From an uncultured Gammaproteobacteria bacterium (GTDB taxonomy: Bacteria > Patescibacteriota > Patescibacteriia > Magasanikbacterales > JBBTXJ01), in the NCBI GenBank assembly GCA_964610305.1, contig CAZSVL010000001.1:108781-172780 (forward strand): a stretch of 64,000 bases of DNA, written 5' to 3'. The notes below the pieces were generated by a model. That model was given only the letters and a program-made list of their open reading frames with translations, was not told the DNA's origin and ran no database searches. Shown here piece after piece: positions 1-64,000 of this stretch. Position 1 is the first letter of the stretch, and every line of letters begins with the position of its first letter. Made by a program: the position numbers and the translations under genes.

Positions 1-7
1 CTATAAT

Positions 8-1435
8 ATGGCCATGGCAACACTCGCCAGAAATACGGCCTTTATGACGGTAGCGGCAGTTGGGCAAAAGATCCTCTCTTTTGCCTATTTTACTTTTTTA
101 GCCCGTATGCTGGGCGCAGAGCTTACGGGAAAGTATTTTTTAGCATTATCATTTACTACTGTATTTGCTGTCCTTACGGATGCGGGATTAGCGCCCGCGC
201 TCTCAAGAGAGGTGGCTCGCAGCGCGGCAAAAGCACGTAGTTATCTGGCTACCATTTTAGGCCTCAAGGGCTTTTTTATGATTGGGGCATATGTGCTGGT
301 CGTAACTTCAGCTAATCTTTTGGGGTACCAAGCTGACACAAAGCAGCTTATATATCTCTCTGGTCTTACCATGTTGTTTGATTCTATCCATTTAAGCTTT
401 TATGCCACGCTAAGAGGCAAACAGATACTTAAATACGAATCTGTTGGAATGGTAGGAAGCCAACTGCTTACCCTATTAATAGGTACTGCCGCACTACTTA
501 CCGGAGCGCATTTACTGTGGCTCATAGCCGCCTTTACCATTGCAAGCGCCCTCAATGTGCTCTACAGCTTTACTATGCTTCAGAGAGAGGGTGTAGAGGT
601 GTCAGTTCGGTGGGATTGGGAATTAGGAAGAAAGATGTTGCTAATTGCGCTACCCTTTGGCTTGGCCGGAATATTCACACGTGTCTATTCCTTTGCGGAT
701 ACCATAATGCTTTCTAAACTCATGGATGAGGTGGCGGTTGGATGGTATAGCATTCCAAATAAAATTAGTTTTGCGTTTCAATTTTTGCCGCTAGCGCTCG
801 TAGCAGGTCTCTACCCACGCATTTCCGAGGCTTTTATAAAGGAAAAAAAGAAAGTAAGCAAACTTTTTGAGGACGCTGTTAGATATCTTGTTGTTTTAGT
901 TGTTCCTATCTCTGTAGGCATTGGAGTGCTTGCTAACGATATCATATACACGCTCTATACAGCAGAATATGATGCCTCTATTCTTCCACTCCAGATACTT
1001 TTGGCCAGTCTGGTGTTTGCTTTTTTGGGGTATCCTGTTGGAGCTGTGCTCAATGGTTGTAACAAGCAATCAACACAGACAAGTATTATGGGTTTGGCTA
1101 TGATTATTAATGTGTTGGGTAATTTTGTCATGATTCCTCAGTGGGGAGTAACCGGAGCTGCAATAGCTGCCTTTGTTGGAAACGCCGTTTTGTTTTTTGG
1201 TGGGTACTTTTTTTTGCACACAGTCACTACCGTGAGACATGACGTCTTGTGGCTTATAATTGGAAAAGGAGCTATCAGTGGGGCAGTAATGGGCGCTCTT
1301 GTTTGGTATGCACTGCATTATATGTCTTGGCCACTTACCATACCCCTGGGAGCCGTGGTATACTTAGTGTGTATTTTTTCACTTAAATTGGTGCAAAGAG
1401 AGGATCTTGCGCATCTAAAAAACAGATTTGGTTAA
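8..1435 (+). CDS. PST/MOP-family polysaccharide flippase (Wzx-like) polytopic membrane protein
   Basis: 475-aa ORF with many hydrophobic segments; N-terminal region resembles Polysacc_synt/Wzx flippases; first gene of a glycosyltransferase cluster; the ATG at 8 may not be the true start if the gene extends upstream. Confidence 0.75.
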   Translation: MAMATLARNTAFMTVAAVGQKILSFAYFTFLARMLGAELTGKYFLALSFTTVFAVLTDAGLAPALSREVARSAAKARSYLATILGLKGFFMIGAYVLVVTSANLLGYQADTKQLIYLSGLTMLFDSIHLSFYATLRGKQILKYESVGMVGSQLLTLLIGTAALLTGAHLLWLIAAFTIASALNVLYSFTMLQREGVEVSVRWDWELGRKMLLIALPFGLAGIFTRVYSFADTIMLSKLMDEVAVGWYSIPNKISFAFQFLPLALVAGLYPRISEAFIKEKKKVSKLFEDAVRYLVVLVVPISVGIGVLANDIIYTLYTAEYDASILPLQILLASLVFAFLGYPVGAVLNGCNKQSTQTSIMGLAMIINVLGNFVMIPQWGVTGAAIAAFVGNAVLFFGGYFFLHTVTTVRHDVLWLIIGKGAISGAVMGALVWYALHYMSWPLTIPLGAVVYLVCIFSLKLVQREDLAHLKNRFG

Positions 1436-1438
1436 TCT

Positions 1439-2674
1439 ATGCGTTTTTTACTTATAACCGTTGAATATCCACCTGACAAGGGTGGAATCTCTACGTACAT
1501 TAGAAATGAAGTAGAAGAGTTTAGGCGTGCCGGAGAAGAAGTGTGGGTGGTTGGAGAGCCGGTAAATGCAGAAAATTTTAAGAAACCCTCACCGTACGCA
1601 TCGGCCATTGTTCAGAAGCAGCAGAATGCAAAAATTGACGAGCTTAAAAAGATTGAGGAGGATAAGTATCTAAAACGCACACCGTTTTATTATAGATTAA
1701 TGAGGCCACGGTGGCTCAAACTCTTTTTTAAGGTCTATAGAGATGTTAAAAAAGGGGACTATGACTATCTGATAACACACCACGTATTGCCGGTTGGTCA
1801 GGTGTGCTACTTGATGAAGAAATTCAAGAAAGTACCATATGTTTTGCATATTCACGGTCTTGATGTCATGATGGCAAAACAGAGTAGATGGAAGCGTTGG
1901 TGGCTTAAGCGGATAATAAAAGAGGCAGAATTTGTCGTTGCTAACAGTGAGTTTGCCAAATCTGCTTTTGACGGATTCCCTGCAAAGAAAACACTGATTG
2001 TGTATCCATGTCCAAACCGCAACCTCATGGAGGTTCAGGTGAACAAGGATATGATGGACAATTTGCGCAATCAATATGTTTTGGGAAATCGTAAGGTGCT
2101 GCTGTCCGTTGCGCGGCTTGTGGAGCGTAAAGGTCTGCAGGCAATTGCGCAGGCACTTCCGGATATCATTGGCGAGGATCCAGATATTGTATGGTGTATT
2201 GTTGGAGTTGGGGACTACAGCGAGGAACTCGGCAAGATAATTGGTAAACACAGCACGCAATATGCAACACGGTTTATAGGTGGGCAAGATTGGGTAAGCC
2301 TAGCAGCATGGTTTTCCATGTGTGAGGTTTTTGCAATGCCCTCTATTGCCATACCACTGCCAAAGGGTGGAGTTGATGTAGAGGGGTGGGGGATTGTGTT
2401 TACAGAAGCAGCCTTTTTTGGAAAGCCAACTATAGCGGGTAATGCTGGCGGCAGCCCAGAGGCCATAGTGGATGGCAAAACCGGTATTTTGGTAGACGGA
2501 AACAACGTGGAACAGGTGAAGGCGGCAATTCTTAAGCTCATGGGAGATGAGAATTTAAGAAAACAATACGGAGCGGCTGGAAAGCAAAGAGTAGACACAG
2601 AATTTAGGTGGGACGTTCAGATGAAAAAAGTAATTGATGAGGTGCGCGCAAATGCTGCCGCCAGAAAGAAATAA
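1439..2674 (+). CDS. glycosyltransferase family 4 (GT-B fold)
   Basis: C-terminal motif FTEAAFFGKPTIAGNAGGSPEAIVDGKTGILVDG typical of GT4 retaining glycosyltransferases; lies 4 nt after the flippase stop. Confidence 0.85.
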   Translation: MRFLLITVEYPPDKGGISTYIRNEVEEFRRAGEEVWVVGEPVNAENFKKPSPYASAIVQKQQNAKIDELKKIEEDKYLKRTPFYYRLMRPRWLKLFFKVYRDVKKGDYDYLITHHVLPVGQVCYLMKKFKKVPYVLHIHGLDVMMAKQSRWKRWWLKRIIKEAEFVVANSEFAKSAFDGFPAKKTLIVYPCPNRNLMEVQVNKDMMDNLRNQYVLGNRKVLLSVARLVERKGLQAIAQALPDIIGEDPDIVWCIVGVGDYSEELGKIIGKHSTQYATRFIGGQDWVSLAAWFSMCEVFAMPSIAIPLPKGGVDVEGWGIVFTEAAFFGKPTIAGNAGGSPEAIVDGKTGILVDGNNVEQVKAAILKLMGDENLRKQYGAAGKQRVDTEFRWDVQMKKVIDEVRANAAARKK

Positions 2675-3384
2675 TGCTACAAATAGTAATACCAGTTTAC
2701 AATCATAGGGAGGCACTCAATGAGTGTCTTTCTTCTTTGAGTAGGCAAACCCTAGAGCCAGAGAAAATTGTGATAGTAGATGATGGATCTGAAGACGATC
2801 CTTCTGCCATCATTGAGAAATGGAAGGAAAAGTTGCCCATCTTTTTTATACGACAGGAAAATGCGGGAGCATGTGTAGCCAGAAACAGGGGATTTGACGA
2901 GTGCTCTTCGCAAGAGGGGGACTATGTAATGTTTTGCGATGCTGATGTAGTGATGAAAGAAGATTGTCTTGAAAAGATGAAAAAGGCGCTAGATGACAAT
3001 CAGGAGGTGTCGTTCTCCTATAGCTCTTTTATGTTTGGATTCAAAAAATTCAGATGCGGACCCTTTAGGGCTGAGCGCTTGAAAAAAATGCCCTTTATTA
3101 CTACGACTAGCCTCATCCGCGCTCATCATTTTCCTGGTTTTGATGAATCGCTCAACAAGTTTCAGGATTGGGATTTGTGGCTTACTATGCTCTCGCGCGG
3201 GCATCCGGGCATATGGGTAGATGAAGTGCTTTTTAGTGCAACACCAAGAAAAACCGGCATGAGCACGTGGTTACCTTCTTTTCTTTACAAAATTCCGTGG
3301 CCTCTTTTTGGCTATACACCAAAAGAAATAAAAAAATACCGCGCTGGGTTCGAGATAATTGTCGCCAAGCACGCCTTGCATTAA
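2674..3384 (+). CDS. glycosyltransferase family 2
   Basis: N-terminal VIPVYNHREALNECLSSL...IVIVDDGSEDD (GT-A DxD region); start overlaps the GT4 stop (ATGA). Confidence 0.85.
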   Translation: MLQIVIPVYNHREALNECLSSLSRQTLEPEKIVIVDDGSEDDPSAIIEKWKEKLPIFFIRQENAGACVARNRGFDECSSQEGDYVMFCDADVVMKEDCLEKMKKALDDNQEVSFSYSSFMFGFKKFRCGPFRAERLKKMPFITTTSLIRAHHFPGFDESLNKFQDWDLWLTMLSRGHPGIWVDEVLFSATPRKTGMSTWLPSFLYKIPWPLFGYTPKEIKKYRAGFEIIVAKHALH

Positions 3385-3399
3385 AAAACATTCAATTTT

Positions 3400-4782
3400 C
3401 TATCTTTTGTCTAAACGCTTGGACGAAAAAATAGTCGAGATAATAACTACTCCGTAGACGTGAAATAGTGCTGGTGTGGTTAGTGTAACAGAAAAAAGAA
3501 ATACAAGTGACGAGATGGCAAAAGGGCTGTTTTTTACGGACCAGGCGCCTGTGAATAGCAGCGCAAGTAGAGCAATTCCAACCATCAGTCCAAATTCAAC
3601 AAAAATTTCTAGGTATCCCCAATCTAAATGGGGAGTGGTAAGCTTCTTCTCAAAAAAAGGATTGTAGTAGGTGACCGTTGAGCCAAGACCTTCTCCAAGG
3701 ATTGGTCTTGTTTTTATTTTATCTATAAGATGAGGGAGTATGGCACCGCGCGCGCTTGCGCTGGCCTCTGACTGCGGATCAACAATTCCCTGGGCCTGCC
3801 CAAAAAGAAATTCAAATCCGTAGGATTGTCCAAGAGAGGATAAGAGATTTGCTCCAGTGTATATAGCAATAGAAGACAGGCCAATGATAACCAGCGTATT
3901 AACGGCCTTTTTGAGGCCAATTTTTGAGTAAAAAGCAAAAACTAGTGTTGCGGGAATAAGCGCCAGAAAATACATGCGAGAGAAATTTATGGCCGGAACT
4001 ACAAGGATAAGCAATAGCAGAATATAGGCCGCTCTTTTTGTCAGTTTATTACTTTTATAAAGCAAATGATAAACAGCAGCCGGCACCAAAGCAGTCAAAA
4101 GCAAATGAAGCGGGGTAACAATTCTGTAAAAGCCGTTTCCTGTGCTCGTTATTTTGCCCGCCACCACATCACGGAACCATTTGTACAGCGGCTCCTGAAG
4201 CAGTACTGTCTCTGAAGAAAACAAATAAAGCATGGCTGTAGACAAGAGTGCCGCGCCTACAAAAGAAGCAATAATCGCAGAGCTGGCGACAGGAGGTAGC
4301 GACTTCCATTTTTTTAAGAGGGATCTAAAGGGATAAAATGAAAGTAAATAGGCAAAAGGAACAGCATCGGCAATAACGGATTTGTTCTGATGACCTTGCA
4401 TCCAGCCATTGTAGACTGCAAATAAGACAAACAGTAAAACCAAACCTATCCCGCTCTTGAAAGGAGTTTTTAGCTGCTGCTTTAAGCTACCTTCCTTCAG
4501 GGCTCCATAGAGCCAGCCAAGCAGCGCAAGGGCTAGAAGCGATAATCTAAGGGATATATCGTGCCACTCAAACAAATGGCCGCTGGAGTCTAGTAGGAGA
4601 TTCAAAATGAGCGGCAGAGCAGCAAGAGAAGGTTTGTAAAAAACAAAAAAAGCAGAAGCCCCCAGTAGTATAAGGAAAAAAATAGGGGAGAGCGAGGGAT
4701 CAAAATAGGCCCACAGAGAAAAAGTGTGCAGCAAGCCAAAAGCGGCAACAAAAAAAGCGATTATTCGCAGATTAAGATTCAT
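3400..4782 (-). CDS. O-antigen ligase/polymerase-like polytopic membrane protein
   Basis: 460-aa ORF with about 10-12 predicted TM segments and a large loop, convergent with the GT cluster; family assignment tentative. Confidence 0.55.
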   Translation of the reverse strand: MNLNLRIIAFFVAAFGLLHTFSLWAYFDPSLSPIFFLILLGASAFFVFYKPSLAALPLILNLLLDSSGHLFEWHDISLRLSLLALALLGWLYGALKEGSLKQQLKTPFKSGIGLVLLFVLFAVYNGWMQGHQNKSVIADAVPFAYLLSFYPFRSLLKKWKSLPPVASSAIIASFVGAALLSTAMLYLFSSETVLLQEPLYKWFRDVVAGKITSTGNGFYRIVTPLHLLLTALVPAAVYHLLYKSNKLTKRAAYILLLLILVVPAINFSRMYFLALIPATLVFAFYSKIGLKKAVNTLVIIGLSSIAIYTGANLLSSLGQSYGFEFLFGQAQGIVDPQSEASASARGAILPHLIDKIKTRPILGEGLGSTVTYYNPFFEKKLTTPHLDWGYLEIFVEFGLMVGIALLALLFTGAWSVKNSPFAISSLVFLFSVTLTTPALFHVYGVVIISTIFSSKRLDKR

Positions 4783-4786
4783 GATT

Positions 4787-5704
4787 CTATTTTAACACGC
4801 TCCCGACTAAATCAGAATGACCCCTCAAAAAATCAGTGGCAGGCAGATTTTTTTTTCCGGAGAGTTGGAGACGATCAACTAATATGCTGCCATCGCCACA
4901 CGCAACATAGAGATTCTCTGAGCTGTCAACAAATACGGTGCCGGGAGGCTTGTTGGTTTGGTCTGCCTCGCGGATGTCTGATAATTTCAGTAGTTTTTCT
5001 TTAAAATGAGTATAAACGCCAGGCCATTTTGCATAGGCTCGCCACATATTACTAATATTTTTTGCAGGAGACGTCCAGTCAATAAGACCATCTTGCTTAG
5101 CTATTTTAGAACAAAAGGTTGCCTTAGAGTGATCTTGGGCGGTGGCAGAAATGGTACTTTCAAGCCATGGCTTGATATTTTTTGTCAGCAGTTCTGCGCC
5201 AAGTCTGCCCAGCTTGGCTTCTAGCGTAACATAGGTTTCCTCTTCATAAATTGAGAAGCTTGATTGTGCAATGATAGGGCCGTGGTCCAGCTCCTCATCT
5301 AAAAGCATAATAGTGACGCCCGTCACATCTTTGCCATCCAAAAGAGCGGTTTGGATTGGTGTGGCGCCCCTATATTCCGGCAGAAGTGACGGATGGACAT
5401 TGAGTATTCCTCTGTCGGGAGTTTCTAGCACAGAAGGTGGAATGAGTAGGCCGTATTCCGCGACAATATAGAGCACGCTCCCGAAGGATCGTAACTGCTC
5501 TTGCGCTTTGACATCTAGTTTTTCATACTGTAGAACTTTCAGCTCATGCTTTTGCGCCAGCCGCTTGATAGGCGGTGCTTGTAGTTTTTTTCCTCGGCCA
5601 GCGGGCTTGTCCGGCTGCGTTACAATTGCATCAAATGAAAAACCGCTCTCAAGTAATTCTGAGAGCACGGTGCATGCCAGATTGCCGGTACCAAAGAAGA
5701 TCAT
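4787..5704 (-). CDS. fmt: methionyl-tRNA formyltransferase
   Basis: MIFFGTGNLA...HPSLLPEYRGATPIQTALLDG formyltransferase core; overlaps def by 4 nt. Confidence 0.9.
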   Translation of the reverse strand: MIFFGTGNLACTVLSELLESGFSFDAIVTQPDKPAGRGKKLQAPPIKRLAQKHELKVLQYEKLDVKAQEQLRSFGSVLYIVAEYGLLIPPSVLETPDRGILNVHPSLLPEYRGATPIQTALLDGKDVTGVTIMLLDEELDHGPIIAQSSFSIYEEETYVTLEAKLGRLGAELLTKNIKPWLESTISATAQDHSKATFCSKIAKQDGLIDWTSPAKNISNMWRAYAKWPGVYTHFKEKLLKLSDIREADQTNKPPGTVFVDSSENLYVACGDGSILVDRLQLSGKKNLPATDFLRGHSDLVGSVLK

Positions 5705-6237
5705 GTTGTGGGGTAAGAAGGAATTGTTTTAGATTGCTTTATGTCTCTTGCTTTGTCAATAAAAAGTGTTCCATCTAGATGGTCAATTTCGTGTTGAAAA
5801 ACGCGCGCCAAAAAATCTGTCACTACAAAAGCGTGTTTTTTTCCGTCTGGTGTAATAAATCGTACTTGAATAGTAAGGTGCCTATCTACATCTCCCCATT
5901 TGCCCAGCACTGATAAGCAGCCCTCCTGAGCTGTTTCTTTATCGGTGCTCAGAGGTATAAAAGTTGGGTTTATAATTACCAAATCTTTTCTTTTTGGCAA
6001 TGGAAAGGGCTCGCTGGTTTGTTTTAATGCTTGCTTGCCAATGATGGCCATTCTAATGTTTTTTCCAATTTGCGGAGCTGCAATACCTATACCATCATCT
6101 TTATACATAGTGTGGATCATGTTGCGTATCAGTTGCTTAAATTCTTTGCTTTTAAGCTGATCTTCAGATACCTCAACACTACGCTCATGGAGCGATTTAT
6201 TTTTTGGATACGTGGTTATGGGTAGTTGAGTTTTCAT
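5701..6237 (-). CDS. def: peptide deformylase
   Basis: GIGIAAPQIG, EGCLS and HEIDHLDG metal-binding motifs. Confidence 0.9.
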   Translation of the reverse strand: MKTQLPITTYPKNKSLHERSVEVSEDQLKSKEFKQLIRNMIHTMYKDDGIGIAAPQIGKNIRMAIIGKQALKQTSEPFPLPKRKDLVIINPTFIPLSTDKETAQEGCLSVLGKWGDVDRHLTIQVRFITPDGKKHAFVVTDFLARVFQHEIDHLDGTLFIDKARDIKQSKTIPSYPTT

Positions 6238-8036
6238 TAGCTTAGAAGTGCAATAGGGTCTACATCTATTTTGATTCCGCGCGGCAGTGAAAGCTGGTTT
6301 AGGAGATCTGCCAGAATTTCTTTATTCTCTGCTCTAATCAGTAAAACGGCGCCATATTTTCCTCTTTTTATGAGAGGGTGCGATACGTACGGCAGTGTGA
6401 CTATAACGTTTTTTTCTCTAGCCGTCAATTTTGAGGCAGACTCTGCTACAGATCTTAGCTTAGAGAGCGCCATGCCGGTGCTGGCTTCCCAGAGCGACAA
6501 TTTAAGCATGCTTGAGTACGGAGGATAACCCAGTTTTTCTCTGATATGGAGCTCTCTTGAGTACCAAAATTGTGGAGGCTTATCAGTGAGTGATCTAAGA
6601 ATTGCTCTTTGAGGTTCTCTTGTTTGAACAAGAAGGGGACTGCGAGCTGGCATCATGTACTGAATTTCCCTTGCTAGACTGAAAAATTCCTCACTTGCTC
6701 TGTGCTCCGGAATTCCCAACATGCCGTCAGCATCTACTATGCAGACGAAAGCCAAATCTGTCCACGGTGTGCATGCAAGGGCAGCCGACGTACCAATCAG
6801 CACATGAGGGTGCGTTGCTGGTTTGGGGGTATCTGTATCACCATCTACTCGGATAATCGGCAGTATATCCAAAGCACTAACGGCTGAGGCAACATGTTGA
6901 CTGCCTGGACTGTGGAATTTTTGTGCTACTCCACCGCAATTGGGGCAAAGTTCTGGCGGTTTATAGATTCTATTGCATGGGTGGCAGTCAAGCGTCTGCG
7001 TGTCTGCATGATAAATAAGGGGTAGTAGGCATATGGCGCACTGCTCGGCTCTTCCGCATTGCGCGCATTTAACCAGAGAAAAAGAGCCGCGTTTGTGAGT
7101 AATTATAAGACCGCTTTTGCCGTGACTCTTTGCCTGTCTGATGTGCTCAATGAGGTCATCGCTAAGTACGGAGAAATTTTTTCTTTGGTACTCCTGTTTT
7201 TGGTCAATGAGAATTACTGCCTTTTTTGGCGGCAAATGCATGAGCTGGTGATTTTTTAATTTGCGTGCGCTTTTTATGCTCGGCGTGTGGCTGGCGAGGG
7301 TGAGTTGGCAGGGGAGTGAGAGAGCGAGTGACTGAGCTACCTCTGCGCTGTGGTACCGTGGCGCTTGATCCCAATTTTTGTGATGTGCGTTGTGTTCAAA
7401 ATCTACAATTATGCGCTCTAGATTTAGAAATGGCAGAAATACTGCAGCTCTTGTTCCTACTACGGTTTGAGCCTGCCCATTTCTGATTTTAAAGTAGGCT
7501 TCAAATTTTTGTTTTTGTGTGAGGTTGGAGTGAAAGTATAGATCTGCCTTCCACTGCTCTAGATGCCGATGCTCAGGAACAATTATAAGTGTCTGGCCAT
7601 GGCTTGACCTTTTTTCATTCCACGCCTTTTTCTGGTCTTGCCTCTGGTACCAGAGATAGGATCGTTTATATTCATATTTTGAGTCGCAATAGTGTTCCAA
7701 TTCCTGCGAGGCGAGTTTCCTGCGTTGAAGAGGGGGACACATGGATGATAGTATTGGGCCAATGGGAGCGCCATATGTAGCGCTTATCTGCTGCGCAAGC
7801 TTAAGATAAGTATCAGACAAAAGAGGCGTGTCCCAGACCGCCTCCTTAATGCTTGCTAGTTTATCCTCAGGAATATCGGGCTTTCCCCGTATATTAAGAA
7901 CAATTCCAAAAATCTCACTCCGACGGAACGGAATTTTAACAAGCGAACCTGGCTGCACGCTAAAATCAATTTTATAATCCAGGATGGAGAAATTGTTCGG
8001 CAAGCGCCTCAGTGGCGCTACTTTTGCAAATTTCAT
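6237..8036 (-). CDS. priA: primosomal protein N' (PriA) homologue with degenerate helicase motifs
   Basis: PriA-type Cys-rich zinc region CAQCGRAEQCAICL...CHPCN...CPNCG; alignable TLIIVPEHRHLEQW and VVGTRAAVFLPFLNLERIIVDFEHN blocks, but no GxGKT Walker A and DFEH in place of DEEH; conserved priA-def-fmt arrangement. Confidence 0.75.
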   Translation of the reverse strand: MKFAKVAPLRRLPNNFSILDYKIDFSVQPGSLVKIPFRRSEIFGIVLNIRGKPDIPEDKLASIKEAVWDTPLLSDTYLKLAQQISATYGAPIGPILSSMCPPLQRRKLASQELEHYCDSKYEYKRSYLWYQRQDQKKAWNEKRSSHGQTLIIVPEHRHLEQWKADLYFHSNLTQKQKFEAYFKIRNGQAQTVVGTRAAVFLPFLNLERIIVDFEHNAHHKNWDQAPRYHSAEVAQSLALSLPCQLTLASHTPSIKSARKLKNHQLMHLPPKKAVILIDQKQEYQRKNFSVLSDDLIEHIRQAKSHGKSGLIITHKRGSFSLVKCAQCGRAEQCAICLLPLIYHADTQTLDCHPCNRIYKPPELCPNCGGVAQKFHSPGSQHVASAVSALDILPIIRVDGDTDTPKPATHPHVLIGTSAALACTPWTDLAFVCIVDADGMLGIPEHRASEEFFSLAREIQYMMPARSPLLVQTREPQRAILRSLTDKPPQFWYSRELHIREKLGYPPYSSMLKLSLWEASTGMALSKLRSVAESASKLTAREKNVIVTLPYVSHPLIKRGKYGAVLLIRAENKEILADLLNQLSLPRGIKIDVDPIALLS

Positions 8037-9373
8037 TCTATGTTAGGTCCGGTTGGGTGAATCTTTAAGCTTAATCTGTCCACGGTTTGAATATTCTCCC
8101 ATTTCCAGCCAAGATTTTCAAATATTTCAGCCGTGGGTATGGTGCGCTTGGTACCGTCTGAAATTACGTACACGGTATTTTCTTCCGCGGCTTTTACGAG
8201 CGACCCATCTTTGAATTTAAGCGGTGGGACTAATTTGAAGGACTGTAGCTGATCGGCCGCGATGTCTACCACATTTTGTCCTCTAAAACGATTTTCAATT
8301 ATTGAATCGCTCATGATAACAGATTTTTCGCCATTGTGAACGTAGTACCGATCACCGCTAACAGGGCTTCTAACCACAGCGCCAAGAGGGAACAAGTCTA
8401 AATCAGAGATGAATCTGCCGTTATCATACTCTGAGAGTTCGTCATCTGTGGCAGCGATAACCTCGTCTGGGTGATATCCTAATTGCTTGAATGTTTTCTC
8501 CGTTAAAAAGGGACGCTTTACATCGTCAACCAGTAAAAATTTCATCCCATTTTTGGATTGCACTAAGGAGTAGTTAGAAAATTTTATCATCGCACCTTCT
8601 TCAAACTGCTCAAGCTCGTGCGGCGGAACCTCTAGAACATCCTTAAGCTGACTTCTGCTTAAAAACACGCCCATGCTTGAAAATTTGTGCCGCTTATCTC
8701 CCTTGATAAGCCAAAGATTATTGTTGTTAGCAATTTTGAGGACTACGCCGTTGGGATAAGTGCGCGACCACCATTTCTGCCAAATTGACCACAGGTTTTT
8801 ATTGCCGTGGATGTGAGGTGTGTAAATATATTGGTTTGCCGTTGCCTGGTTTGCGGGTTTTACCCGCTGTCCGTCTATCGTAGTGGCTATACCTTTTTTT
8901 ACTGAAAAACGCGACGGGTTTTCAATATAAAATCGGTTGGCGCCAGCTCCGGCGTCTACCTGTTTTCCAAAGCCTTTATATTTTTGTATAGAGGGATCAG
9001 AGAGTGAGCAGTCATCACAGACCGCGTATCCCGTCGCCCAATCTAGTGCCTTGGTAGATGGATTTCCTCGTCTTTCAATAAGGCTCTGTTCCTTTTGCAA
9101 AAGTACTAGCAGATATTGAGGATTAATGGAGTATTCCTTGGCCGCATTATAAATTATTTGCGACGCTTTCATGACAAGGTTATTGTGATCCGCCGTTTTA
9201 TAGGTGGCCAAAAAACTATTCTTAGTCTCTAAAAATGCCTGAATCGCACTTTGCGTCATGCTTCTGTGATTGGTAAGCTGCTGATCTGAAATCAAAAAAT
9301 TAGGGTCAAATTCTGCGGCGTTTACTACTGCGGGTAACATTAAAAGTCCAATCAGGAGGATTATTTTTTTCAT
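8033..9373 (-). CDS. secreted hypothetical protein (N-terminal signal peptide)
   Basis: MKKIILLIGLLMLPAVVNAAEF signal peptide; overlaps the priA stop by 4 nt, so co-operonic; no recognisable catalytic motif. Confidence 0.55.
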   Translation of the reverse strand: MKKIILLIGLLMLPAVVNAAEFDPNFLISDQQLTNHRSMTQSAIQAFLETKNSFLATYKTADHNNLVMKASQIIYNAAKEYSINPQYLLVLLQKEQSLIERRGNPSTKALDWATGYAVCDDCSLSDPSIQKYKGFGKQVDAGAGANRFYIENPSRFSVKKGIATTIDGQRVKPANQATANQYIYTPHIHGNKNLWSIWQKWWSRTYPNGVVLKIANNNNLWLIKGDKRHKFSSMGVFLSRSQLKDVLEVPPHELEQFEEGAMIKFSNYSLVQSKNGMKFLLVDDVKRPFLTEKTFKQLGYHPDEVIAATDDELSEYDNGRFISDLDLFPLGAVVRSPVSGDRYYVHNGEKSVIMSDSIIENRFRGQNVVDIAADQLQSFKLVPPLKFKDGSLVKAAEENTVYVISDGTKRTIPTAEIFENLGWKWENIQTVDRLSLKIHPTGPNIE

Positions 9374-9408
9374 GGGAGTAGTATATCATGAGTATACGCT
9401 AGCATCCA

Positions 9409-9437
9409 TTGACAAAAAGTCAAAATTGTGTTACTCT
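9409..9437 (+). promoter_or_regulatory. sigma70-type promoter (TTGACA-17-TACTCT with TGT extension)
   Basis: ttgaca at 9409-9414, 17-nt spacer, tactct at 9432-9437; followed by SD aggagg (9451-9456) and ATG at 9461. Confidence 0.55.
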
Positions 9438-9460
9438 ATCTGGTTGAAAAAGGAGGATAC

Positions 9461-10195
9461 ATGAACGCTCAAATTGAAGCTCTTGTCGCTCAGTGTGTGG
9501 CAAACGGCAAGATGGATCAGGCTGTTGCCGCCTCTCAGCTTAGAAGCGTACCGGGGCTGCGTCTAAGAGAAATTAGGAAGTTGGCCTTGCGCAGAGCGCG
9601 CAGCGCTTGGGTTGACGGAGTGTTGCAGGTTGCTAAGCTCAGAATAGAGATGGCACAAGGAGTCATTGAAAATCTGCATAAGCAGATGCGAGAGCTAGGC
9701 GGCTTTGATAGCGACTTTGACAAAAAGGACGAGTGGCTTAGAAGCAAGAGGCCCGCTGCATGGGCGGATCTGCAGACGTGTCCAGAGCTGCGGCAAATCA
9801 GAGAAAACTATTTTGCCGTAAAAGATCTTAAGAAACGATTAGAAAAGAATAAGGGCGTGACCCCAGAAGAGGCTGACCAGCTTATTGTTAGTTGCGTGCC
9901 GTTGCAACGCATTGATCAGGCTCTGCGCGCTAGCGCATTGGGCGCCTCTGCACGGGGAAACAGTTTTCTTGTCGTGGAGCTTATCTCAGATAGGCATAAG
10001 CGCTACAACGATGCTGCAGCGGTAGCAAGGCGCGGAGTAGCCAGAGAGGTGCTGGACGCTCTGATTGCTGCGTGCGTAAACGCAGGGGCCGTAGAAGTTG
10101 CCGTGGGTGTGGCGCAGATGCGTTCGGCGAGTGGCTTAACAACCAATGAGCTTGCAGCTCTAACGCAAGCATGCTCGGAGCGGGCACAGCAGTAA
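9461..10195 (+). CDS. hypothetical Ala-rich protein
   Basis: ORF-track 9428 (GTG) to 10195; internal ATG at 9461 sits 5 nt after a strong SD and is the likely start; moderately GC-rich; no recognised domain. Confidence 0.5.
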   Translation: MNAQIEALVAQCVANGKMDQAVAASQLRSVPGLRLREIRKLALRRARSAWVDGVLQVAKLRIEMAQGVIENLHKQMRELGGFDSDFDKKDEWLRSKRPAAWADLQTCPELRQIRENYFAVKDLKKRLEKNKGVTPEEADQLIVSCVPLQRIDQALRASALGASARGNSFLVVELISDRHKRYNDAAAVARRGVAREVLDALIAACVNAGAVEVAVGVAQMRSASGLTTNELAALTQACSERAQQ

Positions 10196-10237
10196 ATAAA
10201 AAACCAGGTCGGTTTGGTGCGACCTGGTCTTTTTTTA
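10196..10237. terminator. bidirectional intrinsic terminator between convergent genes
   Basis: hairpin accaggtcg (10203-10211) / cgacctggt (10220-10228) flanked by an A-run upstream and a T-run (10229-10236) downstream. Confidence 0.65.
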
Positions 10238-12892
10238 TGCGGTTCTATTTTCTGTCTTTGTTTTGATGCTCGTTGCAATTCTGAGTTTATCATCTGCTAC
10301 AGATACAAGTACATTGTCTCCTTCGGAGATGGTGCCCTCAATGAGCTGCAAAGCAAGAGGGTCTAGTAGTTCATGCTGGATTACGCGCTTGAGCGGGCGC
10401 GCTCCATATTTTTCATCATAACCTTTTGCTGCCAGCCATTTCTTGGCAGGAGGTGTAAGTTCAATAATTATTTTTTTCTCCGCAAGCCTTTTTGCCACCA
10501 AATCTAGCTGAAGCTGCGCAATGGAGCCAATGTGCTCTTCTTTAAGAGCGTGGAAGGTAATAATTTCATCAACGCGGTTGAGGAATTCAGGTTTAAAGTG
10601 ATCTCTGAGGGCATCAGTGACTTTTTCCTTGATTCTTTCGTCTGCTGAATCGCCATTATCCTGGCCAAAACCAAGACCGCTTCCAGAGCTCACCAGCGCG
10701 TCTGACCCAATGTTAGACGTCATTATGATAACCGCGTTTTTAAAGTTTACCGTGCGCCCCTTGGCATCGGTAAGACGGCCATCGTCAAGAATTTGCAAAA
10801 GCATGTTAAATACGTCTGGATGGGCCTTTTCAATCTCATCAAACAAAATCACGGCGTAGGGCCTGCGCCTAATTATCTCAGTGAGTTGTCCACCCTCTTC
10901 ATAGCCAATGTATCCGGGAGGGGAGCCTATCATTTTGGAAATGGCGTGTTTCTCCATGTACTCTGACATATCCACGCGTACCAATGATTGTTCATCATTA
11001 AACATAAACTCAGCAAGCGCTTTTGCTAGCTCTGTTTTTCCAACGCCGGTTGGTCCCATAAAAATAAAGGATCCAATGGGTCTGTCTGGTTCTCCTACGC
11101 CCGCGCGCGATCTGCGGATAGCATTTGCGATGGCGGCTATGGGTTCTTTTTGTCCGATTACTCTCTTTTGGAGTTCTTGCTCTAAGCGCGTCAGTTTGTG
11201 TGCCTCGTCTTCAAGCATTCTGCTGATGGGTATTCCGGTCCACCGGCTTACCACTGCGGCAATGTCTTGCTCGGTCACCTCTTCTTTTAGGATTTTTCTG
11301 CCTTTTTGAATCTCTGCAAGTTTTTTTTGCGCTTCTCTGACAGCCTCCTGCGCAGCTGGAATTTTTCCGTATCTAATTTCAGCTACTTTCTGAAGATTTC
11401 CCTGACGCTCTGCAATTTCTGCTCCTTGTTTGTATCCATCTATCTTTTTTTGATATTCACGCAAAGAACCAATAATTTCTTTTTCATTTTTCCAATGGAG
11501 TTCCCACTCTTTTGTGTTTTCGGTGATTTCTGCCAGCTCTTTCTCTAAGTTTGAAAGGCGCTCCTTTGAGTCATCATCCTTTTCTTTTTTTAATGCCTGT
11601 TTCTCGATCTCTAGCTTAATTTGCTTGCGTTTCAGTTTATCTAGCTCTGCTGGCATAGAGTCTATCTCCATTCTTAGAGCTGATGTTGCTTCATCCACAA
11701 GATCTACTGCCTTATCTGGCAAGAAGCGATCAGAGATGTAGCGGTTTGATAGTTCTGCTGCAGCAATGATGGCGTGATCCGTAATGCGTACACCGTGGTG
11801 AACTTCATACTTTTCCTTGATACCGCGCAATATGGCAATAGTGTCATCCAAATCTGGCTCGGACACAAGCACTGGCTGGAAACGGCGCTCTAGCGCTGCG
11901 TCTTTTTCAATGTATTTCTGGTATTCCTTAAGCGTAGTTGCCCCAATAGCGCGCAGCTCTCCACGAGCAAGAGCAGGTTTTAACATATTACTGGCGTCAA
12001 TGGCGCCTTCGCTGCCTCCAGCTCCTACAATAGTATGAAGCTCATCAATAAATAAAACAAAACTGCCTTGCGCCTGTTTAATTTCCTTAATTACGGCTTT
12101 GAGCCGCTCCTCAAATTCACCTCTAAATTTTGTTCCTGCCACAAGTGAGCCAATATCTAGTGAGATCACTTCTTTGTCTTTGAGCGATTCGGGAACATCG
12201 CCATCTGCAATACGCTGGGCAAGCCCTTCAATAATAGCTGTCTTACCAACGCCGGGTTCTCCAATGAGAACGGGGTTGTTTTTTGTTCTGCGAGAGAGTA
12301 CCTGCATGACGCGTCTTATCTCATCATCTCTTCCAATTACAGGGTCTAGCTTTTCCTCTCGTGCTTGCGCGGTTAAATTAACGCTATATTTTTCAAGAGC
12401 GTTGTAGCGTGCCTCTGGTTCAGGGGAGTCTACCGTTTGAGTTCCACGTACCGTAGCTAGTACTTTAAGTACTTCATCAAAGGCAATATTGTGTTGTTTA
12501 AAAATTTGAGCGATGGTGGACTTGGATCTTAAAAGACCCATAAGTAGGTGTTCGGTGCTGATATATTTGTCTCCAAGTCTTTTGCTCTCTTGCGCGGCAA
12601 AGTTAAGAACGTGGGCCATGTCGTGACTCATGTAGATTTGTCCAATGCCGGTTCCGCCGCTCACGCCAGTGTGCTTAGGCAGCTTATCAATAAGCTCCTG
12701 CATATGTGTCTTCAGTAGGGTGGTGTCGGCATTGAGTTTGTTGAGCACAGAAATAACAACGCCATCTTCTTGTTCAAGGAGTGCAAAAAGCAAATGCGGG
12801 GGGTCAATTTGTGGTTGGCCGTTTTCTTGAGCCAATAAGTGCGCTCTCTGGATTGCCTCCTGAGATTTTGTTGTAAAATTATTGGGGTTCAT
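10235..12892 (-). CDS. clpB: ATP-dependent chaperone ClpB (AAA+ disaggregase)
   Basis: 885 aa; Clp N-domain, two Walker A sites ([16 protein letters not shown]), coiled-coil middle domain. Confidence 0.95.
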
Positions 12893-12894
12893 AC

Positions 12895-12921
12895 TTAGCA
12901 GTCTAGCAGTTTGATTGCTAA
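12895..12921. promoter_or_regulatory. CIRCE-like inverted repeat (TTAGCA-N15-TGCTAA) in the clpB leader
   Basis: ttagca (12895-12900) and tgctaa (12916-12921) are perfect inverted hexamers with the 15-nt spacing of the HrcA operator consensus TTAGCACTC-N9-GAGTGCTAA; inner triplets do not match; overlaps a minus-strand TTGACA-18-TAGACT promoter-like sequence. Confidence 0.35.
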
Positions 12922-12957
12922 TTTGTCAAGATGTGTAAAAAAAGGTAAAAATGAGGT

Positions 12958-13701
12958 ATGCAAATAGCCGGAGTACAGCTCAGACCAATGCCCAGGCCGC
13001 AAAGCTGCGAGGCGCTCAGAAGAGCACTTGTAGGCACAGGGCAAAACGTAGTTGTTACCGTGAATCCAGAGATGATAGTTCAGGCATCTAAGGATAGCTT
13101 GTTTAGATCCATCATTCATAGAGCTCATCTTCATCTTGTGGATGGCGCTGGTCTTGTTTTTGTCTCAAGACTAAAGGGTTTCAGAGGAGTTGAGCGATTT
13201 ACCGGTGTGGATGCGGTAGATTATGTATGTTCTGTTGCCAGTGATATGCAAAAGCGGGTATTTCTGTTGGGGACAGGGAGCACGTCAATACTGCTGAGCG
13301 CTGCTAACCATTTGCGTAGTAAATATCCCTCTCTTATTATATGTGGAATGCATGCGGCAACCAAAATGCAGGAATTTCCTGATGGCGTTGTTGTTTCTGA
13401 TGAGGGCAAACATGATGATCTGATCAATACCATAAATAAAGCTCAGCCCGACGTACTATTTGTTGCTTTAGGCCATGGAAAGCAAGAGAAGTGGATACAT
13501 CAATTCAGAGGCAGGATACCAAGCGTGAAATTGTTTATGGGTGTGGGTGGAGCGCTTGATTTTATGGGTGGAGCGGTAAAAAGGGCGCCAGAGCTTATGC
13601 AGAAATGGGGTCTTGAATGGCTTTTTCGTCTTATTGTAGAGCCAAGGCGGTGGCGTCGGATATGGCGCGCCACTATAGTTTTTTTATGGAAAGCAAAGTA
13701 A
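12958..13701 (+). CDS. WecB/TagA/CpsF-family glycosyltransferase
   Basis: VTVNPEMIV, GAGLVF, MGVGGALDF, EWLFRL motifs of the WecG/TagA family. Confidence 0.85.
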   Translation: MQIAGVQLRPMPRPQSCEALRRALVGTGQNVVVTVNPEMIVQASKDSLFRSIIHRAHLHLVDGAGLVFVSRLKGFRGVERFTGVDAVDYVCSVASDMQKRVFLLGTGSTSILLSAANHLRSKYPSLIICGMHAATKMQEFPDGVVVSDEGKHDDLINTINKAQPDVLFVALGHGKQEKWIHQFRGRIPSVKLFMGVGGALDFMGGAVKRAPELMQKWGLEWLFRLIVEPRRWRRIWRATIVFLWKAK

Positions 13702-14276
13702 TTGTTTCTAAAAATGTTAAGGAGAGTTCGCGGTGCGCTTTGCGTCAGAATTGGAGCGCTGCCGTGCCGTCCCAAAATGGTGTGGCTGTCTTTTCATGGT
13801 CTTCTCAAGGGCTGACTGCTCGCGTTGCGATGAGCGACAAGAGCATCTCAAACAACGCTTTGGGTCCCAAGGAAAAAACATGGGAGCTGGGAGATGTGGT
13901 AGAATTTTTTGTAAAACCCTCTGGTGGCAGCCAGTATTATGAATTTCATGTCACCCCGCACAATGTCCTGCTTGATCTGCGTATTGAGTCTGCAGACAAG
14001 GTAGCTGAGGCTTGGGAGAGAAGATATCAGTATCAGAGCTTGGCTAAGTCCAGGACAATGGTGAGCGAAGGGGCATGGCTGGCTCATTTGTTTGTGCCGT
14101 GGTCAGCTATAGGTATTAAGCCAGCGCCTGGCACGGAATTTTCATTTGCCGTCTGCAGGTACAACTATCTAAACTACAATAAGAACTCACACAATATTGA
14201 GTATAGCTCTACAGCATCGCTCACACAGCTCAATTATCACAGACCGTGGGAGTGGCAAGTAGCGGTGTTAAAGTAA
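13686..14276 (+). CDS. hypothetical protein, possible carbohydrate-binding (CBM9/DOMON-like) domain
   Basis: ORF-track 13617; ATG at 13686 is the first plausible start and overlaps the wecB-like stop; aromatic-rich beta-type sequence; assignment weak. Confidence 0.4.
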   Translation: MESKVIVSKNVKESSRCALRQNWSAAVPSQNGVAVFSWSSQGLTARVAMSDKSISNNALGPKEKTWELGDVVEFFVKPSGGSQYYEFHVTPHNVLLDLRIESADKVAEAWERRYQYQSLAKSRTMVSEGAWLAHLFVPWSAIGIKPAPGTEFSFAVCRYNYLNYNKNSHNIEYSSTASLTQLNYHRPWEWQVAVLK

Positions 14277-14299
14277 AAACGGGCATTGCCCGTTTTTTG

Positions 14300-14563
14300 C
14301 TATTTCCTAAATTTATTGTAGAGCCATGCGAACGCCGCGCATCCGATAAATCCGTCTGCAAACGCCCAAACGGCGCCAATGAGGATTCCATCTCCCGTCA
14401 GAGCAAATCCGCGATAAGCGCTTCCTATGAGGTCTAAGAAAGGCTCTCCCCACGACCACTTTATGTTGACGCCGGCCCAAAATACCAGAGCCACCATCCA
14501 TAGAAGTCCTCCTGCTAGCGCAAATCCTTTTATGGAAAGCGCCATTGTTTTAGCTTTTTTCAT
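14300..14563 (-). CDS. small hypothetical membrane protein
   Basis: 87 aa, two hydrophobic segments, Trp/Gly-rich. Confidence 0.45.
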   Translation of the reverse strand: MKKAKTMALSIKGFALAGGLLWMVALVFWAGVNIKWSWGEPFLDLIGSAYRGFALTGDGILIGAVWAFADGFIGCAAFAWLYNKFRK

Positions 14564-14564
14564 A

Positions 14565-14996
14565 TTATTTTTTAAAATGCTTATCCATTGCTCTTCTCAT
14601 TGAGGCAAGCTCTTTGCGTACCATCACAATTTCTCGCTCTGCCTTTCTGTCTATCATGTAGTCATACTCTGTGCGCTGCCTATCTATTTCTGACTGCCTG
14701 TTTTGGCTCATTAATATAATAGGCGCGGTGTATGCTGCCTGAAAAGAAAGCATAAGGTTCAGTAATATAAACGGGTAGGGGTCCCAATTGCGGATCCAGC
14801 CAATAATGTTGAGATACACCCAACACATGAGGACAATGGATTGTATTCCTAAGAACCACCAGCTTCCTACAATTTTTGTAACCCTATCTGCCGCTTTGGC
14901 AGATGCAGACCCGGCCTTTGCGCTGGGCATGATAGGTTGACCATCTTTGTTAACTCTCTGCTTGGGCTTGTCTTTCTCCTTTTTCATGCGTTGCAT
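14565..14996 (-). CDS. DUF1003-family membrane protein
   Basis: WWFLGIQSIVLMCW...LMSQNRQ motif arrangement typical of DUF1003; basic N-terminus. Confidence 0.6.
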   Translation of the reverse strand: MQRMKKEKDKPKQRVNKDGQPIMPSAKAGSASAKAADRVTKIVGSWWFLGIQSIVLMCWVYLNIIGWIRNWDPYPFILLNLMLSFQAAYTAPIILMSQNRQSEIDRQRTEYDYMIDRKAEREIVMVRKELASMRRAMDKHFKK

Positions 14997-15068
14997 TATA
15001 CCACAGATTTTAGTACTGTAACTAGTAATCAGTAACTAGTAACCTGAAATCAGTAACTTGAATATTGT

Positions 15069-16463
15069 ATGATCAAAACCAGATTTGCACCAAGCCCAAC
15101 AGGGCATTTACATATTGGAGGGTTGCGCGCAGCGCTTTATGCTTACATGACGGCCAAACATAGTAATGGCTCTTTTTTGATTAGGATAGAGGATACGGAT
15201 CAGAGTAGAACACAAGAAGGCGCGCAAGAGGAAATTGTTAGAATTCTTGCTACATTGGGTCTTAAATCTGATGAGGAAATACTGCAGCAGTCAGCAAGAT
15301 TAGATATCTACAAGCAACATGCGCAGGAGCTTTTTTCAAATGACAAAGCATACTTTTGTCAATGCAGCCCAGAGAGGCTTTTAGAGCTTAGAGAAGCGAA
15401 AAAAAAAGACGGAGGACGCCTTGGTTACGATAGGCAGTGTGCCGATAAAAAATTAGAGAGCGGCGTGCTTAGATTGCGTGTACCACAAGGCAGACAGATT
15501 GTGGTGGATGATGTAATCAGAGGGAAGGTAAGCTTTAATTCTGAGGATATTGATGACCAAGTATTAATGAAGTCTGACGGATTTCCAACGTACCATTTGG
15601 CCCATGTTGTAGATGATCACGCCAGCGGGATTACGCATGTGATCAGGGGAGAGGAGTGGCTATCTTCTACGCCAAAACACATTCTTATATATGAAGCTCT
15701 TGGTTGGGAATTGCCCACGTATGCTCATCTGCCCTTGATTTTGGGTGAAGGTGGAGGAAAACTCTCTAAACGTCACGGAGCCCGATCAGCAGAAGAGTAT
15801 TTAAATGAAGGCTATCTTCCAGCGGCGTTGATAAATTTTTTGGTACTTTTAGGATGGAATCCTAGAGGAGATCAGGAAGTGTATAGTTTTAAAGAGCTTA
15901 TAGAGTCTTTTGACTTAAAAAAAGTAAATAAAGGCGGAGCTGTTTTTTCAGAGGAAAAATTAGAGTGGATAGGGCAGCAGCACATGCAAAGTGCGGATCC
16001 AAAAGAGCTTGCCGCAATGGCTATGCCGTTTTTAGGAAAGAATCAACAAGTGGCAAAGAAAAGAGGAGGAGAGTGGCTTGAAAAAGTAATCACCATAGAG
16101 CAACAACGTATTTCAAGACTCTCTCAAATAGGGGAGGACACTGATTTTGCTTTTACTGATAGCATTGAGTACGATCCCGCGCTTCTTGTTGGCAAAAAAT
16201 CAGATAAAACCGAAGCAAAAGATAGACTAGAGAAGGTAAAAGATTATTTGAGTGACGTGGATAGTTTTGAAGACAGAGAAGCTCTAGAGGAGGATATGCT
16301 TGGATGGATCAAAAAAGAGGATCTGGGAAATGGACCAACGCTCTGGCCATTGCGCGTAGCGCTCACCGGAAAAGCAAAGTCTCCTAGTCCGTTTGATGCA
16401 TTGTGGCTTCTGGGAAAGGAAGAGGCTCAAGAGAGAATACAAGACGCAATCGCAAGTTTGTAA
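15069..16463 (+). CDS. gltX: glutamate--tRNA ligase
   Basis: RFAPSPTGHLHIGGLRAALYAY (HIGH) and KLSKRHG (KMSKS) class I motifs. Confidence 0.95.
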   Translation: MIKTRFAPSPTGHLHIGGLRAALYAYMTAKHSNGSFLIRIEDTDQSRTQEGAQEEIVRILATLGLKSDEEILQQSARLDIYKQHAQELFSNDKAYFCQCSPERLLELREAKKKDGGRLGYDRQCADKKLESGVLRLRVPQGRQIVVDDVIRGKVSFNSEDIDDQVLMKSDGFPTYHLAHVVDDHASGITHVIRGEEWLSSTPKHILIYEALGWELPTYAHLPLILGEGGGKLSKRHGARSAEEYLNEGYLPAALINFLVLLGWNPRGDQEVYSFKELIESFDLKKVNKGGAVFSEEKLEWIGQQHMQSADPKELAAMAMPFLGKNQQVAKKRGGEWLEKVITIEQQRISRLSQIGEDTDFAFTDSIEYDPALLVGKKSDKTEAKDRLEKVKDYLSDVDSFEDREALEEDMLGWIKKEDLGNGPTLWPLRVALTGKAKSPSPFDALWLLGKEEAQERIQDAIASL

Positions 16464-16496
16464 AAAAAAGACCGCTCGGATTACCGGCGGTTTTTG
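16464..16496 (+). terminator. intrinsic terminator after gltX
   Basis: A-run, hairpin accgc...gcggt (16471-16491), then TTTTT. Confidence 0.5.
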
Positions 16497-16505
16497 CTAT
16501 GGCAG

Positions 16506-16784
16506 CTATGATCTAGAAAGCTCAGCGACTGCAGCAAAGCCAAAAGTCAAACAGATTATTCCAGTGAATAACCCTACTAGTGAGTGATAATGACTGTTTT
16601 GATAGAGGGGAATCAACAGCACGCCAATTATTCCAGATACGAACATAAGGGCGAGCATGAGTAGTGCCATGACAGGCCGTACAGCCGGTTTTGTCTCGCT
16701 TGATATGACGCCTTTTGGCTGTGGATTGTCTGTGGAGTTCATCCTACGCTGCCTTAGAAGAAGCTTTTGCCTGGTCGCTCGCAC
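16506..16784 (-). CDS. small hypothetical membrane protein
   Basis: 92-aa ORF with two TM-like segments; real start may be the internal Met. Confidence 0.4.
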   Translation of the reverse strand: MRATRQKLLLRQRRMNSTDNPQPKGVISSETKPAVRPVMALLMLALMFVSGIIGVLLIPLYQNSHYHSLVGLFTGIICLTFGFAAVAELSRS

Positions 16785-17067
16785 GGTTAGCTACCTTGCT
16801 TTTGCCTTGTGCCTCCCATCGCGCCTTTTCTGCTTCATGTTGCGCGATTTTGGCTTTGTGTGGTGCAAGGAATATATCTCTAATTGCTGAGATCATATAG
16901 GAATGATGGAAAAAACTGTTACGCCAATGAGGTAATCTTCGTTACCCGACCCAAACAGAAATTGAGTAGCAGGGAGAAGAAGAATCAAGAATAGTAAAAG
17001 TAGACCCTCCATGGAGTACTCCTTTTGTTATTGGTGATGTAATTGTTCTATTTCCACACTAGCACCT

Positions 17068-17096
17068 GTCATCGTTATAGTCAAATGTGCTATACT
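17068..17096 (+). promoter_or_regulatory. extended -10 promoter (TGTGCTATACT) for the M23 peptidase gene
   Basis: tgtgctatact at 17086-17096 matches the recurrent TGTGCTATAnT element seen at five other promoters in this window; weak -35. Confidence 0.5.
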
Positions 17097-17104
17097 ATAT
17101 CTGG

Positions 17105-18337
17105 ATGGAAAAAGTCCGCTTGTCATTATTAAAATTGACCGCAGTCCTCCTGGTGGTGGGTTCTTTTGGTTATGTTTCGCCAGCTACTGCGCTGGATTCA
17201 AATACTAAAGATGATATTTTGCGCCTGCAAGATGAGATAAAGGCAAAGAAGAGTGATGTCGCAAAGCTGGAGAAGAAGATATCCACGGCAAAAAGTAGTA
17301 TTTCCAGAAAACGTACGGAAGTGCTCTCGCTCAACAATCAAATTGGAATTATTGATGGAAGGTTAGACAGTGTTGAGCTAGATATTAGATCCACTGGGCT
17401 AGAGATAGAAACGGTGGAGCTAGAGCTTCAAGAAATACAGCTTCAGATAGATTTAAAAAACGCGCAGATTGATCAGCATAAGGCGCTCCTCTCTGAGCTT
17501 ATTAGATCCATGCATAGGGAAGGAGAGCGCGATTACATAGAGATGCTTCTTTCAGAAGAGAGTTTCTCGGAATTTTTCTCATCGCTTCAGTATTTAGAGG
17601 ATATATATTCTGATGTAGGAGCGCAGGCAAAAGCTTTGCGTGGCGCAAAGGAGTTGCTTTCTGAGCAGGAGCAGAGAATAGAGGAGAAGCAGGATTCTCT
17701 TGCAGAGCTTAAAATTGCGCTTCAGGCAAAGGCAGAAGAGCTCTCTGGTCAGCGTGTCTATAAAGAGGAGCTTTTGGATAAAACAAGAAAGAGCGAGCGG
17801 CTCTTTCAGCAGATGCTCTCTGATCTGAGAGTAGAGTATCAGCAGATAGAGAGTGAGATACAATCCATAGAGCGATCCATCAGAAATAGGCTAGAGGACA
17901 GCGATGAGCTTAATGTAGATGGAGACGTCATATTGTCCTGGCCTACCTCTGGCAGGTACATTACTTCTTATTTTCATGATCCGGATTATCCCTACCGGCA
18001 TGTATTTGAGCACAGTGGAATAGACTTGAGGGCTGGTCATGGTACGCCATTGCGTGCTTCTGCTCCTGGTTATGTGGCGCGGGCAAAAAGATGTAGTTCT
18101 TCTTGGTGTTATAGTTACGTAATGATTATTCATGGAGAAGGTATCTCTACGCTTTATGGGCACATGAGCTCTATTGCAATACAAGAGGATCAGTTTGTGG
18201 GCAGGGGAGACATAATTGGGTATACAGGCGGCACACCCGGAACGGTTGGTGCTGGGCCGTTTGTGACAGGGCCTCACCTTCATTTTGAGACAAGATTGAA
18301 TGGTATTCCGGTTAATCCGTTAAATTACTTGCTATAG
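17105..18337 (+). CDS. M23-family peptidase with N-terminal coiled-coil (EnvC/murein-hydrolase-activator-like)
   Basis: C-terminal HSGIDLRAGHGTPLRA...GHMSSI...GPHLHFE M23 zinc motifs; long coiled-coil; ORF-track GTG at 17087 lies inside the -10 element, so ATG at 17105 (MEKVRL) is the likely start, implying a leaderless or very short leader. Confidence 0.85.
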   Translation: MEKVRLSLLKLTAVLLVVGSFGYVSPATALDSNTKDDILRLQDEIKAKKSDVAKLEKKISTAKSSISRKRTEVLSLNNQIGIIDGRLDSVELDIRSTGLEIETVELELQEIQLQIDLKNAQIDQHKALLSELIRSMHREGERDYIEMLLSEESFSEFFSSLQYLEDIYSDVGAQAKALRGAKELLSEQEQRIEEKQDSLAELKIALQAKAEELSGQRVYKEELLDKTRKSERLFQQMLSDLRVEYQQIESEIQSIERSIRNRLEDSDELNVDGDVILSWPTSGRYITSYFHDPDYPYRHVFEHSGIDLRAGHGTPLRASAPGYVARAKRCSSSWCYSYVMIIHGEGISTLYGHMSSIAIQEDQFVGRGDIIGYTGGTPGTVGAGPFVTGPHLHFETRLNGIPVNPLNYLL

Positions 18338-18401
18338 TAAGTAGTAATTCTTAAATAGTGCTTAAAAATGGCTAAATTAAGCTATTTTTTTAGTTTATGA
18401 C

Positions 18402-18430
18402 TTGACAAAATGGGCAAAATGTGCTATAGT
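18402..18430 (+). promoter_or_regulatory. sigma70 promoter TTGACA-17-TATAGT with TGTGC extension
   Basis: ttgaca 18402-18407, 17-nt spacer, tatagt 18425-18430 preceded by tgtgc. Confidence 0.65.
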
Positions 18431-18517
18431 AGTATAGTCCTCAAAATGGGATAGCCGTACCTGGCACCGTTTTGAGGGTGACGTATCTAACAAAACACAC
18501 ACACCTTAGGGGATTCA

Positions 18518-19570
18518 GTGACCACTAACCTTCGTGAAGAGTTTGACGCCCTCACGGGTACCGATGAAATGAGCGTTGAGGGTGCACTGGAGCACCTTCG
18601 CACTCAGGTGCGGGAAGAGGCCTGCGTTTTTGACGCTCCGGCCATGCTAGAGCAGCTTGACATGATCGCTTTGGTGGAGGAGGGGACTATTGTTCCGGCC
18701 GAGCTGGAGCTTGAAGTCTGCGAGCCTTCTTTGGACGAGCTGGTGGAAGCTGCTCTGGACCGAGAGGATCCAGAAGTGGACCGCGAGCTGGTAGAGAGTC
18801 TGCTCGGAGAGGATGATGGCTTTGAGGGCGGAGCGGTCTTCTATGCCCAGGACATGGCAGACGCTGGCTGGGAGCTCTCTGATCTGGATCACCTTCGTGG
18901 TCTGGAGGCGCTCTCTGACTCTCCGGAGCTAGAAGCGCTTGACGTGGACTACTGGGATCGGATGGACGTCTTGGACGCCCAGGAGAGGGCCCGACGCGCC
19001 AAGGCGTGGAAGTCCTTTTCAACCGACCCGGAGCCCCGCTTGCGTAGGCTGACGGTCATTTCCACTACCGTAGCTCGTGAGGAAGAGACGTACGTGGACA
19101 TCACCGTCTCTGACGGCGAGCACGCGGTGGCCACTTCTGAGCATTCGGTCTACATTCATCAGGATGTCCGTGGTGTTGCTGTGGTGAAGGCCACGGCTTG
19201 GGACATCTCTGACGATCAGATCGTTTACATCAGCGGCTGGGATGCCGTCTTGCGGGGAATCGCTCGTACGGGTATCTTCTTTGCGGTGCACATGGAGCAG
19301 ATCATCAGTCGCGCAAAGCCTAGCGCCTCTAGTGACCCTGCGATCGGCAAGATCGTGGTGGCCAAGGTCGTCAAGCACCTGCGCTCCGGCGTTTTGGTGC
19401 GAAACGAGCACGGTCAGAAGGGTCTGATCGGTGTGGAGACGATCAAGGGAGTTGGCTCAGCAGCCAACGCCATGTCGTTCCTTCGCTCCAAGTGTCCTGT
19501 GGGTCGTGAAGTGACCGTAGAGATCGTGGCTCGCCGCGATCAGGGCGATTTCGTCCTGAAGCTCTCCTAG
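18518..19570 (+). CDS. hypothetical acidic protein with C-terminal S1/OB-like domain; GC-anomalous gene
   Basis: 350-aa ORF with GTG start; about 58-60% GC against about 45% in flanking genes; no stop for 350 codons is highly non-random at this GC; D/E/L-rich N-terminal half; C-terminus GKIVVAKVVKHLRSGVLV...GLIGVETIKG...VTVEIVARRDQGDFVLKLS resembles an S1 domain. Confidence 0.6.
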   Translation: MTTNLREEFDALTGTDEMSVEGALEHLRTQVREEACVFDAPAMLEQLDMIALVEEGTIVPAELELEVCEPSLDELVEAALDREDPEVDRELVESLLGEDDGFEGGAVFYAQDMADAGWELSDLDHLRGLEALSDSPELEALDVDYWDRMDVLDAQERARRAKAWKSFSTDPEPRLRRLTVISTTVAREEETYVDITVSDGEHAVATSEHSVYIHQDVRGVAVVKATAWDISDDQIVYISGWDAVLRGIARTGIFFAVHMEQIISRAKPSASSDPAIGKIVVAKVVKHLRSGVLVRNEHGQKGLIGVETIKGVGSAANAMSFLRSKCPVGREVTVEIVARRDQGDFVLKLS

Positions 19571-19592
19571 GTCTTTAGTAACAGTTAGTTAA

Positions 19593-19629
19593 CCCCCCTT
19601 GTGGTCAACATGATCACGAGGGGTTTTTA
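19593..19629 (+). terminator. intrinsic terminator after the GC-rich ORF
   Basis: hairpin ccccttgtg...cacgagggg (19593-19624) followed by TTTTT. Confidence 0.6.
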
Positions 19630-19635
19630 TTTAGG

Positions 19636-19664
19636 TTGACTTTCGGGGCTTAAAATGGTACGAT
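19636..19664 (+). promoter_or_regulatory. promoter-like TTGACT-17-TACGAT
   Basis: ttgact 19636-19641, 17-nt spacer, tacgat 19659-19664; located directly after the preceding terminator. Confidence 0.45.
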
Positions 19665-19669
19665 CTGCT

Positions 19670-19870
19670 CTCACCATGAGGGAGGACATGTGAGGCTACG
19701 CTTAGAATTCTGGCGACACAGACAGGTTTTGCTAAGCCGACAAATTGGCGAGCCTGAGGTAAGGCGTAGGGGAGTTAGGCCAAGGATTGTATATCTGCGG
19801 CGCATGAGTATGAGAAGAATTGGACGTAGGTAAAGTCAAGTCAGGCTAAGTAGGCAAGCCTGACTTTTTT
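19670..19870 (+). ncRNA. candidate small RNA (about 200 nt, promoter-to-terminator, no ORF)
   Basis: bounded by the promoter-like element above and a perfect 8-bp hairpin gtcaggct (19840-19847) / agcctgac (19857-19864) plus T6 (19865-19870); GC-rich; contains only tiny ORFs. Confidence 0.4.
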
Positions 19871-20840
19871 AATCTGCCTTTTTGAGAGGATGAAAGTCTG
19901 TATGTGTCTTTTCTGCAAAGCGGTCAGATGCATGCACGTAACGCGTTGTGGTATCTAGAGATTCGTGGCCTAAAAGCACCTGAATGGCGGCCGGGTTCGC
20001 TCCGGATTCTGCCAAGTACGTAGCAAAACCATGTCTGAGGGTGTGCGCAGAGATGGGTACATTAATACCAAGAAGCTCTCGGTATTTTTTTATTTTTGAC
20101 TGAAGATAGTTAGGCGATATTCTTCGCTTTTTACTGCCATCTTTTGATCCTGAGCCGCGGTACGGAATAAAAACTGCCGGTGCTTCATCATCTCTGAGTT
20201 TTAGATATGCTTGCAGGTGTCTATACGCACGTGGCGTTAAATACACAAATCTCTCTTTTCGGCCTTTGCCTTTTATAAAAATGCGACCAGAGGAGTCAAT
20301 TTGATCTCGGTTAAGGTTCAGCAACTCTGAAATGCGCATGCCAGTGGAGAAGAGTACTTCAAGCATGGCACGGTTACGCTGGGCGAGGAGGGGATTTTTC
20401 TCAAGCTCTGATGGGGACTCAATAAGCGCCACAAGTTCATTGAGCTCACCAACGCGCGCATGTTTCTTATCGGTTTTAACTAATCTAATGGCACCCGCAG
20501 CAAGAGGGTAGGGGAGGTCCATTTCTACCAAATATTTGAGGTAGGCGCGCAGTGAGCTCAAGTGGCGGTTAACAGAGAACGGTGTAAGCTTTTGCTTTGA
20601 TTTTGATTTTGTTGGGGTAACTCTGTCGGTAGAGTAGAGGTAGGCCTTGTATTGCTCAATGACCTTTTTATCAATGCTTTTAAACGCAAGGCCATGCTCT
20701 GTCATAAAGTGTGAAAAGACCAGCAAGTCTCGCTCGTAATTATAAAGCGTTTCTTTGGAATAGTTATTAGTTTGCAGTGACAATAAGAAGTCATCTAAGT
20801 GATGAAGAGATTGGTTACCTGTGGATAACTTTTTGCTCAT
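19869..20840 (-). CDS. xerC: tyrosine recombinase XerC/XerD family
   Basis: C-terminal catalytic region ...HTLRHGFATYLAESGANPAAIQVLLGHESLDTTTRYVH (R..H..R..Y tetrad context); N-terminal core-binding domain. Confidence 0.9.
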   Translation of the reverse strand: MSKKLSTGNQSLHHLDDFLLSLQTNNYSKETLYNYERDLLVFSHFMTEHGLAFKSIDKKVIEQYKAYLYSTDRVTPTKSKSKQKLTPFSVNRHLSSLRAYLKYLVEMDLPYPLAAGAIRLVKTDKKHARVGELNELVALIESPSELEKNPLLAQRNRAMLEVLFSTGMRISELLNLNRDQIDSSGRIFIKGKGRKERFVYLTPRAYRHLQAYLKLRDDEAPAVFIPYRGSGSKDGSKKRRISPNYLQSKIKKYRELLGINVPISAHTLRHGFATYLAESGANPAAIQVLLGHESLDTTTRYVHASDRFAEKTHTDFHPLKKAD

Positions 20841-21096
20841 AACTGAGTGTTAGAGATATTATACTCACTTTATTATAACACATTTTTGACCCTTCAATCT
20901 GTGTTATACACACCTTACTTTAAGGTATATATAGCCCTCTGCTACTTTCTATTATTTTGTGCTTACTTGGGATAGTGGCCGCTATATCTTTCGTCAATAT
21001 GCAGATTTTGCGACACTACCAAAACCCCCTTTGAAAAGTATAGGTATGATGATATCACTTATTTATGTTGTGGAGCCTGACGTAAATTCTATGACC

Positions 21097-22053
21097 TTAC
21101 AAATCCTCAATGTATACCCTTCCTGGGTACCGTGCGTTTATGAGAATGCCGTATGAGGTGTTTATCCTGAGCTCTTTCTGCCAAGCTTCTTTAAAAGTGG
21201 AGAGTTGCTCAGAGAGATTTTCATGCGGATTAAATGATACGCGCACGCCGTCCTTGTGTTCAACAAGAAGCGTTTTAAGCTCTTTTGGTATTATAAAATG
21301 ATGTGTCGCAAAATTTGTATTTTCTTTTAGGTAGGTTGCCACCTCTAAAATGGCGCTTCCCATTGTTTTGTTTATAAGCCCACTCCCCTCTTGTGTATTG
21401 TTATCATCAACGATCACCGTTGGATAATCTCCAAATTGTTGTTTTAGGGCTACAATATCTGGATAATGCGCGGTACTGGTAGGAATTCCTTCCTCCTCTC
21501 CCCCACGGGTAAGGGTCTCATGTATGGCAACGCTTCTTAGGGTGCGTATTGGGGTGCCTGTTTTATCAATCAAGGTGTACTGCTCGCCGTTGTCATGAAT
21601 GATAAATGACAGGCGTTCTGTAACGGTTACACTGATAGTGCTGGGAAAGTATTTTTCTATCGTGATAGAGTCTACAGGAAAATTTGCCGTGACGGCAGAG
21701 CTTATTTTGTCATGATTTAGGAAGAAGTATGAGTTGCCGGGAAACACTAAATATCTCTTTTTTTGTATAACATCTTTTACTTTTTGCGATAGTTGCTGCT
21801 CGTCAATGTTGACGGCATTTCTTACCAACACGTGCTCTACAAAAAAGAACGGATGGTAGATGAGTAGCAGCGCCCAGGCAATCAGCGTCAAAATAAATAT
21901 CACCCCTGCTGCTTTTGTTCTAAGAGTTCCGTTTTCCGCTCGTGGCTTTCGATACGGATTTTCACGACGCACAGACTCTTGTTTGTAGCTTCTTTTCTCA
22001 AACTTTTTTGGGCGTGTTTGCCGAGCGCTCTGGCTATAACCTCTATATTTCAT
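21097..22053 (-). CDS. cell division protein FtsQ/DivIB-like (single TM plus POTRA-like region)
   Basis: basic N-terminus, one TM segment (VIFILTLIAWALLLI), then a beta-rich periplasmic domain; assignment by architecture only. Confidence 0.5.
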   Translation of the reverse strand: MKYRGYSQSARQTRPKKFEKRSYKQESVRRENPYRKPRAENGTLRTKAAGVIFILTLIAWALLLIYHPFFFVEHVLVRNAVNIDEQQLSQKVKDVIQKKRYLVFPGNSYFFLNHDKISSAVTANFPVDSITIEKYFPSTISVTVTERLSFIIHDNGEQYTLIDKTGTPIRTLRSVAIHETLTRGGEEEGIPTSTAHYPDIVALKQQFGDYPTVIVDDNNTQEGSGLINKTMGSAILEVATYLKENTNFATHHFIIPKELKTLLVEHKDGVRVSFNPHENLSEQLSTFKEAWQKELRINTSYGILINARYPGRVYIEDL

Positions 22054-22107
22054 GGGTGTATTGTATCGCAGGCTTGTTTAATTACAAAGCCGGCATGTTG
22101 CCGGCTC

Positions 22108-23334
22108 CTACGTCTTTTTGATTTTTTTGAATCCTGCGTATTTTTGCAGTGCTTTGGGGATGTCTACCGATCCGTCTTCATTTTGATAGTTTTCCAGAAC
22201 GGCCAGGAGTGTTCTGTCTGATACTACCGTATTGTTGAGGGTGTGTACAAATTTTTTTTCTTTGTTTTTTATTTTGAGCCTTCTGGTTTGAAAATCTGTG
22301 GTGTTGCTGGCGCTGCCCAACTCTCTGTATTTTTTTTGTCCGGGGAACCATGCTTCTATGTCTATTGTTTTTGCGGCCTGGAATCCTAGATCTCCTGTGC
22401 AGAGTTGCATTACTTGATATGGGATCTCAAGCGATTGATAGAATTTTTCAGAGAGGGCAATAATTTCATCAAGCATTTGCCATGATTTTTCTGGCTCGCA
22501 AAAGACCATCATCTCTACTTTGTTAAATTGATGAACGCGTAGAACGCCCCGCGTGTCTTTTCCATAACTTCCCGCTTCTCTTCTAAAACAGGGACTTTGC
22601 GCGGCGTATTTTACCGGAAGCTCATCAAGCACTTCCCCACCGTGAAAGGCAGTGATGGCCTGTTCTGAGGTGCCAATTAAAAACAGATCATCTTTTCCTG
22701 GATTTACATTGTAGACCTCGCTTCTTCCGTTTGGAAAGTATCCTGTTCCCTCCAGTGCGCTCTCCCCCACTAAAATAGGCGTTACTAAAAGTTCGTACCC
22801 TTCTTTTGTAATAAAATCTACCGCATAGCGCATGAGTGCGTGCTCTAGTTTTGCAATAGGCCCTCTTAGATAATAAAACCGCGAACCGCTAACGCGTGCT
22901 CCTCTATCCAGATCAAAATACTGAGCTATAGAATCTATTTCAAAATGCTCTTTTGCGTTTTTAATTTTTGGTTTTTTGCCAAATGATCTAAGTTTTTTGT
23001 TTTCTGTGTCGTCTACGCCAACACCGACAGATTTATGAGGAATGTTTGGCAGGGATAACAGGATTTGTTTGTGTTCCCACTCTAAAACTGAGAGCTTCTC
23101 TTCTTCTTTTTTTATGTTTTCTGAGAGTTTTTTTAGCTGAGTCCTCTGCTTTTCTGTTGGTTTTCCTTTTGAGCCGCTATTACGTTTGGCTCTGAGTGTT
23201 TCTACCTTTTGCAGCAGCTTTTTTCTTTTTTCGTCTAATTTCAAAAAGGCAGGCATGTCTATAACCATGCCACGGTCTTTTATTGCTTTTGAGACCTTGT
23301 CTGGGTTGTCTTTGACAAACTGCGGATCTAACAT
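22108..23334 (-). CDS. serS: serine--tRNA ligase
   Basis: N-terminal coiled-coil arm plus class II core motifs (FRREAGS..G, GDLGF, ENYQNEDGS). Confidence 0.95.
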   Translation of the reverse strand: MLDPQFVKDNPDKVSKAIKDRGMVIDMPAFLKLDEKRKKLLQKVETLRAKRNSGSKGKPTEKQRTQLKKLSENIKKEEEKLSVLEWEHKQILLSLPNIPHKSVGVGVDDTENKKLRSFGKKPKIKNAKEHFEIDSIAQYFDLDRGARVSGSRFYYLRGPIAKLEHALMRYAVDFITKEGYELLVTPILVGESALEGTGYFPNGRSEVYNVNPGKDDLFLIGTSEQAITAFHGGEVLDELPVKYAAQSPCFRREAGSYGKDTRGVLRVHQFNKVEMMVFCEPEKSWQMLDEIIALSEKFYQSLEIPYQVMQLCTGDLGFQAAKTIDIEAWFPGQKKYRELGSASNTTDFQTRRLKIKNKEKKFVHTLNNTVVSDRTLLAVLENYQNEDGSVDIPKALQKYAGFKKIKKT

Positions 23335-24189
23335 TTATATCAAGGGTAGTGCTGCTTTGATTATTTTTTGATTGCCTGGCAACATTTTATATTTTTTGGC
23401 GTCCTTAGGCTCTATCCATCGGCATTCCAAGACTTCTTGGTCATGTGGCGCCAGTCTTCCACCAATAGGCTTACAAAGATAGGTTATCACATAGAGCTGA
23501 CCTATGCCAGATCTGCCATTGTACGTGCCCATATATATCATGGGTACTGGCTTGCCTATTTCTATTTTTAGGCCTGTTTCTTCCTTTACTTCTCTACGCA
23601 AAGACTGATGTATGGTCTCTCCGTGCTCTACTCCCCCACCCGGAAATTCCCATTTTCTGTGAAATTTTTTGTTGGCGGGATCGTTTCTTTTTGAGATGAG
23701 GATTTTTCCGTTTTTTACGATGAGAGCAACAATGGCTACAAATTGGCGCGGCGTGATGGAGTCGCTGCTTATGGCAGCTTTATATTTACTGCTTTTAATT
23801 CTCTTTGGCGCGTATGGCTTTAGCTGAACCACTTTGGTTTTCATTCCTTGTCTACCTAATTCTTCTTTTAGTTCCAAAGCAAAAGTATGCTGCTGATCAT
23901 AGCCAAGGCAAATGACGTCTGGCTTTACGGCACGTATTACTTTATAGGGGTCTTTTTGATCGCCCAAGATAGCTTTGTCCACTACCCCAATGCTTTCTAG
24001 AATACTTTTGCGTTCTTTTTCTGTGTGAAGCGGCTTGCGCCCCTTTATTTTCTCTACCGTTTTATCACGAGCCAAAACAACGACCAATCGGTCGCCATAT
24101 TTTTTTGCGTTTTTGAGCAGATACAGATGGCCCGCATGAAAAAAATCAAACGTGCCGGTAACCAGAACGGTTTTTGTTTTTTTATGCAT
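23335..24189 (-). CDS. bifunctional nucleotidyltransferase (HxGH cytidylyl/adenylyltransferase) - NUDIX hydrolase fusion, NadM-Nudix-like
   Basis: N-terminus VLVTGTFDFFHAGHLYLL (HxGH nucleotidyltransferase fold); C-terminus GGGVEHGETIHQSLRREVKEETGL Nudix box; directly abuts serS (ATG-TAA junction). Confidence 0.7.
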   Translation of the reverse strand: MHKKTKTVLVTGTFDFFHAGHLYLLKNAKKYGDRLVVVLARDKTVEKIKGRKPLHTEKERKSILESIGVVDKAILGDQKDPYKVIRAVKPDVICLGYDQQHTFALELKEELGRQGMKTKVVQLKPYAPKRIKSSKYKAAISSDSITPRQFVAIVALIVKNGKILISKRNDPANKKFHRKWEFPGGGVEHGETIHQSLRREVKEETGLKIEIGKPVPMIYMGTYNGRSGIGQLYVITYLCKPIGGRLAPHDQEVLECRWIEPKDAKKYKMLPGNQKIIKAALPLI

Positions 24190-24394
24190 GAAAAAAGATT
24201 ACTTCAACTGCGACTGTTGCTACTATTAATATTACAGCAATTACCGATCCAATGATAATATTTCTATTTTCAATACGTAAAGATTTGATCTCGTCTCTTA
24301 GGTGTACAACATCTTTTGAAAGCGATCGTAATGACGCTTCTTCAAGTGTAATGAGTGTGCTGGCTTGCGGCTTCTCTTTTTCTGCATTTTCCAT
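24182..24394 (-). CDS. small tail-anchored membrane protein (hypothetical)
   Basis: 70 aa, coiled-coil then one C-terminal TM; overlaps the neighbouring start by 8 nt. Confidence 0.4.
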   Translation of the reverse strand: MENAEKEKPQASTLITLEEASLRSLSKDVVHLRDEIKSLRIENRNIIIGSVIAVILIVATVAVEVIFFHA

Positions 24395-24396
24395 AC

Positions 24397-24618
24397 TTAT
24401 GGTTGGTAGAAGCCGCGTATGACAAAAACACCATTGAGCTCGTCACCCGCAATGTCCATATTTCTGAAGTCCTGAAAGTTTATTCCTCCTAGGGCCACAC
24501 CTGATCCCAGCGAAACACCTGGGCTAAATACAATGCCATTAACATTTATTTTTCTAATAGGACTAAGAGTACCATCTGGATTGTCGGTAAATACATCTCT
24601 AAAACGAAGGCGCTGCAT
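24397..24618 (-). CDS. small hypothetical protein
   Basis: 73-aa Gly-rich ORF between lysS and the small membrane ORF with tight spacing; no recognised motif. Confidence 0.35.
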   Translation of the reverse strand: MQRLRFRDVFTDNPDGTLSPIRKINVNGIVFSPGVSLGSGVALGGINFQDFRNMDIAGDELNGVFVIRGFYQP

Positions 24619-24622
24619 GTGT

Positions 24623-26107
24623 CTATTTTTTTGGTTTTAGAACGGGAAATGGTATTACATCTCTGATGGTTTGTGCGTTAGTAAATAGCATGGCCATGCG
24701 GTCTATTCCTATGGCCGCGCCCGTGGTTGGCGGCATGCCGTGCTTCATAGCCTCTACAAAGTCGTGGTCGGGCTCATGGATGTCCTCTACCGTGCTTCCG
24801 GCTTTTGCCTTTTTGCTCTCTTCTATGAATCGCTCTTCTAGTTCTAGCGGATCATTAAGTTCCGAATAATTGTTTCCGTGCTCAGATCCCAATATGAAAT
24901 GCTCAAATCTTTCTACAAATTCTGGTTTGCCGGGAACTCGTTTTGCTAGAGGTGATGTTTCTACGGGATATTCGTAAACAATAGTTGGCTGAATGAGCTT
25001 CTCCTCTACTTTCTCTTCAAATAGTAATGCGATAGAAAGCCCAACATTGTGCGCCGTTTTAATTTTATCTGCCGGAATCTTTGTTTTTTTCAGCGCCGCA
25101 TGAGCTTCTTTTACACTTTTCCATGAGCTCACATCTATACCAGTGTGCTCAGAGATTGCATCTACCATTGTTATACGTTTCCATGGTCTTGCAACGCTTA
25201 TGGTTTGGTCATCCCAAACAATGTCCGTGCCGCCAAGTAGTTTTTGAGCGCAGAATTCATAACATTGCTCAATTAAATCCATGTTGTAGGTGTAGTCATG
25301 ATACGCGGCCATAGTCTCAAGCATGGTAAATTCTGGATTATGCGTTTTATCCACACCTTCATTGCGAAACATCCTTGCAATCTCATACACCTTTTCTAGT
25401 CCACCGACTACAAATCTTTTTAAGTAGAGCTCTGTTGAGATGCGCAGATACATGTCTATGCCTAGAGCGTTATGTTTGGTAGAAAATGGACGCGCAAATC
25501 CGCCACCGTATAATGGCTGCAAGATGGGCGTTTCAACTTCAATATATCCTTGGTCATCTAAAAATTCTCTGACGGTGTTGATCAGCTTGCTTTTCATTTT
25601 AAAGCGTTCCAAAACTTCCGGATTGCTCAGCATATCCAGATAGCGCTTTCTTAGTTGCGTTTGCCTATCTTTTAGTCCTGCACGCTTTTCTGCCAGCGGC
25701 ATGATGGTTTTGGTGAGCAATTCAAGAGATGACACCATAAGGGATTTTTCTCCCTTTTTGGTTGTCATGGGCGACCCATGTCCCACAATAATGTCTCCAC
25801 GGTCTATGTTGTTTTTAAGCAGATCGTACTGCTCCTCCCCTACCTCATTTTTCTTTATAAAAAATTGTACGATACCGGTTTCATCTTGCACATGGGCAAA
25901 CGTTGTGCCACCTTGTCTGCGGATGCTCATCACGCGTCCGGCCACCGTTACAGAGCTGTCCCCTATCATCTCAAAGTTATCCAAAAAGTCGCCGATCGCT
26001 CTGCGCTTTTTATTCCAAGACGGAAACGGATCTATGCCCGCGTCCCTCAGTGATTGAATTTTACCAATCCTCTCCTCTTGTTCTGATTGATGCGCTTTTT
26101 TTGTCAT
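24623..26107 (-). CDS. lysS: lysine--tRNA ligase (class II)
   Basis: OB-fold anticodon-binding N-terminus and class II motifs (FRNEG, GGGFARPF..., GIGIDR). Confidence 0.95.
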   Translation of the reverse strand: MTKKAHQSEQEERIGKIQSLRDAGIDPFPSWNKKRRAIGDFLDNFEMIGDSSVTVAGRVMSIRRQGGTTFAHVQDETGIVQFFIKKNEVGEEQYDLLKNNIDRGDIIVGHGSPMTTKKGEKSLMVSSLELLTKTIMPLAEKRAGLKDRQTQLRKRYLDMLSNPEVLERFKMKSKLINTVREFLDDQGYIEVETPILQPLYGGGFARPFSTKHNALGIDMYLRISTELYLKRFVVGGLEKVYEIARMFRNEGVDKTHNPEFTMLETMAAYHDYTYNMDLIEQCYEFCAQKLLGGTDIVWDDQTISVARPWKRITMVDAISEHTGIDVSSWKSVKEAHAALKKTKIPADKIKTAHNVGLSIALLFEEKVEEKLIQPTIVYEYPVETSPLAKRVPGKPEFVERFEHFILGSEHGNNYSELNDPLELEERFIEESKKAKAGSTVEDIHEPDHDFVEAMKHGMPPTTGAAIGIDRMAMLFTNAQTIRDVIPFPVLKPKK

Positions 26108-26211
26108 GCAAGCAGTATAGTTTTTTAGCTGAATTTAGTCAATAAGAAAACCGACCGTGTGTGGCTGGTTGGTGCTTTTTTGCATCTTTGGCGCGAAGTT
26201 GTTTGAATAAT

Positions 26212-26379
26212 GCTGTAGGCTGTAGGCTTTATGCTGTATGCCCTTTTAGCGTCATGCTGAATTTAATTCAGCATCCAGTTAGGAAACTAAGACTTACTCA
26301 ATTTTTACCCTAGATTCTGAATCAAGTTCAGGATGACATGTCGATACCTTACAGTATAAAGCCTACAGCCTACAGCATC
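26212..26379. repeat. composite palindromic element: 29-31-nt outer inverted repeats flanking an 87-nt GTCATGCTGAA...TTCAGGATGAC hairpin unit (MITE/REP-like)
   Basis: left arm gctgtaggctgtaggctttatgctgtatgcc (26212-26242) is the reverse complement of acagtataaagcctacagcctacagcatc (26351-26379); inner unit 26251-26337 with internal palindromes gctgaatttaattcagc and ctgaatcaagttcag; a related copy lies at 40169-40340. Confidence 0.7.
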
Positions 26380-26417
26380 TTGCATATAGCCAAACACTCA
26401 TGGCGCGGTACGGCCGG

Positions 26418-26882
26418 TCAAGATATAGATTTTATCGTATATGACTTTTTTCCGCCTGGCGTGTCCACTTCAACCTCATCTCCCATATTGTGATCTAGGA
26501 ATGCTGCTCCAAGAGGTGATTCGTTGGAAATTTTGCCAGAAGCTGGATCAGCCTCTGAGGCTCCCACTATAGTAAGCACGCGCTCGTTCCCATCTGACTC
26601 TACCGTGATGGTGCATCCTATGTGAACGGTATCACTTCCACTGCTTTGGTCTATTACTTTAACTTTATGCAGTTTGTTTTCCAGTTCTGCTAGTTTGCTT
26701 TGTAGCCAGACCATTTCATCCTTTGCTTCTTGGTAATCTGCGTTTTCGGAGAGGTCTCCCAGTTGCTTTGCATCGTCAATTCTGACGGCCATGGCGGGAA
26801 TGGTTACCTCTTTGAGCTCTTTGTACTCTGCCTCCAGCTTTTGCAGCCCGGCCGGAGTTACATATGTTGGTTGTTCATCCAT
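26418..26882 (-). CDS. greA: transcription elongation factor GreA
   Basis: N-terminal coiled-coil with conserved acidic tip residues, C-terminal FKBP-like domain. Confidence 0.9.
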   Translation of the reverse strand: MDEQPTYVTPAGLQKLEAEYKELKEVTIPAMAVRIDDAKQLGDLSENADYQEAKDEMVWLQSKLAELENKLHKVKVIDQSSGSDTVHIGCTITVESDGNERVLTIVGASEADPASGKISNESPLGAAFLDHNMGDEVEVDTPGGKKSYTIKSIS

Positions 26883-26918
26883 AGATCAAATTAATACCTG
26901 CGTATTCTAGCATATTAC

Positions 26919-28829
26919 CTATTGTGTTGACCACCACCGCAGAAATTCTCTGGCAATGGGCAGCGCTGTTTTTGTTCCTCCTTCCCCCTCTTCTACTACA
27001 ACAGCTATTACTAGCTCTGGATCATCGTAAGGTGCAAAACCAGCAAACCAGCTATGAGGTGCTTTTTTGGATGACCATTGTGCTGTTCCGGTTTTTCCGC
27101 CGCTGGAAACCGGCAGCGTACTCATAGAAACGCAACTGCCGTATTCCACACATGCTTGCATCCCTTGTTTAACCGTTTGAAGGTGGGTTTTTTCTATGGG
27201 AAGCGTGGTAATTATCTGAGGATCAATAGGCTGAACCTCTGCGCTGCTTGGGTCAACAACTCTTATGGCTAAGTGTGGTCGATAGACTGTGCCACCGTTT
27301 AGCAGCGCTGCAGTAGCTGTGCCCATTTGCAGCGGTGTCACTAGTACATCTCCTTGACCAATAGACAAGTTATAGGTGTCTCCTATGTACCAACGCTCCC
27401 CTTTTGCCTCTTGTTTCCACTCTGGCGAGGGAATGTGACCACTTGCTTCTGCGGGTATATCAATACCAAGTTTTTGAGTGAGGCCAAAGTGCACAAGGTA
27501 CTGTTTAATACGATCCACACCCAAACCTTCTATCTGTTCATATCCACCACCAATTATGTAAAAAAAGGTGTTCACAGATTCTGCTATGGCTTTTATAACG
27601 CCGGTGATTCCATGGCCCCCTGCCTTCCAGTCAGGAAAAAACCATCTGCTCACTTGCAACCCTCCTTCACTTTTGAATCTTGAGTTCTGGCTTATAATGT
27701 TCTCTTGCAAAGCGGCGGCTGCAAGAAGCGGTTTAATGGTGGAGCCTGATGGGTAAGTTCCCGCCACCGCTCGGTTAAAGAGAGGGTTGTCTGGATCATC
27801 GGCATATTGTCTGTATGTGGCAGTGTCTATTCCGCCGGTAAAATCATTATTATTGTAGGTGGGGATGCTTACCATGGCGTTAATAACACCCGAGTTTGGA
27901 TTTAAAATAATAGCGGCTGCGCGCGTGACTCCTTTTGCTTTTAAAACGTCTTTTGTTATTCTTTCTAGATTTTGCTGCCACGATTTATCAATACCAAGAA
28001 CTACGTGCCTGCCTGGCGTGGGAGGATCTTGTGCCAATGTGAGTTTCTTGCGACCCGCGGCGTCTACTTCTACGCGTTGCTTGCCATAATGACCACGCAA
28101 GAAATCTTCATAGTTTTTTTCTATCCCTGTTTTCCCTAGCGTATCGGTGGGAAGATAGCCAAGGTCATATTTATCTTTGAGCTCTTCTGGAGAGAGTTTT
28201 CCAACATATCCTAGAATGTGCGAGAGGCTGCTGGGCGTGCTACTTACCGCCGGGTCAAGTGGGCTGTAGAGCCTTTGTGTTGTGTTTTCCACTCTGATGC
28301 CGGGCAAATCTGCACTTTCAATTATTAGATTAAGAGCTTTTTGATAATCAATACCGGTTGCAACGTGGAGCGCCTCATATGAGTAGTTACGGTATTCTTC
28401 CAAGATGTCTATAATATTCTCTGTTGGTATCCCTGCTAGTCCGGCCGCCTTCTGAATGACCTCGTCTCTTGTTTCGGGTTTTTTTGGCAGATCCTGTGGA
28501 AGTATAGTAAGAGAAAAACTAGTGGTGTTGCCTACAAGCGGCTGGTTATTGCGATCATATATAATGCCGCGGTTTGAAGGAATAGGAATGATGCGTACCC
28601 GATTATGTTCTGCCGCCTGCAAATGTTTTGCGCCCATAAATCCTTGAATATAAATGAGCCTGGTAACAACTGCCACGGCAAAAATGCCAAACAAAATTGA
28701 TATCATTTTTACATTTCCAGATAACTGCGTGTTGCTTACAAATCTTTTTCTGTTGTGACTGCTAGAGAGAGCTCCGCTGTACGTATGTTCAACCCACTGC
28801 TTTTTTTTGTTGACGGCGTCGCGCTTCAT
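26919..28829 (-). CDS. mrdA: penicillin-binding protein 2 (elongasome transpeptidase)
   Basis: SGSTIKP, SNN-region and KTGTAQ transpeptidase motifs with one N-terminal TM; the ORF-track N-terminal extension to 29003 overlaps mreD; ATG at 28827-28829 (MKRDAVNKKKQ) gives the usual 4-nt overlap with the mreD stop. Confidence 0.85.
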   Translation of the reverse strand: MKRDAVNKKKQWVEHTYSGALSSSHNRKRFVSNTQLSGNVKMISILFGIFAVAVVTRLIYIQGFMGAKHLQAAEHNRVRIIPIPSNRGIIYDRNNQPLVGNTTSFSLTILPQDLPKKPETRDEVIQKAAGLAGIPTENIIDILEEYRNYSYEALHVATGIDYQKALNLIIESADLPGIRVENTTQRLYSPLDPAVSSTPSSLSHILGYVGKLSPEELKDKYDLGYLPTDTLGKTGIEKNYEDFLRGHYGKQRVEVDAAGRKKLTLAQDPPTPGRHVVLGIDKSWQQNLERITKDVLKAKGVTRAAAIILNPNSGVINAMVSIPTYNNNDFTGGIDTATYRQYADDPDNPLFNRAVAGTYPSGSTIKPLLAAAALQENIISQNSRFKSEGGLQVSRWFFPDWKAGGHGITGVIKAIAESVNTFFYIIGGGYEQIEGLGVDRIKQYLVHFGLTQKLGIDIPAEASGHIPSPEWKQEAKGERWYIGDTYNLSIGQGDVLVTPLQMGTATAALLNGGTVYRPHLAIRVVDPSSAEVQPIDPQIITTLPIEKTHLQTVKQGMQACVEYGSCVSMSTLPVSSGGKTGTAQWSSKKAPHSWFAGFAPYDDPELVIAVVVEEGEGGTKTALPIAREFLRWWSTQ

Positions 28830-29356
28830 ATATCGCTTAAGTCTAGACTGAGTCGGGCGTGACGCGTTTTTCTGCTCCACAGGGCATAGAGGAAAACAAT
28901 AAGCGCTCCCGCAATGGATGTTGCAACAATTTCTGTAATAGAATGACGAAAAACTACCCGAGCGCTCGGCAGGGCGGTGGTTGTCCATGCGGATGCGATC
29001 CACAGCATGAGCGCAAAACTTGCTCTGAAGAGCGCGGTCATAGAAGCAATTAAGAGTACACCGCCAGATAATTGAAGCGTGCTGAGCAGCGTGGTTGCTA
29101 TAATCATTCCACCACTTACACTGATAACCATAGAGCTTAGCACCAGGCCAAAGGGGGTGATGGCGTACAGTTCCATAAGCACCCCCATAAGCATGGTGGT
29201 AAAAAGAGCAAGTCGGTAGCGGGTGGATATAACCATAAGCGCAATAAGAAGAAGACTTACGTTGATGGCATTTAGCGGATAAGGTGCTGTGCTGCTAAAT
29301 CCCATATGCAGCGCGCCTACACCCAGAAACGTGAATAAATATAAAAAAGCGGTCAT
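28826..29356 (-). CDS. mreD: rod shape-determining protein MreD
   Basis: 176-aa polytopic membrane protein between mreC and PBP2 with overlapping stops and starts. Confidence 0.7.
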   Translation of the reverse strand: MTAFLYLFTFLGVGALHMGFSSTAPYPLNAINVSLLLIALMVISTRYRLALFTTMLMGVLMELYAITPFGLVLSSMVISVSGGMIIATTLLSTLQLSGGVLLIASMTALFRASFALMLWIASAWTTTALPSARVVFRHSITEIVATSIAGALIVFLYALWSRKTRHARLSLDLSDI

Positions 29357-30162
29357 AAATCTGTATTGAGAACAGCTACGGTTGAGAGGCGCGATAGATC
29401 TGCGCTCGGATTAAGCGTTGCCTCTTGAAAGGGCGCGTAATCCTCTTTTTTAACACTTGAAATCACACCAATAAGCAAGCCACGGGGAATATGTGTTTGC
29501 AATCCAGAAGCAATAATAAGATCTCCTCCATTGAGTTGCTCTTCTTGCAAGACGGTTGTTAATTTTATGCCTATACCAAATCCACCTTGTACAATGCCGA
29601 TTGATTTATCTGCACTGAGAACAGACGCTGCAATGGAACTTTGGGAGTCGTTTATAAGGCGTACCACTGAGCTTCTCTTGTCTACTTTTGCCACGGTACC
29701 TACAAGGACTCCTTCTGAGACAATTACTGCGGCTCCTTGTTTTATTCCATCTTGCTCTCCCCTATTTATTATGAGCGCAGAGCTGGTGTTATCTATCGTT
29801 TTTCCTACCACCGTTGCTATGACGGTTTCATAGTTTGTTTTATTTTGAAATCTGAGCTGCTCACGGAGTTCTTGGTTTTCTTCTTGCAGGAGTGCCGTGT
29901 TTGCGGCTTTTTGTTGCAGCAGCATTATTCTTTCCTTGGCATCTTCAATTTCTTGTAGCAACTCTTTTTTGTTCCTAAAATAGGCGCTCGCCCCGCCAAC
30001 GGAATGTGCTGCCTTAGATATGGTTCCAATGAGTGGATTGGTTACCCGTTGCAGCCCTCTTTCCACAGGGGCCAGTATTCCAGAGTAGTGAAGTGCAAGA
30101 AGCAGCATGGTTAGTGCTGCTATAAATCCTATGTGACGGCTTGAGACAGGGTTATTTTTCAT
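29353..30162 (-). CDS. mreC: rod shape-determining protein MreC
   Basis: N-terminal TM, coiled-coil, C-terminal beta domains; position in the mreBCD operon. Confidence 0.85.
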   Translation of the reverse strand: MKNNPVSSRHIGFIAALTMLLLALHYSGILAPVERGLQRVTNPLIGTISKAAHSVGGASAYFRNKKELLQEIEDAKERIMLLQQKAANTALLQEENQELREQLRFQNKTNYETVIATVVGKTIDNTSSALIINRGEQDGIKQGAAVIVSEGVLVGTVAKVDKRSSVVRLINDSQSSIAASVLSADKSIGIVQGGFGIGIKLTTVLQEEQLNGGDLIIASGLQTHIPRGLLIGVISSVKKEDYAPFQEATLNPSADLSRLSTVAVLNTDL

Positions 30163-31195
30163 GCGTGTTGTCTAAGGTGACTTCTTTGAGCATGCGTAGA
30201 TCCTCTAAGAGTACTCCCGTGCCGCGGACAACACAGGTGAGCGGATCGTCGGCAAGACGAACGGGAATGCCGGTTGCTTTTGCAATGACGCGCGGCAAGC
30301 CGCGTAGCAGCGCTCCCCCGCCGGTCATAAGCATACCGCGCTCGTGTATATCTGCAACTAATTCTGGTGGCGTGTTTTCCAGCCCCGCTTTTACGCTTTC
30401 TATAATAGTAGCGATGGATCTTTTAAGAGCCTCTCTTACTTGGCCAGAGCTGATGGTTACTTCTTTTGGCAGTCCAGTGATAAGATCTCTTCCGCGCATG
30501 GGATAATTAATTTCTTCTCTGAGGGCTGTGGCGCTGCCGGCTTTTATTTTGATATTTTCTGCATGACGCTCACCTATAAGCAGGTTAAAAACTTCCTGTG
30601 CGTATTGAACAATATTTTTGTTCATTTCTTGGCCTGCGATGGTAATTGATTTCCATGTCACCACACCACCAAGAGAGATGGTGGCAATTTCGGTGTTTCC
30701 GGCGCCTACGTCTACAATAAAGTTTCCAACAGGCTCTTCTATGGGCATACGTGCTCCAATGGCGGCCGCCATTGGCTCCTCTACTATATACACCTCTCTA
30801 GCGCCGGCTGCTAGTGTTGCGTCTTCAATAGCCTTTCTTTCAACTTCTGTAATTTCCAGAGGTGCGCCTATGACCACGCGCGGTCTTGGAACAAACGTAA
30901 AGCTTTTTTCATGCACTTTATCTATGAAATACTTAAGCATTTTCTCCGTTACTTCATAATCGGCAATGATGCCAGCGGCAAGCGGTCTGCTTGTTTGAAT
31001 ATGACCTGGCGTCTTGCCCACCATCTCTAGCGCCTCCTTTCCAACGGCCAAAATGTGCTCTGTACGCACGTTTATGGCCACCACACTTGGTTCTTGTATC
31101 ACAATACCCTTGTCTGCTGCGTAGACAAGGGTATTGGCCGTTCCAAGATCTATGCCAATATCTCTGCTAAATTTTCCGAAGAATTTACCCAGCAT
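30152..31195 (-). CDS. mreB: rod shape-determining protein MreB (actin homologue)
   Basis: IGIDLGTANTLVY phosphate-1 and further actin-fold motifs. Confidence 0.95.
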   Translation of the reverse strand: MLGKFFGKFSRDIGIDLGTANTLVYAADKGIVIQEPSVVAINVRTEHILAVGKEALEMVGKTPGHIQTSRPLAAGIIADYEVTEKMLKYFIDKVHEKSFTFVPRPRVVIGAPLEITEVERKAIEDATLAAGAREVYIVEEPMAAAIGARMPIEEPVGNFIVDVGAGNTEIATISLGGVVTWKSITIAGQEMNKNIVQYAQEVFNLLIGERHAENIKIKAGSATALREEINYPMRGRDLITGLPKEVTISSGQVREALKRSIATIIESVKAGLENTPPELVADIHERGMLMTGGGALLRGLPRVIAKATGIPVRLADDPLTCVVRGTGVLLEDLRMLKEVTLDNTHEK

Positions 31196-32411
31196 GGGAG
31201 CATTTTTTGATTGCCCCCTCCGTTGTTAATAGGTGTGTTTTGCTGCTGCTGCGTTTTTTGTATTCTACTTTTGTACCTGTTTTTTTACTGACCACCAGCC
31301 GATGCGGTATTCCTATCAGATCACTGTCAGCAAACTTTGCGCCAGGGCTTACGTCTCTGTCATCATAGAGTACCTCTATTCCCATTTTTTGTAGTTTTTT
31401 GTAGAGCTTCTCGGCTTTGCCAATTACGGATTTGTCATCTCCAAGTGCAATAAGATGAACGCCAAAAGGAGCTACTGCCCCTGGCCATATCATGCCACGC
31501 TCGTCATGGCTTACCTCTATGATGGATCCTAAAATGCGGCTTGGGCCAATGCCGTAGCAGCCCATAATTATATCCTGCTTTTTTCCGTTCTTTGTGGAAA
31601 CTGAAAAGTTAAAGTCTTTTGAGAAGCGGCATTTTAGCGGAAAAATGTTTCCCACTTCAATGGCTTTAATGATGGAATATTTTTTCTCATTTTTGAGATC
31701 TTTTTTACTGACGATTTCTTTGTTAAAGGCCTCTTTTGTTTTTTTGTCTATGTAAATATGATCCTCGCCAGCTTCCGTTGCCACCTGAAATTCGTGGGAG
31801 AATTTGGAAAAGACACCGCCGTCTGCAGCTACTACCATGGCCTGCAGGCCGCAGCGTTTGTAAATTTTTAAGTAAGCCTTTTTTGATTTTTCATAAAATC
31901 TATCAAAATCAGCCTGCGTTAGATGAAAGCTGTAGAGATCTTTCATAGAAAATTCCCTGCCGCGCAGCAGGCCAGATTTGGCGCGTGGTTCATCCCTAAA
32001 CTTATCTTGTATCTGGTAGACAGCCACCGGAAGATCTTTATAGGAGGTGACAAATTTTTTAACCAGTGGCGTGATTACTTCCTCATGGGTAGAGCCCAGT
32101 GCATACTCTTTATCTCCGCTTCCCTTGAGCTTAAAGTTTACCTCAATTTTGTCCCAACGGTCTGTGGTGTCCCACAACTCTTTGGGAACAAGCGCTGGCA
32201 TGAGTACTTCTTGAGCTCCCAGGGCGTTCATTTCTTCCCTGACGATATTTTTAATTTTTTCCAATACACGCAGCCCAAGCGGTAGATAAGAATATACACC
32301 TGCGGCCACTTTATCAATAAAACCTGCTCGCTGAAGAAGTATGGCATTTACGCTCACCTCTCCCTTTGGAGTTTCTTTAGATGTTTTGGTAAATAGATGA
32401 GATTGACGCAT
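31185..32411 (-). CDS. proS: proline--tRNA ligase (short bacterial-type without editing insertion)
   Basis: class II motifs; likely start at MRQSHLF (cat at 32409-32411); ORF-track start 32471 would overlap the upstream gene. Confidence 0.9.
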   Translation of the reverse strand: MRQSHLFTKTSKETPKGEVSVNAILLQRAGFIDKVAAGVYSYLPLGLRVLEKIKNIVREEMNALGAQEVLMPALVPKELWDTTDRWDKIEVNFKLKGSGDKEYALGSTHEEVITPLVKKFVTSYKDLPVAVYQIQDKFRDEPRAKSGLLRGREFSMKDLYSFHLTQADFDRFYEKSKKAYLKIYKRCGLQAMVVAADGGVFSKFSHEFQVATEAGEDHIYIDKKTKEAFNKEIVSKKDLKNEKKYSIIKAIEVGNIFPLKCRFSKDFNFSVSTKNGKKQDIIMGCYGIGPSRILGSIIEVSHDERGMIWPGAVAPFGVHLIALGDDKSVIGKAEKLYKKLQKMGIEVLYDDRDVSPGAKFADSDLIGIPHRLVVSKKTGTKVEYKKRSSSKTHLLTTEGAIKKCSHAG

Positions 32412-32412
32412 A

Positions 32413-32928
32413 TTATTTAGATCTGGCTTTGCCACCAAAAGCTTGTGATAGAAAGACTGATTCAAAAACAAGGAGTGAGAATATAAGTAGTAGCGCGCTC
32501 CACCAGGTTAGCATATCGGCCGCTTTCATGTACAGAGATGCTACCACTATCATGGCAAGCAGGATTCCTTGTCTAAAACTTTTTTTTACATGGGCGAATA
32601 ATACTGATGGTTGTTTGTGTTTAATATGACTTGCGGTAAAACCAATGACAGAAAAACTGCCGACAAGAGCCAGAAATAAGCTGGCATAAAAAAAGAAAAA
32701 AATGTACCAGGGAGAATGCGTAGGATCAGTTGAACCAGCCACCAGCGCCCACGCTACCCAGCAGATTATAGTACCCAGCAGCATGAAGCCAATATAATGC
32801 TTAAGTGACATAGCTACGCAAAATATCTTATGCGGTCTACTAATTTTTCTCCGAGCGCCTCTTCTAGTTTGCCCAAAATTTGCGGCTCGTTTAATTTGAG
32901 CTCTTGAGCTACCGTAGAGCTTGAGCAA
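32413..32928 (-). CDS. hypothetical membrane protein
   Basis: four hydrophobic segments; real start probably internal (MSLKHYIGF) because the 5' part overlaps the upstream ORF. Confidence 0.4.
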   Translation of the reverse strand: MLKLYGSSRAQIKRAANFGQTRRGARRKISRPHKIFCVAMSLKHYIGFMLLGTIICWVAWALVAGSTDPTHSPWYIFFFFYASLFLALVGSFSVIGFTASHIKHKQPSVLFAHVKKSFRQGILLAMIVVASLYMKAADMLTWWSALLLIFSLLVFESVFLSQAFGGKARSK

Positions 32929-33107
32929 CTAATGGTGAGTGTTCTGTTTTTAATATACAGCGGTTTCATCATAGACTTTACCTCATCATCAAAAACCTCT
33001 CCCAGTACTTTGTCTGCCGTCTCCACTATATTTGCAGCCTCTACACCTTTGGCCACATCTCCCTTTTGTTGAACGGTTTGCTTTACAATTTTTCCAAGTG
33101 GTTGCAT
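32814..33107 (-). CDS. hypothetical protein (DUF721/DciA-like small protein)
   Basis: about 97 aa from MQPLGKIVKQ; abuts the helicase-nuclease stop (TGA 33109-33111). Confidence 0.35.
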   Translation of the reverse strand: MQPLGKIVKQTVQQKGDVAKGVEAANIVETADKVLGEVFDDEVKSMMKPLYIKNRTLTISCSSSTVAQELKLNEPQILGKLEEALGEKLVDRIRYFA

Positions 33108-33108
33108 A

Positions 33109-36054
33109 TCATGCTCTAAATTCGCATATGTCTTTAAATTCACAGTAGTTGCAGGTCACCGGATTTGGCTTTGGAGAGAATTCTCTCTTTTGGATTCCAG
33201 CGATCAAGGTTAGAATGGTTTCTTTGTATGTCTGCAAGTCCTGCTCTGTACCGCTAAAAGATTTTTCGCTGCCGTCGCTTAGATAATAATACGTAAGCTG
33301 CATGGGGCCGCTTGCGTGCAGCTCTGGCATCTCTTTTGCTGCCATTTGATACAAAAGCAGCTGCTGCTTATCCGTAGGAGAGAGTCTCTCTTTGGGCCGA
33401 CCCGTTTTGTAATCTATAATGGTTAGCTGATTGCCTTCTTTATCAATGCGATCAATAAACCCGCGTAGCGTATGAGATTCAACTTTTAGCTTAAATCCTT
33501 TCTCTAGCAGCAGTGGTATTGTCCACCCTTTTTCTGACTGTTGTTTATAAAACAATTGTAGCATGTTTTGGCCTTCCTCAAAATATGCAGCGCGTTGCGT
33601 GTCATCAATAAACCAGTCATCTCTCCAGAGTTCTTTGTAGATTGTAAGCAGCTCTGGCAGAGCTGGCACGAACACGCCTTCACCCTTTGGTGTGGGCTCA
33701 GAGAATAAATCTGCTTGCTTTGTTGCGTTAAGTTCAGCGACGCGCTGATAAAAACGCTGTAATGTTGCGTGAATAGTGTTACCAAAAACCATGGCAGCTG
33801 ATTGCCTACTTTTAATACCTAAGACGTGCGCATATTTATACTGCAAAGGACAATCGGCATAAGATTTAAGTTGGCTGTGTGAATAACTCTTTGGCAACGG
33901 CAGCAGTGGATTCTGGCTTTTTGGTTGTAGATCTGTTTTTGCTACTTTGAGAATATCAAACGTAGATTCTGGCAACGTGTTTTCAATCCCAGCTTCTTTG
34001 ATAAAGCGTGAAATCTTGCGCTGAGTTTTTCCTCCGTAGGATTGCGCGCTGGTGAGCGTTACTGATAGCCGTGCTCTGGTTAGGGCAACATAAAAGAGCC
34101 TTCTCTCTTCTTGCAAATGGTGATCACCTTCTGGAACATTCTCCTTTATAAGCGCCTCAGGGATCTGAATTTTCTCCCTGCGTCCTCTGCTAGGAAATCG
34201 CTGCTCAACCATGTTTACTATAAACACATGGTCAAATTCTAGTCCTTTAGCGCTGTGCGCCGTTAAGAGCGCAACAGCATCTTGTCCAAAACCTGCATCT
34301 GTTGGGCTGCTCCCCTGCTCTCCACTTGCAAGTAAATCTTGCGTAAACAGTACAAATTCTTTTGCAGACATTTCTGCTGCCTGCGTCTCTATCATCTCAA
34401 AAAATGCTTTAAGCTGGAGCAGATCATCTATTGCCGATGGCTCTCCAGATTGTTCAGCGAGCGTCAAAGATTTCAAATAACCGGTTTCCTCCAAAAAAAT
34501 TAGCAGTACATTAGTAATGCTACTCTTTTTCTCTGCCCGCGCGCCATTACTTACAGAAGACAGAAGCTTTTTTATTTTTGAATGACCATCTTGCGACAGC
34601 ATGATCAGCCCTTGAGAGACAAGTTTGAGGACATCAGATAATGTCTTGCCTTTTCTCTCGCTTGAATTCCACAGTATGCTCTGATCCTCGTGGCTGAGTG
34701 TAAAGGGTGGCAGGCGCAAAAGTCTAAACCATGCGTTTTGATCATGAGTATTGTTTACAGCGCGCAGCACGGCAATACAATCTAAAACTACTCTTGTTTT
34801 AAGCAGGCCAGTCGCGGCGCCATAGTGGCAAGGAATGTGAGCATTTTGTAGTCCGCGTAAAAAAGGTTGAATATGCGTATTGGCTCTGGCGAGTATTGCT
34901 ATGTTTTGTGCCGGAGTACCATCTTCAAGAAGCTCCTGAATTTTTTTGACCACGGTTTGTACCTCAGTGTCACTGGTGTCTACATGTAGGTGAGATACCG
35001 CGCCCTTTGACGGGTTGTTTGCTGTTAGTTTTTTATCAATGTTTTGACGAACTTCAAGACGATCAGGATTATTATTTTGTATAAGAGTATATGCAGCGTC
35101 TAGTATACCCTGACCGCTTCTGTAGTTTTCTTTTAGGATAATGGTCTTTGCGCCGTCAAAATCTTTAGCGAAAGACAAGACATTGCTGACCGAAGCGCCG
35201 CGCCACTTATAAATGCTCTGATCGTCGTCTGCCACAACGGTTAAATGCTCGCCATTGCCAGATAACTTTTTGATTAGTTCGTACTGTGCGTAATTAGTAT
35301 CCTGAAATTCATCAACCAGTATATACTGGTATTTTTTTTGAAGAGCTTCTTTTATGTTTGGTCTTTGCTCAAGCAAGGTGTTGCTGTAGCTGATTAAATC
35401 CCCAAAATCAAGAAGGTTTTCTTTTAGCTTGAGTTGTTCAAAAGTGTGATATGCACGCGCCACCTCATCAATGCGCGCATATTCAAGCATGTCAGAGTCT
35501 TCTTTTTCAATCTGTTTTTTTGACATTGACCTTCTATACTCGGCTATATCAGTGTCGCCTCTGAGCTCTGTTGCGTATTGCAAGTAGTGTTCTGGCGTAA
35601 TAAGCTCATCTTTGCAACGCGAGAAATGTTGGAGGAGTGCAGAAATAAGTGACGTAGGATTTTGAAATGGTCGGTAGTAATGCAGATCAAATTGATCCAA
35701 GTTGTTTTTAAAAAGTTGCCAGCTTTGGGGTGGCGTAATGAGTTTAAAAGGGGTTGGCAATCCTAAATCTAAACCGTATCCCTCTAGTATGTTTTGACAA
35801 AATCTGTGAAAAGTTCCCGCAAAGATGTCAACGGGTTTTTGAAGAAGAGAATCCACACGTTCAGAAAGCTCGGTTGCTGCTTTTTCAGTAAAAGAGAGGG
35901 CAACAATGCTTTGTGGGTTAGCACCATTGCTTAGCAGCTCCGCAACGCGCCTCGTGATAACCGTTGTTTTCCCTGTCCCGGCGCCAGCAATAATTAAAAG
36001 AGGACTTTTTGTGTGAGACACGGCCGCTTGCTGTTGGCTGTTGAGGCTATCCAT
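33109..36054 (-). CDS. ATP-dependent helicase-nuclease: UvrD/PcrA-family SF1 helicase fused to a C-terminal Cas4/AddB-like PD-(D/E)XK nuclease with Cys cluster
   Basis: N-terminus AGAGTGKTTVITRR (Walker A) and UvrD motifs; C-terminus GFIDRID...IIDYKTG (PD-(D/E)XK) and YADCP...CNYCEFKDIC four-Cys motif; likely start MDSLNSQ (cat 36052-36054). Confidence 0.85.
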   Translation of the reverse strand: MDSLNSQQQAAVSHTKSPLLIIAGAGTGKTTVITRRVAELLSNGANPQSIVALSFTEKAATELSERVDSLLQKPVDIFAGTFHRFCQNILEGYGLDLGLPTPFKLITPPQSWQLFKNNLDQFDLHYYRPFQNPTSLISALLQHFSRCKDELITPEHYLQYATELRGDTDIAEYRRSMSKKQIEKEDSDMLEYARIDEVARAYHTFEQLKLKENLLDFGDLISYSNTLLEQRPNIKEALQKKYQYILVDEFQDTNYAQYELIKKLSGNGEHLTVVADDDQSIYKWRGASVSNVLSFAKDFDGAKTIILKENYRSGQGILDAAYTLIQNNNPDRLEVRQNIDKKLTANNPSKGAVSHLHVDTSDTEVQTVVKKIQELLEDGTPAQNIAILARANTHIQPFLRGLQNAHIPCHYGAATGLLKTRVVLDCIAVLRAVNNTHDQNAWFRLLRLPPFTLSHEDQSILWNSSERKGKTLSDVLKLVSQGLIMLSQDGHSKIKKLLSSVSNGARAEKKSSITNVLLIFLEETGYLKSLTLAEQSGEPSAIDDLLQLKAFFEMIETQAAEMSAKEFVLFTQDLLASGEQGSSPTDAGFGQDAVALLTAHSAKGLEFDHVFIVNMVEQRFPSRGRREKIQIPEALIKENVPEGDHHLQEERRLFYVALTRARLSVTLTSAQSYGGKTQRKISRFIKEAGIENTLPESTFDILKVAKTDLQPKSQNPLLPLPKSYSHSQLKSYADCPLQYKYAHVLGIKSRQSAAMVFGNTIHATLQRFYQRVAELNATKQADLFSEPTPKGEGVFVPALPELLTIYKELWRDDWFIDDTQRAAYFEEGQNMLQLFYKQQSEKGWTIPLLLEKGFKLKVESHTLRGFIDRIDKEGNQLTIIDYKTGRPKERLSPTDKQQLLLYQMAAKEMPELHASGPMQLTYYYLSDGSEKSFSGTEQDLQTYKETILTLIAGIQKREFSPKPNPVTCNYCEFKDICEFRA

Positions 36055-36080
36055 GGTGGTCAGTTTAACACAGCGTATGA

Positions 36081-36123
36081 AAATTAAAAAAGGCACACAA
36101 TGTCCGGCAGGATAGAGTGTGCC
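36081..36123 (-). terminator. intrinsic terminator (minus strand) in the alr 3' region
   Basis: hairpin ggcacac (36092-36098) / gtgtgcc (36117-36123); plus-strand A-run 36084-36091 gives a T-run on the minus strand. Confidence 0.45.
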
Positions 36124-36260
36124 CCGTGAGGCGGCTAACGCACCTCGGTGACAGTTCTTGAACTTTCACGATGACGTGCAATCAAAGCAAGAAAGCGAAG
36201 GGGTTAGCCTCTTGCGAGCCCTTCTTAACAGGAGGAGTATAACGCACGCGCCTTTTTTTG

Positions 36261-37367
36261 TCAAGAAACAAAGCGTCTTTGGACTCTGTTGCCAAAGCTG
36301 CAGATGACGTCATACGGATGCGTGCCTTTTTTACGCGCCCATTGTGCTACACGCAGCTCATTGTCTAGTAGCACTACTTCATCACCTACCTCAGCCTGTG
36401 GTACATCATCAAGCAGAACCGTTGTGTAATCCATGCTAATGCGTCCTATCATGGGGCATTTTATTCCGTGCACTGTAGCCTGCCCGTTGTTGGTTAGCGC
36501 AAAGGGTATTCCATCTGCATAACCGGCGGCTATGGTGCCTACGGTGCATGGTTTTTGCAGTGTGTACATTTTTCCGTAGCCAATACTGCTTCCCGCGGGC
36601 AGTTTTCTTACGGCAACAAGTTTTGATTTTAGTGTCATGGCCGGAAGCAGATTGTAGGCTCGGTTTCCTTCTATGTCAAAAATGCCGTATAGGTTTATTC
36701 CTGTACGGACTCCGGTAAATGGGTGACTATAGCTCTCCGGGATATTATTTATAGCGTCAGAGCTGCCTATGTGGATATTTTTAAAAGTTATTCCCCTACT
36801 CCTAAGCTTTGACAGAAGATTTGTAAAAGTTTCTATCTGAGAGATGGTAAATTCTCTATCTCCGTAAGCGTGGGGAAAATGAGAATATATGCCGGCTATA
36901 TTTAATTTTGGAAGCGAGCAGATTTCTTCAATTACCGATACAATATGGCCACCCGTCATTCCTAACCTTCCCATGCCAGTGTCTATAAGTAAGTGACAGG
37001 TAGCAGTTTTGCCTTGTTTGCGAGCCTCTAGACTCAAGCGGTATGCTGTGCGGCGATCCCCAATAGGCGCTACAATATCATGTTGTATTACTGCAGGGAT
37101 TTCCTCTTCTAAAAGTGTGCCTACAATATGGGGCTTTAGACCAGCTTTTTTTATCCACAAGGCTTCCCGAAGATCCGCAAGTCCCACCGATGTTGCTCCT
37201 GCATGAGCAAGTGTCTTGGCTATCATTTGGGGCTCACCAAGGCCGTAGGCATTAGCTTTAAGAACTGGCATTACCTCTAGTGGACTTACTTTTTCTTTGA
37301 TTGTCCTAAAATTGTGAGCTATGGCGCTCAGTTTTATTTCTAGCCATACGCGCGCATAATTTTGCAT
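36261..37367 (-). CDS. alr: alanine racemase
   Basis: PLP-lysine motif VLKANAYGLG, GRISMDY and the second catalytic-Tyr region. Confidence 0.9.
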   Translation of the reverse strand: MQNYARVWLEIKLSAIAHNFRTIKEKVSPLEVMPVLKANAYGLGEPQMIAKTLAHAGATSVGLADLREALWIKKAGLKPHIVGTLLEEEIPAVIQHDIVAPIGDRRTAYRLSLEARKQGKTATCHLLIDTGMGRLGMTGGHIVSVIEEICSLPKLNIAGIYSHFPHAYGDREFTISQIETFTNLLSKLRSRGITFKNIHIGSSDAINNIPESYSHPFTGVRTGINLYGIFDIEGNRAYNLLPAMTLKSKLVAVRKLPAGSSIGYGKMYTLQKPCTVGTIAAGYADGIPFALTNNGQATVHGIKCPMIGRISMDYTTVLLDDVPQAEVGDEVVLLDNELRVAQWARKKGTHPYDVICSFGNRVQRRFVS

Positions 37368-37392
37368 AGATTGGATGGTATCACTTTCTACA

Positions 37393-37792
37393 AATAAAAA
37401 AAATGCCCCCGCTGCGTTACAAGAAGGCAGCGAGGGCGGTGTAGGTGCGCGTTTACGCCTTTGTTGGGGATAAGGCTCCCCTTGGCCGTAGTGATTGGGT
37501 GGATCAGGCGCGCTGTGAGCGCATTATCCTCCGCTTTCGCGCTATGAGGAACCCTTTGGGGTGATCAGCCCAGACTAATACCGCAAGGCGGTGTTTTCTC
37601 ATTAGTCCTCAATACCTTTTGATCAGTCTCTCCTTGCCTCTCGGCTTTCCCTATTATATGGGTGCTGGCGTCCCAGCTGTGGTCTATCCCCTGCGTTCGT
37701 TTTTTTTGGCGTTAGGCCTGCAAGTGGAGCTCCCGGGGATAAAAGGAAGCATGCCGCCTGCCTCGCGAAAAGAGCAGCCATGGCTCATTCCG
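37393..37792 (-). ncRNA. candidate structured RNA, unit B (about 400 nt, GC-rich), own promoter and terminator, immediately upstream of alr
   Basis: minus-strand promoter 37800-37828, intrinsic terminator hairpin gcccccgctgc/gcagcgagggc with T-run (plus coordinates 37393-37437), no long ORF, about 57% GC; shares a conserved core with unit A, with compensatory changes. Confidence 0.5.
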
Positions 37793-37799
37793 TTAACAC

Positions 37800-37828
37800 A
37801 GTATAGCACAAAATACGCATTTTGTCAA
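37800..37828 (-). promoter_or_regulatory. minus-strand sigma70 promoter TTGACA-17-TATACT with TGTGC extension
   Basis: the plus-strand motifs tgtcaa (37823-37828) and agtata (37800-37805), 17 nt apart, give TTGACA-N17-TATACT on the minus strand. Confidence 0.6.
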
Positions 37829-37884
37829 GGGGTAGATTGACAAAATACGCTTATTTTAGCCAATTTTAGGGTCTTATTTTGAGT

Positions 37885-38164
37885 AAAAAAAGGACCCCGC
37901 GAGCATCTACCGTTAAGTAGTGCCACGGGGTCGAGGAAGCTATGAGCAGGTTGGGAGCGCCAGGCGCGTTATTCCTCCACAGCATTTTCAGCCGTATTAG
38001 AGGAGTCCCTTTAGGGGGATCAGCCCAGAGCACAGCCACAAAGTGGTGTTTTTCAGTGCTCTCCTTACTCACGATTACGGTCTCTCCTTGTTGCCCCTAA
38101 GAATTTATCGGGGTCGTGGATGGTGGTCCTGCCAGGGCAGACGTTGAATGGTATTAAAGAATCG
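37885..38164 (-). ncRNA. candidate structured RNA, unit A (about 280 nt), paralogue of unit B
   Basis: minus-strand promoter 38171-38199; terminator hairpin gaccccgtg...cgcggggtc plus T-run (plus coordinates 37885-37932); conserved blocks ...GAAAAACACC-hairpin-CUGGGCUGAUC.CCC.AAAGGG...GGAGGAUAAYGCGC-loop-GCGC shared with unit B. Confidence 0.5.
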
Positions 38165-38170
38165 GATTAA

Positions 38171-38199
38171 AGTATAGCAGAAAAAACGTATTTTGTCAA
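38171..38199 (-). promoter_or_regulatory. minus-strand sigma70 promoter TTGACA-17-TATACT with TGC extension
   Basis: plus-strand agtata 38171-38176 and tgtcaa 38194-38199, spacer 17. Confidence 0.6.
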
Positions 38200-38226
38200 G
38201 TGGTCTTTGACACGTGTTCTTTTTTT

Positions 38227-38299
38227 GTCATCCTGAACCGAAGGTGAAGGATCTCCTGCCGCGCGATGGTATGAGATCCTTCACTGCGTTCAGGATGAC
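38227..38299. repeat. MITE/REP-like hairpin element GTCATCCTGAAC...GTTCAGGATGAC
   Basis: 12-nt perfect terminal inverted repeats (38227-38238 and 38288-38299) enclosing a second inverted repeat gtgaaggatctc/gagatccttcac; same termini as the elements at 26251-26337 and 40212-40296. Confidence 0.65.
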
Positions 38300-38351
38300 G
38301 CTTATGGGTTTTGTCAATTAAAAAACCCAGATGGTTAGTCCGGGAGAATTT

Positions 38352-39113
38352 TTACAGGGGCTCAATCTTGCCGTTGAGCCTGATAATTCCCATATCAATA
38401 ACGGGAATATTTTGATTTTCTGCTTGCTCCACAAAGGCGCGTGCATCGCGCTGGTGGATCTGCAGCTCCTGCTGAGGATCTGCATGAAGCCCCGGCTCGT
38501 AAGCATCACAGTCTTCATGTTGAAACAGTCTTACACCCAAGCCGCGCTCCGCAGCCCAAGCAAAGAACTGCCGACCAGCCTCTGTTCCAACAAGCGCCTT
38601 TGCAGCGCCCGGGACAACAAAGCTGTATGAGTCTGGGTTACGGTACTCAGTTCTGATCATTTCAAAAGGCGTGCGGTAGTCGCAGCAGCATACCGTCACG
38701 GTATTCCAATCATCAGGTGGGCTGCTCTCTGGGTTTCCTTCTCTTACAAAAAGGTTATGAGACAAGCTGGTACGGCGATCATCCTTTCTAAGCAAATCAA
38801 TAATGACAGATGCTGCTTCAATACATGCCAGGCCATCATCGTCAATGAGCGTAACGTGCGTGGGATTATGCAAGGTAAGAAGTGTGGTAATAAAACCAAG
38901 CATTTCTTTGGTGAGCGCATCATTTTCCGCACCGTTGATCACCGCAATAGGTCGCGGGATCCGCAGCACATCGGCCTTTCCTTCTTCTAGATACCTTTCA
39001 ATCACCCGGTTTGCCTGCGGATGAGATGGAGCAATGATTAAACGAGCAATGGACGTTTCTGTCACGCTTCCCTCCTCTGGTGAGCGGCGCGGCGTAGTAT
39101 ACGCATTTGTCAT
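38352..39113 (-). CDS. hypothetical protein (weak LmbE/PIG-L-like resemblance)
   Basis: 253-aa ORF; SHPQAN and HNPTH segments faintly recall the HPDDE/HxDH motifs of LmbE-like deacetylases but are not conserved; CCCDYR and HEDCD cysteine-containing segments. Confidence 0.45.
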   Translation of the reverse strand: MTNAYTTPRRSPEEGSVTETSIARLIIAPSHPQANRVIERYLEEGKADVLRIPRPIAVINGAENDALTKEMLGFITTLLTLHNPTHVTLIDDDGLACIEAASVIIDLLRKDDRRTSLSHNLFVREGNPESSPPDDWNTVTVCCCDYRTPFEMIRTEYRNPDSYSFVVPGAAKALVGTEAGRQFFAWAAERGLGVRLFQHEDCDAYEPGLHADPQQELQIHQRDARAFVEQAENQNIPVIDMGIIRLNGKIEPL

Positions 39114-39174
39114 CCATTTGTCAAGCTATCTTTACTAATCTTTTTGAGATTGAAGCGGCGTTTCCTTTTTAGAC

Positions 39175-39203
39175 TTGACAAAAAGGCTTTTTTGTGCTAT
39201 AGT
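39175..39203 (+). promoter_or_regulatory. sigma70 promoter TTGACA-17-TATAGT with TGTGC extension
   Basis: ttgaca 39175-39180, spacer 17, tatagt 39198-39203; SD aaaggagg 39211-39218; ATG 39225. Confidence 0.65.
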
Positions 39204-39224
39204 TTTCTTAAAAGGAGGCACATA

Positions 39225-39677
39225 ATGCCACAAAAAAAAGGATCCGAGGCTTTTCGTAGGCACGTATCTCTGGTGGTGGTTGCTGTTGCGGCAACGATAG
39301 CAAGCATTGCAAGCGCTCTTTCTGCCAATACTGACGCTTTGAACAGCAGCGAGATTCTGCTGGCTCACTTTAGTGCTGGAGCCTTTGGAATCTTGGCGGC
39401 TATCGCGTTTGTGTTGCTTTGGGCAAAGGTGTATCAGCACAAGGGAAGAGATTTTAGCGCCAATATGATCATAGCTCTTTTGGGCTCGCCGCTGCTTGCC
39501 TTTCTGAGTTGGTTTTCTTTGCAGACGAGTCTCAATTCTGTGGGAGTAGCATCTTCCTGGGTTGGTTTGATCTGCGCTGCTTTCGGCTTTTTTACTGCCC
39601 TGATCGTCATGATTGGCTACAACTTTTCACCAAAGTTTCGCCTTGAAGTTGAGGGCATCCTCAAGCTAAAAGAGTAA
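39225..39677 (+). CDS. hypothetical membrane protein (150 aa)
   Basis: ORF-track 39144, but the promoter and SD position the start at ATG 39225 (MPQKKGSEAF...); four hydrophobic segments. Confidence 0.55.
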   Translation: MPQKKGSEAFRRHVSLVVVAVAATIASIASALSANTDALNSSEILLAHFSAGAFGILAAIAFVLLWAKVYQHKGRDFSANMIIALLGSPLLAFLSWFSLQTSLNSVGVASSWVGLICAAFGFFTALIVMIGYNFSPKFRLEVEGILKLKE

Positions 39678-39695
39678 AAGGAATAATATTCAAAT

Positions 39696-39754
39696 CTGTC
39701 GACTTGATCGGCAGTTTTTTTATCAAAAAAGCCCCTTGGAAGGGCTTTTATTTT
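39696..39754. terminator. two adjacent intrinsic terminators; the second is bidirectional and also serves atpC
   Basis: hairpin ctgtcg...cggcag (39696-39714) plus T7; then A6, hairpin gcccc-ttggaa-gggc (39731-39745) and TTTTATTTT. Confidence 0.6.
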
Positions 39755-40173
39755 CTATATTTTTTTGCGATTCTGATTCTGGACATGGCGCGTTCTAGTT
39801 GTGCTTGGAGTGCAGCGAATTCTACATCGTCCTCAAACTTCTTTTCTTTTATGTATTCTTCTGCTCGTTTGCGGGCTTCTTCTGCTCGCTCAAGATCAAT
39901 ATCTTCTGCTCGTTCTGCAGCATCTGCTAAAATCTGAACTTTACTCCCTTGCTGCACCTCTAAAAAGCCGCCGGTTACTATCATGGGAAATTCTGCGCCG
40001 TCCTTTTTTACGCGCATTTCTCCTGGTTGCAAGACAGATACCAATGGAATGTGGTTTTGAAGAATGGAAATTTCTCCTGATTGCGTCATCAGGGTGATCT
40101 CTTCTACTTCTGAGTCGTAAACAACGCGCTCAGGGGTTACCATTTTTAGTTGAATCATATGTTTTGTAGGCAT
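39748..40173 (-). CDS. atpC: F1Fo ATP synthase epsilon subunit
   Basis: beta-sandwich N-terminal domain (VTPERVVYDSEV...ISILQNHIPL) plus C-terminal helical hairpin. Confidence 0.9.
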   Translation of the reverse strand: MPTKHMIQLKMVTPERVVYDSEVEEITLMTQSGEISILQNHIPLVSVLQPGEMRVKKDGAEFPMIVTGGFLEVQQGSKVQILADAAERAEDIDLERAEEARKRAEEYIKEKKFEDDVEFAALQAQLERAMSRIRIAKKYRK

Positions 40174-40340
40174 TAGGCATCAGGCCTCAGGCATTAGTGA
40201 GGTGTCCACTTGTCATACTGAACTTGATTCAGAAACTATGAAGAAACAAAGTACGTCTTGCTGTTATAGTGGATCCTGAATCAAGTTCAGGATGACGCTA
40301 ACTGGGTACTAGTGCCTACTGCCTGATGCCTAATGCCTAT
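40169..40340. repeat. composite palindromic element filling the atpD-atpC intergenic region (outer inverted repeats plus 85-nt GTCATACTGAAC...GTTCAGGATGAC unit)
   Basis: outer arms ggcattaggcatcaggcctcaggcattag (40169-40197) and ctagtgcctactgcctgatgcctaatgcc (about 40309-40338); inner unit 40212-40296 shares the 21-nt ctgaatcaagttcaggatgac with 26317-26337. Confidence 0.7.
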
Positions 40341-40343
40341 AAC

Positions 40344-41805
<1,462 letters not shown>

Positions 41806-41813
41806 GGTGTTAT

Positions 41814-42716
41814 TTACGCCAATGCTGCGGCTCCGCCTGCGATCTCTGCAATTTCTTGCGTTATGGCGGCTTGACGCGCTTGGTTATAGGTTAAGGTTAA
41901 CTCATCTACGATATCATCGGCCGCATCGCTGGCGGATCTCATGGCCATCATGCGTGCGCTGTGCTCAGAGGCAATTGCCTCTAGTATGGCCTGAAAGACC
42001 GTAGTTTCAAAAAATCGTGGGAGCAATTGGGTGTATACCTGCTCTGGACTGGGTTCAAATAGGTACTCGCTGTCCTGATCTTGTCGGGGTCCTTCGTCGC
42101 TGCGCTCCTCAGGATGACGGGTTGGAAGCAGATTGGAAAATGGTAGAACTGTTTTGAGGATGGGCTTTTGAACGAGCGGTGACTGAAATTCTGTATAGAG
42201 CAGAGTTACTTTGTCTACTTTTTCGTTCTTAAATTCGTCCAGACATATTTGCCCCACGGGTTGGATCTGCAAATAGTCAATTACTTCTGTGATGTCCTCA
42301 AAGTTTGCGATGAGATCTAGCCCTTGTTTTGCCAGCGGACCTCTCCCTTTTTTTCCGACGGCTACAATTTTAACATCAACTCCGGCATCTTTGCGTTCTT
42401 TTGTATATCTAAGAGCTTCCCGAACAATGTTTGCATTCAAACCTCCACAAAGTCCTCTGTCCGAAGTCACTACTACTAATAGTTCTGTTTTATCTTGCAA
42501 AGGTTCACGCAGCAGCGGGTGCAGTGAACTCTCTGCCTTTTTAGCCAAACGAGCCAAAATACTCTGAGCGCTATCGCTGTAGCTTCTAGAATTCACAGCA
42601 GCCTCTGTGGCCTTTCGCATTTTACTGGCAGCAACAAGCTCCATCGCTTTGGTAATTTTTCGCGTGGATGCCACGGATTTGATCCGAGTACGTATAATTT
42701 TGGTTGAAGCTGGCAT
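41814..42716 (-). CDS. atpG: F1Fo ATP synthase gamma subunit
   Basis: 300 aa; gamma-subunit N- and C-terminal helices (MPASTKIIRTRIKSV...; ...QEIAEIAGGAAAL). Confidence 0.9.
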   Translation of the reverse strand: MPASTKIIRTRIKSVASTRKITKAMELVAASKMRKATEAAVNSRSYSDSAQSILARLAKKAESSLHPLLREPLQDKTELLVVVTSDRGLCGGLNANIVREALRYTKERKDAGVDVKIVAVGKKGRGPLAKQGLDLIANFEDITEVIDYLQIQPVGQICLDEFKNEKVDKVTLLYTEFQSPLVQKPILKTVLPFSNLLPTRHPEERSDEGPRQDQDSEYLFEPSPEQVYTQLLPRFFETTVFQAILEAIASEHSARMMAMRSASDAADDIVDELTLTYNQARQAAITQEIAEIAGGAAALA

Positions 42717-42759
42717 GTTTGTCTATTTACTATGTTTTGTTTTAACAGCCTATTCGGGC

Positions 42760-42788
42760 TTGACAGTAGAGTTGCTTTTTGCTATTGT
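42760..42788 (+). promoter_or_regulatory. sigma70 promoter TTGACA-17-TATTGT with TGC extension (opposite to the atp operon)
   Basis: ttgaca 42760-42765, spacer 17, tattgt 42783-42788; SD aaggagga 42801-42808; ATG 42813. Confidence 0.55.
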
Positions 42789-42812
42789 TTTTTTATAGCC
42801 AAGGAGGAGTGT

Positions 42813-43046
42813 ATGGATGCTGCACAGCAAGCTCACCATGCTCGTGTAATTGAGCCACGCAAGCGTGCTGGTACTAAGCGCAGACGCGAGATTTTCTATG
42901 CTACATTTAGGTTTCTGCTGGGCGTTATCTGCTTTGTTTTAGCTCTTACGCTTGTGACAAGAGAAAACACTCTACAAGAGGTCAGCACTTTTTCGGGAGT
43001 TTCGCTCCTGATTCTGTTTTATCTTACTGCAACTAAGAGAGCCTGA
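42813..43046 (+). CDS. small membrane protein (77 aa) with basic N-terminus
   Basis: strong SD plus ATG; MDAAQQAHHARVIEPRKRAGTKRRREIF then two hydrophobic segments; followed by a terminator. Confidence 0.5.
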   Translation: MDAAQQAHHARVIEPRKRAGTKRRREIFYATFRFLLGVICFVLALTLVTRENTLQEVSTFSGVSLLILFYLTATKRA

Positions 43047-43052
43047 TCTGTG

Positions 43053-43084
43053 ACCGCTTTTGATTAAAAGCGGTTTTTATTTTG
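43053..43084 (+). terminator. intrinsic terminator
   Basis: hairpin accgctttt-gatt-aaaagcggt (43053-43074) plus TTTTTATTTT. Confidence 0.65.
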
Positions 43085-43125
43085 GCAGACTAGCTAACGG
43101 GCTAATCAAGTTGATGATTCGCACA

Positions 43126-43154
43126 TTGACAAGTTGACCAAATACTGCTATGCT
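43126..43154 (+). promoter_or_regulatory. sigma70 promoter TTGACA-17-TATGCT with TGC extension
   Basis: ttgaca 43126-43131, spacer 17, tatgct 43149-43154; SD aaaggag 43169-43175; ATG 43182. Confidence 0.55.
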
Positions 43155-43181
43155 CGGTTTAGATCGTCAAAGGAGAAGATC

Positions 43182-43406
43182 ATGAAAGTAAGTAAGCTGC
43201 CTATTGTACTGCTGCTGTTTGGTTTCACGGCCTATCTTGTAGACATGCTCTACGCGCATATTCCCGCCAACGTTAGTGATTTTATTCTTTCTACCTTCCC
43301 GGTGACCGCCTTTGTGCTAACTATGCTGTGCATTGCTACGCTGCTGTCGGTGTTTGTTAAAGGAACAAAACCGTGGAGAGAGAATTCAGACCGTAACTCT
43401 GTTTAA
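43182..43406 (+). CDS. small membrane protein (74 aa)
   Basis: MKVSKLPIVLLLFGFTAYLV... two TM segments; own promoter and SD; T-run hairpin downstream. Confidence 0.5.
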   Translation: MKVSKLPIVLLLFGFTAYLVDMLYAHIPANVSDFILSTFPVTAFVLTMLCIATLLSVFVKGTKPWRENSDRNSV

Positions 43407-43425
43407 CGAGTGCGGTTTTTTTATT

Positions 43426-43496
43426 GTCATCGCGAGGAGTGAAGCAACGTGGCGATCCCGTCGGGATTGCTTCGCAGTTTCACTGCTCGCAATGAC
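43426..43496. repeat. 71-nt hairpin repeat, copy 2 (GTCATCGCGAGGAGTGAAGC...CACTGCTCGCAATGAC)
   Basis: see 41735-41805; lies between the small ORFs and the atpA stop. Confidence 0.7.
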
Positions 43497-43504
43497 GTCT
43501 TGTT

Positions 43505-44998
43505 TTATAGCTTCTTGAAATCTTCAACCGCCTGTTTGATACTACTTTCCACATCATCAGTGAGCTCACTTTTTTCTAAGATGGTATCCAGCAGTGTCTT
43601 GTGTGAGCTCTCTAAATACGCGTGGAACTTTTCTTCCCACTCCCCCACCTCTTTTACATCAACCTCATCCAAAAATCCGTTGGTCACTGCATACAAAATA
43701 CAGACCTGGTGCGCAACGTCCATGGTGTCGTACTGTTTTTGCTTGAGCACTTCTACGGTTCTTCTTCCGCGCTCAATTTGCTGTTTGGTGTCTGCGTCTA
43801 GATCTGATGCAAACTGGGCGAATGCTTCTAGTTCTCTGAATTGTGCGAGTTGCAAGCGTAATTTTCCAGCAACCTTTTTCATTATTTTGGTTTGTGCAGA
43901 TCCTCCCACACGAGAAACAGAAAGGCCCACGTTTAGTGCGGGTCTGATTCCACGGTAGAACAGATCTGTCTCCAGATAGATCTGACCGTCCGTAATAGAG
44001 ATAACGTTTGTTGGGATGTATGCGCTTACGTCTCCGGCTTGCGTTTCAATAATAGGAAGCGCGGTGATAGATCCTCCGCCGGCTTTTTCGTTGAGTTTTG
44101 CTGATCGCTCTAGAAGGCGTGAGTGGAGATAGAAAACATCACCTGGATATGCCTCTCGTCCCGGTGGGCGTTTCAAGAGCAATGAAATTTCTCTGTATGC
44201 CCATGCTTGTTTGCTCAGGTCATCATACACAATCAAAACGTCTTTTCCTTGATCCATGAAGTACTCTGCCATGGCAACACCAGAATATGGCGCTATAAAA
44301 CTCATAGCAGCCGGATCAGAAGCGCCGGCTACCACCACGGTGGTGTATTCCATGGCGCCCTCTTCTTCTAGCTTTGCCACAATGCGCGCTACTTTAGATT
44401 CCTTTTGACCAATAGCAACATAAACGCAGAGCATGTCCTGCCCTTTTTGGTTTATGATGGTATCAATGGCAACGGCGGTTTTACCGGTTTGTCGGTCTCC
44501 AATAATAAGCTCACGCTGCCCTCTTCCAATAGGGATCATGGCATCAATAGCTTTGATTCCGGTTTGCACGGGCTGGTTCACGCTTTTTCTTTTCATCACA
44601 CCTGGCGCAATTTTTTCTACGGGGTAAAATTTTGTTTCCTTAATTTTTGCTTTTCCATCAATGGCTTCTCCCAATGGATTAACCACACGTCCAATAAGAT
44701 CCTCTCCCACAGGTACGGACAAAATGCGACCGGTTCTCTTGGCGGTGTCCCCTTCTTTAATACCAGAGGTATCTCCAAAGAGCACCACACCAACGGTTTC
44801 TTCCTCCAGGTTAAGCGCAACGCCATACTCCCCTCCCGGGAATTCAATCATCTCTGACATTTGCGCTTTAGTAAGACCATTACACGTTGCAATACCGTCT
44901 CCAACGCTAACAACCGTGCCAATTTCTGCCACTTCTATCTCTTTTTTGTAACCTTCAATTTGTTTTTGGAGATGCTCCAGGATTGCTTGCGTTTGCAT
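43505..44998 (-). CDS. atpA: F1Fo ATP synthase alpha subunit
   Basis: GDRQTGKTA Walker A; 497 aa. Confidence 0.97.
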
Positions 44999-45000
44999 AT

Positions 45001-45396
45001 TTATAGGGTGCTAAGCTGCTTTTCTAGTTTGTTTAATTGTGTTTTTAAGCTGATATCGTAAATGGTGTCTTCTGTCTTTGCCACTACTCCGCCAATAAGC
45101 TTTTTGCTTATGGTGCTGGTAACAACAGGCTTTTTGATATCTAATTTTTCTAAAATGCTCCTTACTACTTCATCGTCAAGATCAAAAGCAGACTCTACGG
45201 TTACTCTTTGTTTTCCTTCCTTTTGGAGCTCTACGTCTAGCAGTGCCTGCTCAATTTTTTTTGCGCGATGAATGAGCGAGTTTTGCCCCAGATAATTTAC
45301 AAAGACCGCAATTCTTTCCTCAAGCTCATTTCCCTTTTGCGCGCCCTGGCAGAGTTGCCAAAGAACGCTTGCTAGTTGTTTATCGGAAACCTTCAT
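45001..45396 (-). CDS. atpH: F1Fo ATP synthase delta (OSCP) subunit
   Basis: 131-aa helical protein positioned between atpF and atpA; short delta-like. Confidence 0.8.
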
Positions 45397-45980
45397 TTTT
45401 CAAGGACATCTTTAACCGCCTTTTCACTCTTGCTGGCGTCCATTTCTTGTTCCAGAAGCTTTGCTGTTGCGGTTGCTACAAGCTGCGCTGCATGGCTTGC
45501 GATATCTTGCTGAGCTTCTGCTTTTTGCGTCTCTATCTGTTTTTTTGCGCCTGCTACAAGCGCTGCAATTTCTTGCTGCGTTTTCTCTCTTTGCAGTGCC
45601 GCTTGTTTTTCTGCTTGCTGCGATGATTCTGCCATAAGAGCTGCGGCTTGCTGCTTTGCTTCTGTCATTTTTTTATCATAATCCTGCTCTGCTGCTGCAA
45701 GGCGTGTTTGCATTTCCTGGGCATTGTCTATCCCCTCTTGGATTTTTGCCTGACGCTCATTCATTATTTTTAGAAGCGGCTTGTAAGCCATCTTCCATAG
45801 AATTAGCAGGATCAGAGAAAAATTAAAAAGCTGCGCTAAAAACAGCTTTTTGTTTATACCAAGAGAACCGAGTGGTCCCGCTGTGGGCTCGGCGGTGTGC
45901 GCTACTTCTGCTGCGCCTACGGCAGCGTCGGCAACTACGTGCGCAGCCTCCGTGGCTGCATGTGCGATTTCTATAAACAT
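45393..45980 (-). CDS. atpF: F1Fo ATP synthase b subunit
   Basis: single N-terminal TM then a long Ala/Gln/Glu-rich helix; the ORF-track N-terminal extension (to 46079) is translation of the 14-mer tandem repeat, and the true start is MFIEIA (cat 45978-45980). Confidence 0.8.
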   Translation of the reverse strand: MFIEIAHAATEAAHVVADAAVGAAEVAHTAEPTAGPLGSLGINKKLFLAQLFNFSLILLILWKMAYKPLLKIMNERQAKIQEGIDNAQEMQTRLAAAEQDYDKKMTEAKQQAAALMAESSQQAEKQAALQREKTQQEIAALVAGAKKQIETQKAEAQQDIASHAAQLVATATAKLLEQEMDASKSEKAVKDVLEK

Positions 45981-45986
45981 TTGGCA

Positions 45987-46118
45987 ATAAGTAACAAGTA
46001 GCAAGTCAATAAGTAACAAGTAGCAAGTAACAAGTAGCAAGTAACAAGTAGCAAGTAACAAACTTGTTAATACGCACACTGCGAAATTGCTACTTGTTCC
46101 TTGTTACTTGCTACTTTC
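45987..46118. repeat. tandem 14-nt repeats (GTAACAAGTAGCAA, about 5 copies) followed by their inverted copy, forming a long imperfect hairpin in the atpE-atpF spacer
   Basis: gtaacaagtagcaa repeated 45991-46060; inverted ttgctacttgttccttgttacttgctac at 46088-46115. Confidence 0.7.
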
Positions 46119-46206
46119 TAAGGACAGCCGCAAAATCCAGCTCGTTAACAAGTGTCAGCGGACCCCTTGCACAAACTGGATACTGCGGCCATCCGCAGCT
46201 TTATCT

Positions 46207-46425
46207 TTAGAGGGTGAAAACAACCACCAAAGCGTAAATGGCGATAGCCTCAGCAAATGCTGCGCCCAAAAGCATGGGTACAAACAATTTTCCGGCCGCC
46301 TCTGGGTTTCGCCCAATGGCTTCCATAGCTTTTGCTACAAGCCATCCAATGGCAAGAGCTGGCGCTAGACCTCCAATGGCCATAGTAAGACCCTTGGTAA
46401 GAACTTTAATTGATTCTGCGTCCAT
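46207..46425 (-). CDS. atpE: F1Fo ATP synthase c subunit
   Basis: 72-aa two-helix hairpin with GRNPE loop and the carboxylate-helix motif [13 protein letters not shown]. Confidence 0.95.
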
Positions 46426-46437
46426 ATATTCTTATTA

Positions 46438-46510
46438 AGTAACAAGTAGCAAGGAACAAGTAACAATTTTTCGCGCTTTTTTTGTTACTTGCTGCTTGTT
46501 ACTTGCTGCT
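46438..46510. repeat. second copy of the GTAACAAGTAGCAA-based hairpin (atpB-atpE spacer)
   Basis: gtaacaagtagcaaggaacaagtaac ... gttacttgctgcttgttacttgctgc inverted arms around a T-rich loop. Confidence 0.65.
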
Positions 46511-46514
46511 TAAC

Positions 46515-47306
46515 CTAATGTGGCTCGCTGGTGGCCACTTGCAAATAAACCAGCGTTAACATAGCAAATACTGTAGCTTGAATCAAGCCAACAATTATCT
46601 CTAGCAGCATAAACGGCGTTGGCACCAGCACTGCAATGAGGCCGGCCATCACGGTCAAAAGCACTTCTCCGGCAAAGATATTGCCAAAGAGACGCAATGA
46701 AAGTGACACCATTTTAGCAATTTCAGAGATAATTTCCAAGAGTCCAACAAAAAACTCAATTATGGCAGTCATAATTGCCATGGGACCTTTTTTTATACTC
46801 TTAAACACACTGCCCAGCTGAATAAATTTGCCAACATGTTTAAAGAACCCAATGGCAACTATCCCAAACACGTGCGATCCTATCACAGCTAGTATGGCCA
46901 TGGCAAGGGTCATGTTTAAATCTGAGTTTGCCGGCCTAAAAAGCGGGATGAGCTCTACACTTCCGTGATGCATTTGCCATTGGCCGATTGAGCCAATGCC
47001 CGGCAGGATTCCCATCCAGTTTGAAACGGCAATAAAAAGGAAAAGCGTTCCTACCAACGGCAAAAAACGCTCAGATTTTGCTCTATCATGCGTAACTTGA
47101 TCAAAAAAGCCTAGCATAAACTCTAAAATTGCTTCTGCAACGTTCTGAAGACCTTCTGGTACCATTTGTACACGCCTCTTTATCATAAAGGCAACAACAG
47201 CAAAGAAAACAAGAGCCACCCATGTGTTGATGATGGCATTGGTCACGGTGAATGATCCAATATTAAAGATTGGTTCTGCTGCTAGGGGTGGAAGTAATAA
47301 TAACAT
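46515..47306 (-). CDS. atpB: F1Fo ATP synthase a subunit
   Basis: 263-aa polytopic protein with the conserved Arg-containing helix (LSLRLFGNIFAGE). Confidence 0.9.
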   Translation of the reverse strand: MLLLLPPLAAEPIFNIGSFTVTNAIINTWVALVFFAVVAFMIKRRVQMVPEGLQNVAEAILEFMLGFFDQVTHDRAKSERFLPLVGTLFLFIAVSNWMGILPGIGSIGQWQMHHGSVELIPLFRPANSDLNMTLAMAILAVIGSHVFGIVAIGFFKHVGKFIQLGSVFKSIKKGPMAIMTAIIEFFVGLLEIISEIAKMVSLSLRLFGNIFAGEVLLTVMAGLIAVLVPTPFMLLEIIVGLIQATVFAMLTLVYLQVATSEPH

Positions 47307-47307
47307 G

Positions 47308-47568
47308 CTATAAATCTTGGTACTCTTTTCCGTATTTTACCGATTTTTTGTAGATAATTTTGGCCGAAATAAGCGCCGCCAGTACAAAACCAGCCACTGT
47401 TAGCTTATACCCGCTCTGAAAATATAAGTCAAGCCTTTTTCCAGCGTAGGCAAGTATTACAACGGGCGCCGCAATGGTAAAAAGATAGTCCCCGGTGATC
47501 CTCAGAGCAAAAAGCCAGTAGCGGCTATCAGATTTTTTCTCTTTATTAAGCTGTTTTTGCTCTTCCAT
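47308..47568 (-). CDS. ATP synthase protein I / AtpZ-like small membrane protein
   Basis: 86 aa, two TM segments, first gene of the atp operon. Confidence 0.65.
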   Translation of the reverse strand: MEEQKQLNKEKKSDSRYWLFALRITGDYLFTIAAPVVILAYAGKRLDLYFQSGYKLTVAGFVLAALISAKIIYKKSVKYGKEYQDL

Positions 47569-47627
47569 ATTAAAAAGACGCAGCTATTATAGCTGGCATC
47601 TCTTAATTTATCAAGGGGATAAAAAAC

Positions 47628-49910
47628 TCAGGAATTATTATTTCCGTTACCACCGTTTTTGCCTCTTCTCGTCTTTTTGGGTGGCTCTTTGGGGCCTTCT
47701 GCATCAAGTCTGTCGCGCAGTTCTCTTCCTATTTCTGCGTACTTCGCGTCAATTTTATCTCTTTGTTTTCTACTACCCCGAACATAGCCGCTTGCTTCTT
47801 TGAGCATTTCTACGGTTATCCATTTTTTGTTGTCTTGCCCTCTTAATCTTTGATACCTGGTGTTTCCACGATCTGCATCGGCTTGAAAACGCGCCTCTTG
47901 CTTTTGCAGCTCATCAATAACAGACTTTTTGACCGCTTCCTTATCATCATCACTGTCTACGCCCGGGTAATGATAAATATGGTAGAGCGTCTGCACTGAT
48001 GCTCCTCTTGGATCTCTGTCTGCATAGCTAAAGACATCAGATCTGTTGCGCTGAGGCCTTGCCTCTAGGAGTCTGAGCATCTCATTAAACTCCATCGTAA
48101 AGTCTAGCTTTTGGTTTTCTTTTGTGAGCTGTTTTTTATATATGGCAAGGTGTCCTCTAATTATATCTCCTTGTGGAAGATCAAAATCTATTTCTTGAGA
48201 GTTTCCGTGCTCGTCTTTGCCAATGGCTAAAAAGAATGAGTGTTTGCGGGGCTGCCATACTAGCACATTGTTAACGCCAAAAGCCTTTGCCGTTTGCTGT
48301 GGTGGCATATTCCTACCCTCAGCATCTATCATGATATACGTGGGGCCAAATTTGGTATCTACCACGTACCCGCGCGATTGCCAGTAACCAAACATTCTTA
48401 TGTTGTGGGCAATTTGCTTTTCTTTTGCTTCAACTACTTCCCTGAGCGTGCCGGTTTTGGTGCCGCGCCTATCGGTATATTCAAATGATCTGTCTAAATC
48501 TTCCTGGGAGATATGATCTTCTGGTTTGTATTTTTTAAGCAGCTGATAAACCAGCTCTCTGGGTACCTTAAAGTCATTAGCTATGCCCCAGAGCGTATCA
48601 GCAGACTCTCCATAAAAACCGTATGAGCTCTCTGGCGAGCCCTCCACAGGCATCTCTCCGTTATCATGTGCCGTAACAAATGCCATGAGTTTTTCTAGCG
48701 CTGGGTCTTTTTCAATGAGGCCGGCATCAGAAAAATATTCATATATGAGCTGAGCGCCAGAGGTTTCTCTTTCTGACTGGTCTGCGGTGTGATGGTCTAC
48801 CGTGATTCTAAACTCTCCCTCTCCCATGTCATCGTAATCAGGGAATTCAAAATGCATGCCGTTGTCGCCTGGTTTTGCCGTTAGCTCATGCTCTAGCCGC
48901 TTGGCAGAATCCATGGTGTCAAATTGCAGCACGATTGGATCAGCTGTTCCCTCTGTGCCGGGAGCTACCATTTCTACATTCTTTTCCTTGCCTTTTACTT
49001 TGACATTAAAGCCGGCTTTACCCAAAAGCCATATGCCAAATTTTACATCTAAGTTTGCCTGATCATAAGCATGTGGCTTCCACGCCTCTTGGCTTTGATC
49101 CCACTGCATTCTTCCGCGCGTTGCCAGCTTGAGATATTTTTTTATGAGCTCTGGCCCACGCTCTGCTATGGCTTTATCTATTTCTTCTTGTGGTAGGTCC
49201 TTAAATTCTTCAAATTTATGCGGTTGCTTTTGTATCGCGGCAAGTACCGCCATTAGGAGCACCATAACTTTTGCCTCTCTCTTGCGTTCATGTGGCTTTA
49301 GCGGCACTTCTTTGGCTGTCTCCGTAACTTCAATTTCCGTCGTGGCTGGCGGCTCTGCTTCAGTCATGAAGGTGTCCATTACGTCTAGGGCATCGGTTAC
49401 TTTTTCTTCATGCTCAGTTGGCTCTGGATCGTCTTTTTCTTTTTTAGCCATTGCCAAAAGAGCAGCTCTTTCTTTTTCTACTCTGATTTCTTCTTCTTTC
49501 TGTCTCTTTTGCGCCAATGCCCTCAGGAGTTCAGATTTTCTCTCTAGTTTTGATTGTGTTTTTTCAAGCGCATTGCGTTGCATTGACAACGCGCTACTCA
49601 CCACCGCATAAGCGCTCTGGTTTTTTCCAATAAGCAGTGGGTTGATAAGATCAGCAAATTCTCCAAGACGTTCTCTGTAATTCTCCGACGTAACAGAATC
49701 ATGCATTATGGCTTCCCAATCTTCTAGGCTGCCGCCTTCTTCTATCCATTCGCTGAGTTCCTCTGCCTGATCAGCTGAGGGAACCTCTGTTTGCGCCTGC
49801 AGCAAAATCAAAGATTGCGCCTTAGTAAGTTCACTAATGGCGCTCTTAATTTTTTCTACATCCGCGGAGCTTACCTCCAGCAGGCTATCCACCCTGCTTT
49901 TCATGGGCAT
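47628..49910 (-). CDS. large hypothetical protein (760 aa) with N-terminal coiled-coil, internal DHH-like motif and basic Gly/Asn-rich C-terminus
   Basis: long ORF in AT-normal context; ITVDHHTAD segment; C-terminus KKTRRGKNGGNGNNNS; no confident family. Confidence 0.55.
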   Translation of the reverse strand: MPMKSRVDSLLEVSSADVEKIKSAISELTKAQSLILLQAQTEVPSADQAEELSEWIEEGGSLEDWEAIMHDSVTSENYRERLGEFADLINPLLIGKNQSAYAVVSSALSMQRNALEKTQSKLERKSELLRALAQKRQKEEEIRVEKERAALLAMAKKEKDDPEPTEHEEKVTDALDVMDTFMTEAEPPATTEIEVTETAKEVPLKPHERKREAKVMVLLMAVLAAIQKQPHKFEEFKDLPQEEIDKAIAERGPELIKKYLKLATRGRMQWDQSQEAWKPHAYDQANLDVKFGIWLLGKAGFNVKVKGKEKNVEMVAPGTEGTADPIVLQFDTMDSAKRLEHELTAKPGDNGMHFEFPDYDDMGEGEFRITVDHHTADQSERETSGAQLIYEYFSDAGLIEKDPALEKLMAFVTAHDNGEMPVEGSPESSYGFYGESADTLWGIANDFKVPRELVYQLLKKYKPEDHISQEDLDRSFEYTDRRGTKTGTLREVVEAKEKQIAHNIRMFGYWQSRGYVVDTKFGPTYIMIDAEGRNMPPQQTAKAFGVNNVLVWQPRKHSFFLAIGKDEHGNSQEIDFDLPQGDIIRGHLAIYKKQLTKENQKLDFTMEFNEMLRLLEARPQRNRSDVFSYADRDPRGASVQTLYHIYHYPGVDSDDDKEAVKKSVIDELQKQEARFQADADRGNTRYQRLRGQDNKKWITVEMLKEASGYVRGSRKQRDKIDAKYAEIGRELRDRLDAEGPKEPPKKTRRGKNGGNGNNNS

Positions 49911-49957
49911 ATTATAACATAAAACGGGCTGGAAAACCCGATTTTAATAAGCTGGTT

Positions 49958-50803
49958 TTAGAGTGAAGCGTCAAATCTAATATTAGTGTACCCTGCATTG
50001 CAGACAGAATCTCTGAGTTCTTCTTGGTATTGATACATGACTATTTTCCCTCCGACGTACAGGTCAGCAGGAATGCTTTTTGCACGAACACTCTTCAAAA
50101 TCAAGTGTTTTCCAATATGTTTTGGCAGCTCAGCTAGAGATGTGATTTTATTATTACTTAAGTCTAAACTCCAATCTACCCGTCTGGGAGCATGTTTTAA
50201 TGAAGTGATTGCGTTGTTTCTTAGCAGTAAGTCTCCTTGGACATGATCTGGCAGACCTTGCAAAGAGCTTATTTTGTTACCCTCAAGGTCTATGCCGGCC
50301 CCTAAATATGTGGGCATGCCTTCAAGTGATTCAATCTTGTTATAACTCACATCAAAATGGCCTGAAACAGATTTTGGGAAACCGACTAAAGAAGTGATAC
50401 CGGATTCAGTAATAACAAGGTCTCCTTCAACAGCAACTAAATTGGGAGGCAATTCAGTTACTCCTGCATCTAAAAAATGAAGACTTTGTTTTGCGTGTAC
50501 ACCATCTGTTTTGAATTCAAACGTATCTTCTATCCACTCTGCGGGGTTTTCCTTGCCCAGACCAAATTTTACGGCCCATTGTATGTATGTTTCTCTTAAG
50601 ATCTTTATTCTCTCTTTTGCCTCTAGGAATTGCGTCATCTCATTTGCCGCGTCCAAACCAGTTGGAATAGTAGTCTTTTTTTCTGCGAGAGTCATCCTCC
50701 GCATCATCTCCCCTACTTTAGGATCATCAAAAACAGAAGAGAGCGCTTCCTCTGTGGAAAGCTTCTTGTCTCTTCCTTTTTTAAACGGGTTGGTGGGGTT
50801 CAT
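49958..50803 (-). CDS. leucine-rich-repeat protein with conserved basic N-terminal module (paralogue 1)
   Basis: C-terminal LxxLxLxxNxIxSL-type repeats (LEGNKISSLQGLP..., LSNNKITSLAELP...); N-terminal 37 aa nearly identical to the ORF at 53640-54290. Confidence 0.6.
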   Translation of the reverse strand: MNPTNPFKKGRDKKLSTEEALSSVFDDPKVGEMMRRMTLAEKKTTIPTGLDAANEMTQFLEAKERIKILRETYIQWAVKFGLGKENPAEWIEDTFEFKTDGVHAKQSLHFLDAGVTELPPNLVAVEGDLVITESGITSLVGFPKSVSGHFDVSYNKIESLEGMPTYLGAGIDLEGNKISSLQGLPDHVQGDLLLRNNAITSLKHAPRRVDWSLDLSNNKITSLAELPKHIGKHLILKSVRAKSIPADLYVGGKIVMYQYQEELRDSVCNAGYTNIRFDASL

Positions 50804-51640
50804 TTATACGTTGAAGAGGGTGGAGGCGTTTTTTTCTGTTTCTTCTATGACCTGATCTGCAGACATGTTCTTTAGTTCTGCCACTTTTGCAGCTACTTCT
50901 TCTACCATCCACGGTTCATTGCGTTTTCCGCGATGTTTTCCGGGTGCAAGGTATGGCGCGTCTGTTTCTATGAGGAGCTGCTCCATTGGTACGCGCCTTA
51001 CGGCTTCTAAAAGGCGCTCCTGAGCCTGCGGATCGCTCTTGCGGGGTGGAAAGGTGATAATTCCCGTAAAGCCAATGTAGAGCCCAAGAGAGGCCAGTTT
51101 TTCTGCCTCTGATTCATTTCCTGTAAAGCAATGGACCGTTGCTTGTATGCTAGGTTTTCTCTCTTTCCACACATCATAAAGATCATCATAAGCATCTCTG
51201 CAGTGAATAACCATGGGTTTGTTTAGCTTTTCTGCCAACTTTATGTGTTGCAAAAAAACCTCTCTTTGCTTCTTTCTTATTTCATCCTCAGTTACATGAT
51301 CTGGCATGCGGTAATAATCCAGGCCGGCTTCTCCAATGGCAACAACCGAAGACTCTTGCGCCAACGTTTTGTAATAATCATAATCGAAATCTTCCTCTCT
51401 GCTTTTAAATGCCCCTTCTTTCTCATCCACATATCTGCTGTGCAGATGCGTGGGGTGCAAACCAATGCTGGCGAAAAATTGATCTGGATATTGTGCTGCT
51501 AGCTCTGCTGCCGCGGCGCTCGTGTCCTTTTGCGTGCCAACAATAAGGCATTTAGTGTTGGATTTTAAAATGCGCGCAATAACATCTGTGCGATCTTGTT
51601 CATACGCTTTAAACTGCAAGTGGCAGTGAGAATCAAACAT
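50804..51640 (-). CDS. tatD: TatD-family metal-dependent DNase/hydrolase
   Basis: MFDSHCHLQF start plus further His/Asp/Glu metal-binding positions. Confidence 0.9.
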   Translation of the reverse strand: MFDSHCHLQFKAYEQDRTDVIARILKSNTKCLIVGTQKDTSAAAAELAAQYPDQFFASIGLHPTHLHSRYVDEKEGAFKSREEDFDYDYYKTLAQESSVVAIGEAGLDYYRMPDHVTEDEIRKKQREVFLQHIKLAEKLNKPMVIHCRDAYDDLYDVWKERKPSIQATVHCFTGNESEAEKLASLGLYIGFTGIITFPPRKSDPQAQERLLEAVRRVPMEQLLIETDAPYLAPGKHRGKRNEPWMVEEVAAKVAELKNMSADQVIEETEKNASTLFNV

Positions 51641-51649
51641 GAGATTGTA

Positions 51650-52159
51650 TTACAAAAACCTTATGAATTTTGAGATTAAGTATGGCGCGTGGTCTACGGT
51701 TTTTTCTATGATAGGGCTTACTACGTCTATTACTTTAGATGCCTCTATGGATCCAGCAAGCCTACCTGAGAGCGGGAATTTTTCTACGAGGTATACAAAG
51801 ATTCCCAGCACCACGGTTCCCTCCAAAAAACCAAAGAGTCCACCTAAAAGACGGTTCATGCTTCTGCCAAAGGGTATGGGCAGTATATGCAAAAGTCTCT
51901 CTGCGAGCCATACGGATACACCCACTAAACGAGAGATGGTAGTAAACAAAAGTAAGAACATTACCACTTTTGCAGTGTTTATGTTCCAGTCTACTCTGGT
52001 AACCGCCCACGCTGCCACCTGCTCAAAATAGGTGTTGGCTACGTATGCTCCAAAAATGGTTCCCACTAGGGATCCCACAGCATGAAGCAACCCCGTAAAG
52101 ATACCAAAAAAAGCAAAGCCGGATAAGAGGATCAGGATTACTACGTCAAAATATGACAT
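51650..52159 (-). CDS. cvpA: CvpA-family membrane protein
   Basis: 169 aa, four TM segments, CvpA-like N-terminus MSYFDVVILILLSGFAFFG. Confidence 0.7.
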   Translation of the reverse strand: MSYFDVVILILLSGFAFFGIFTGLLHAVGSLVGTIFGAYVANTYFEQVAAWAVTRVDWNINTAKVVMFLLLFTTISRLVGVSVWLAERLLHILPIPFGRSMNRLLGGLFGFLEGTVVLGIFVYLVEKFPLSGRLAGSIEASKVIDVVSPIIEKTVDHAPYLISKFIRFL

Positions 52160-52168
52160 GAAATTTTT

Positions 52169-53635
52169 TTATGCAAGCCTAGGAAAAAGCGGCTCGCCCT
52201 TCTTTGCTTCTATTGTAGCATGATCTCCGCTTGCCTTTACAGTAATTTGCTGCCTGATTTTCTCTGAGGTCTCTGGAAGAAATGGAGAGAGTAAAAAAAC
52301 CACATGATGTAAATCTGCAAGTATGTCTAAGACAAGCTTTTTGTTTTTAGTAGTGTCTAGATCCTCCCATGGTTTTTTGTCCGTAAGTTCCACATTTGCT
52401 CTTCGGATAATCTTCCAGATAGAATCTAAGGCCTGGTGAAAAGCTAGTTTTTCAAGAGAATCATTAACCTCCTTGTGCGCATCTTCTATGTGATCTGGTG
52501 GAGATTTTGGCACTGCATATTCTTGCGGCTTCTTAAACGCTTTCTCAAAAAGCGTAGTGGCACGCATCACCAAATTGCCCAGTTCATTGGCCAGCTCTGC
52601 GCTGTATCGCTGTTTGAGCCGCTCAATAGAAAAATCTCCGTCCTCGCCAAAGGTAATTTCTTTAAGAAGATAATAACGTAGAACATCATTTCCATATTTA
52701 TCTGCTATTTCTATGGGGTCTACCACATTACCTATTGTTTTAGACATTTTTTGTCCTTCCACCGTAAAAAAGCCATGCGCGTAGACGGTTTTTGGGAGTG
52801 GCACGCCAGCACTCAGCAGCATTGCCGGCCAATACGCGCAGTGAAATTTTATAATGTCTTTCCCTACCAAATGAAGACTAGCGGGCCAGAATTTTTCAAA
52901 AAGCCCTTGATCCTTTGCACCGTAGCCTAGCGCGCTAATATAATTTATAAGCGCATCAAACCAAACATAAATGGTTTGGCTGTCATCTCCCGGAACCGGT
53001 ATCCCCCACTCTGAGTTTTTTCTGGATATAGAAAAATCTTTTGCGTGATCCTTAACAAAGGCAATAACTTCATTCCTCCTGCTTTTTGGCTGAATAAAAT
53101 CAGGGTGTTTTTTAAAATATTCTAAAAGCTGATCCTGGTATTTTGAGAATCTAAAAAAGTAGTTTTCTTCTGAGAGTTTTTCTGGCTCACGTTTGTGATC
53201 GGGGCATAATCCATCAATTAAATCTTGCTCTGTTTTATAGCCCTCACATCCGGTGCAGTAAAGACCCTCATACGTGTCTTTGTAAATATCTCCATTTTCT
53301 AAACAATCATTCCAAAATTTCTCTACCGTTTTTTTGTGCCGATCCTCTGATGTTCTTATAAAGTCATCATGTGTAATGTCCAAATGCTCCCATGTTTTTT
53401 TCCACGCGGCTGACATATCATCAACATATTTTTGAACAGACGCTCTGTCTGGCGCTGGGGCGCTCTCTACATTCTTTTGGGCATTTTCATCGGTTCCAAT
53501 CAAAAAATGAACGCTTTTTGAAGATAAGCGGTGATATCTAGCCAACACATCTGCGGCAATAGTAGTATAAGCGTGCCCGATATGTGGCTTGTCATTTACA
53601 TAGTAGATGGGCGTTGTAATGTAGTAGTTTTTCAT
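52169..53635 (-). CDS. metG: methionine--tRNA ligase (short form)
   Basis: TPIYYVNDKPHIGHAYT (HIGH) and KMSKTIGN (KMSKS) motifs. Confidence 0.95.
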   Translation of the reverse strand: MKNYYITTPIYYVNDKPHIGHAYTTIAADVLARYHRLSSKSVHFLIGTDENAQKNVESAPAPDRASVQKYVDDMSAAWKKTWEHLDITHDDFIRTSEDRHKKTVEKFWNDCLENGDIYKDTYEGLYCTGCEGYKTEQDLIDGLCPDHKREPEKLSEENYFFRFSKYQDQLLEYFKKHPDFIQPKSRRNEVIAFVKDHAKDFSISRKNSEWGIPVPGDDSQTIYVWFDALINYISALGYGAKDQGLFEKFWPASLHLVGKDIIKFHCAYWPAMLLSAGVPLPKTVYAHGFFTVEGQKMSKTIGNVVDPIEIADKYGNDVLRYYLLKEITFGEDGDFSIERLKQRYSAELANELGNLVMRATTLFEKAFKKPQEYAVPKSPPDHIEDAHKEVNDSLEKLAFHQALDSIWKIIRRANVELTDKKPWEDLDTTKNKKLVLDILADLHHVVFLLSPFLPETSEKIRQQITVKASGDHATIEAKKGEPLFPRLA

Positions 53636-53639
53636 GGTG

Positions 53640-54290
53640 CTATCCTAGCGTATATCCAACGACTTGTATAGATTGCCTTAGAGCGGTGTTGTCTTCTGAC
53701 GTATAAACCTTGCCGCCGATAGATAACCCTGCGGGGATACTGCTAACCGATAGGTCGGAAAGGTATAAATTGCCGCCAATTTCCACGGGCAGGTCTTCTA
53801 GAGAAGTAATATTCTGACAATTTACAAGATACAGGTGGTATTCAATATGTCTGGGCAGGGCGTCTAATTTTGAGATAAGTGTTCTGGAGAGATCTAGGCT
53901 GCCCCCTAGAGCATTGAATTTTGGAGGGAATTTTGGATCATCGCCTTCACGAAATATCAAGCCAGCATTAAGCGTTACTCCTGAGGAATCAATGTGTATT
54001 CTATCTTCTAGCCACCTCTTAGGATCTAGTTTTCCAAAGCCAAATTTTGTCACAAACCGCAGGTATAATTCTTTTAGCTCTTGCTTATTACCTTCTTTCT
54101 CGTACTTAGATATCTCTTCTGATATTGCCTCAGAGATGCCAAACGGTTGACTAGTGGTCAGCTTGTTGTCCGTGGTTGTCATCCGCCTCATCATCTCCCC
54201 TACTTTAGGATCATCAAAAACAGAAGAGAGGGCGTCTTCTGCTGAGACTTTTTTTGGTCTACCTTTTTTGAAGGGATTTGTTGCGCGCAT
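53640..54290 (-). CDS. leucine-rich-repeat protein with conserved basic N-terminal module (paralogue 2)
   Basis: N-terminus MRATNPFKKGRPKKVSAEDALSSVFDDPKVGEMMRRMT matches paralogue 1; the DNA is about 50 nt near-identical (about 54180-54235 vs 50690-50745); LRR-like C-terminus. Confidence 0.6.
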   Translation of the reverse strand: MRATNPFKKGRPKKVSAEDALSSVFDDPKVGEMMRRMTTTDNKLTTSQPFGISEAISEEISKYEKEGNKQELKELYLRFVTKFGFGKLDPKRWLEDRIHIDSSGVTLNAGLIFREGDDPKFPPKFNALGGSLDLSRTLISKLDALPRHIEYHLYLVNCQNITSLEDLPVEIGGNLYLSDLSVSSIPAGLSIGGKVYTSEDNTALRQSIQVVGYTLG

Positions 54291-54301
54291 GGTTTTGCTC
54301 T

Positions 54302-54952
54302 CTAGCTTGAGATTACTATGGTAAACTCGCCTCTTTTTTCTGTCATTGCCTCTTTTACTTCTTTGATGGTGCCGCGGTAGAAGGTCTCATGTAGTTTTGT
54401 TAACTCTCGTGCTACTACAATTTGTCTTTTTGGATCCAGTTGCTCTGACAGCTCATTAAGAAGTTTTTCAATACGATGAGTTGATTCAAAAAAAACCGTG
54501 GTTATTGGTTGGCTTGTTGCATGTTTGATAAATTTTGTGCGTCCCTTTTTTTGTGGTATGAAACCAAAGAAGCAGTATTTGTCGGTAGGAAAGCCGCTTG
54601 CTTGCAAAGCTGTTGTTACGGCAGATGCTCCTGGAATAGGAATCACTGTTCCTCCAGAATTCCATATGGCATCCACAAGTTTTCCTCCCGGGTCTGAAAT
54701 TCCCGGTGTTCCGGCGTCGCTGACCAGAGCCACTGTTTTATCTTTAATTGTTTTTAACGTCTTTGTGGTGTCACTATGCGCGTCAAATCTTTTTAGGGGT
54801 GTATGTATACCAAAATGAGACGAGAGTTTTTTGGTAACTCTGGTGTCCTCAGCTAGGATTACATCTACTGTTTTGAGCGTTTCTAGGGCTCTACTAGATA
54901 TGTCTCCTAGGTTTCCTATGGGGGTGGCTACAATGTAGAGGGTGGTTTTCAT
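54302..54952 (-). CDS. rsmI: 16S rRNA (cytidine1402-2'-O)-methyltransferase RsmI
   Basis: tetrapyrrole-methylase fold N-terminus MKTTLYIVATPIGNLGDISSRALETL. Confidence 0.9.
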   Translation of the reverse strand: MKTTLYIVATPIGNLGDISSRALETLKTVDVILAEDTRVTKKLSSHFGIHTPLKRFDAHSDTTKTLKTIKDKTVALVSDAGTPGISDPGGKLVDAIWNSGGTVIPIPGASAVTTALQASGFPTDKYCFFGFIPQKKGRTKFIKHATSQPITTVFFESTHRIEKLLNELSEQLDPKRQIVVARELTKLHETFYRGTIKEVKEAMTEKRGEFTIVISS

Positions 54953-54975
54953 TTTTGCAGTTGCGGTGCCTTTTT

Positions 54976-55020
54976 CTTGAGATCCCGGATATTTTGCTAC
55001 GCAAAATTCCGGGATGACAG
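54976..55020. repeat. partial GAGATCCCGGAT...TTCCGGGATGACAG hairpin element
   Basis: shares both arms with the elements at 56486-56615. Confidence 0.6.
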
Positions 55021-55050
55021 GGGGTAGTTTTAGAATGACATGGGTATGAT

Positions 55051-55338
55051 CTACTCCTCTGGCCAGATTTGATTGCCCTTTGCGTCATAAACAATGATAG
55101 CGTTGGTGGGGCAGCTTTGGGCTGCAAGCAGGAGTGTCTCGTCGTCATGAGCATCTGGGTCAACCAAAAAAGCTAGATTTTCATCGTCTAGTTGGAAGGT
55201 TCCCGGCGCTACGGCAATACAAGAGGCCGCACCTATGCAGGCATCTCTATCTATTACCACCTTTCTATATTCCTTATCCTCAGAGCGTGTGCCCGTTTCA
55301 ATATCTCCCTCCCTTTCTACATTTTTTTGTTCAGACAT
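55051..55338 (-). CDS. ferredoxin (single Cys-cluster, 3Fe-4S/4Fe-4S type)
   Basis: CIGAASC...CP cluster-binding motif in a 95-aa acidic protein. Confidence 0.8.
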   Translation of the reverse strand: MSEQKNVEREGDIETGTRSEDKEYRKVVIDRDACIGAASCIAVAPGTFQLDDENLAFLVDPDAHDDETLLLAAQSCPTNAIIVYDAKGNQIWPEE

Positions 55339-55443
55339 AGTGCCATTTTAGCATTGTAGTATAAAAAGAGCCACAGCAGCTTTTTTCATTTTTTTTGGTT
55401 TCTGAAATGTGGCTAATTTAAGCCAATTTTGTCAAGTTACCTC

Positions 55444-55472
55444 TTGACAAAATTGACAAAGTGTGCTATACT
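55444..55472 (+). promoter_or_regulatory. sigma70 promoter TTGACA-17-TATACT with TGTGC extension; 38-nt sequence duplicated at 57377-57414
   Basis: ttgaca 55444-55449, spacer 17, tatact 55467-55472; ctcttgacaaaattgacaaagtgtgctatactgctttt is identical at both sites. Confidence 0.65.
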
Positions 55473-55479
55473 GCTTTTG

Positions 55480-56162
55480 TTGCGTTAAGACAGTTCTGCG
55501 CCCACTTCTGTTTCTGTCTTTTGGGTAGTACGGAGCTTGTGCCGAAAAAGGCCCTTAGCGTAACGCTCTTTTTGAAAAGTGTTGGTTTTCCTGCCAGCGC
55601 GCAATGGAGGATGTAGTATGTCTGAAAGGCCCGATCTGCCGCCCGCCTTGTGGAGGCCCGCAGTATTGGAGTCCGTCAGGCCCAGGATCTCAATGGTGAT
55701 TGAGTGAACGGAGCACGGTTGTGGCTAGCGCCTGGCGCTAGGGTTGCTTGCCTCCACAAGCAGCACTTTCCATGTCTGTGGGAGGTTCAACTAGCTAGAA
55801 AGCTTGCAGGAATTCACCGTTTTCTGTGTATGGCCGGCATACTTGCTGACGCGGGGTGCGAGAGATCGCAGCCGAACCAAACCGCTCAGTTAGCGTGGCC
55901 ACGTAGTGGTCGGCTTGTAAAGCTTGTGAGGAGCTACTGATCCTCTGTGGTGATCCCATGGAGGAGCCCACAAGCTGGTATCCTATGAGAGGCTGAAGTG
56001 ATGCAGACCTCTACTCGCCTAACAGTGAGAGCCTTTGCAAGGGCCAGTACGACGCTCCCGCGGGGAGAGTACGTGCAAGGATATTACACAGAAACGTCAC
56101 AAGCGTGGTACTGCGCAGGTTCCACGTGGCCCTCGTCGACAACCGTTGACGAGGGCTTTTTT
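55480..56162 (+). ncRNA. candidate long GC-rich noncoding transcript (about 680 nt), promoter to terminator, no long ORF
   Basis: starts about 8 nt after the -10; ends at hairpin gccctcgtcgac/gttgacgagggc (56129-56156) plus T6; about 57% GC; long-range helix gccttgtggaggc (55645-55657) / gcctccacaagc (55750-55761); contains a 29-codon ORF with perfect SD at 55618-55707. Confidence 0.4.
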
Positions 56163-56164
56163 AA

Positions 56165-56746
56165 TTATAGTCCTAAAAAAAGATCGTCTCCCAATTCTAA
56201 ATCTTCAAATTCCCCTTTTGTGTAATCCCCTTCTGGGAGTTTGCGCGCCGCTTCTACTTTTGAAGCTGCCTCCGGGGGGATGACCTCTGAGATTATGTTT
56301 CCGTTAACGGCTATATTGTTTGCTACTTCACAATAGCCCAGGCAGCCTCTGTATTGCAGAGAGACTTCCTCACTTTCTTGCCCTTCTTTGATTCCAAAGT
56401 GATTTTCTAGCTCTTGCATAATATAGCGCGCATGCTTGGGGCCGCAGGTTTTGGAATCGCAGACTTCAATTCGATCTACCTTTTTGTCATCCCGGACTAG
56501 ATCCGGGATCTCAAGTGATGCGTCTACCGACGATTTTTTACTTGAGATCCCGGATAATTCACTATGTGAATTTCCGGGATGACAGGTGGAGGGTTGTGAA
56601 TTTCCGGGATGACAGATTGGTTTGTTTTGTCCGCATGTGCAGTTTTCGCATTTTGACGGGATCCCTCGGCTCTCCTGCGGATCGCTCGGGGTGACGGGTG
56701 GGTTACCCATAGTATTTTTCGCTATAAAATCTAATGAGTTGCTCAA
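56165..56746 (-). CDS. thioredoxin-like [2Fe-2S] ferredoxin (NuoE-like); N-terminal region of uncertain reality
   Basis: C-terminal CDSKTCG ... GCLGYCE (C-x4-C ... C-x3-C); the N-terminal about 90 codons translate the CCGGGATGACAG repeat elements and overlap the upstream NifU gene by 44 nt, so the true start is probably internal. Confidence 0.65.
   Translation of the reverse strand: MSNSLDFIAKNTMGNPPVTPSDPQESRGIPSKCENCTCGQNKPICHPGNSQPSTCHPGNSHSELSGISSKKSSVDASLEIPDLVRDDKKVDRIEVCDSKTCGPKHARYIMQELENHFGIKEGQESEEVSLQYRGCLGYCEVANNIAVNGNIISEVIPPEAASKVEAARKLPEGDYTKGEFEDLELGDDLFLGL
56486..56615. repeat. GTCATCCCGGAC...TTCCGGGATGACAG hairpin element with tandemly duplicated right end, embedded in the 5' part of the 2Fe-2S ferredoxin ORF
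   Basis: termini gtcatcccgga (56486-56496) and tccgggatgac (56573-56583); inner inverted repeat ccgggatctcaagt/acttgagatcccgg; second copy of gtgaatttccgggatgacag at 56596-56615. Confidence 0.65.
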
Positions 56747-57362
56747 TTTCCGGAATGCTCTCTGGCGAGCCCACTCCTACTTTTAGTTTTTTTTGTACCT
56801 CTTCTATGGTTTGAGCCCCTTCAAGCACTGCTTCTTCTATATCTTTGTCTGTAATATTTAAAACGGGATCAATTATTTTTGCCGCAACCACTTTTATTCT
56901 GTCATGTTGGCCAGTGTTTCTAAAATATTGATTGATGGCTTTTCTGAAGGCCTTGTCTACCAAAACACTGCAGTGGATTTTTCTGTTTGGTAGTCCTCCT
57001 AGGCGTTCCATTATGTGTTGAGGTTTTACGTTTAGTGCTTCCTCTATAAGCATTCCACCGTTTTCTGTGATCATAACAGAGAACATGCTGGTGGCAGCAA
57101 TGGCAGATCCGCATCCAAAGGTTTTCCATTTCAATTCAGTAATGTTTTCAGTGTCTGAAACGTTAATCCATACATCCATAACGTCTCCGCACGCAGGTGA
57201 TCCTACGGTGCCGCGTGCATCAAAGCTGTTTTCATCAGGTTCTTCTAGGAGTAAATTCTTTGGATTAAAAAAATGGTCTTTTACGATGTCTGAATATACC
57301 CAGGATTCTCCTGTGTGATCATTGACTACGTCTTTCCCCTTTTTTTGTGTAATTTTAGCCAT
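56703..57362 (-). CDS. NifU/IscU-type Fe-S cluster scaffold protein with C-terminal extra domain
   Basis: GSPACGD, FGCGSAIA and HCS cluster-ligand motifs; likely start MAKITQ (cat 57360-57362); ORF-track start 57395 overlaps the divergent promoter. Confidence 0.85.
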   Translation of the reverse strand: MAKITQKKGKDVVNDHTGESWVYSDIVKDHFFNPKNLLLEEPDENSFDARGTVGSPACGDVMDVWINVSDTENITELKWKTFGCGSAIAATSMFSVMITENGGMLIEEALNVKPQHIMERLGGLPNRKIHCSVLVDKAFRKAINQYFRNTGQHDRIKVVAAKIIDPVLNITDKDIEEAVLEGAQTIEEVQKKLKVGVGSPESIPEIEQLIRFYSEKYYG

Positions 57363-57379
57363 TTTTGTGTGTTTAGCTC

Positions 57380-57408
57380 TTGACAAAATTGACAAAGTGT
57401 GCTATACT
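57380..57408 (+). promoter_or_regulatory. second copy of the TTGACA-17-TATACT (TGTGC) promoter
   Basis: ttgaca 57380-57385, tatact 57403-57408; fires into the iscU-iscS intergenic region; T7 at 57521-57527 after a structured 100-nt segment. Confidence 0.6.
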
Positions 57409-57741
57409 GCTTTTAGATGGTAATGCTGGTGCTGGATGAGGGATGCGATGTGTTGCAAAGGCCTTGTGACATGTTGTAGACCGCTTGAGTTCAGGCCGAC
57501 ACCAGTCGGAAATTAAGGCGTTTTTTTCTCGAAGCCAGCGGAATATGCGCAGTTATGTATTGCCAAAGGATACGGCTCCTGAGGGCGGGCGGCGCGTACT
57601 GCTTCAAAAACATTACCATCTAACCTCTCTTCTTCACCCTGCAGCTTGCGTCTTTGACGTGGCGGCTGTAGCCTCTGCCTAAGGGCACGACTGTAACAGT
57701 CGTTGGTGAAAACAGACACACCGGTCTGAAGAGGGGATTTT

Positions 57742-59049
57742 TTATTTCATCCAATGCGGCTTTCCTTCCCCGACAAATGCCTTTTGCATGGTCGGTTTTT
57801 TGTTATCCTCTGTTGGTTTGCCCGCATCATCCAGCTTAAGATTCACCGGAGAGATATCGCGCAGTCTCTGAACAATCTCTGGCAGCAAATTCAGTACATA
57901 ATCTAAGTCTTCTTTTGTGGTGCTTCTTCCTAGCGTAAATCTCATACTTCCGTGTGCGTATTCGTATGGTTTTCCGATAGCAAGAATAACATGTGACGGA
58001 TCTAAAGACTCAGACGTGCAGGCGCTTCCGGTAGACATGGCTATTCCGTACTCATCAAGGTACAACAAGAGTGCCTCGCCTTCAATATCTAAAATACTGA
58101 CGTTTACATTGTTGGGCAAACGCTCTGTCACGTGTCCATTGATTACTATTTTTGGAATTCTCTTTATTATTTCCTGAGTAAAGTAATCGCGAAGTTTTGT
58201 TAGTCTTTCAGATTCGCTTTGTGCATCAGCTCGTACAATTTCTACGGCTTTTGCGAGTCCCACAATGCCAGCAACATTTTCCGTACCAGCACGCATACGC
58301 ATTTCTTGTCCTCCGCCGTGGATGAGTGGCTTTATTTTTACGTGATCAGCTTTATACAAAACACCAACTCCCTTTGGGCCGTAAATTTTGCTTCCGTTAA
58401 AGGTAAGTAAGTCTGCATGTAATTTTTTTACATCAATGTCTAGGTAATTTATTGCTTGGCATGCATCGGTATGGAGATAGGGAGCCTTGTTGGGCTTTAT
58501 ATCATTATCTTTTTTCCATCGCAGGAGAGCCCTGCCGATATCGGCAATAGGATTAATGCTGCCTATTTCATTATTGGCGTACATGACGGAGATTAAAATA
58601 GTATCATCTTTGAGCGCAGCAATAACATCCTTTGGACTTACCATTCCAAATTCGTCAGTATCCAAATACGTAACCTCAAAGCCTTCTTTCTCTAGCGCCT
58701 GGCAGCTGTGCAGCACGGCGTGATGTTCAACTTTGGTGGTTATAATGTGACCGCTCCCCTGCTTTTTGGCAACGCCATAGATGGCCATATTGTCACTCTC
58801 TGTTCCAGAGCCGGTGAAAATTATATTACGTGGATTTGCTCCCAGTGCCTGTGATACGGTTTTGCGCGCCCGATCCACAGCGAGTTTTCCGTTTCTTGCT
58901 TTTTTATACAAGCCTCCCGGATTTCCAAATTCCTCTTTTAAAAAGGGTGTCATAATTTCAAAAACCGCTTGCTCAAGCGGTGTTGCTGCGGCGTGATCAA
59001 GGTATACCCGCCGTCTATTCTCTACTTTTGGAAATGGTTTAAAATCCAT
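57742..59049 (-). CDS. iscS: cysteine desulfurase (IscS/NifS class V aminotransferase) with C-terminal extension
   Basis: PLP-lysine context ...FNGSKIYGPKGVGVL... and catalytic-Cys loop STGSACTSESLDPSHV. Confidence 0.95.
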   Translation of the reverse strand: MDFKPFPKVENRRRVYLDHAAATPLEQAVFEIMTPFLKEEFGNPGGLYKKARNGKLAVDRARKTVSQALGANPRNIIFTGSGTESDNMAIYGVAKKQGSGHIITTKVEHHAVLHSCQALEKEGFEVTYLDTDEFGMVSPKDVIAALKDDTILISVMYANNEIGSINPIADIGRALLRWKKDNDIKPNKAPYLHTDACQAINYLDIDVKKLHADLLTFNGSKIYGPKGVGVLYKADHVKIKPLIHGGGQEMRMRAGTENVAGIVGLAKAVEIVRADAQSESERLTKLRDYFTQEIIKRIPKIVINGHVTERLPNNVNVSILDIEGEALLLYLDEYGIAMSTGSACTSESLDPSHVILAIGKPYEYAHGSMRFTLGRSTTKEDLDYVLNLLPEIVQRLRDISPVNLKLDDAGKPTEDNKKPTMQKAFVGEGKPHWMK

Positions 59050-59096
59050 CTGTACACAATAGTTAATGCGTGGTATGATACCTATTCTTTTGGCCT

Positions 59097-59780
59097 ATGT
59101 CAACCCCAAAAAAATACAATTCTACCCTTGTTGAGCGCGAATGGCTAACAGATGATATTCTTTTGGTTACGCTGGAACTTGAGAGCTCCATGGATTATGT
59201 AGCCGGGCAATTTGTTATGCTTGATATTCCATCAGACAAGCGTCCACGAGCGTTTTCTATAGTCAACCCGCCTGCTGATGGAGATGAGAAAAAGGTGGTG
59301 CTCTGTATTAAGGAATACGAAAAGAGTGTAACGGCGCCTTACCTTGAAAGTCTTGATGTTGGAGCGCCTGTGAATTTTAAGGGGCCTTTTGGTAGCTTTG
59401 TTGTTGATAAGGGAGATCGTCCTCTCTATTTTGTGGCAACCGGTGTTGGAATAGCGCCTATTTTAGCTCAACTAGAGCAACTAAAAGCAGATGGCGACAA
59501 GCGAAAAAGGGATTTGATATTTGGTGTTCGGCATTATGAAGATACCATTTTTTACGACGCACTTCTTACTAAAACAGGTAATTGCACCGTGTGTGTTAGT
59601 CAGCCGGATGAGGAGTGGGACGGACCCTCTGGCAGAGTGACGGATATTTTAAAAGAGCAAAGGGATTTGCATGAGTATGATTTTTATCTGTGTGGAAATC
59701 CGGAGATGATTAAAGATGTAAAAGCCTTGCTGAAAGAGCGCGGGGTGCCGGACAAGAGCGTCCACTTTGAAATATTTTAA
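59097..59780 (+). CDS. ferredoxin-NADP+ reductase-like FAD/NAD(P)-binding oxidoreductase
   Basis: RAFSIVN (FAD-binding RxYS-like), GTGVGIAPI NAD(P)-binding glycine motif, YLCGNPEMI C-terminal motif. Confidence 0.8.
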   Translation: MSTPKKYNSTLVEREWLTDDILLVTLELESSMDYVAGQFVMLDIPSDKRPRAFSIVNPPADGDEKKVVLCIKEYEKSVTAPYLESLDVGAPVNFKGPFGSFVVDKGDRPLYFVATGVGIAPILAQLEQLKADGDKRKRDLIFGVRHYEDTIFYDALLTKTGNCTVCVSQPDEEWDGPSGRVTDILKEQRDLHEYDFYLCGNPEMIKDVKALLKERGVPDKSVHFEIF

Positions 59781-59804
59781 AAGAGCCCACGGGCTCTTTT
59801 TGGT

Positions 59805-60407
59805 TTAAAACGGCAGCGTGAGATTCATGCTAGAGGCCGTGGCTGGTCCTGCTTGAGAGGATACTGGCGCTGCGGGAGGCTCAAAGTTAACAGCAAATGG
59901 CACTATCTCTCCTTGCAAATTGGGGTAGAAGAGTTGTTTGTTTTTTCTTCCAAAATCATAGAGCCCTCTGGTTACTTTAACATCTTGAATACAGTAATCT
60001 TTAATTTCCTGTATTTTTCCCTCTGCCCACCAGCGTACCGCTTGCAAGCCGTCTGCAGACTTTTCTTTTTTGAGTGTTGCTTTTGCTAAATCATCCAACT
60101 TTAATCTGAAACCAAGCGAGTTTTTTACATTCACTATCATATCTAGATGTGGGATAGCAGAGAGATCTCCTGCATAATAGTTTTGCATGACTGGTATATC
60201 AAAATGAATTCCGTTGTAGCTGATAATTCTGTCTGCCTGTTCAAATATTTTCCAGACTTCTGAAAGCTCATGTTCTTCATACGCATGATAGGTGTCAGTA
60301 TCAGATCTATGCAGGCCAACAACCGATATTTTTACTTGCTTGAGGCCCGCAGCATCCCAAGAAGTTGGCGCTGTTTGGCTTTCTATATCAAAGGCAATTT
60401 CTAGCAT
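59805..60407 (-). CDS. RNase H-like/DEDD-type 3'-5' exonuclease family protein
   Basis: FDIES..., YNGIHFDIP and C-terminal Y..D motifs arranged as in the DnaQ-like exonuclease fold; assignment moderate. Confidence 0.55.
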   Translation of the reverse strand: MLEIAFDIESQTAPTSWDAAGLKQVKISVVGLHRSDTDTYHAYEEHELSEVWKIFEQADRIISYNGIHFDIPVMQNYYAGDLSAIPHLDMIVNVKNSLGFRLKLDDLAKATLKKEKSADGLQAVRWWAEGKIQEIKDYCIQDVKVTRGLYDFGRKNKQLFYPNLQGEIVPFAVNFEPPAAPVSSQAGPATASSMNLTLPF

Positions 60408-60409
60408 AT

Positions 60410-60655
60410 TTATTTCAGCTCGCCAGCTTCTTTCAACGCTGATTCTAGTGCAGATTTATCAAAACCGACAAGAATTTTGCCGCTAATGTCAATAACGGGA
60501 ACACCAAGCTGTCCGGATTTTTCCTGCATTTCTGTTGCCTTAGCGCTATCCTCTGCCACGTTATGATCAGTAAAGTCAACACCTTTTTCTTTAAAAAACT
60601 CTTTTGCCTGCTTACAATACGGGCATGTGGGTGTGGAATATATAGTTACTGCCAT
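60410..60655 (-). CDS. glutaredoxin/NrdH-like redoxin
   Basis: 81 aa, TCPYC active site, GVP cis-Pro motif. Confidence 0.85.
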   Translation of the reverse strand: MAVTIYSTPTCPYCKQAKEFFKEKGVDFTDHNVAEDSAKATEMQEKSGQLGVPVIDISGKILVGFDKSALESALKEAGELK

Positions 60656-60664
60656 ATAAATAGT

Positions 60665-61762
60665 TTAAGATTGATTTTTTCTTTGTTTTTTTCTTCTGCG
60701 AGACTCGTAGATAAAGAGTACCAAAAGGAAGAGGAGAAGATCAAGCACTATTATGTAAATGATTTGCTGCCAGAGCGGTAGGGCTAGGAAATTTCTCCAC
60801 AGACCAGGAGCCTTTCCTTCTGGCGCTTCTATTTCCTGTTCTACTCTTTCACCCAAAACCTGCACTCCCTCTCCGATGTCTGCTACCCCCCCACCAAAAC
60901 CAAAACCAGGATCATCTATAAGGTCTACCGTTTGCTCTTCAGAGGAATCTTCTGCTTCTGGCGTAATGGCGGTAGGCTGTTGTCCTCTCTTAGATCTCGT
61001 TGGATCAAGCGGGAAATCATCATCTTTATCCCCTACCCCATCATTATCCGTATCAAATTTAAGCGGATCGGTTCCAAATGCCTCTTCCTCAAAATCAAAA
61101 AGTCCATCGTTGTCGTCATCTGAATCTTGAGGGTCTCTGATGCCATCACCATCAGTATCTGGAGGCGTGAATACATCTGAGTTGGTTGGCGCTGGGTCAG
61201 TGCCATCAGGATCGCCGTCATTGTCTGTGTCTACCGTTGTTGGTCCCGGATCGGCGCTGTCTATGAGGCCGTCGCCGTCCGTATCTGGATTGGTAGGATT
61301 AGTACCTTGGCTTTGTTCGGTGCTATCTGAAAGACCGTCTGAGTCCGTATCTTGATCAACAGGGATTACTTCTGTGTCTTGATACGCAATTTCTGTGGCA
61401 ATAAAAACAGTAGCATTATCTTCTCCAATGTAGTGAACGTCTGTGAGTGTTGCGCCAAGCTGAAGATCTATAATTTCTGTGGGTGTCCACGCTATGCCCA
61501 CAACCTTGTTGCCAGTGTTTGGTGGCACGGATATAGCTATTGCGTTGCCAAGGGGCTGTCCGGTCTTAGTGTTACTAAATTGAAGTGTGGCAAATACTGT
61601 CTCTTCTCTGGTGTTGAGAATTAGGGTGAAGATATCTATGCTTTGCCCCACAATAATGTTATTGCTAGATGTCCAAATTCCTTTACTTACAAAACTAACA
61701 TCACCCTGAGCCGCGGCCATTCCCGGCAAAAAAATGAAGAGTAGTAAGAGAAACTTTTTCAT
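60665..61762 (-). CDS. cell-surface protein with thrombospondin type-3 Ca-binding repeats and C-terminal membrane anchor
   Basis: signal peptide; at least 6 DxDxDGxxDxxD repeats (DTDGDGLIDSAD, DTDNDGDPDGTD, DTDGDGIRDPQD, ...); C-terminal TM plus basic tail. Confidence 0.7.
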   Translation of the reverse strand: MKKFLLLLFIFLPGMAAAQGDVSFVSKGIWTSSNNIIVGQSIDIFTLILNTREETVFATLQFSNTKTGQPLGNAIAISVPPNTGNKVVGIAWTPTEIIDLQLGATLTDVHYIGEDNATVFIATEIAYQDTEVIPVDQDTDSDGLSDSTEQSQGTNPTNPDTDGDGLIDSADPGPTTVDTDNDGDPDGTDPAPTNSDVFTPPDTDGDGIRDPQDSDDDNDGLFDFEEEAFGTDPLKFDTDNDGVGDKDDDFPLDPTRSKRGQQPTAITPEAEDSSEEQTVDLIDDPGFGFGGGVADIGEGVQVLGERVEQEIEAPEGKAPGLWRNFLALPLWQQIIYIIVLDLLLFLLVLFIYESRRRKKQRKNQS

Positions 61763-62871
61763 ATAAGCATAAGTGTGCTCAGCAATAGTATCACAAAAAA
61801 GGAGAGGCCAATACTATGATATCTTTTGTGTTTAAACTCGTGAGCGATTGATATCATAAGAACAAAAACAAACAGACTTATGAAGAGTAAATATACGGTA
61901 TTGGACAGACTAAATAATGGCGTTAGCACGTGCCTTAAAACGGATTTATTACGCACATAGTATTGCAGGGGCGTAAGTTCAAAAGAGGTGACGTTGCTCC
62001 ACGGTATGGTGGATAGTTGTGAACTACCGTCTGTTGCAGCAATGAGCAGTGAGGGCTCTATGGTTGTATTTAGAAAAGCAGACGCATCCTGATTTGAAGA
62101 GGCACTCCCCTCATACAGTAGAGGATTCTCTTTGTCTTGCGCCATAGGAATAGTTACTCCGCCAATGCTGGCTTGCATGTAAGAGATGGGGCCATCGGCA
62201 AAGGCGCGCGCAAAAAAGGTAGTCTGATCTCCGCGAGAGTTCCATGTGATTTCTGATTTTGCAATGTCGTAGTCTATAAAAGGAGTGGTGCTGGGCGTTC
62301 TGAGGAATTCATCGGTGGCCGTACCAAAGTGATGCGTAACATAGTATGTGGGATTCTGATCCTGCGTTGATTGCACGCTTACACCCGTCTCTCTAAAATC
62401 TTTATTTAAAAGATTTGCATTGTGAGTGGGGCTTTTTTTCCACGCTTCCATAATATCTATTGGCCCCTTTTTTCCCAGCGCAAGATTTTCTCCCGCACTT
62501 TGAAATTCGTATCCTACTTTGCTTAGGAGTTCTTGTACCGAGAAGCCAGTTCCATCGTTGTGAGAAAAAGAGCCTGTTGTCTGCATGTGGCGAGATTTTA
62601 AGTATGCAGACTCATAGAGCCTTCTATTGTGACGCAACAGTGGTAGATTATGCTCAGCGCGATAGTCATTGGTAAGCTCCACAATGCTTCTTTGCATTTG
62701 AATCCGCGTCTGAGGGCTTGAGAGTACGGTAGCGGGTATGGCAATTACCGTTGCTACGGTAAGAGCTTTAATGCCTACAAAAAAAAGACTATACAAAAAA
62801 ACCCGCTTTGGCCGCAGCAGGTGTGGCCTGAAATTATTGCCCTCATGAGGGATAAAAATGTCCTTGGGCAT
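61759..62871 (-). CDS. membrane-anchored CAP/SCP (PR-1-like) domain protein
   Basis: N-terminal TM; SCP-like core (ELTNDYRAEHNLPLL...HNDG...GENLALG...HFGTA); C-terminal TM segment. Confidence 0.55.
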   Translation of the reverse strand: MPKDIFIPHEGNNFRPHLLRPKRVFLYSLFFVGIKALTVATVIAIPATVLSSPQTRIQMQRSIVELTNDYRAEHNLPLLRHNRRLYESAYLKSRHMQTTGSFSHNDGTGFSVQELLSKVGYEFQSAGENLALGKKGPIDIMEAWKKSPTHNANLLNKDFRETGVSVQSTQDQNPTYYVTHHFGTATDEFLRTPSTTPFIDYDIAKSEITWNSRGDQTTFFARAFADGPISYMQASIGGVTIPMAQDKENPLLYEGSASSNQDASAFLNTTIEPSLLIAATDGSSQLSTIPWSNVTSFELTPLQYYVRNKSVLRHVLTPLFSLSNTVYLLFISLFVFVLMISIAHEFKHKRYHSIGLSFFVILLLSTLMLI

Positions 62872-62888
62872 GTGGTTATTATAGCATA

Positions 62889-62917
62889 TTGACCTGAGCA
62901 GGCCGCTTTAGTACACT
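62889..62917 (+). promoter_or_regulatory. promoter-like TTGACC-17-TACACT upstream of prs
   Basis: ttgacc 62889-62894, 17-nt spacer, tacact 62912-62917; SD aaggagg 62924-62930; ATG 62936. Confidence 0.45.
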
Positions 62918-62935
62918 TGTGGCAAGGAGGTGAAG

Positions 62936-64000
62936 ATGGCGAAATGCAGCTGTGGTCACAGCGTTAATCTCAACGGTGATCTTACTCTCATTCCCATGCC
63001 CGGCTTTGAAGATGTTGCGAAATACGTTAAGGATCGTATTGAAAATGATCTAAGTTTAAGAGATGGTGGCCACAGGACTGATGTGCATATTGAAGTACCT
63101 GTCTTTGGTGAACATCCTTCCGGCGAGCCCTACGAAGAACTTGGTAAGGATAATATTGGCGGCAACGATGTTGTGCTCATTACTAGCGGTCCGGGAACCT
63201 ATAAGATGCTCTGTCAGTTGTGGGTGGCGCTTTGTTACCTTAAGGGACGCCGCGCAAGAAGAATTGCAGTCGTTTCCGGCTATTATCCGCTTTCAAGGTC
63301 TGAAAAGGACGAAGGTAGGCTTATTTTGTCGCTTGTTAGATTTATTACAGACATGACGGTAGCTGCCTCCTACGGGAAGCTTGATAGAATTATTGCGGTT
63401 GATCTTCATAGCGATGGCGCAGTCAATGCGGGTGTTCCAGGTCTTGTAACACAAGTCTCTGCCGTGAGACGACTCTTAACGGCAGCAGTGAAAGATGCTA
63501 CGCAGAAGGGTAGACAGTTAACACTCTGCTTTCCCGATGACAGCGCAAGAAAGCGCATTGAGAATGCAGCAGCAGCTGTGGAGCAGCAGTTTGATATTGT
63601 TCTTCCGCAAGTTTTTGGCTCCAAAAGACGTGATTCCAGCTCATCTTCAGACTTAAAGGGTCTTCACGGTGATATGGATTGTTTGTCTGGTGCGACAGTC
63701 CTAGTGATTGACGACGAAATTGCTGGCGGCGGAACCATGATTCAGACCGCCAAGAAGCTGATATCGGAATTTGATGTGATTGAGGTGTGGGGCGCAGTCA
63801 CACATCCCGTCTTTACGGCTTCTGCATATGATCGTTTTATGCATCCTGAGTGTCCTGTGGAGCGGGTATACACGGCTGACACCATTCCGCTAGTGACTCG
63901 ACCTCAGGTAATGGAAATGGTGGATGCAGGAAAGATTATAGAGGTGAGTTGGAAAAATGATCTCTCGTGGATTGTATACATGCATCACGAGGACAGAACT
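62936..64000 (+). CDS. prs: ribose-phosphate pyrophosphokinase (PRPP synthetase family), 3'-truncated by the window end
   Basis: in-frame to the window edge (355 codons, no stop); PRPP-binding loop VLVIDDEIAGGGTM and N-terminal Prs-like region; not in the ORF track because no stop is reached. Confidence 0.7.
   Translation, partial: MAKCSCGHSVNLNGDLTLIPMPGFEDVAKYVKDRIENDLSLRDGGHRTDVHIEVPVFGEHPSGEPYEELGKDNIGGNDVVLITSGPGTYKMLCQLWVALCYLKGRRARRIAVVSGYYPLSRSEKDEGRLILSLVRFITDMTVAASYGKLDRIIAVDLHSDGAVNAGVPGLVTQVSAVRRLLTAAVKDATQKGRQLTLCFPDDSARKRIENAAAAVEQQFDIVLPQVFGSKRRDSSSSSDLKGLHGDMDCLSGATVLVIDDEIAGGGTMIQTAKKLISEFDVIEVWGAVTHPVFTASAYDRFMHPECPVERVYTADTIPLVTRPQVMEMVDAGKIIEVSWKNDLSWIVYMHHEDRT

What the first reader, a model, noticed from the sequence alone, without database searches (positions are those of the whole stretch)
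55441..57414. Verbatim 38-nt promoter duplication bracketing the ferredoxin/NifU genes, both copies pointing away from the adjacent coding genes
ctcttgacaaaattgacaaagtgtgctatactgctttt occurs identically at 55441-55478 and 57377-57414. Each copy carries a consensus -35, a 17-nt spacer and a TGTGC-extended TATACT -10 on the plus strand. The adjacent protein genes (ferredoxin, 2Fe-2S ferredoxin, NifU, iscS) are all on the minus strand. The first copy drives the about 680-nt noncoding unit. The second fires into the 346-nt iscU-iscS spacer, where a structured about 110-nt segment ends in T7 (57521-57527), a second sRNA candidate. If unterminated, this transcript would be antisense to the 3' end of iscS. 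Exact duplication of a 38-nt regulatory element within 2 kb implies recent duplication or strong selective constraint. It may also mark divergent promoter pairs controlling Fe-S cluster genes.
Basis: seen in the sequence. Interest (0 to 1): 0.55.

Follow-up and report, generated by a model that had tools for sequence, protein, structure and literature searches.

The report
Shared promoter driving two noncoding RNAs
The repeated 38 bases are the core of a strong bacterial promoter that was recently copied within this Patescibacteria genome, and its two copies most likely drive two unrelated, previously undescribed structured noncoding RNAs lying backwards inside the iron-sulfur cluster gene row.

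Summary
The 38-mer occurs exactly twice, at 55441-55478 and 57377-57414. It has TTGACA, a 17-nt spacer, TGC and TATACT, and points away from the minus-strand genes.

Similarity covers about 70 nt and stops at the predicted start sites, G55479 and A57415. Each RNA begins there with an 11-bp helix.

Copy 2 drives a roughly 330-nt RNA (R330, 57415-57745) that fills the iscS-nifU spacer. It is not a 110-nt sRNA: the T7 run is not conserved. R330 and its promoter recur in two related genomes. Between the window and the closest relative, 89 pairs are all kept, 16 of them through double changes. G-U pairs favour the plus strand.

Copy 1 drives a 685-nt GC-rich noncoding unit (R680). It is an approximately 800-bp insertion absent from the closest relative.

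Neither RNA matches any Rfam family. Orthologous promoters differ at 6 of 17 spacer positions, whereas the two copies here are identical. That indicates recent copying or gene conversion within a family of at least four promoter modules in this window.

I found no mobile-element signature and no divergent promoter pair. RNA function is unknown, and transcription is inferred, not shown.

The parts
55361..56164 (+). Lineage-specific insertion of about 800 bp: left spacer, promoter module P1, R680 and its terminator. It lies between the ferredoxin promoter and the stop codon of the 2Fe-2S ferredoxin gene.
   Evidence: In the closest relative, L082, the two genes are 36 nt apart. Homology with the window runs to about 55360 on the left and resumes at the stop codon at 56165.
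55409..55440 (+). Upstream half of promoter module P1. It is A/T-rich and contains the near-palindrome TGGCTAATTTAAGCC (55410-55424).
   Evidence: 69% identical to the P2 upstream region and 77% to that of the R37 promoter, by my count on the 35 nt printed upstream of each -35 box (alignment A2). The motif is found only at the four module promoters.
55441..55478 (+). 38-mer copy 1, the core promoter P1 from -38 to -1. The -35 TTGACA is at 55444-55449, TGC at 55464-55466 and the -10 TATACT at 55467-55472.
55479..56163 (+). R680, a 685-nt GC-rich noncoding transcription unit with predicted start at G55479. Its 5' helix pairs 55479-55489 with 55555-55565.
   Evidence: GC is 54-57% against a background of about 44%. 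GC is flat across codon positions at 0.54-0.57 in all three frames. ORF fragments have no Pfam hit and there is no Rfam hit. The + strand MFE is -279 kcal/mol (z -3.5) against -237 (z -2.1) for the - strand.
56128..56163 (+). Intrinsic terminator of R680: a 13-bp stem with 8 GC pairs, a 4-nt loop and T6. It abuts the stop codon of the convergent 2Fe-2S ferredoxin gene.
57345..57376 (+). Upstream half of promoter module P2. It overlaps the first codons of nifU on the - strand (ATG at 57360-57362).
57377..57414 (+). 38-mer copy 2, the core promoter P2. The -35 box is at 57380-57385 and the -10 box at 57403-57408.
   Evidence: The orthologous promoter is conserved in L082 (499->471) and L200 (11682->11654) with a different spacer.
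57415..57745 (+). R330, a structured ncRNA of about 330 nt that fills the iscS-nifU spacer. Domain 1 is closed by the helix 57415-57425 / 57611-57621. Domain 2 is closed by 57624-57632 / 57728-57736, followed by the U-run 57738-57743, which overlaps the iscS stop codon (57742-57744).
   Evidence: The + strand MFE is -130 kcal/mol (z -4.4) against -93 (z -0.9) for the - strand. The RNA is conserved in L082 and L200. All 89 pairs are kept, 16 through double changes, against at most 2 in slid controls.
57521..57527 (+). It may act as a weak, genome-specific attenuator but is not the conserved end of the RNA.
   Evidence: It is preceded by an irregular stem, CGCUU...AAGGCG. It is absent in L082 and L200 and is not listed by the terminator scan.
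37800..37863 (-). Third member of the promoter-module family, in front of ncRNA candidate R37 (37392-37798, - strand).
18367..18430 (+). Fourth member of the promoter-module family, in front of a GC-rich orphan ORF (18518-19570).

Best explanation
The 38-mer is the core, positions -38 to -1, of a strong housekeeping-type (sigma-70) promoter. It carries a perfect -35 box, a 17-nt spacer, an extended -10 (TGC TATACT) and an A/T-rich upstream region.

It belongs to a family of at least four promoter modules of about 65-70 nt in this Patescibacteria (Candidatus Magasanikbacteria-like) genome. The two identical copies start two unrelated noncoding RNA genes on the + strand.

P2 and R330 are ancestral to a small clade. 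R330 is about 330 nt (57415-57745). Its structure is conserved and its terminator abuts the iscS stop codon.

P1 and R680 (685 nt, 55479-56163) are an insertion of about 800 bp specific to this lineage.

The perfect identity of the two cores arose recently, by copying or gene conversion between paralogous promoter modules. The identical tract ends exactly where homology ends, at the transcription start.

My preferred reading of function is that both RNAs are independent, stable, structured RNAs whose position in the Fe-S gene row is incidental, because these gene junctions are permissive landing sites.

Shown here: the sequence features, the conservation and compensatory changes of R330, and the absence of R680 in the closest relative. 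Inferred: transcription itself, the start and end points, the conversion mechanism and any function of the RNAs.
For: Promoter anatomy.

A generic consensus cannot explain the identity:
- The -35 and -10 blocks recur with unrelated spacers at 68 viral loci and at other promoters in the window.
- The orthologous P2 in L082 and L200 differs from the window at 6 of 17 spacer positions each.
- P1 and P2 are identical at every unconstrained position.

Similarity is limited to about 70 nt and stops at -1. Each RNA begins at +1 with an 11-bp helix.

R330:
- It is present with its promoter in L082 (NifU 87%) and L200 (IscS 81%).
- On window plus L082, all 89 predicted pairs are kept in both sequences, 16 through double changes, against 0-2 in slid controls.
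- The closing helix covaries in all three genomes.
- Many G-U pairs, together with a consensus energy of -107.9 against -71.7 kcal/mol, favour the + strand.
- A covariance model of domain 2 finds exactly these three copies in 930 kb.

R680:
- It has a strong terminator, a GC island and no codon periodicity.
- It has no Pfam or Rfam match, and the + strand folds better.
- It is absent in L082, where the flanking genes are 36 nt apart.

Permissive junction:
- Most of the 76 related loci in which both iscS and nifU were found have an iscS-nifU gap below 140 nt.
- Several others carry unrelated antisense small genes there, in three of them (L010, L027, L076) with a promoter-like site next to nifU.
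- L200 carries what looks like an IS200/IS605-type transposase end at the R680 site. That identification is my recognition of the C-terminal sequence and was not tested.
Against: There is no transcript data of any kind.

R680 is a single sequence with no homolog, so its RNA nature rests on composition, folding and flanking signals only.

R330 covariation rests on three genomes. The structure was predicted from the same sequences it was counted on, and the alignment of the third genome is imperfect.

Gene conversion is inferred from the pattern of identity. A one-off duplication that fused a copy of P2 to R680 fits equally well.

The rest of the genome could not be searched for further copies.

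A strong convergent promoter between iscS and nifU, with no recognisable nifU promoter, is hard to regard as neutral for operon expression.
Confidence: 0.62

Rival explanations
1. The two RNAs are cis-acting antisense regulators of the Fe-S cluster genes. Strong convergent transcription from P2, and from P1, collides with RNA polymerase reading from iscS into nifU and from the 2Fe-2S gene onward. In addition, R330 pairs perfectly with the 380-nt intercistronic part of the operon mRNA. Together these would uncouple or tune nifU expression, possibly replacing the IscR-type repressor.
For: - R330 fills the whole iscS-nifU spacer in antisense orientation in all three genomes that have it.
- No minus-strand promoter for nifU is detectable in the spacer. 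The only good promoter is upstream of iscS (59103->59075), so read-through across antisense R330 is likely.
- Relatives without R330 have an Rrf2 (IscR-like) gene in front of iscS. The window and L200 instead have an oppositely oriented FNR-like gene.
- Known precedents are RyhB-induced discoordinate decay of iscRSUA (PMC12533949 and its reference 23) and the intra-operonic antisense sRNA scr4677 (PMC3896431).
Against: - Pure antisense action needs no conserved fold, yet R330 keeps an elaborate structure through compensatory changes. It also keeps sequence stretches identical between the window and L082, such as the 23-nt GGCGGCGCGTACTGCTTCAAAAA.
- The ferredoxin downstream of R680 has its own conserved extended -10 element, so R680 sits between two transcription units rather than inside one.
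- Unrelated antisense protein genes occupy the same junction in other Patescibacteria, which suggests a permissive site rather than a dedicated regulatory design.
- The loss of Rrf2 and gain of R330 is a single evolutionary event, and Rrf2 may be encoded elsewhere in the genome.
Confidence: 0.2
2. The promoter-RNA-terminator units are remnants or members of a mobile or foreign element. In that case the shared promoter is the hallmark of that element rather than of host RNA genes.
For: - R680 is an insertion.
- Module promoters sit in front of GC-rich, lineage-specific sequences. These include an orphan ORF with GC3 of 0.68 against 0.35-0.41 in five ordinary genes of the window.
- The equivalent site in L200 holds what looks like an IS200/IS605-type transposase end. 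L203 has palindromic repeat elements downstream of iscS.
- Such palindromic elements are abundant around the locus.
Against: - There are no terminal inverted repeats or target-site duplication at the R680 borders.
- Similarity between the two loci is confined to about 70 nt of promoter.
- R680 and R330 share nothing with each other or with the rest of the window.
- There are no matches in phage, plasmid or viral collections or in 203 fetched loci.
- R330 is stably syntenic in three genomes.
Confidence: 0.1
3. The identity is due to chance, to convergent selection on an optimal promoter, or to an assembly artefact.
For: About 21 of the 38 positions belong to generic consensus blocks that recur widely.
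Against: - Seventeen unconstrained positions are also identical, while orthologs differ at 6 of 17 spacer positions.
- No shuffle produced a match.
- An independent unitig breaks exactly k-1 bases into each copy and carries R680 contiguous with the 2Fe-2S gene.
- Gene order agrees with L082 and L200.
Confidence: 0.03

Closest known systems
Multi-copy strong promoters of stable-RNA genes, such as rRNA operon P1 promoters with UP elements kept near-identical by gene conversion (from my own knowledge)
   Same: A near-consensus -35 and -10 with an A/T-rich upstream region. Several near-identical copies in one genome. They drive structured, untranslated RNAs.
   Different: The downstream RNAs here are not rRNA or tRNA and are not homologous to one another. 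Only the promoter is shared, and identity stops exactly at +1.
Paralogous sRNA genes with duplicated promoters, such as PrrF1/PrrF2 or OmrA/OmrB (from my own knowledge)
   Same: Neighbouring noncoding RNA genes that each have their own copy of the same promoter.
   Different: In those cases the RNAs themselves are paralogs. Here R680 and R330 share no detectable similarity. The R37/R38 pair at 37.4-38.2 kb in this window fits that pattern better.
Intra-operonic antisense sRNAs and sRNA control of isc operons: scr4677 in Streptomyces (PMC3896431) and RyhB acting on iscRSUA (PMC12533949)
   Same: An RNA gene in antisense orientation in the spacer between two co-oriented genes, next to the start of the downstream gene. 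The operon is an Fe-S cluster assembly operon.
   Different: R330 is much larger, at about 330 nt. It fills the entire spacer and has a conserved multi-domain fold. No regulation or interaction has been shown. RyhB acts in trans.
Large structured bacterial ncRNAs of unknown function, such as OLE, ROOL, GOLLD and raiA (Rfam families)
   Same: Length of 300-700 nt, higher GC than the genome, own promoter and terminator, and extensive predicted structure.
   Different: There is no match to any of the 4227 Rfam models, even at E <= 10. Distribution is very narrow: three genomes for R330 and one for R680.

Membership tests
Sigma-70-type promoter with extended -10 | -35 hexamer close to TTGACA, a 16-18-nt spacer, and a -10 hexamer close to TATAAT with A at position 2 and T at position 6 | tested here: met
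   TTGACA, a 17-nt spacer and TATACT give 11 of 12 matches at both copies.
Sigma-70-type promoter with extended -10 | TGn immediately upstream of the -10 hexamer | tested here: met
   TGC at 55464-55466 and 57400-57402.
Sigma-70-type promoter with extended -10 | Hexamers conserved in orthologs while the spacer drifts | tested here: met
   L082 has TTGACAAATTCTGCAATATGTGCTATACT and L200 has TTGACAAAATTTTGAGTTTGTGCTATAGT.
Sigma-70-type promoter with extended -10 | Transcription initiates about 7 nt downstream of the -10 hexamer | not testable with these tools
   Indirect evidence only: both RNAs begin an 11-bp helix at the 7th base after the -10 hexamer.
Structured noncoding RNA (R330) | Secondary structure maintained by compensatory substitutions | tested here: met
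   89 pairs are 100% kept, 16 through double changes, against 0-2 in slid controls. The closing helix covaries in three genomes. Caveat: only three sequences, and the structure was predicted from the same sequences it was counted on.
Structured noncoding RNA (R330) | No conserved reading frame | tested here: met
   The alignment contains indels of 1 to 16 nt, most of them not multiples of three. The longest ORFs give no significant Pfam hit (one match at E 0.15, far below the curated cut-off).
Structured noncoding RNA (R680) | Conservation or covariation in homologs | tested here: inconclusive
   No homolog was found in 203 loci or in the phage, plasmid and viral collections. Only single-sequence evidence is available.
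Any curated RNA family (Rfam 15: RNase P, tmRNA, 6S, SRP, OLE, ROOL, GOLLD, HEARO, group I/II introns, riboswitches) | Score at or above the family gathering threshold | tested here: not met
   There were 0 hits in the whole window at the gathering threshold. At E <= 10, 55300-57800 gave only chance hits to miRNA, snoRNA and similar families. ARAGORN found no tRNA or tmRNA.
Intrinsic terminator at the 3' end of each unit | GC-rich stem followed directly by a U-run | tested here: met
   R680: a 13-bp stem plus T6. R330: the helix CCUCUCUUC / GAAGAGGGG plus U6 is conserved in three genomes. It is atypical because that helix closes a multi-hairpin domain.
Mobile element (IS, MITE or cassette) | Terminal inverted repeats, target-site duplication, and several copies of the whole unit | tested here: not met
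   The borders compared with the empty site in L082 show no such features. The repeat is limited to about 70 nt. There are no other copies.
cis-antisense RNA | Overlap with a transcript from the opposite strand | tested here: inconclusive
   Overlap with annotated coding sequence is at most about 4 nt, at the iscS stop codon. Overlap with an iscS-nifU read-through mRNA is plausible because no nifU promoter was found, but it is not shown.
   No minus-strand promoter-like site lies between 57363 and 57741 or next to P1. The extended -10 element of fer4 is 100 nt away and is conserved in L082, which lacks P1.

The most novel reading that the evidence does not exclude
Self-contained units of strong promoter, structured RNA and terminator are a class of lineage-specific noncoding genes that colonise operon junctions in the reduced genomes of Patescibacteria, each recruiting the same promoter module. 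In the Fe-S operon one of them, R330, has taken over regulation from the lost IscR-type repressor by antisense or convergent transcription between iscS and nifU.
Probability: 0.12. Interest if true: 0.7.

Novelty: new member of a known kind. Interest (0 to 1): 0.42.

Why it matters
Patescibacteria have tiny genomes and almost no experimentally studied regulation or noncoding RNA.

This locus yields one candidate RNA family with real comparative support (R330). It also yields three further candidates under the same promoter type (R680, R37, R38). Together they take up about 1.7 kb of a 64-kb window, which is a surprisingly large noncoding investment for a reduced genome.

The promoter module gives a practical handle. 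Searching related genomes for it should enrich for highly expressed, unannotated RNA genes.

If R330 acts on the iscS-nifU transcript, it would be an example of RNA-based control of Fe-S cluster assembly in a lineage that lacks the usual repressor at this locus.

Tried and rejected
- **Rfam.** I searched the whole window at the gathering threshold, and 55300-57800 and 37300-38350 at E <= 10. Nothing relevant was found. Ten related loci gave only one tRNA.
- **tRNA and tmRNA scan.** None found.
- **blastn and nhmmer.** I searched R680, R330, R37 and R38 against 80 syntenic loci, 68 viral loci and 45 metagenome loci. The only hits were the window's own unitig and L082.
- **Metagenome scan.** All 45 hits were unrelated chance matches. 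A longer or different block might have done better.
- **Viral scans.** I searched with the exact promoter, an R330 20-mer and an R680 21-mer and found no matches. Phage and plasmid BLAST also found none.
- **Is R680 a decayed gene?** tblastx against the window found only the shared promoter and short chance-level matches. The ORF fragments gave no Pfam hit. There is no codon periodicity. Rejected.
- **Does P1 carry a relic of the nifU start codon?** Rejected. The same upstream motif occurs at two other module promoters that are not next to nifU.
- **Is there a nifU promoter in the 7 nt before the ATG?** The three genomes have TA-starting hexamers there, but all lack the invariant final T. Not claimed.
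- **Covariance model of the full R330.** Not attempted because of the size limit. Only domain 2 was modelled.
- **Third homology search.** I used RsmI as the query to look for the ferredoxin side of the L200 genome. It found only L082 and distant relatives.
Full report
**1. The observation**

The 38-mer CTCTTGACAAAATTGACAAAGTGTGCTATACTGCTTTT is present exactly twice, at 55441-55478 and 57377-57414 on the + strand. There are no further matches with up to three mismatches, and none in 100 shuffles.

Each copy reads TTGACA, 17 nt, TGC, TATACT. That is 11 of 12 hexamer matches plus the extended -10 TG.

All neighbouring protein genes are on the - strand:
- 4Fe-4S ferredoxin, 55051-55338
- thioredoxin-like 2Fe-2S ferredoxin, 56165-56746
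- NifU-type scaffold, 56703-57362
- cysteine desulfurase IscS, 57742-59049

An independent Logan unitig of 1958 bp (L001) is identical to window 55449-57406. It stops 30 nt inside each copy, which is the break expected for a k=31 graph at a true repeat. The duplication is therefore real.

**2. Extent of the repeat**

Similarity runs for about 70 nt. It includes a 65-nt block at 89% identity. It falls to background on both sides, at 4-10 matches per 20 nt.

The identical tract ends one base before the predicted transcription starts, the 7th base after the -10 hexamer: G55479 and A57415. From that base the two sequences are unrelated.

Each sequence immediately forms an 11-bp helix:
- 55479-55489 pairs with 55555-55565.
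- 57415-57425 pairs with 57611-57621.

**3. Generic consensus versus specific identity**

The blocks CTTGACAAA and GTGCTATACTG are a generic strong-promoter consensus. They recur with unrelated spacers at 68 loci in viral contigs. Looser versions occur at about ten other places in this window.

What is not generic is the identity of the roughly 17 unconstrained positions. The orthologous promoter in two related genomes keeps both hexamers but differs from the window at 6 of 17 spacer positions each. The paralogous identity is therefore younger than the split from the closest known relative.

P1 and P2 also share an upstream element, TGGCTAAWWTWAGCY followed by a T-rich tract. Two more promoters in the window carry it: 37863-37800 on the - strand and 18367-18430 on the + strand. 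There is thus a small family of promoter modules of about 65-70 nt.

P1's upstream half is closer to the module at 37.8 kb (27 of 35 positions) than to P2 (24 of 35). This is my own count on the upstream sequences printed. It argues for homogenisation of the core between pre-existing paralogous modules, or for a fresh copy of the core. The conversion tract would be bounded downstream by the end of homology, at +1.

**4. Organism and neighbourhood**

NifU and IscS relatives place the window in Patescibacteria, nearest to Candidatus Magasanikbacteria, at 77% NifU identity to the species representatives.

In most of the 76 related loci where both genes were found, iscS and nifU are adjacent, with a gap below 140 nt. 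Many of these have an Rrf2 (IscR-like) gene in front of iscS.

**5. What P2 drives**

The closest relative is contig L082 (NifU 87%). It has the same spacer of about 380 nt, with the promoter and a clearly alignable RNA. A third genome, L200-L202 (IscS 81%), has it too. Its sequence has diverged strongly but the architecture is the same.

The conserved unit runs to 57745. There, the helix 57624-57632 / 57728-57736 plus U6 ends on the iscS stop codon.

Evidence for a conserved structure:
- On window plus L082 the consensus structure has 89 pairs, all kept in both sequences.
- 16 of those pairs are kept through changes on both sides, against 0-2 when partners are slid by 1-3 columns.
- One hairpin stem (alignment columns 28-44 with 54-70) keeps 14 pairs, six of them through changes on both sides, around a conserved loop (AAAGGCC).
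- The domain-closing helix covaries in all three genomes.

Evidence for the + strand:
- There are numerous G-U pairs.
- The consensus energy is -107.9 kcal/mol against -71.7 for the - strand.
- The single-sequence z-score is -4.4 against -0.9.

A covariance model of the 3' domain finds exactly these three copies in 930 kb of related sequence and no paralog in the window.

Closer NifU relatives at 79-81% identity lack the spacer. One genome with IscS at 77% has palindromic repeat elements there instead. R330 is therefore a clade-specific structured RNA with no Rfam counterpart.

**6. What P1 drives**

The stretch 55479-56163 has 54-57% GC against about 44% for the window. GC is flat over codon positions, at 0.54-0.57 in all three frames. 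Five ordinary protein genes of the window, and the orphan ORF18, show strong periodicity.

It has no ORF with a family match and no Rfam hit. The + strand folds better than the - strand: -279 kcal/mol (z -3.5) against -237 (z -2.1). It ends in the strongest terminator of the region, a 13-bp stem with 8 GC pairs plus T6.

In L082 the 2Fe-2S ferredoxin and ferredoxin genes are 36 nt apart. Homology with the window stops near 55360 and resumes at 56165. R680 with its promoter is therefore an insertion of about 800 bp. The borders show no terminal repeats or target duplication.

The ferredoxin gene has an extended -10 element, TGCTAAAAT, 6 nt before its ATG. It is conserved in L082. The insertion therefore lies between two transcription units.

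I found no homolog of R680 anywhere I could search. Its status as an RNA gene is well motivated but rests on a single sequence.

**7. Mechanism and rivals**

My preferred reading (probability 0.62) has three parts:
- Two independent stable-RNA genes are transcribed by the housekeeping polymerase from copies of one promoter module.
- The identity of the cores is due to recent copying or conversion.
- The location is incidental.

The junctions appear to be permissive. Other Patescibacteria carry unrelated antisense small protein genes between iscS and nifU, in three cases with a promoter-like site next to nifU. L200 carries what looks like the end of an IS200/IS605 transposase at the R680 site. 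That identification is my recognition of the C-terminal sequence and was not tested.

The main rival (0.2) is cis-antisense control or transcriptional interference on the Fe-S operon. In its favour:
- No nifU promoter is detectable.
- P2 faces the iscS promoter's transcripts.
- The Rrf2 gene is missing next to iscS in exactly the genomes with R330 for which the sequence upstream of iscS is available, the window and L200.
- Precedents exist (PMC3896431, PMC12533949).

Against it stand R330's conserved fold and its sequence blocks identical between the window and L082. Antisense pairing alone does not require either.

The mobile-element reading (0.1) lacks any structural signature. Chance, convergent selection and assembly artefact together (0.03) are effectively excluded.

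**8. Novelty and score**

The promoter itself is ordinary in kind. Duplicated strong promoters for stable RNAs are known. What is new is the cargo:
- R330, a comparative-genomics-supported ncRNA family restricted to a few Magasanikbacteria-like genomes.
- R680, an orphan large ncRNA candidate.

Both lie backwards in the Fe-S assembly gene row of a reduced genome. I rate this a new member of a known kind, with moderate interest (0.42). No function or expression is shown, and the distribution is narrow.

Noticed in passing
window 37392-37798 (-) and 37875-38170 (-): Two tandem, paralogous ncRNA candidates (R37, R38). Each has a consensus promoter (37828->37800 of the module type, and 38199->38171). 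Each has a terminator-like hairpin followed by a U-run at its 3' end, seen by eye in the sequence. They share a 46-nt block. Neither has an Rfam match. Folding z-scores on the - strand are -1.9 and -3.6.
   Followed up: partly
window 18518-19570 (+): A 350-aa ORF behind a module-type promoter, with GC by codon position of 0.69/0.40/0.68. Five ordinary genes of the window have GC3 of 0.35-0.41. It has no Pfam family and only one distant relative among 1.84 billion representative proteins. It is an orphan with foreign-looking composition, next to a tyrosine recombinase (19869-20840).
   Followed up: partly
window 56470-56620; also 54971-55036, 38228-38300, 26313-26337, 40272-40296, 41719-41806, 43410-43497; L203 1545-1575: Palindromic repeat elements bounded by GTCATCC.. 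/ ..GGATGAC. One set is inserted in frame in the 2Fe-2S ferredoxin gene, making it 181 aa against 118 aa in the closest relative. The remaining 108 aa align at 81% identity. This resembles the in-frame Rickettsia palindromic elements (from memory). The same element occurs in another genome.
   Followed up: partly
window 55339-55353 (-): The ferredoxin gene has an extended -10 element, TGCTAAAAT, exactly 6 nt before its ATG and no Shine-Dalgarno sequence. The same geometry is conserved in L082. This suggests a leaderless mRNA.
   Followed up: no
L200 11697-13496: NifU in this related genome is 591-599 aa and carries a faint LAGLIDADG hit. It is probably an intein-containing scaffold protein.
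   Followed up: no
L200 14112-14195: A partial ORF ending ..VDEEIIRRYIQKQGEEDCGQGKLEL, followed by a terminator. It looks like the C-terminus of an IS200/IS605 TnpA (recognised from memory, not tested). It lies at the site equivalent to R680, and two assemblies break there.
   Followed up: no
L010, L027, L046, L076, L078 (iscS-nifU gaps): In several other Patescibacteria the iscS-nifU junction holds an unrelated small protein gene of 70-156 aa in antisense orientation. In L010, L027 and L076 a consensus-like promoter lies next to nifU. The junction is a recurrent landing site.
   Followed up: partly
window 59097-59780 (+); L204 5981-6382; L005 4220-4636: Relatives have an Rrf2 (IscR-like) gene directly upstream of iscS. 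The window and L200 instead have an oppositely oriented FAD/NAD-binding oxidoreductase and no Rrf2 at the locus.
   Followed up: partly
window 45989-46061, 46087-46116, 46437-46466, 46482-46511: Arrays of a 7-nt unit, (AAGTAAC)n, and their inverted copies, arranged as nested inverted repeats over about 520 bp. They partly overlap predicted ORFs.
   Followed up: no
window 50675-50803 and 54162-54290: A 129-nt direct repeat at 77% identity, at the 5' ends of two - strand ORFs (49958-50803 and 53640-54290). The second ORF lies between rsmI and metRS and has no Pfam family.
   Followed up: no
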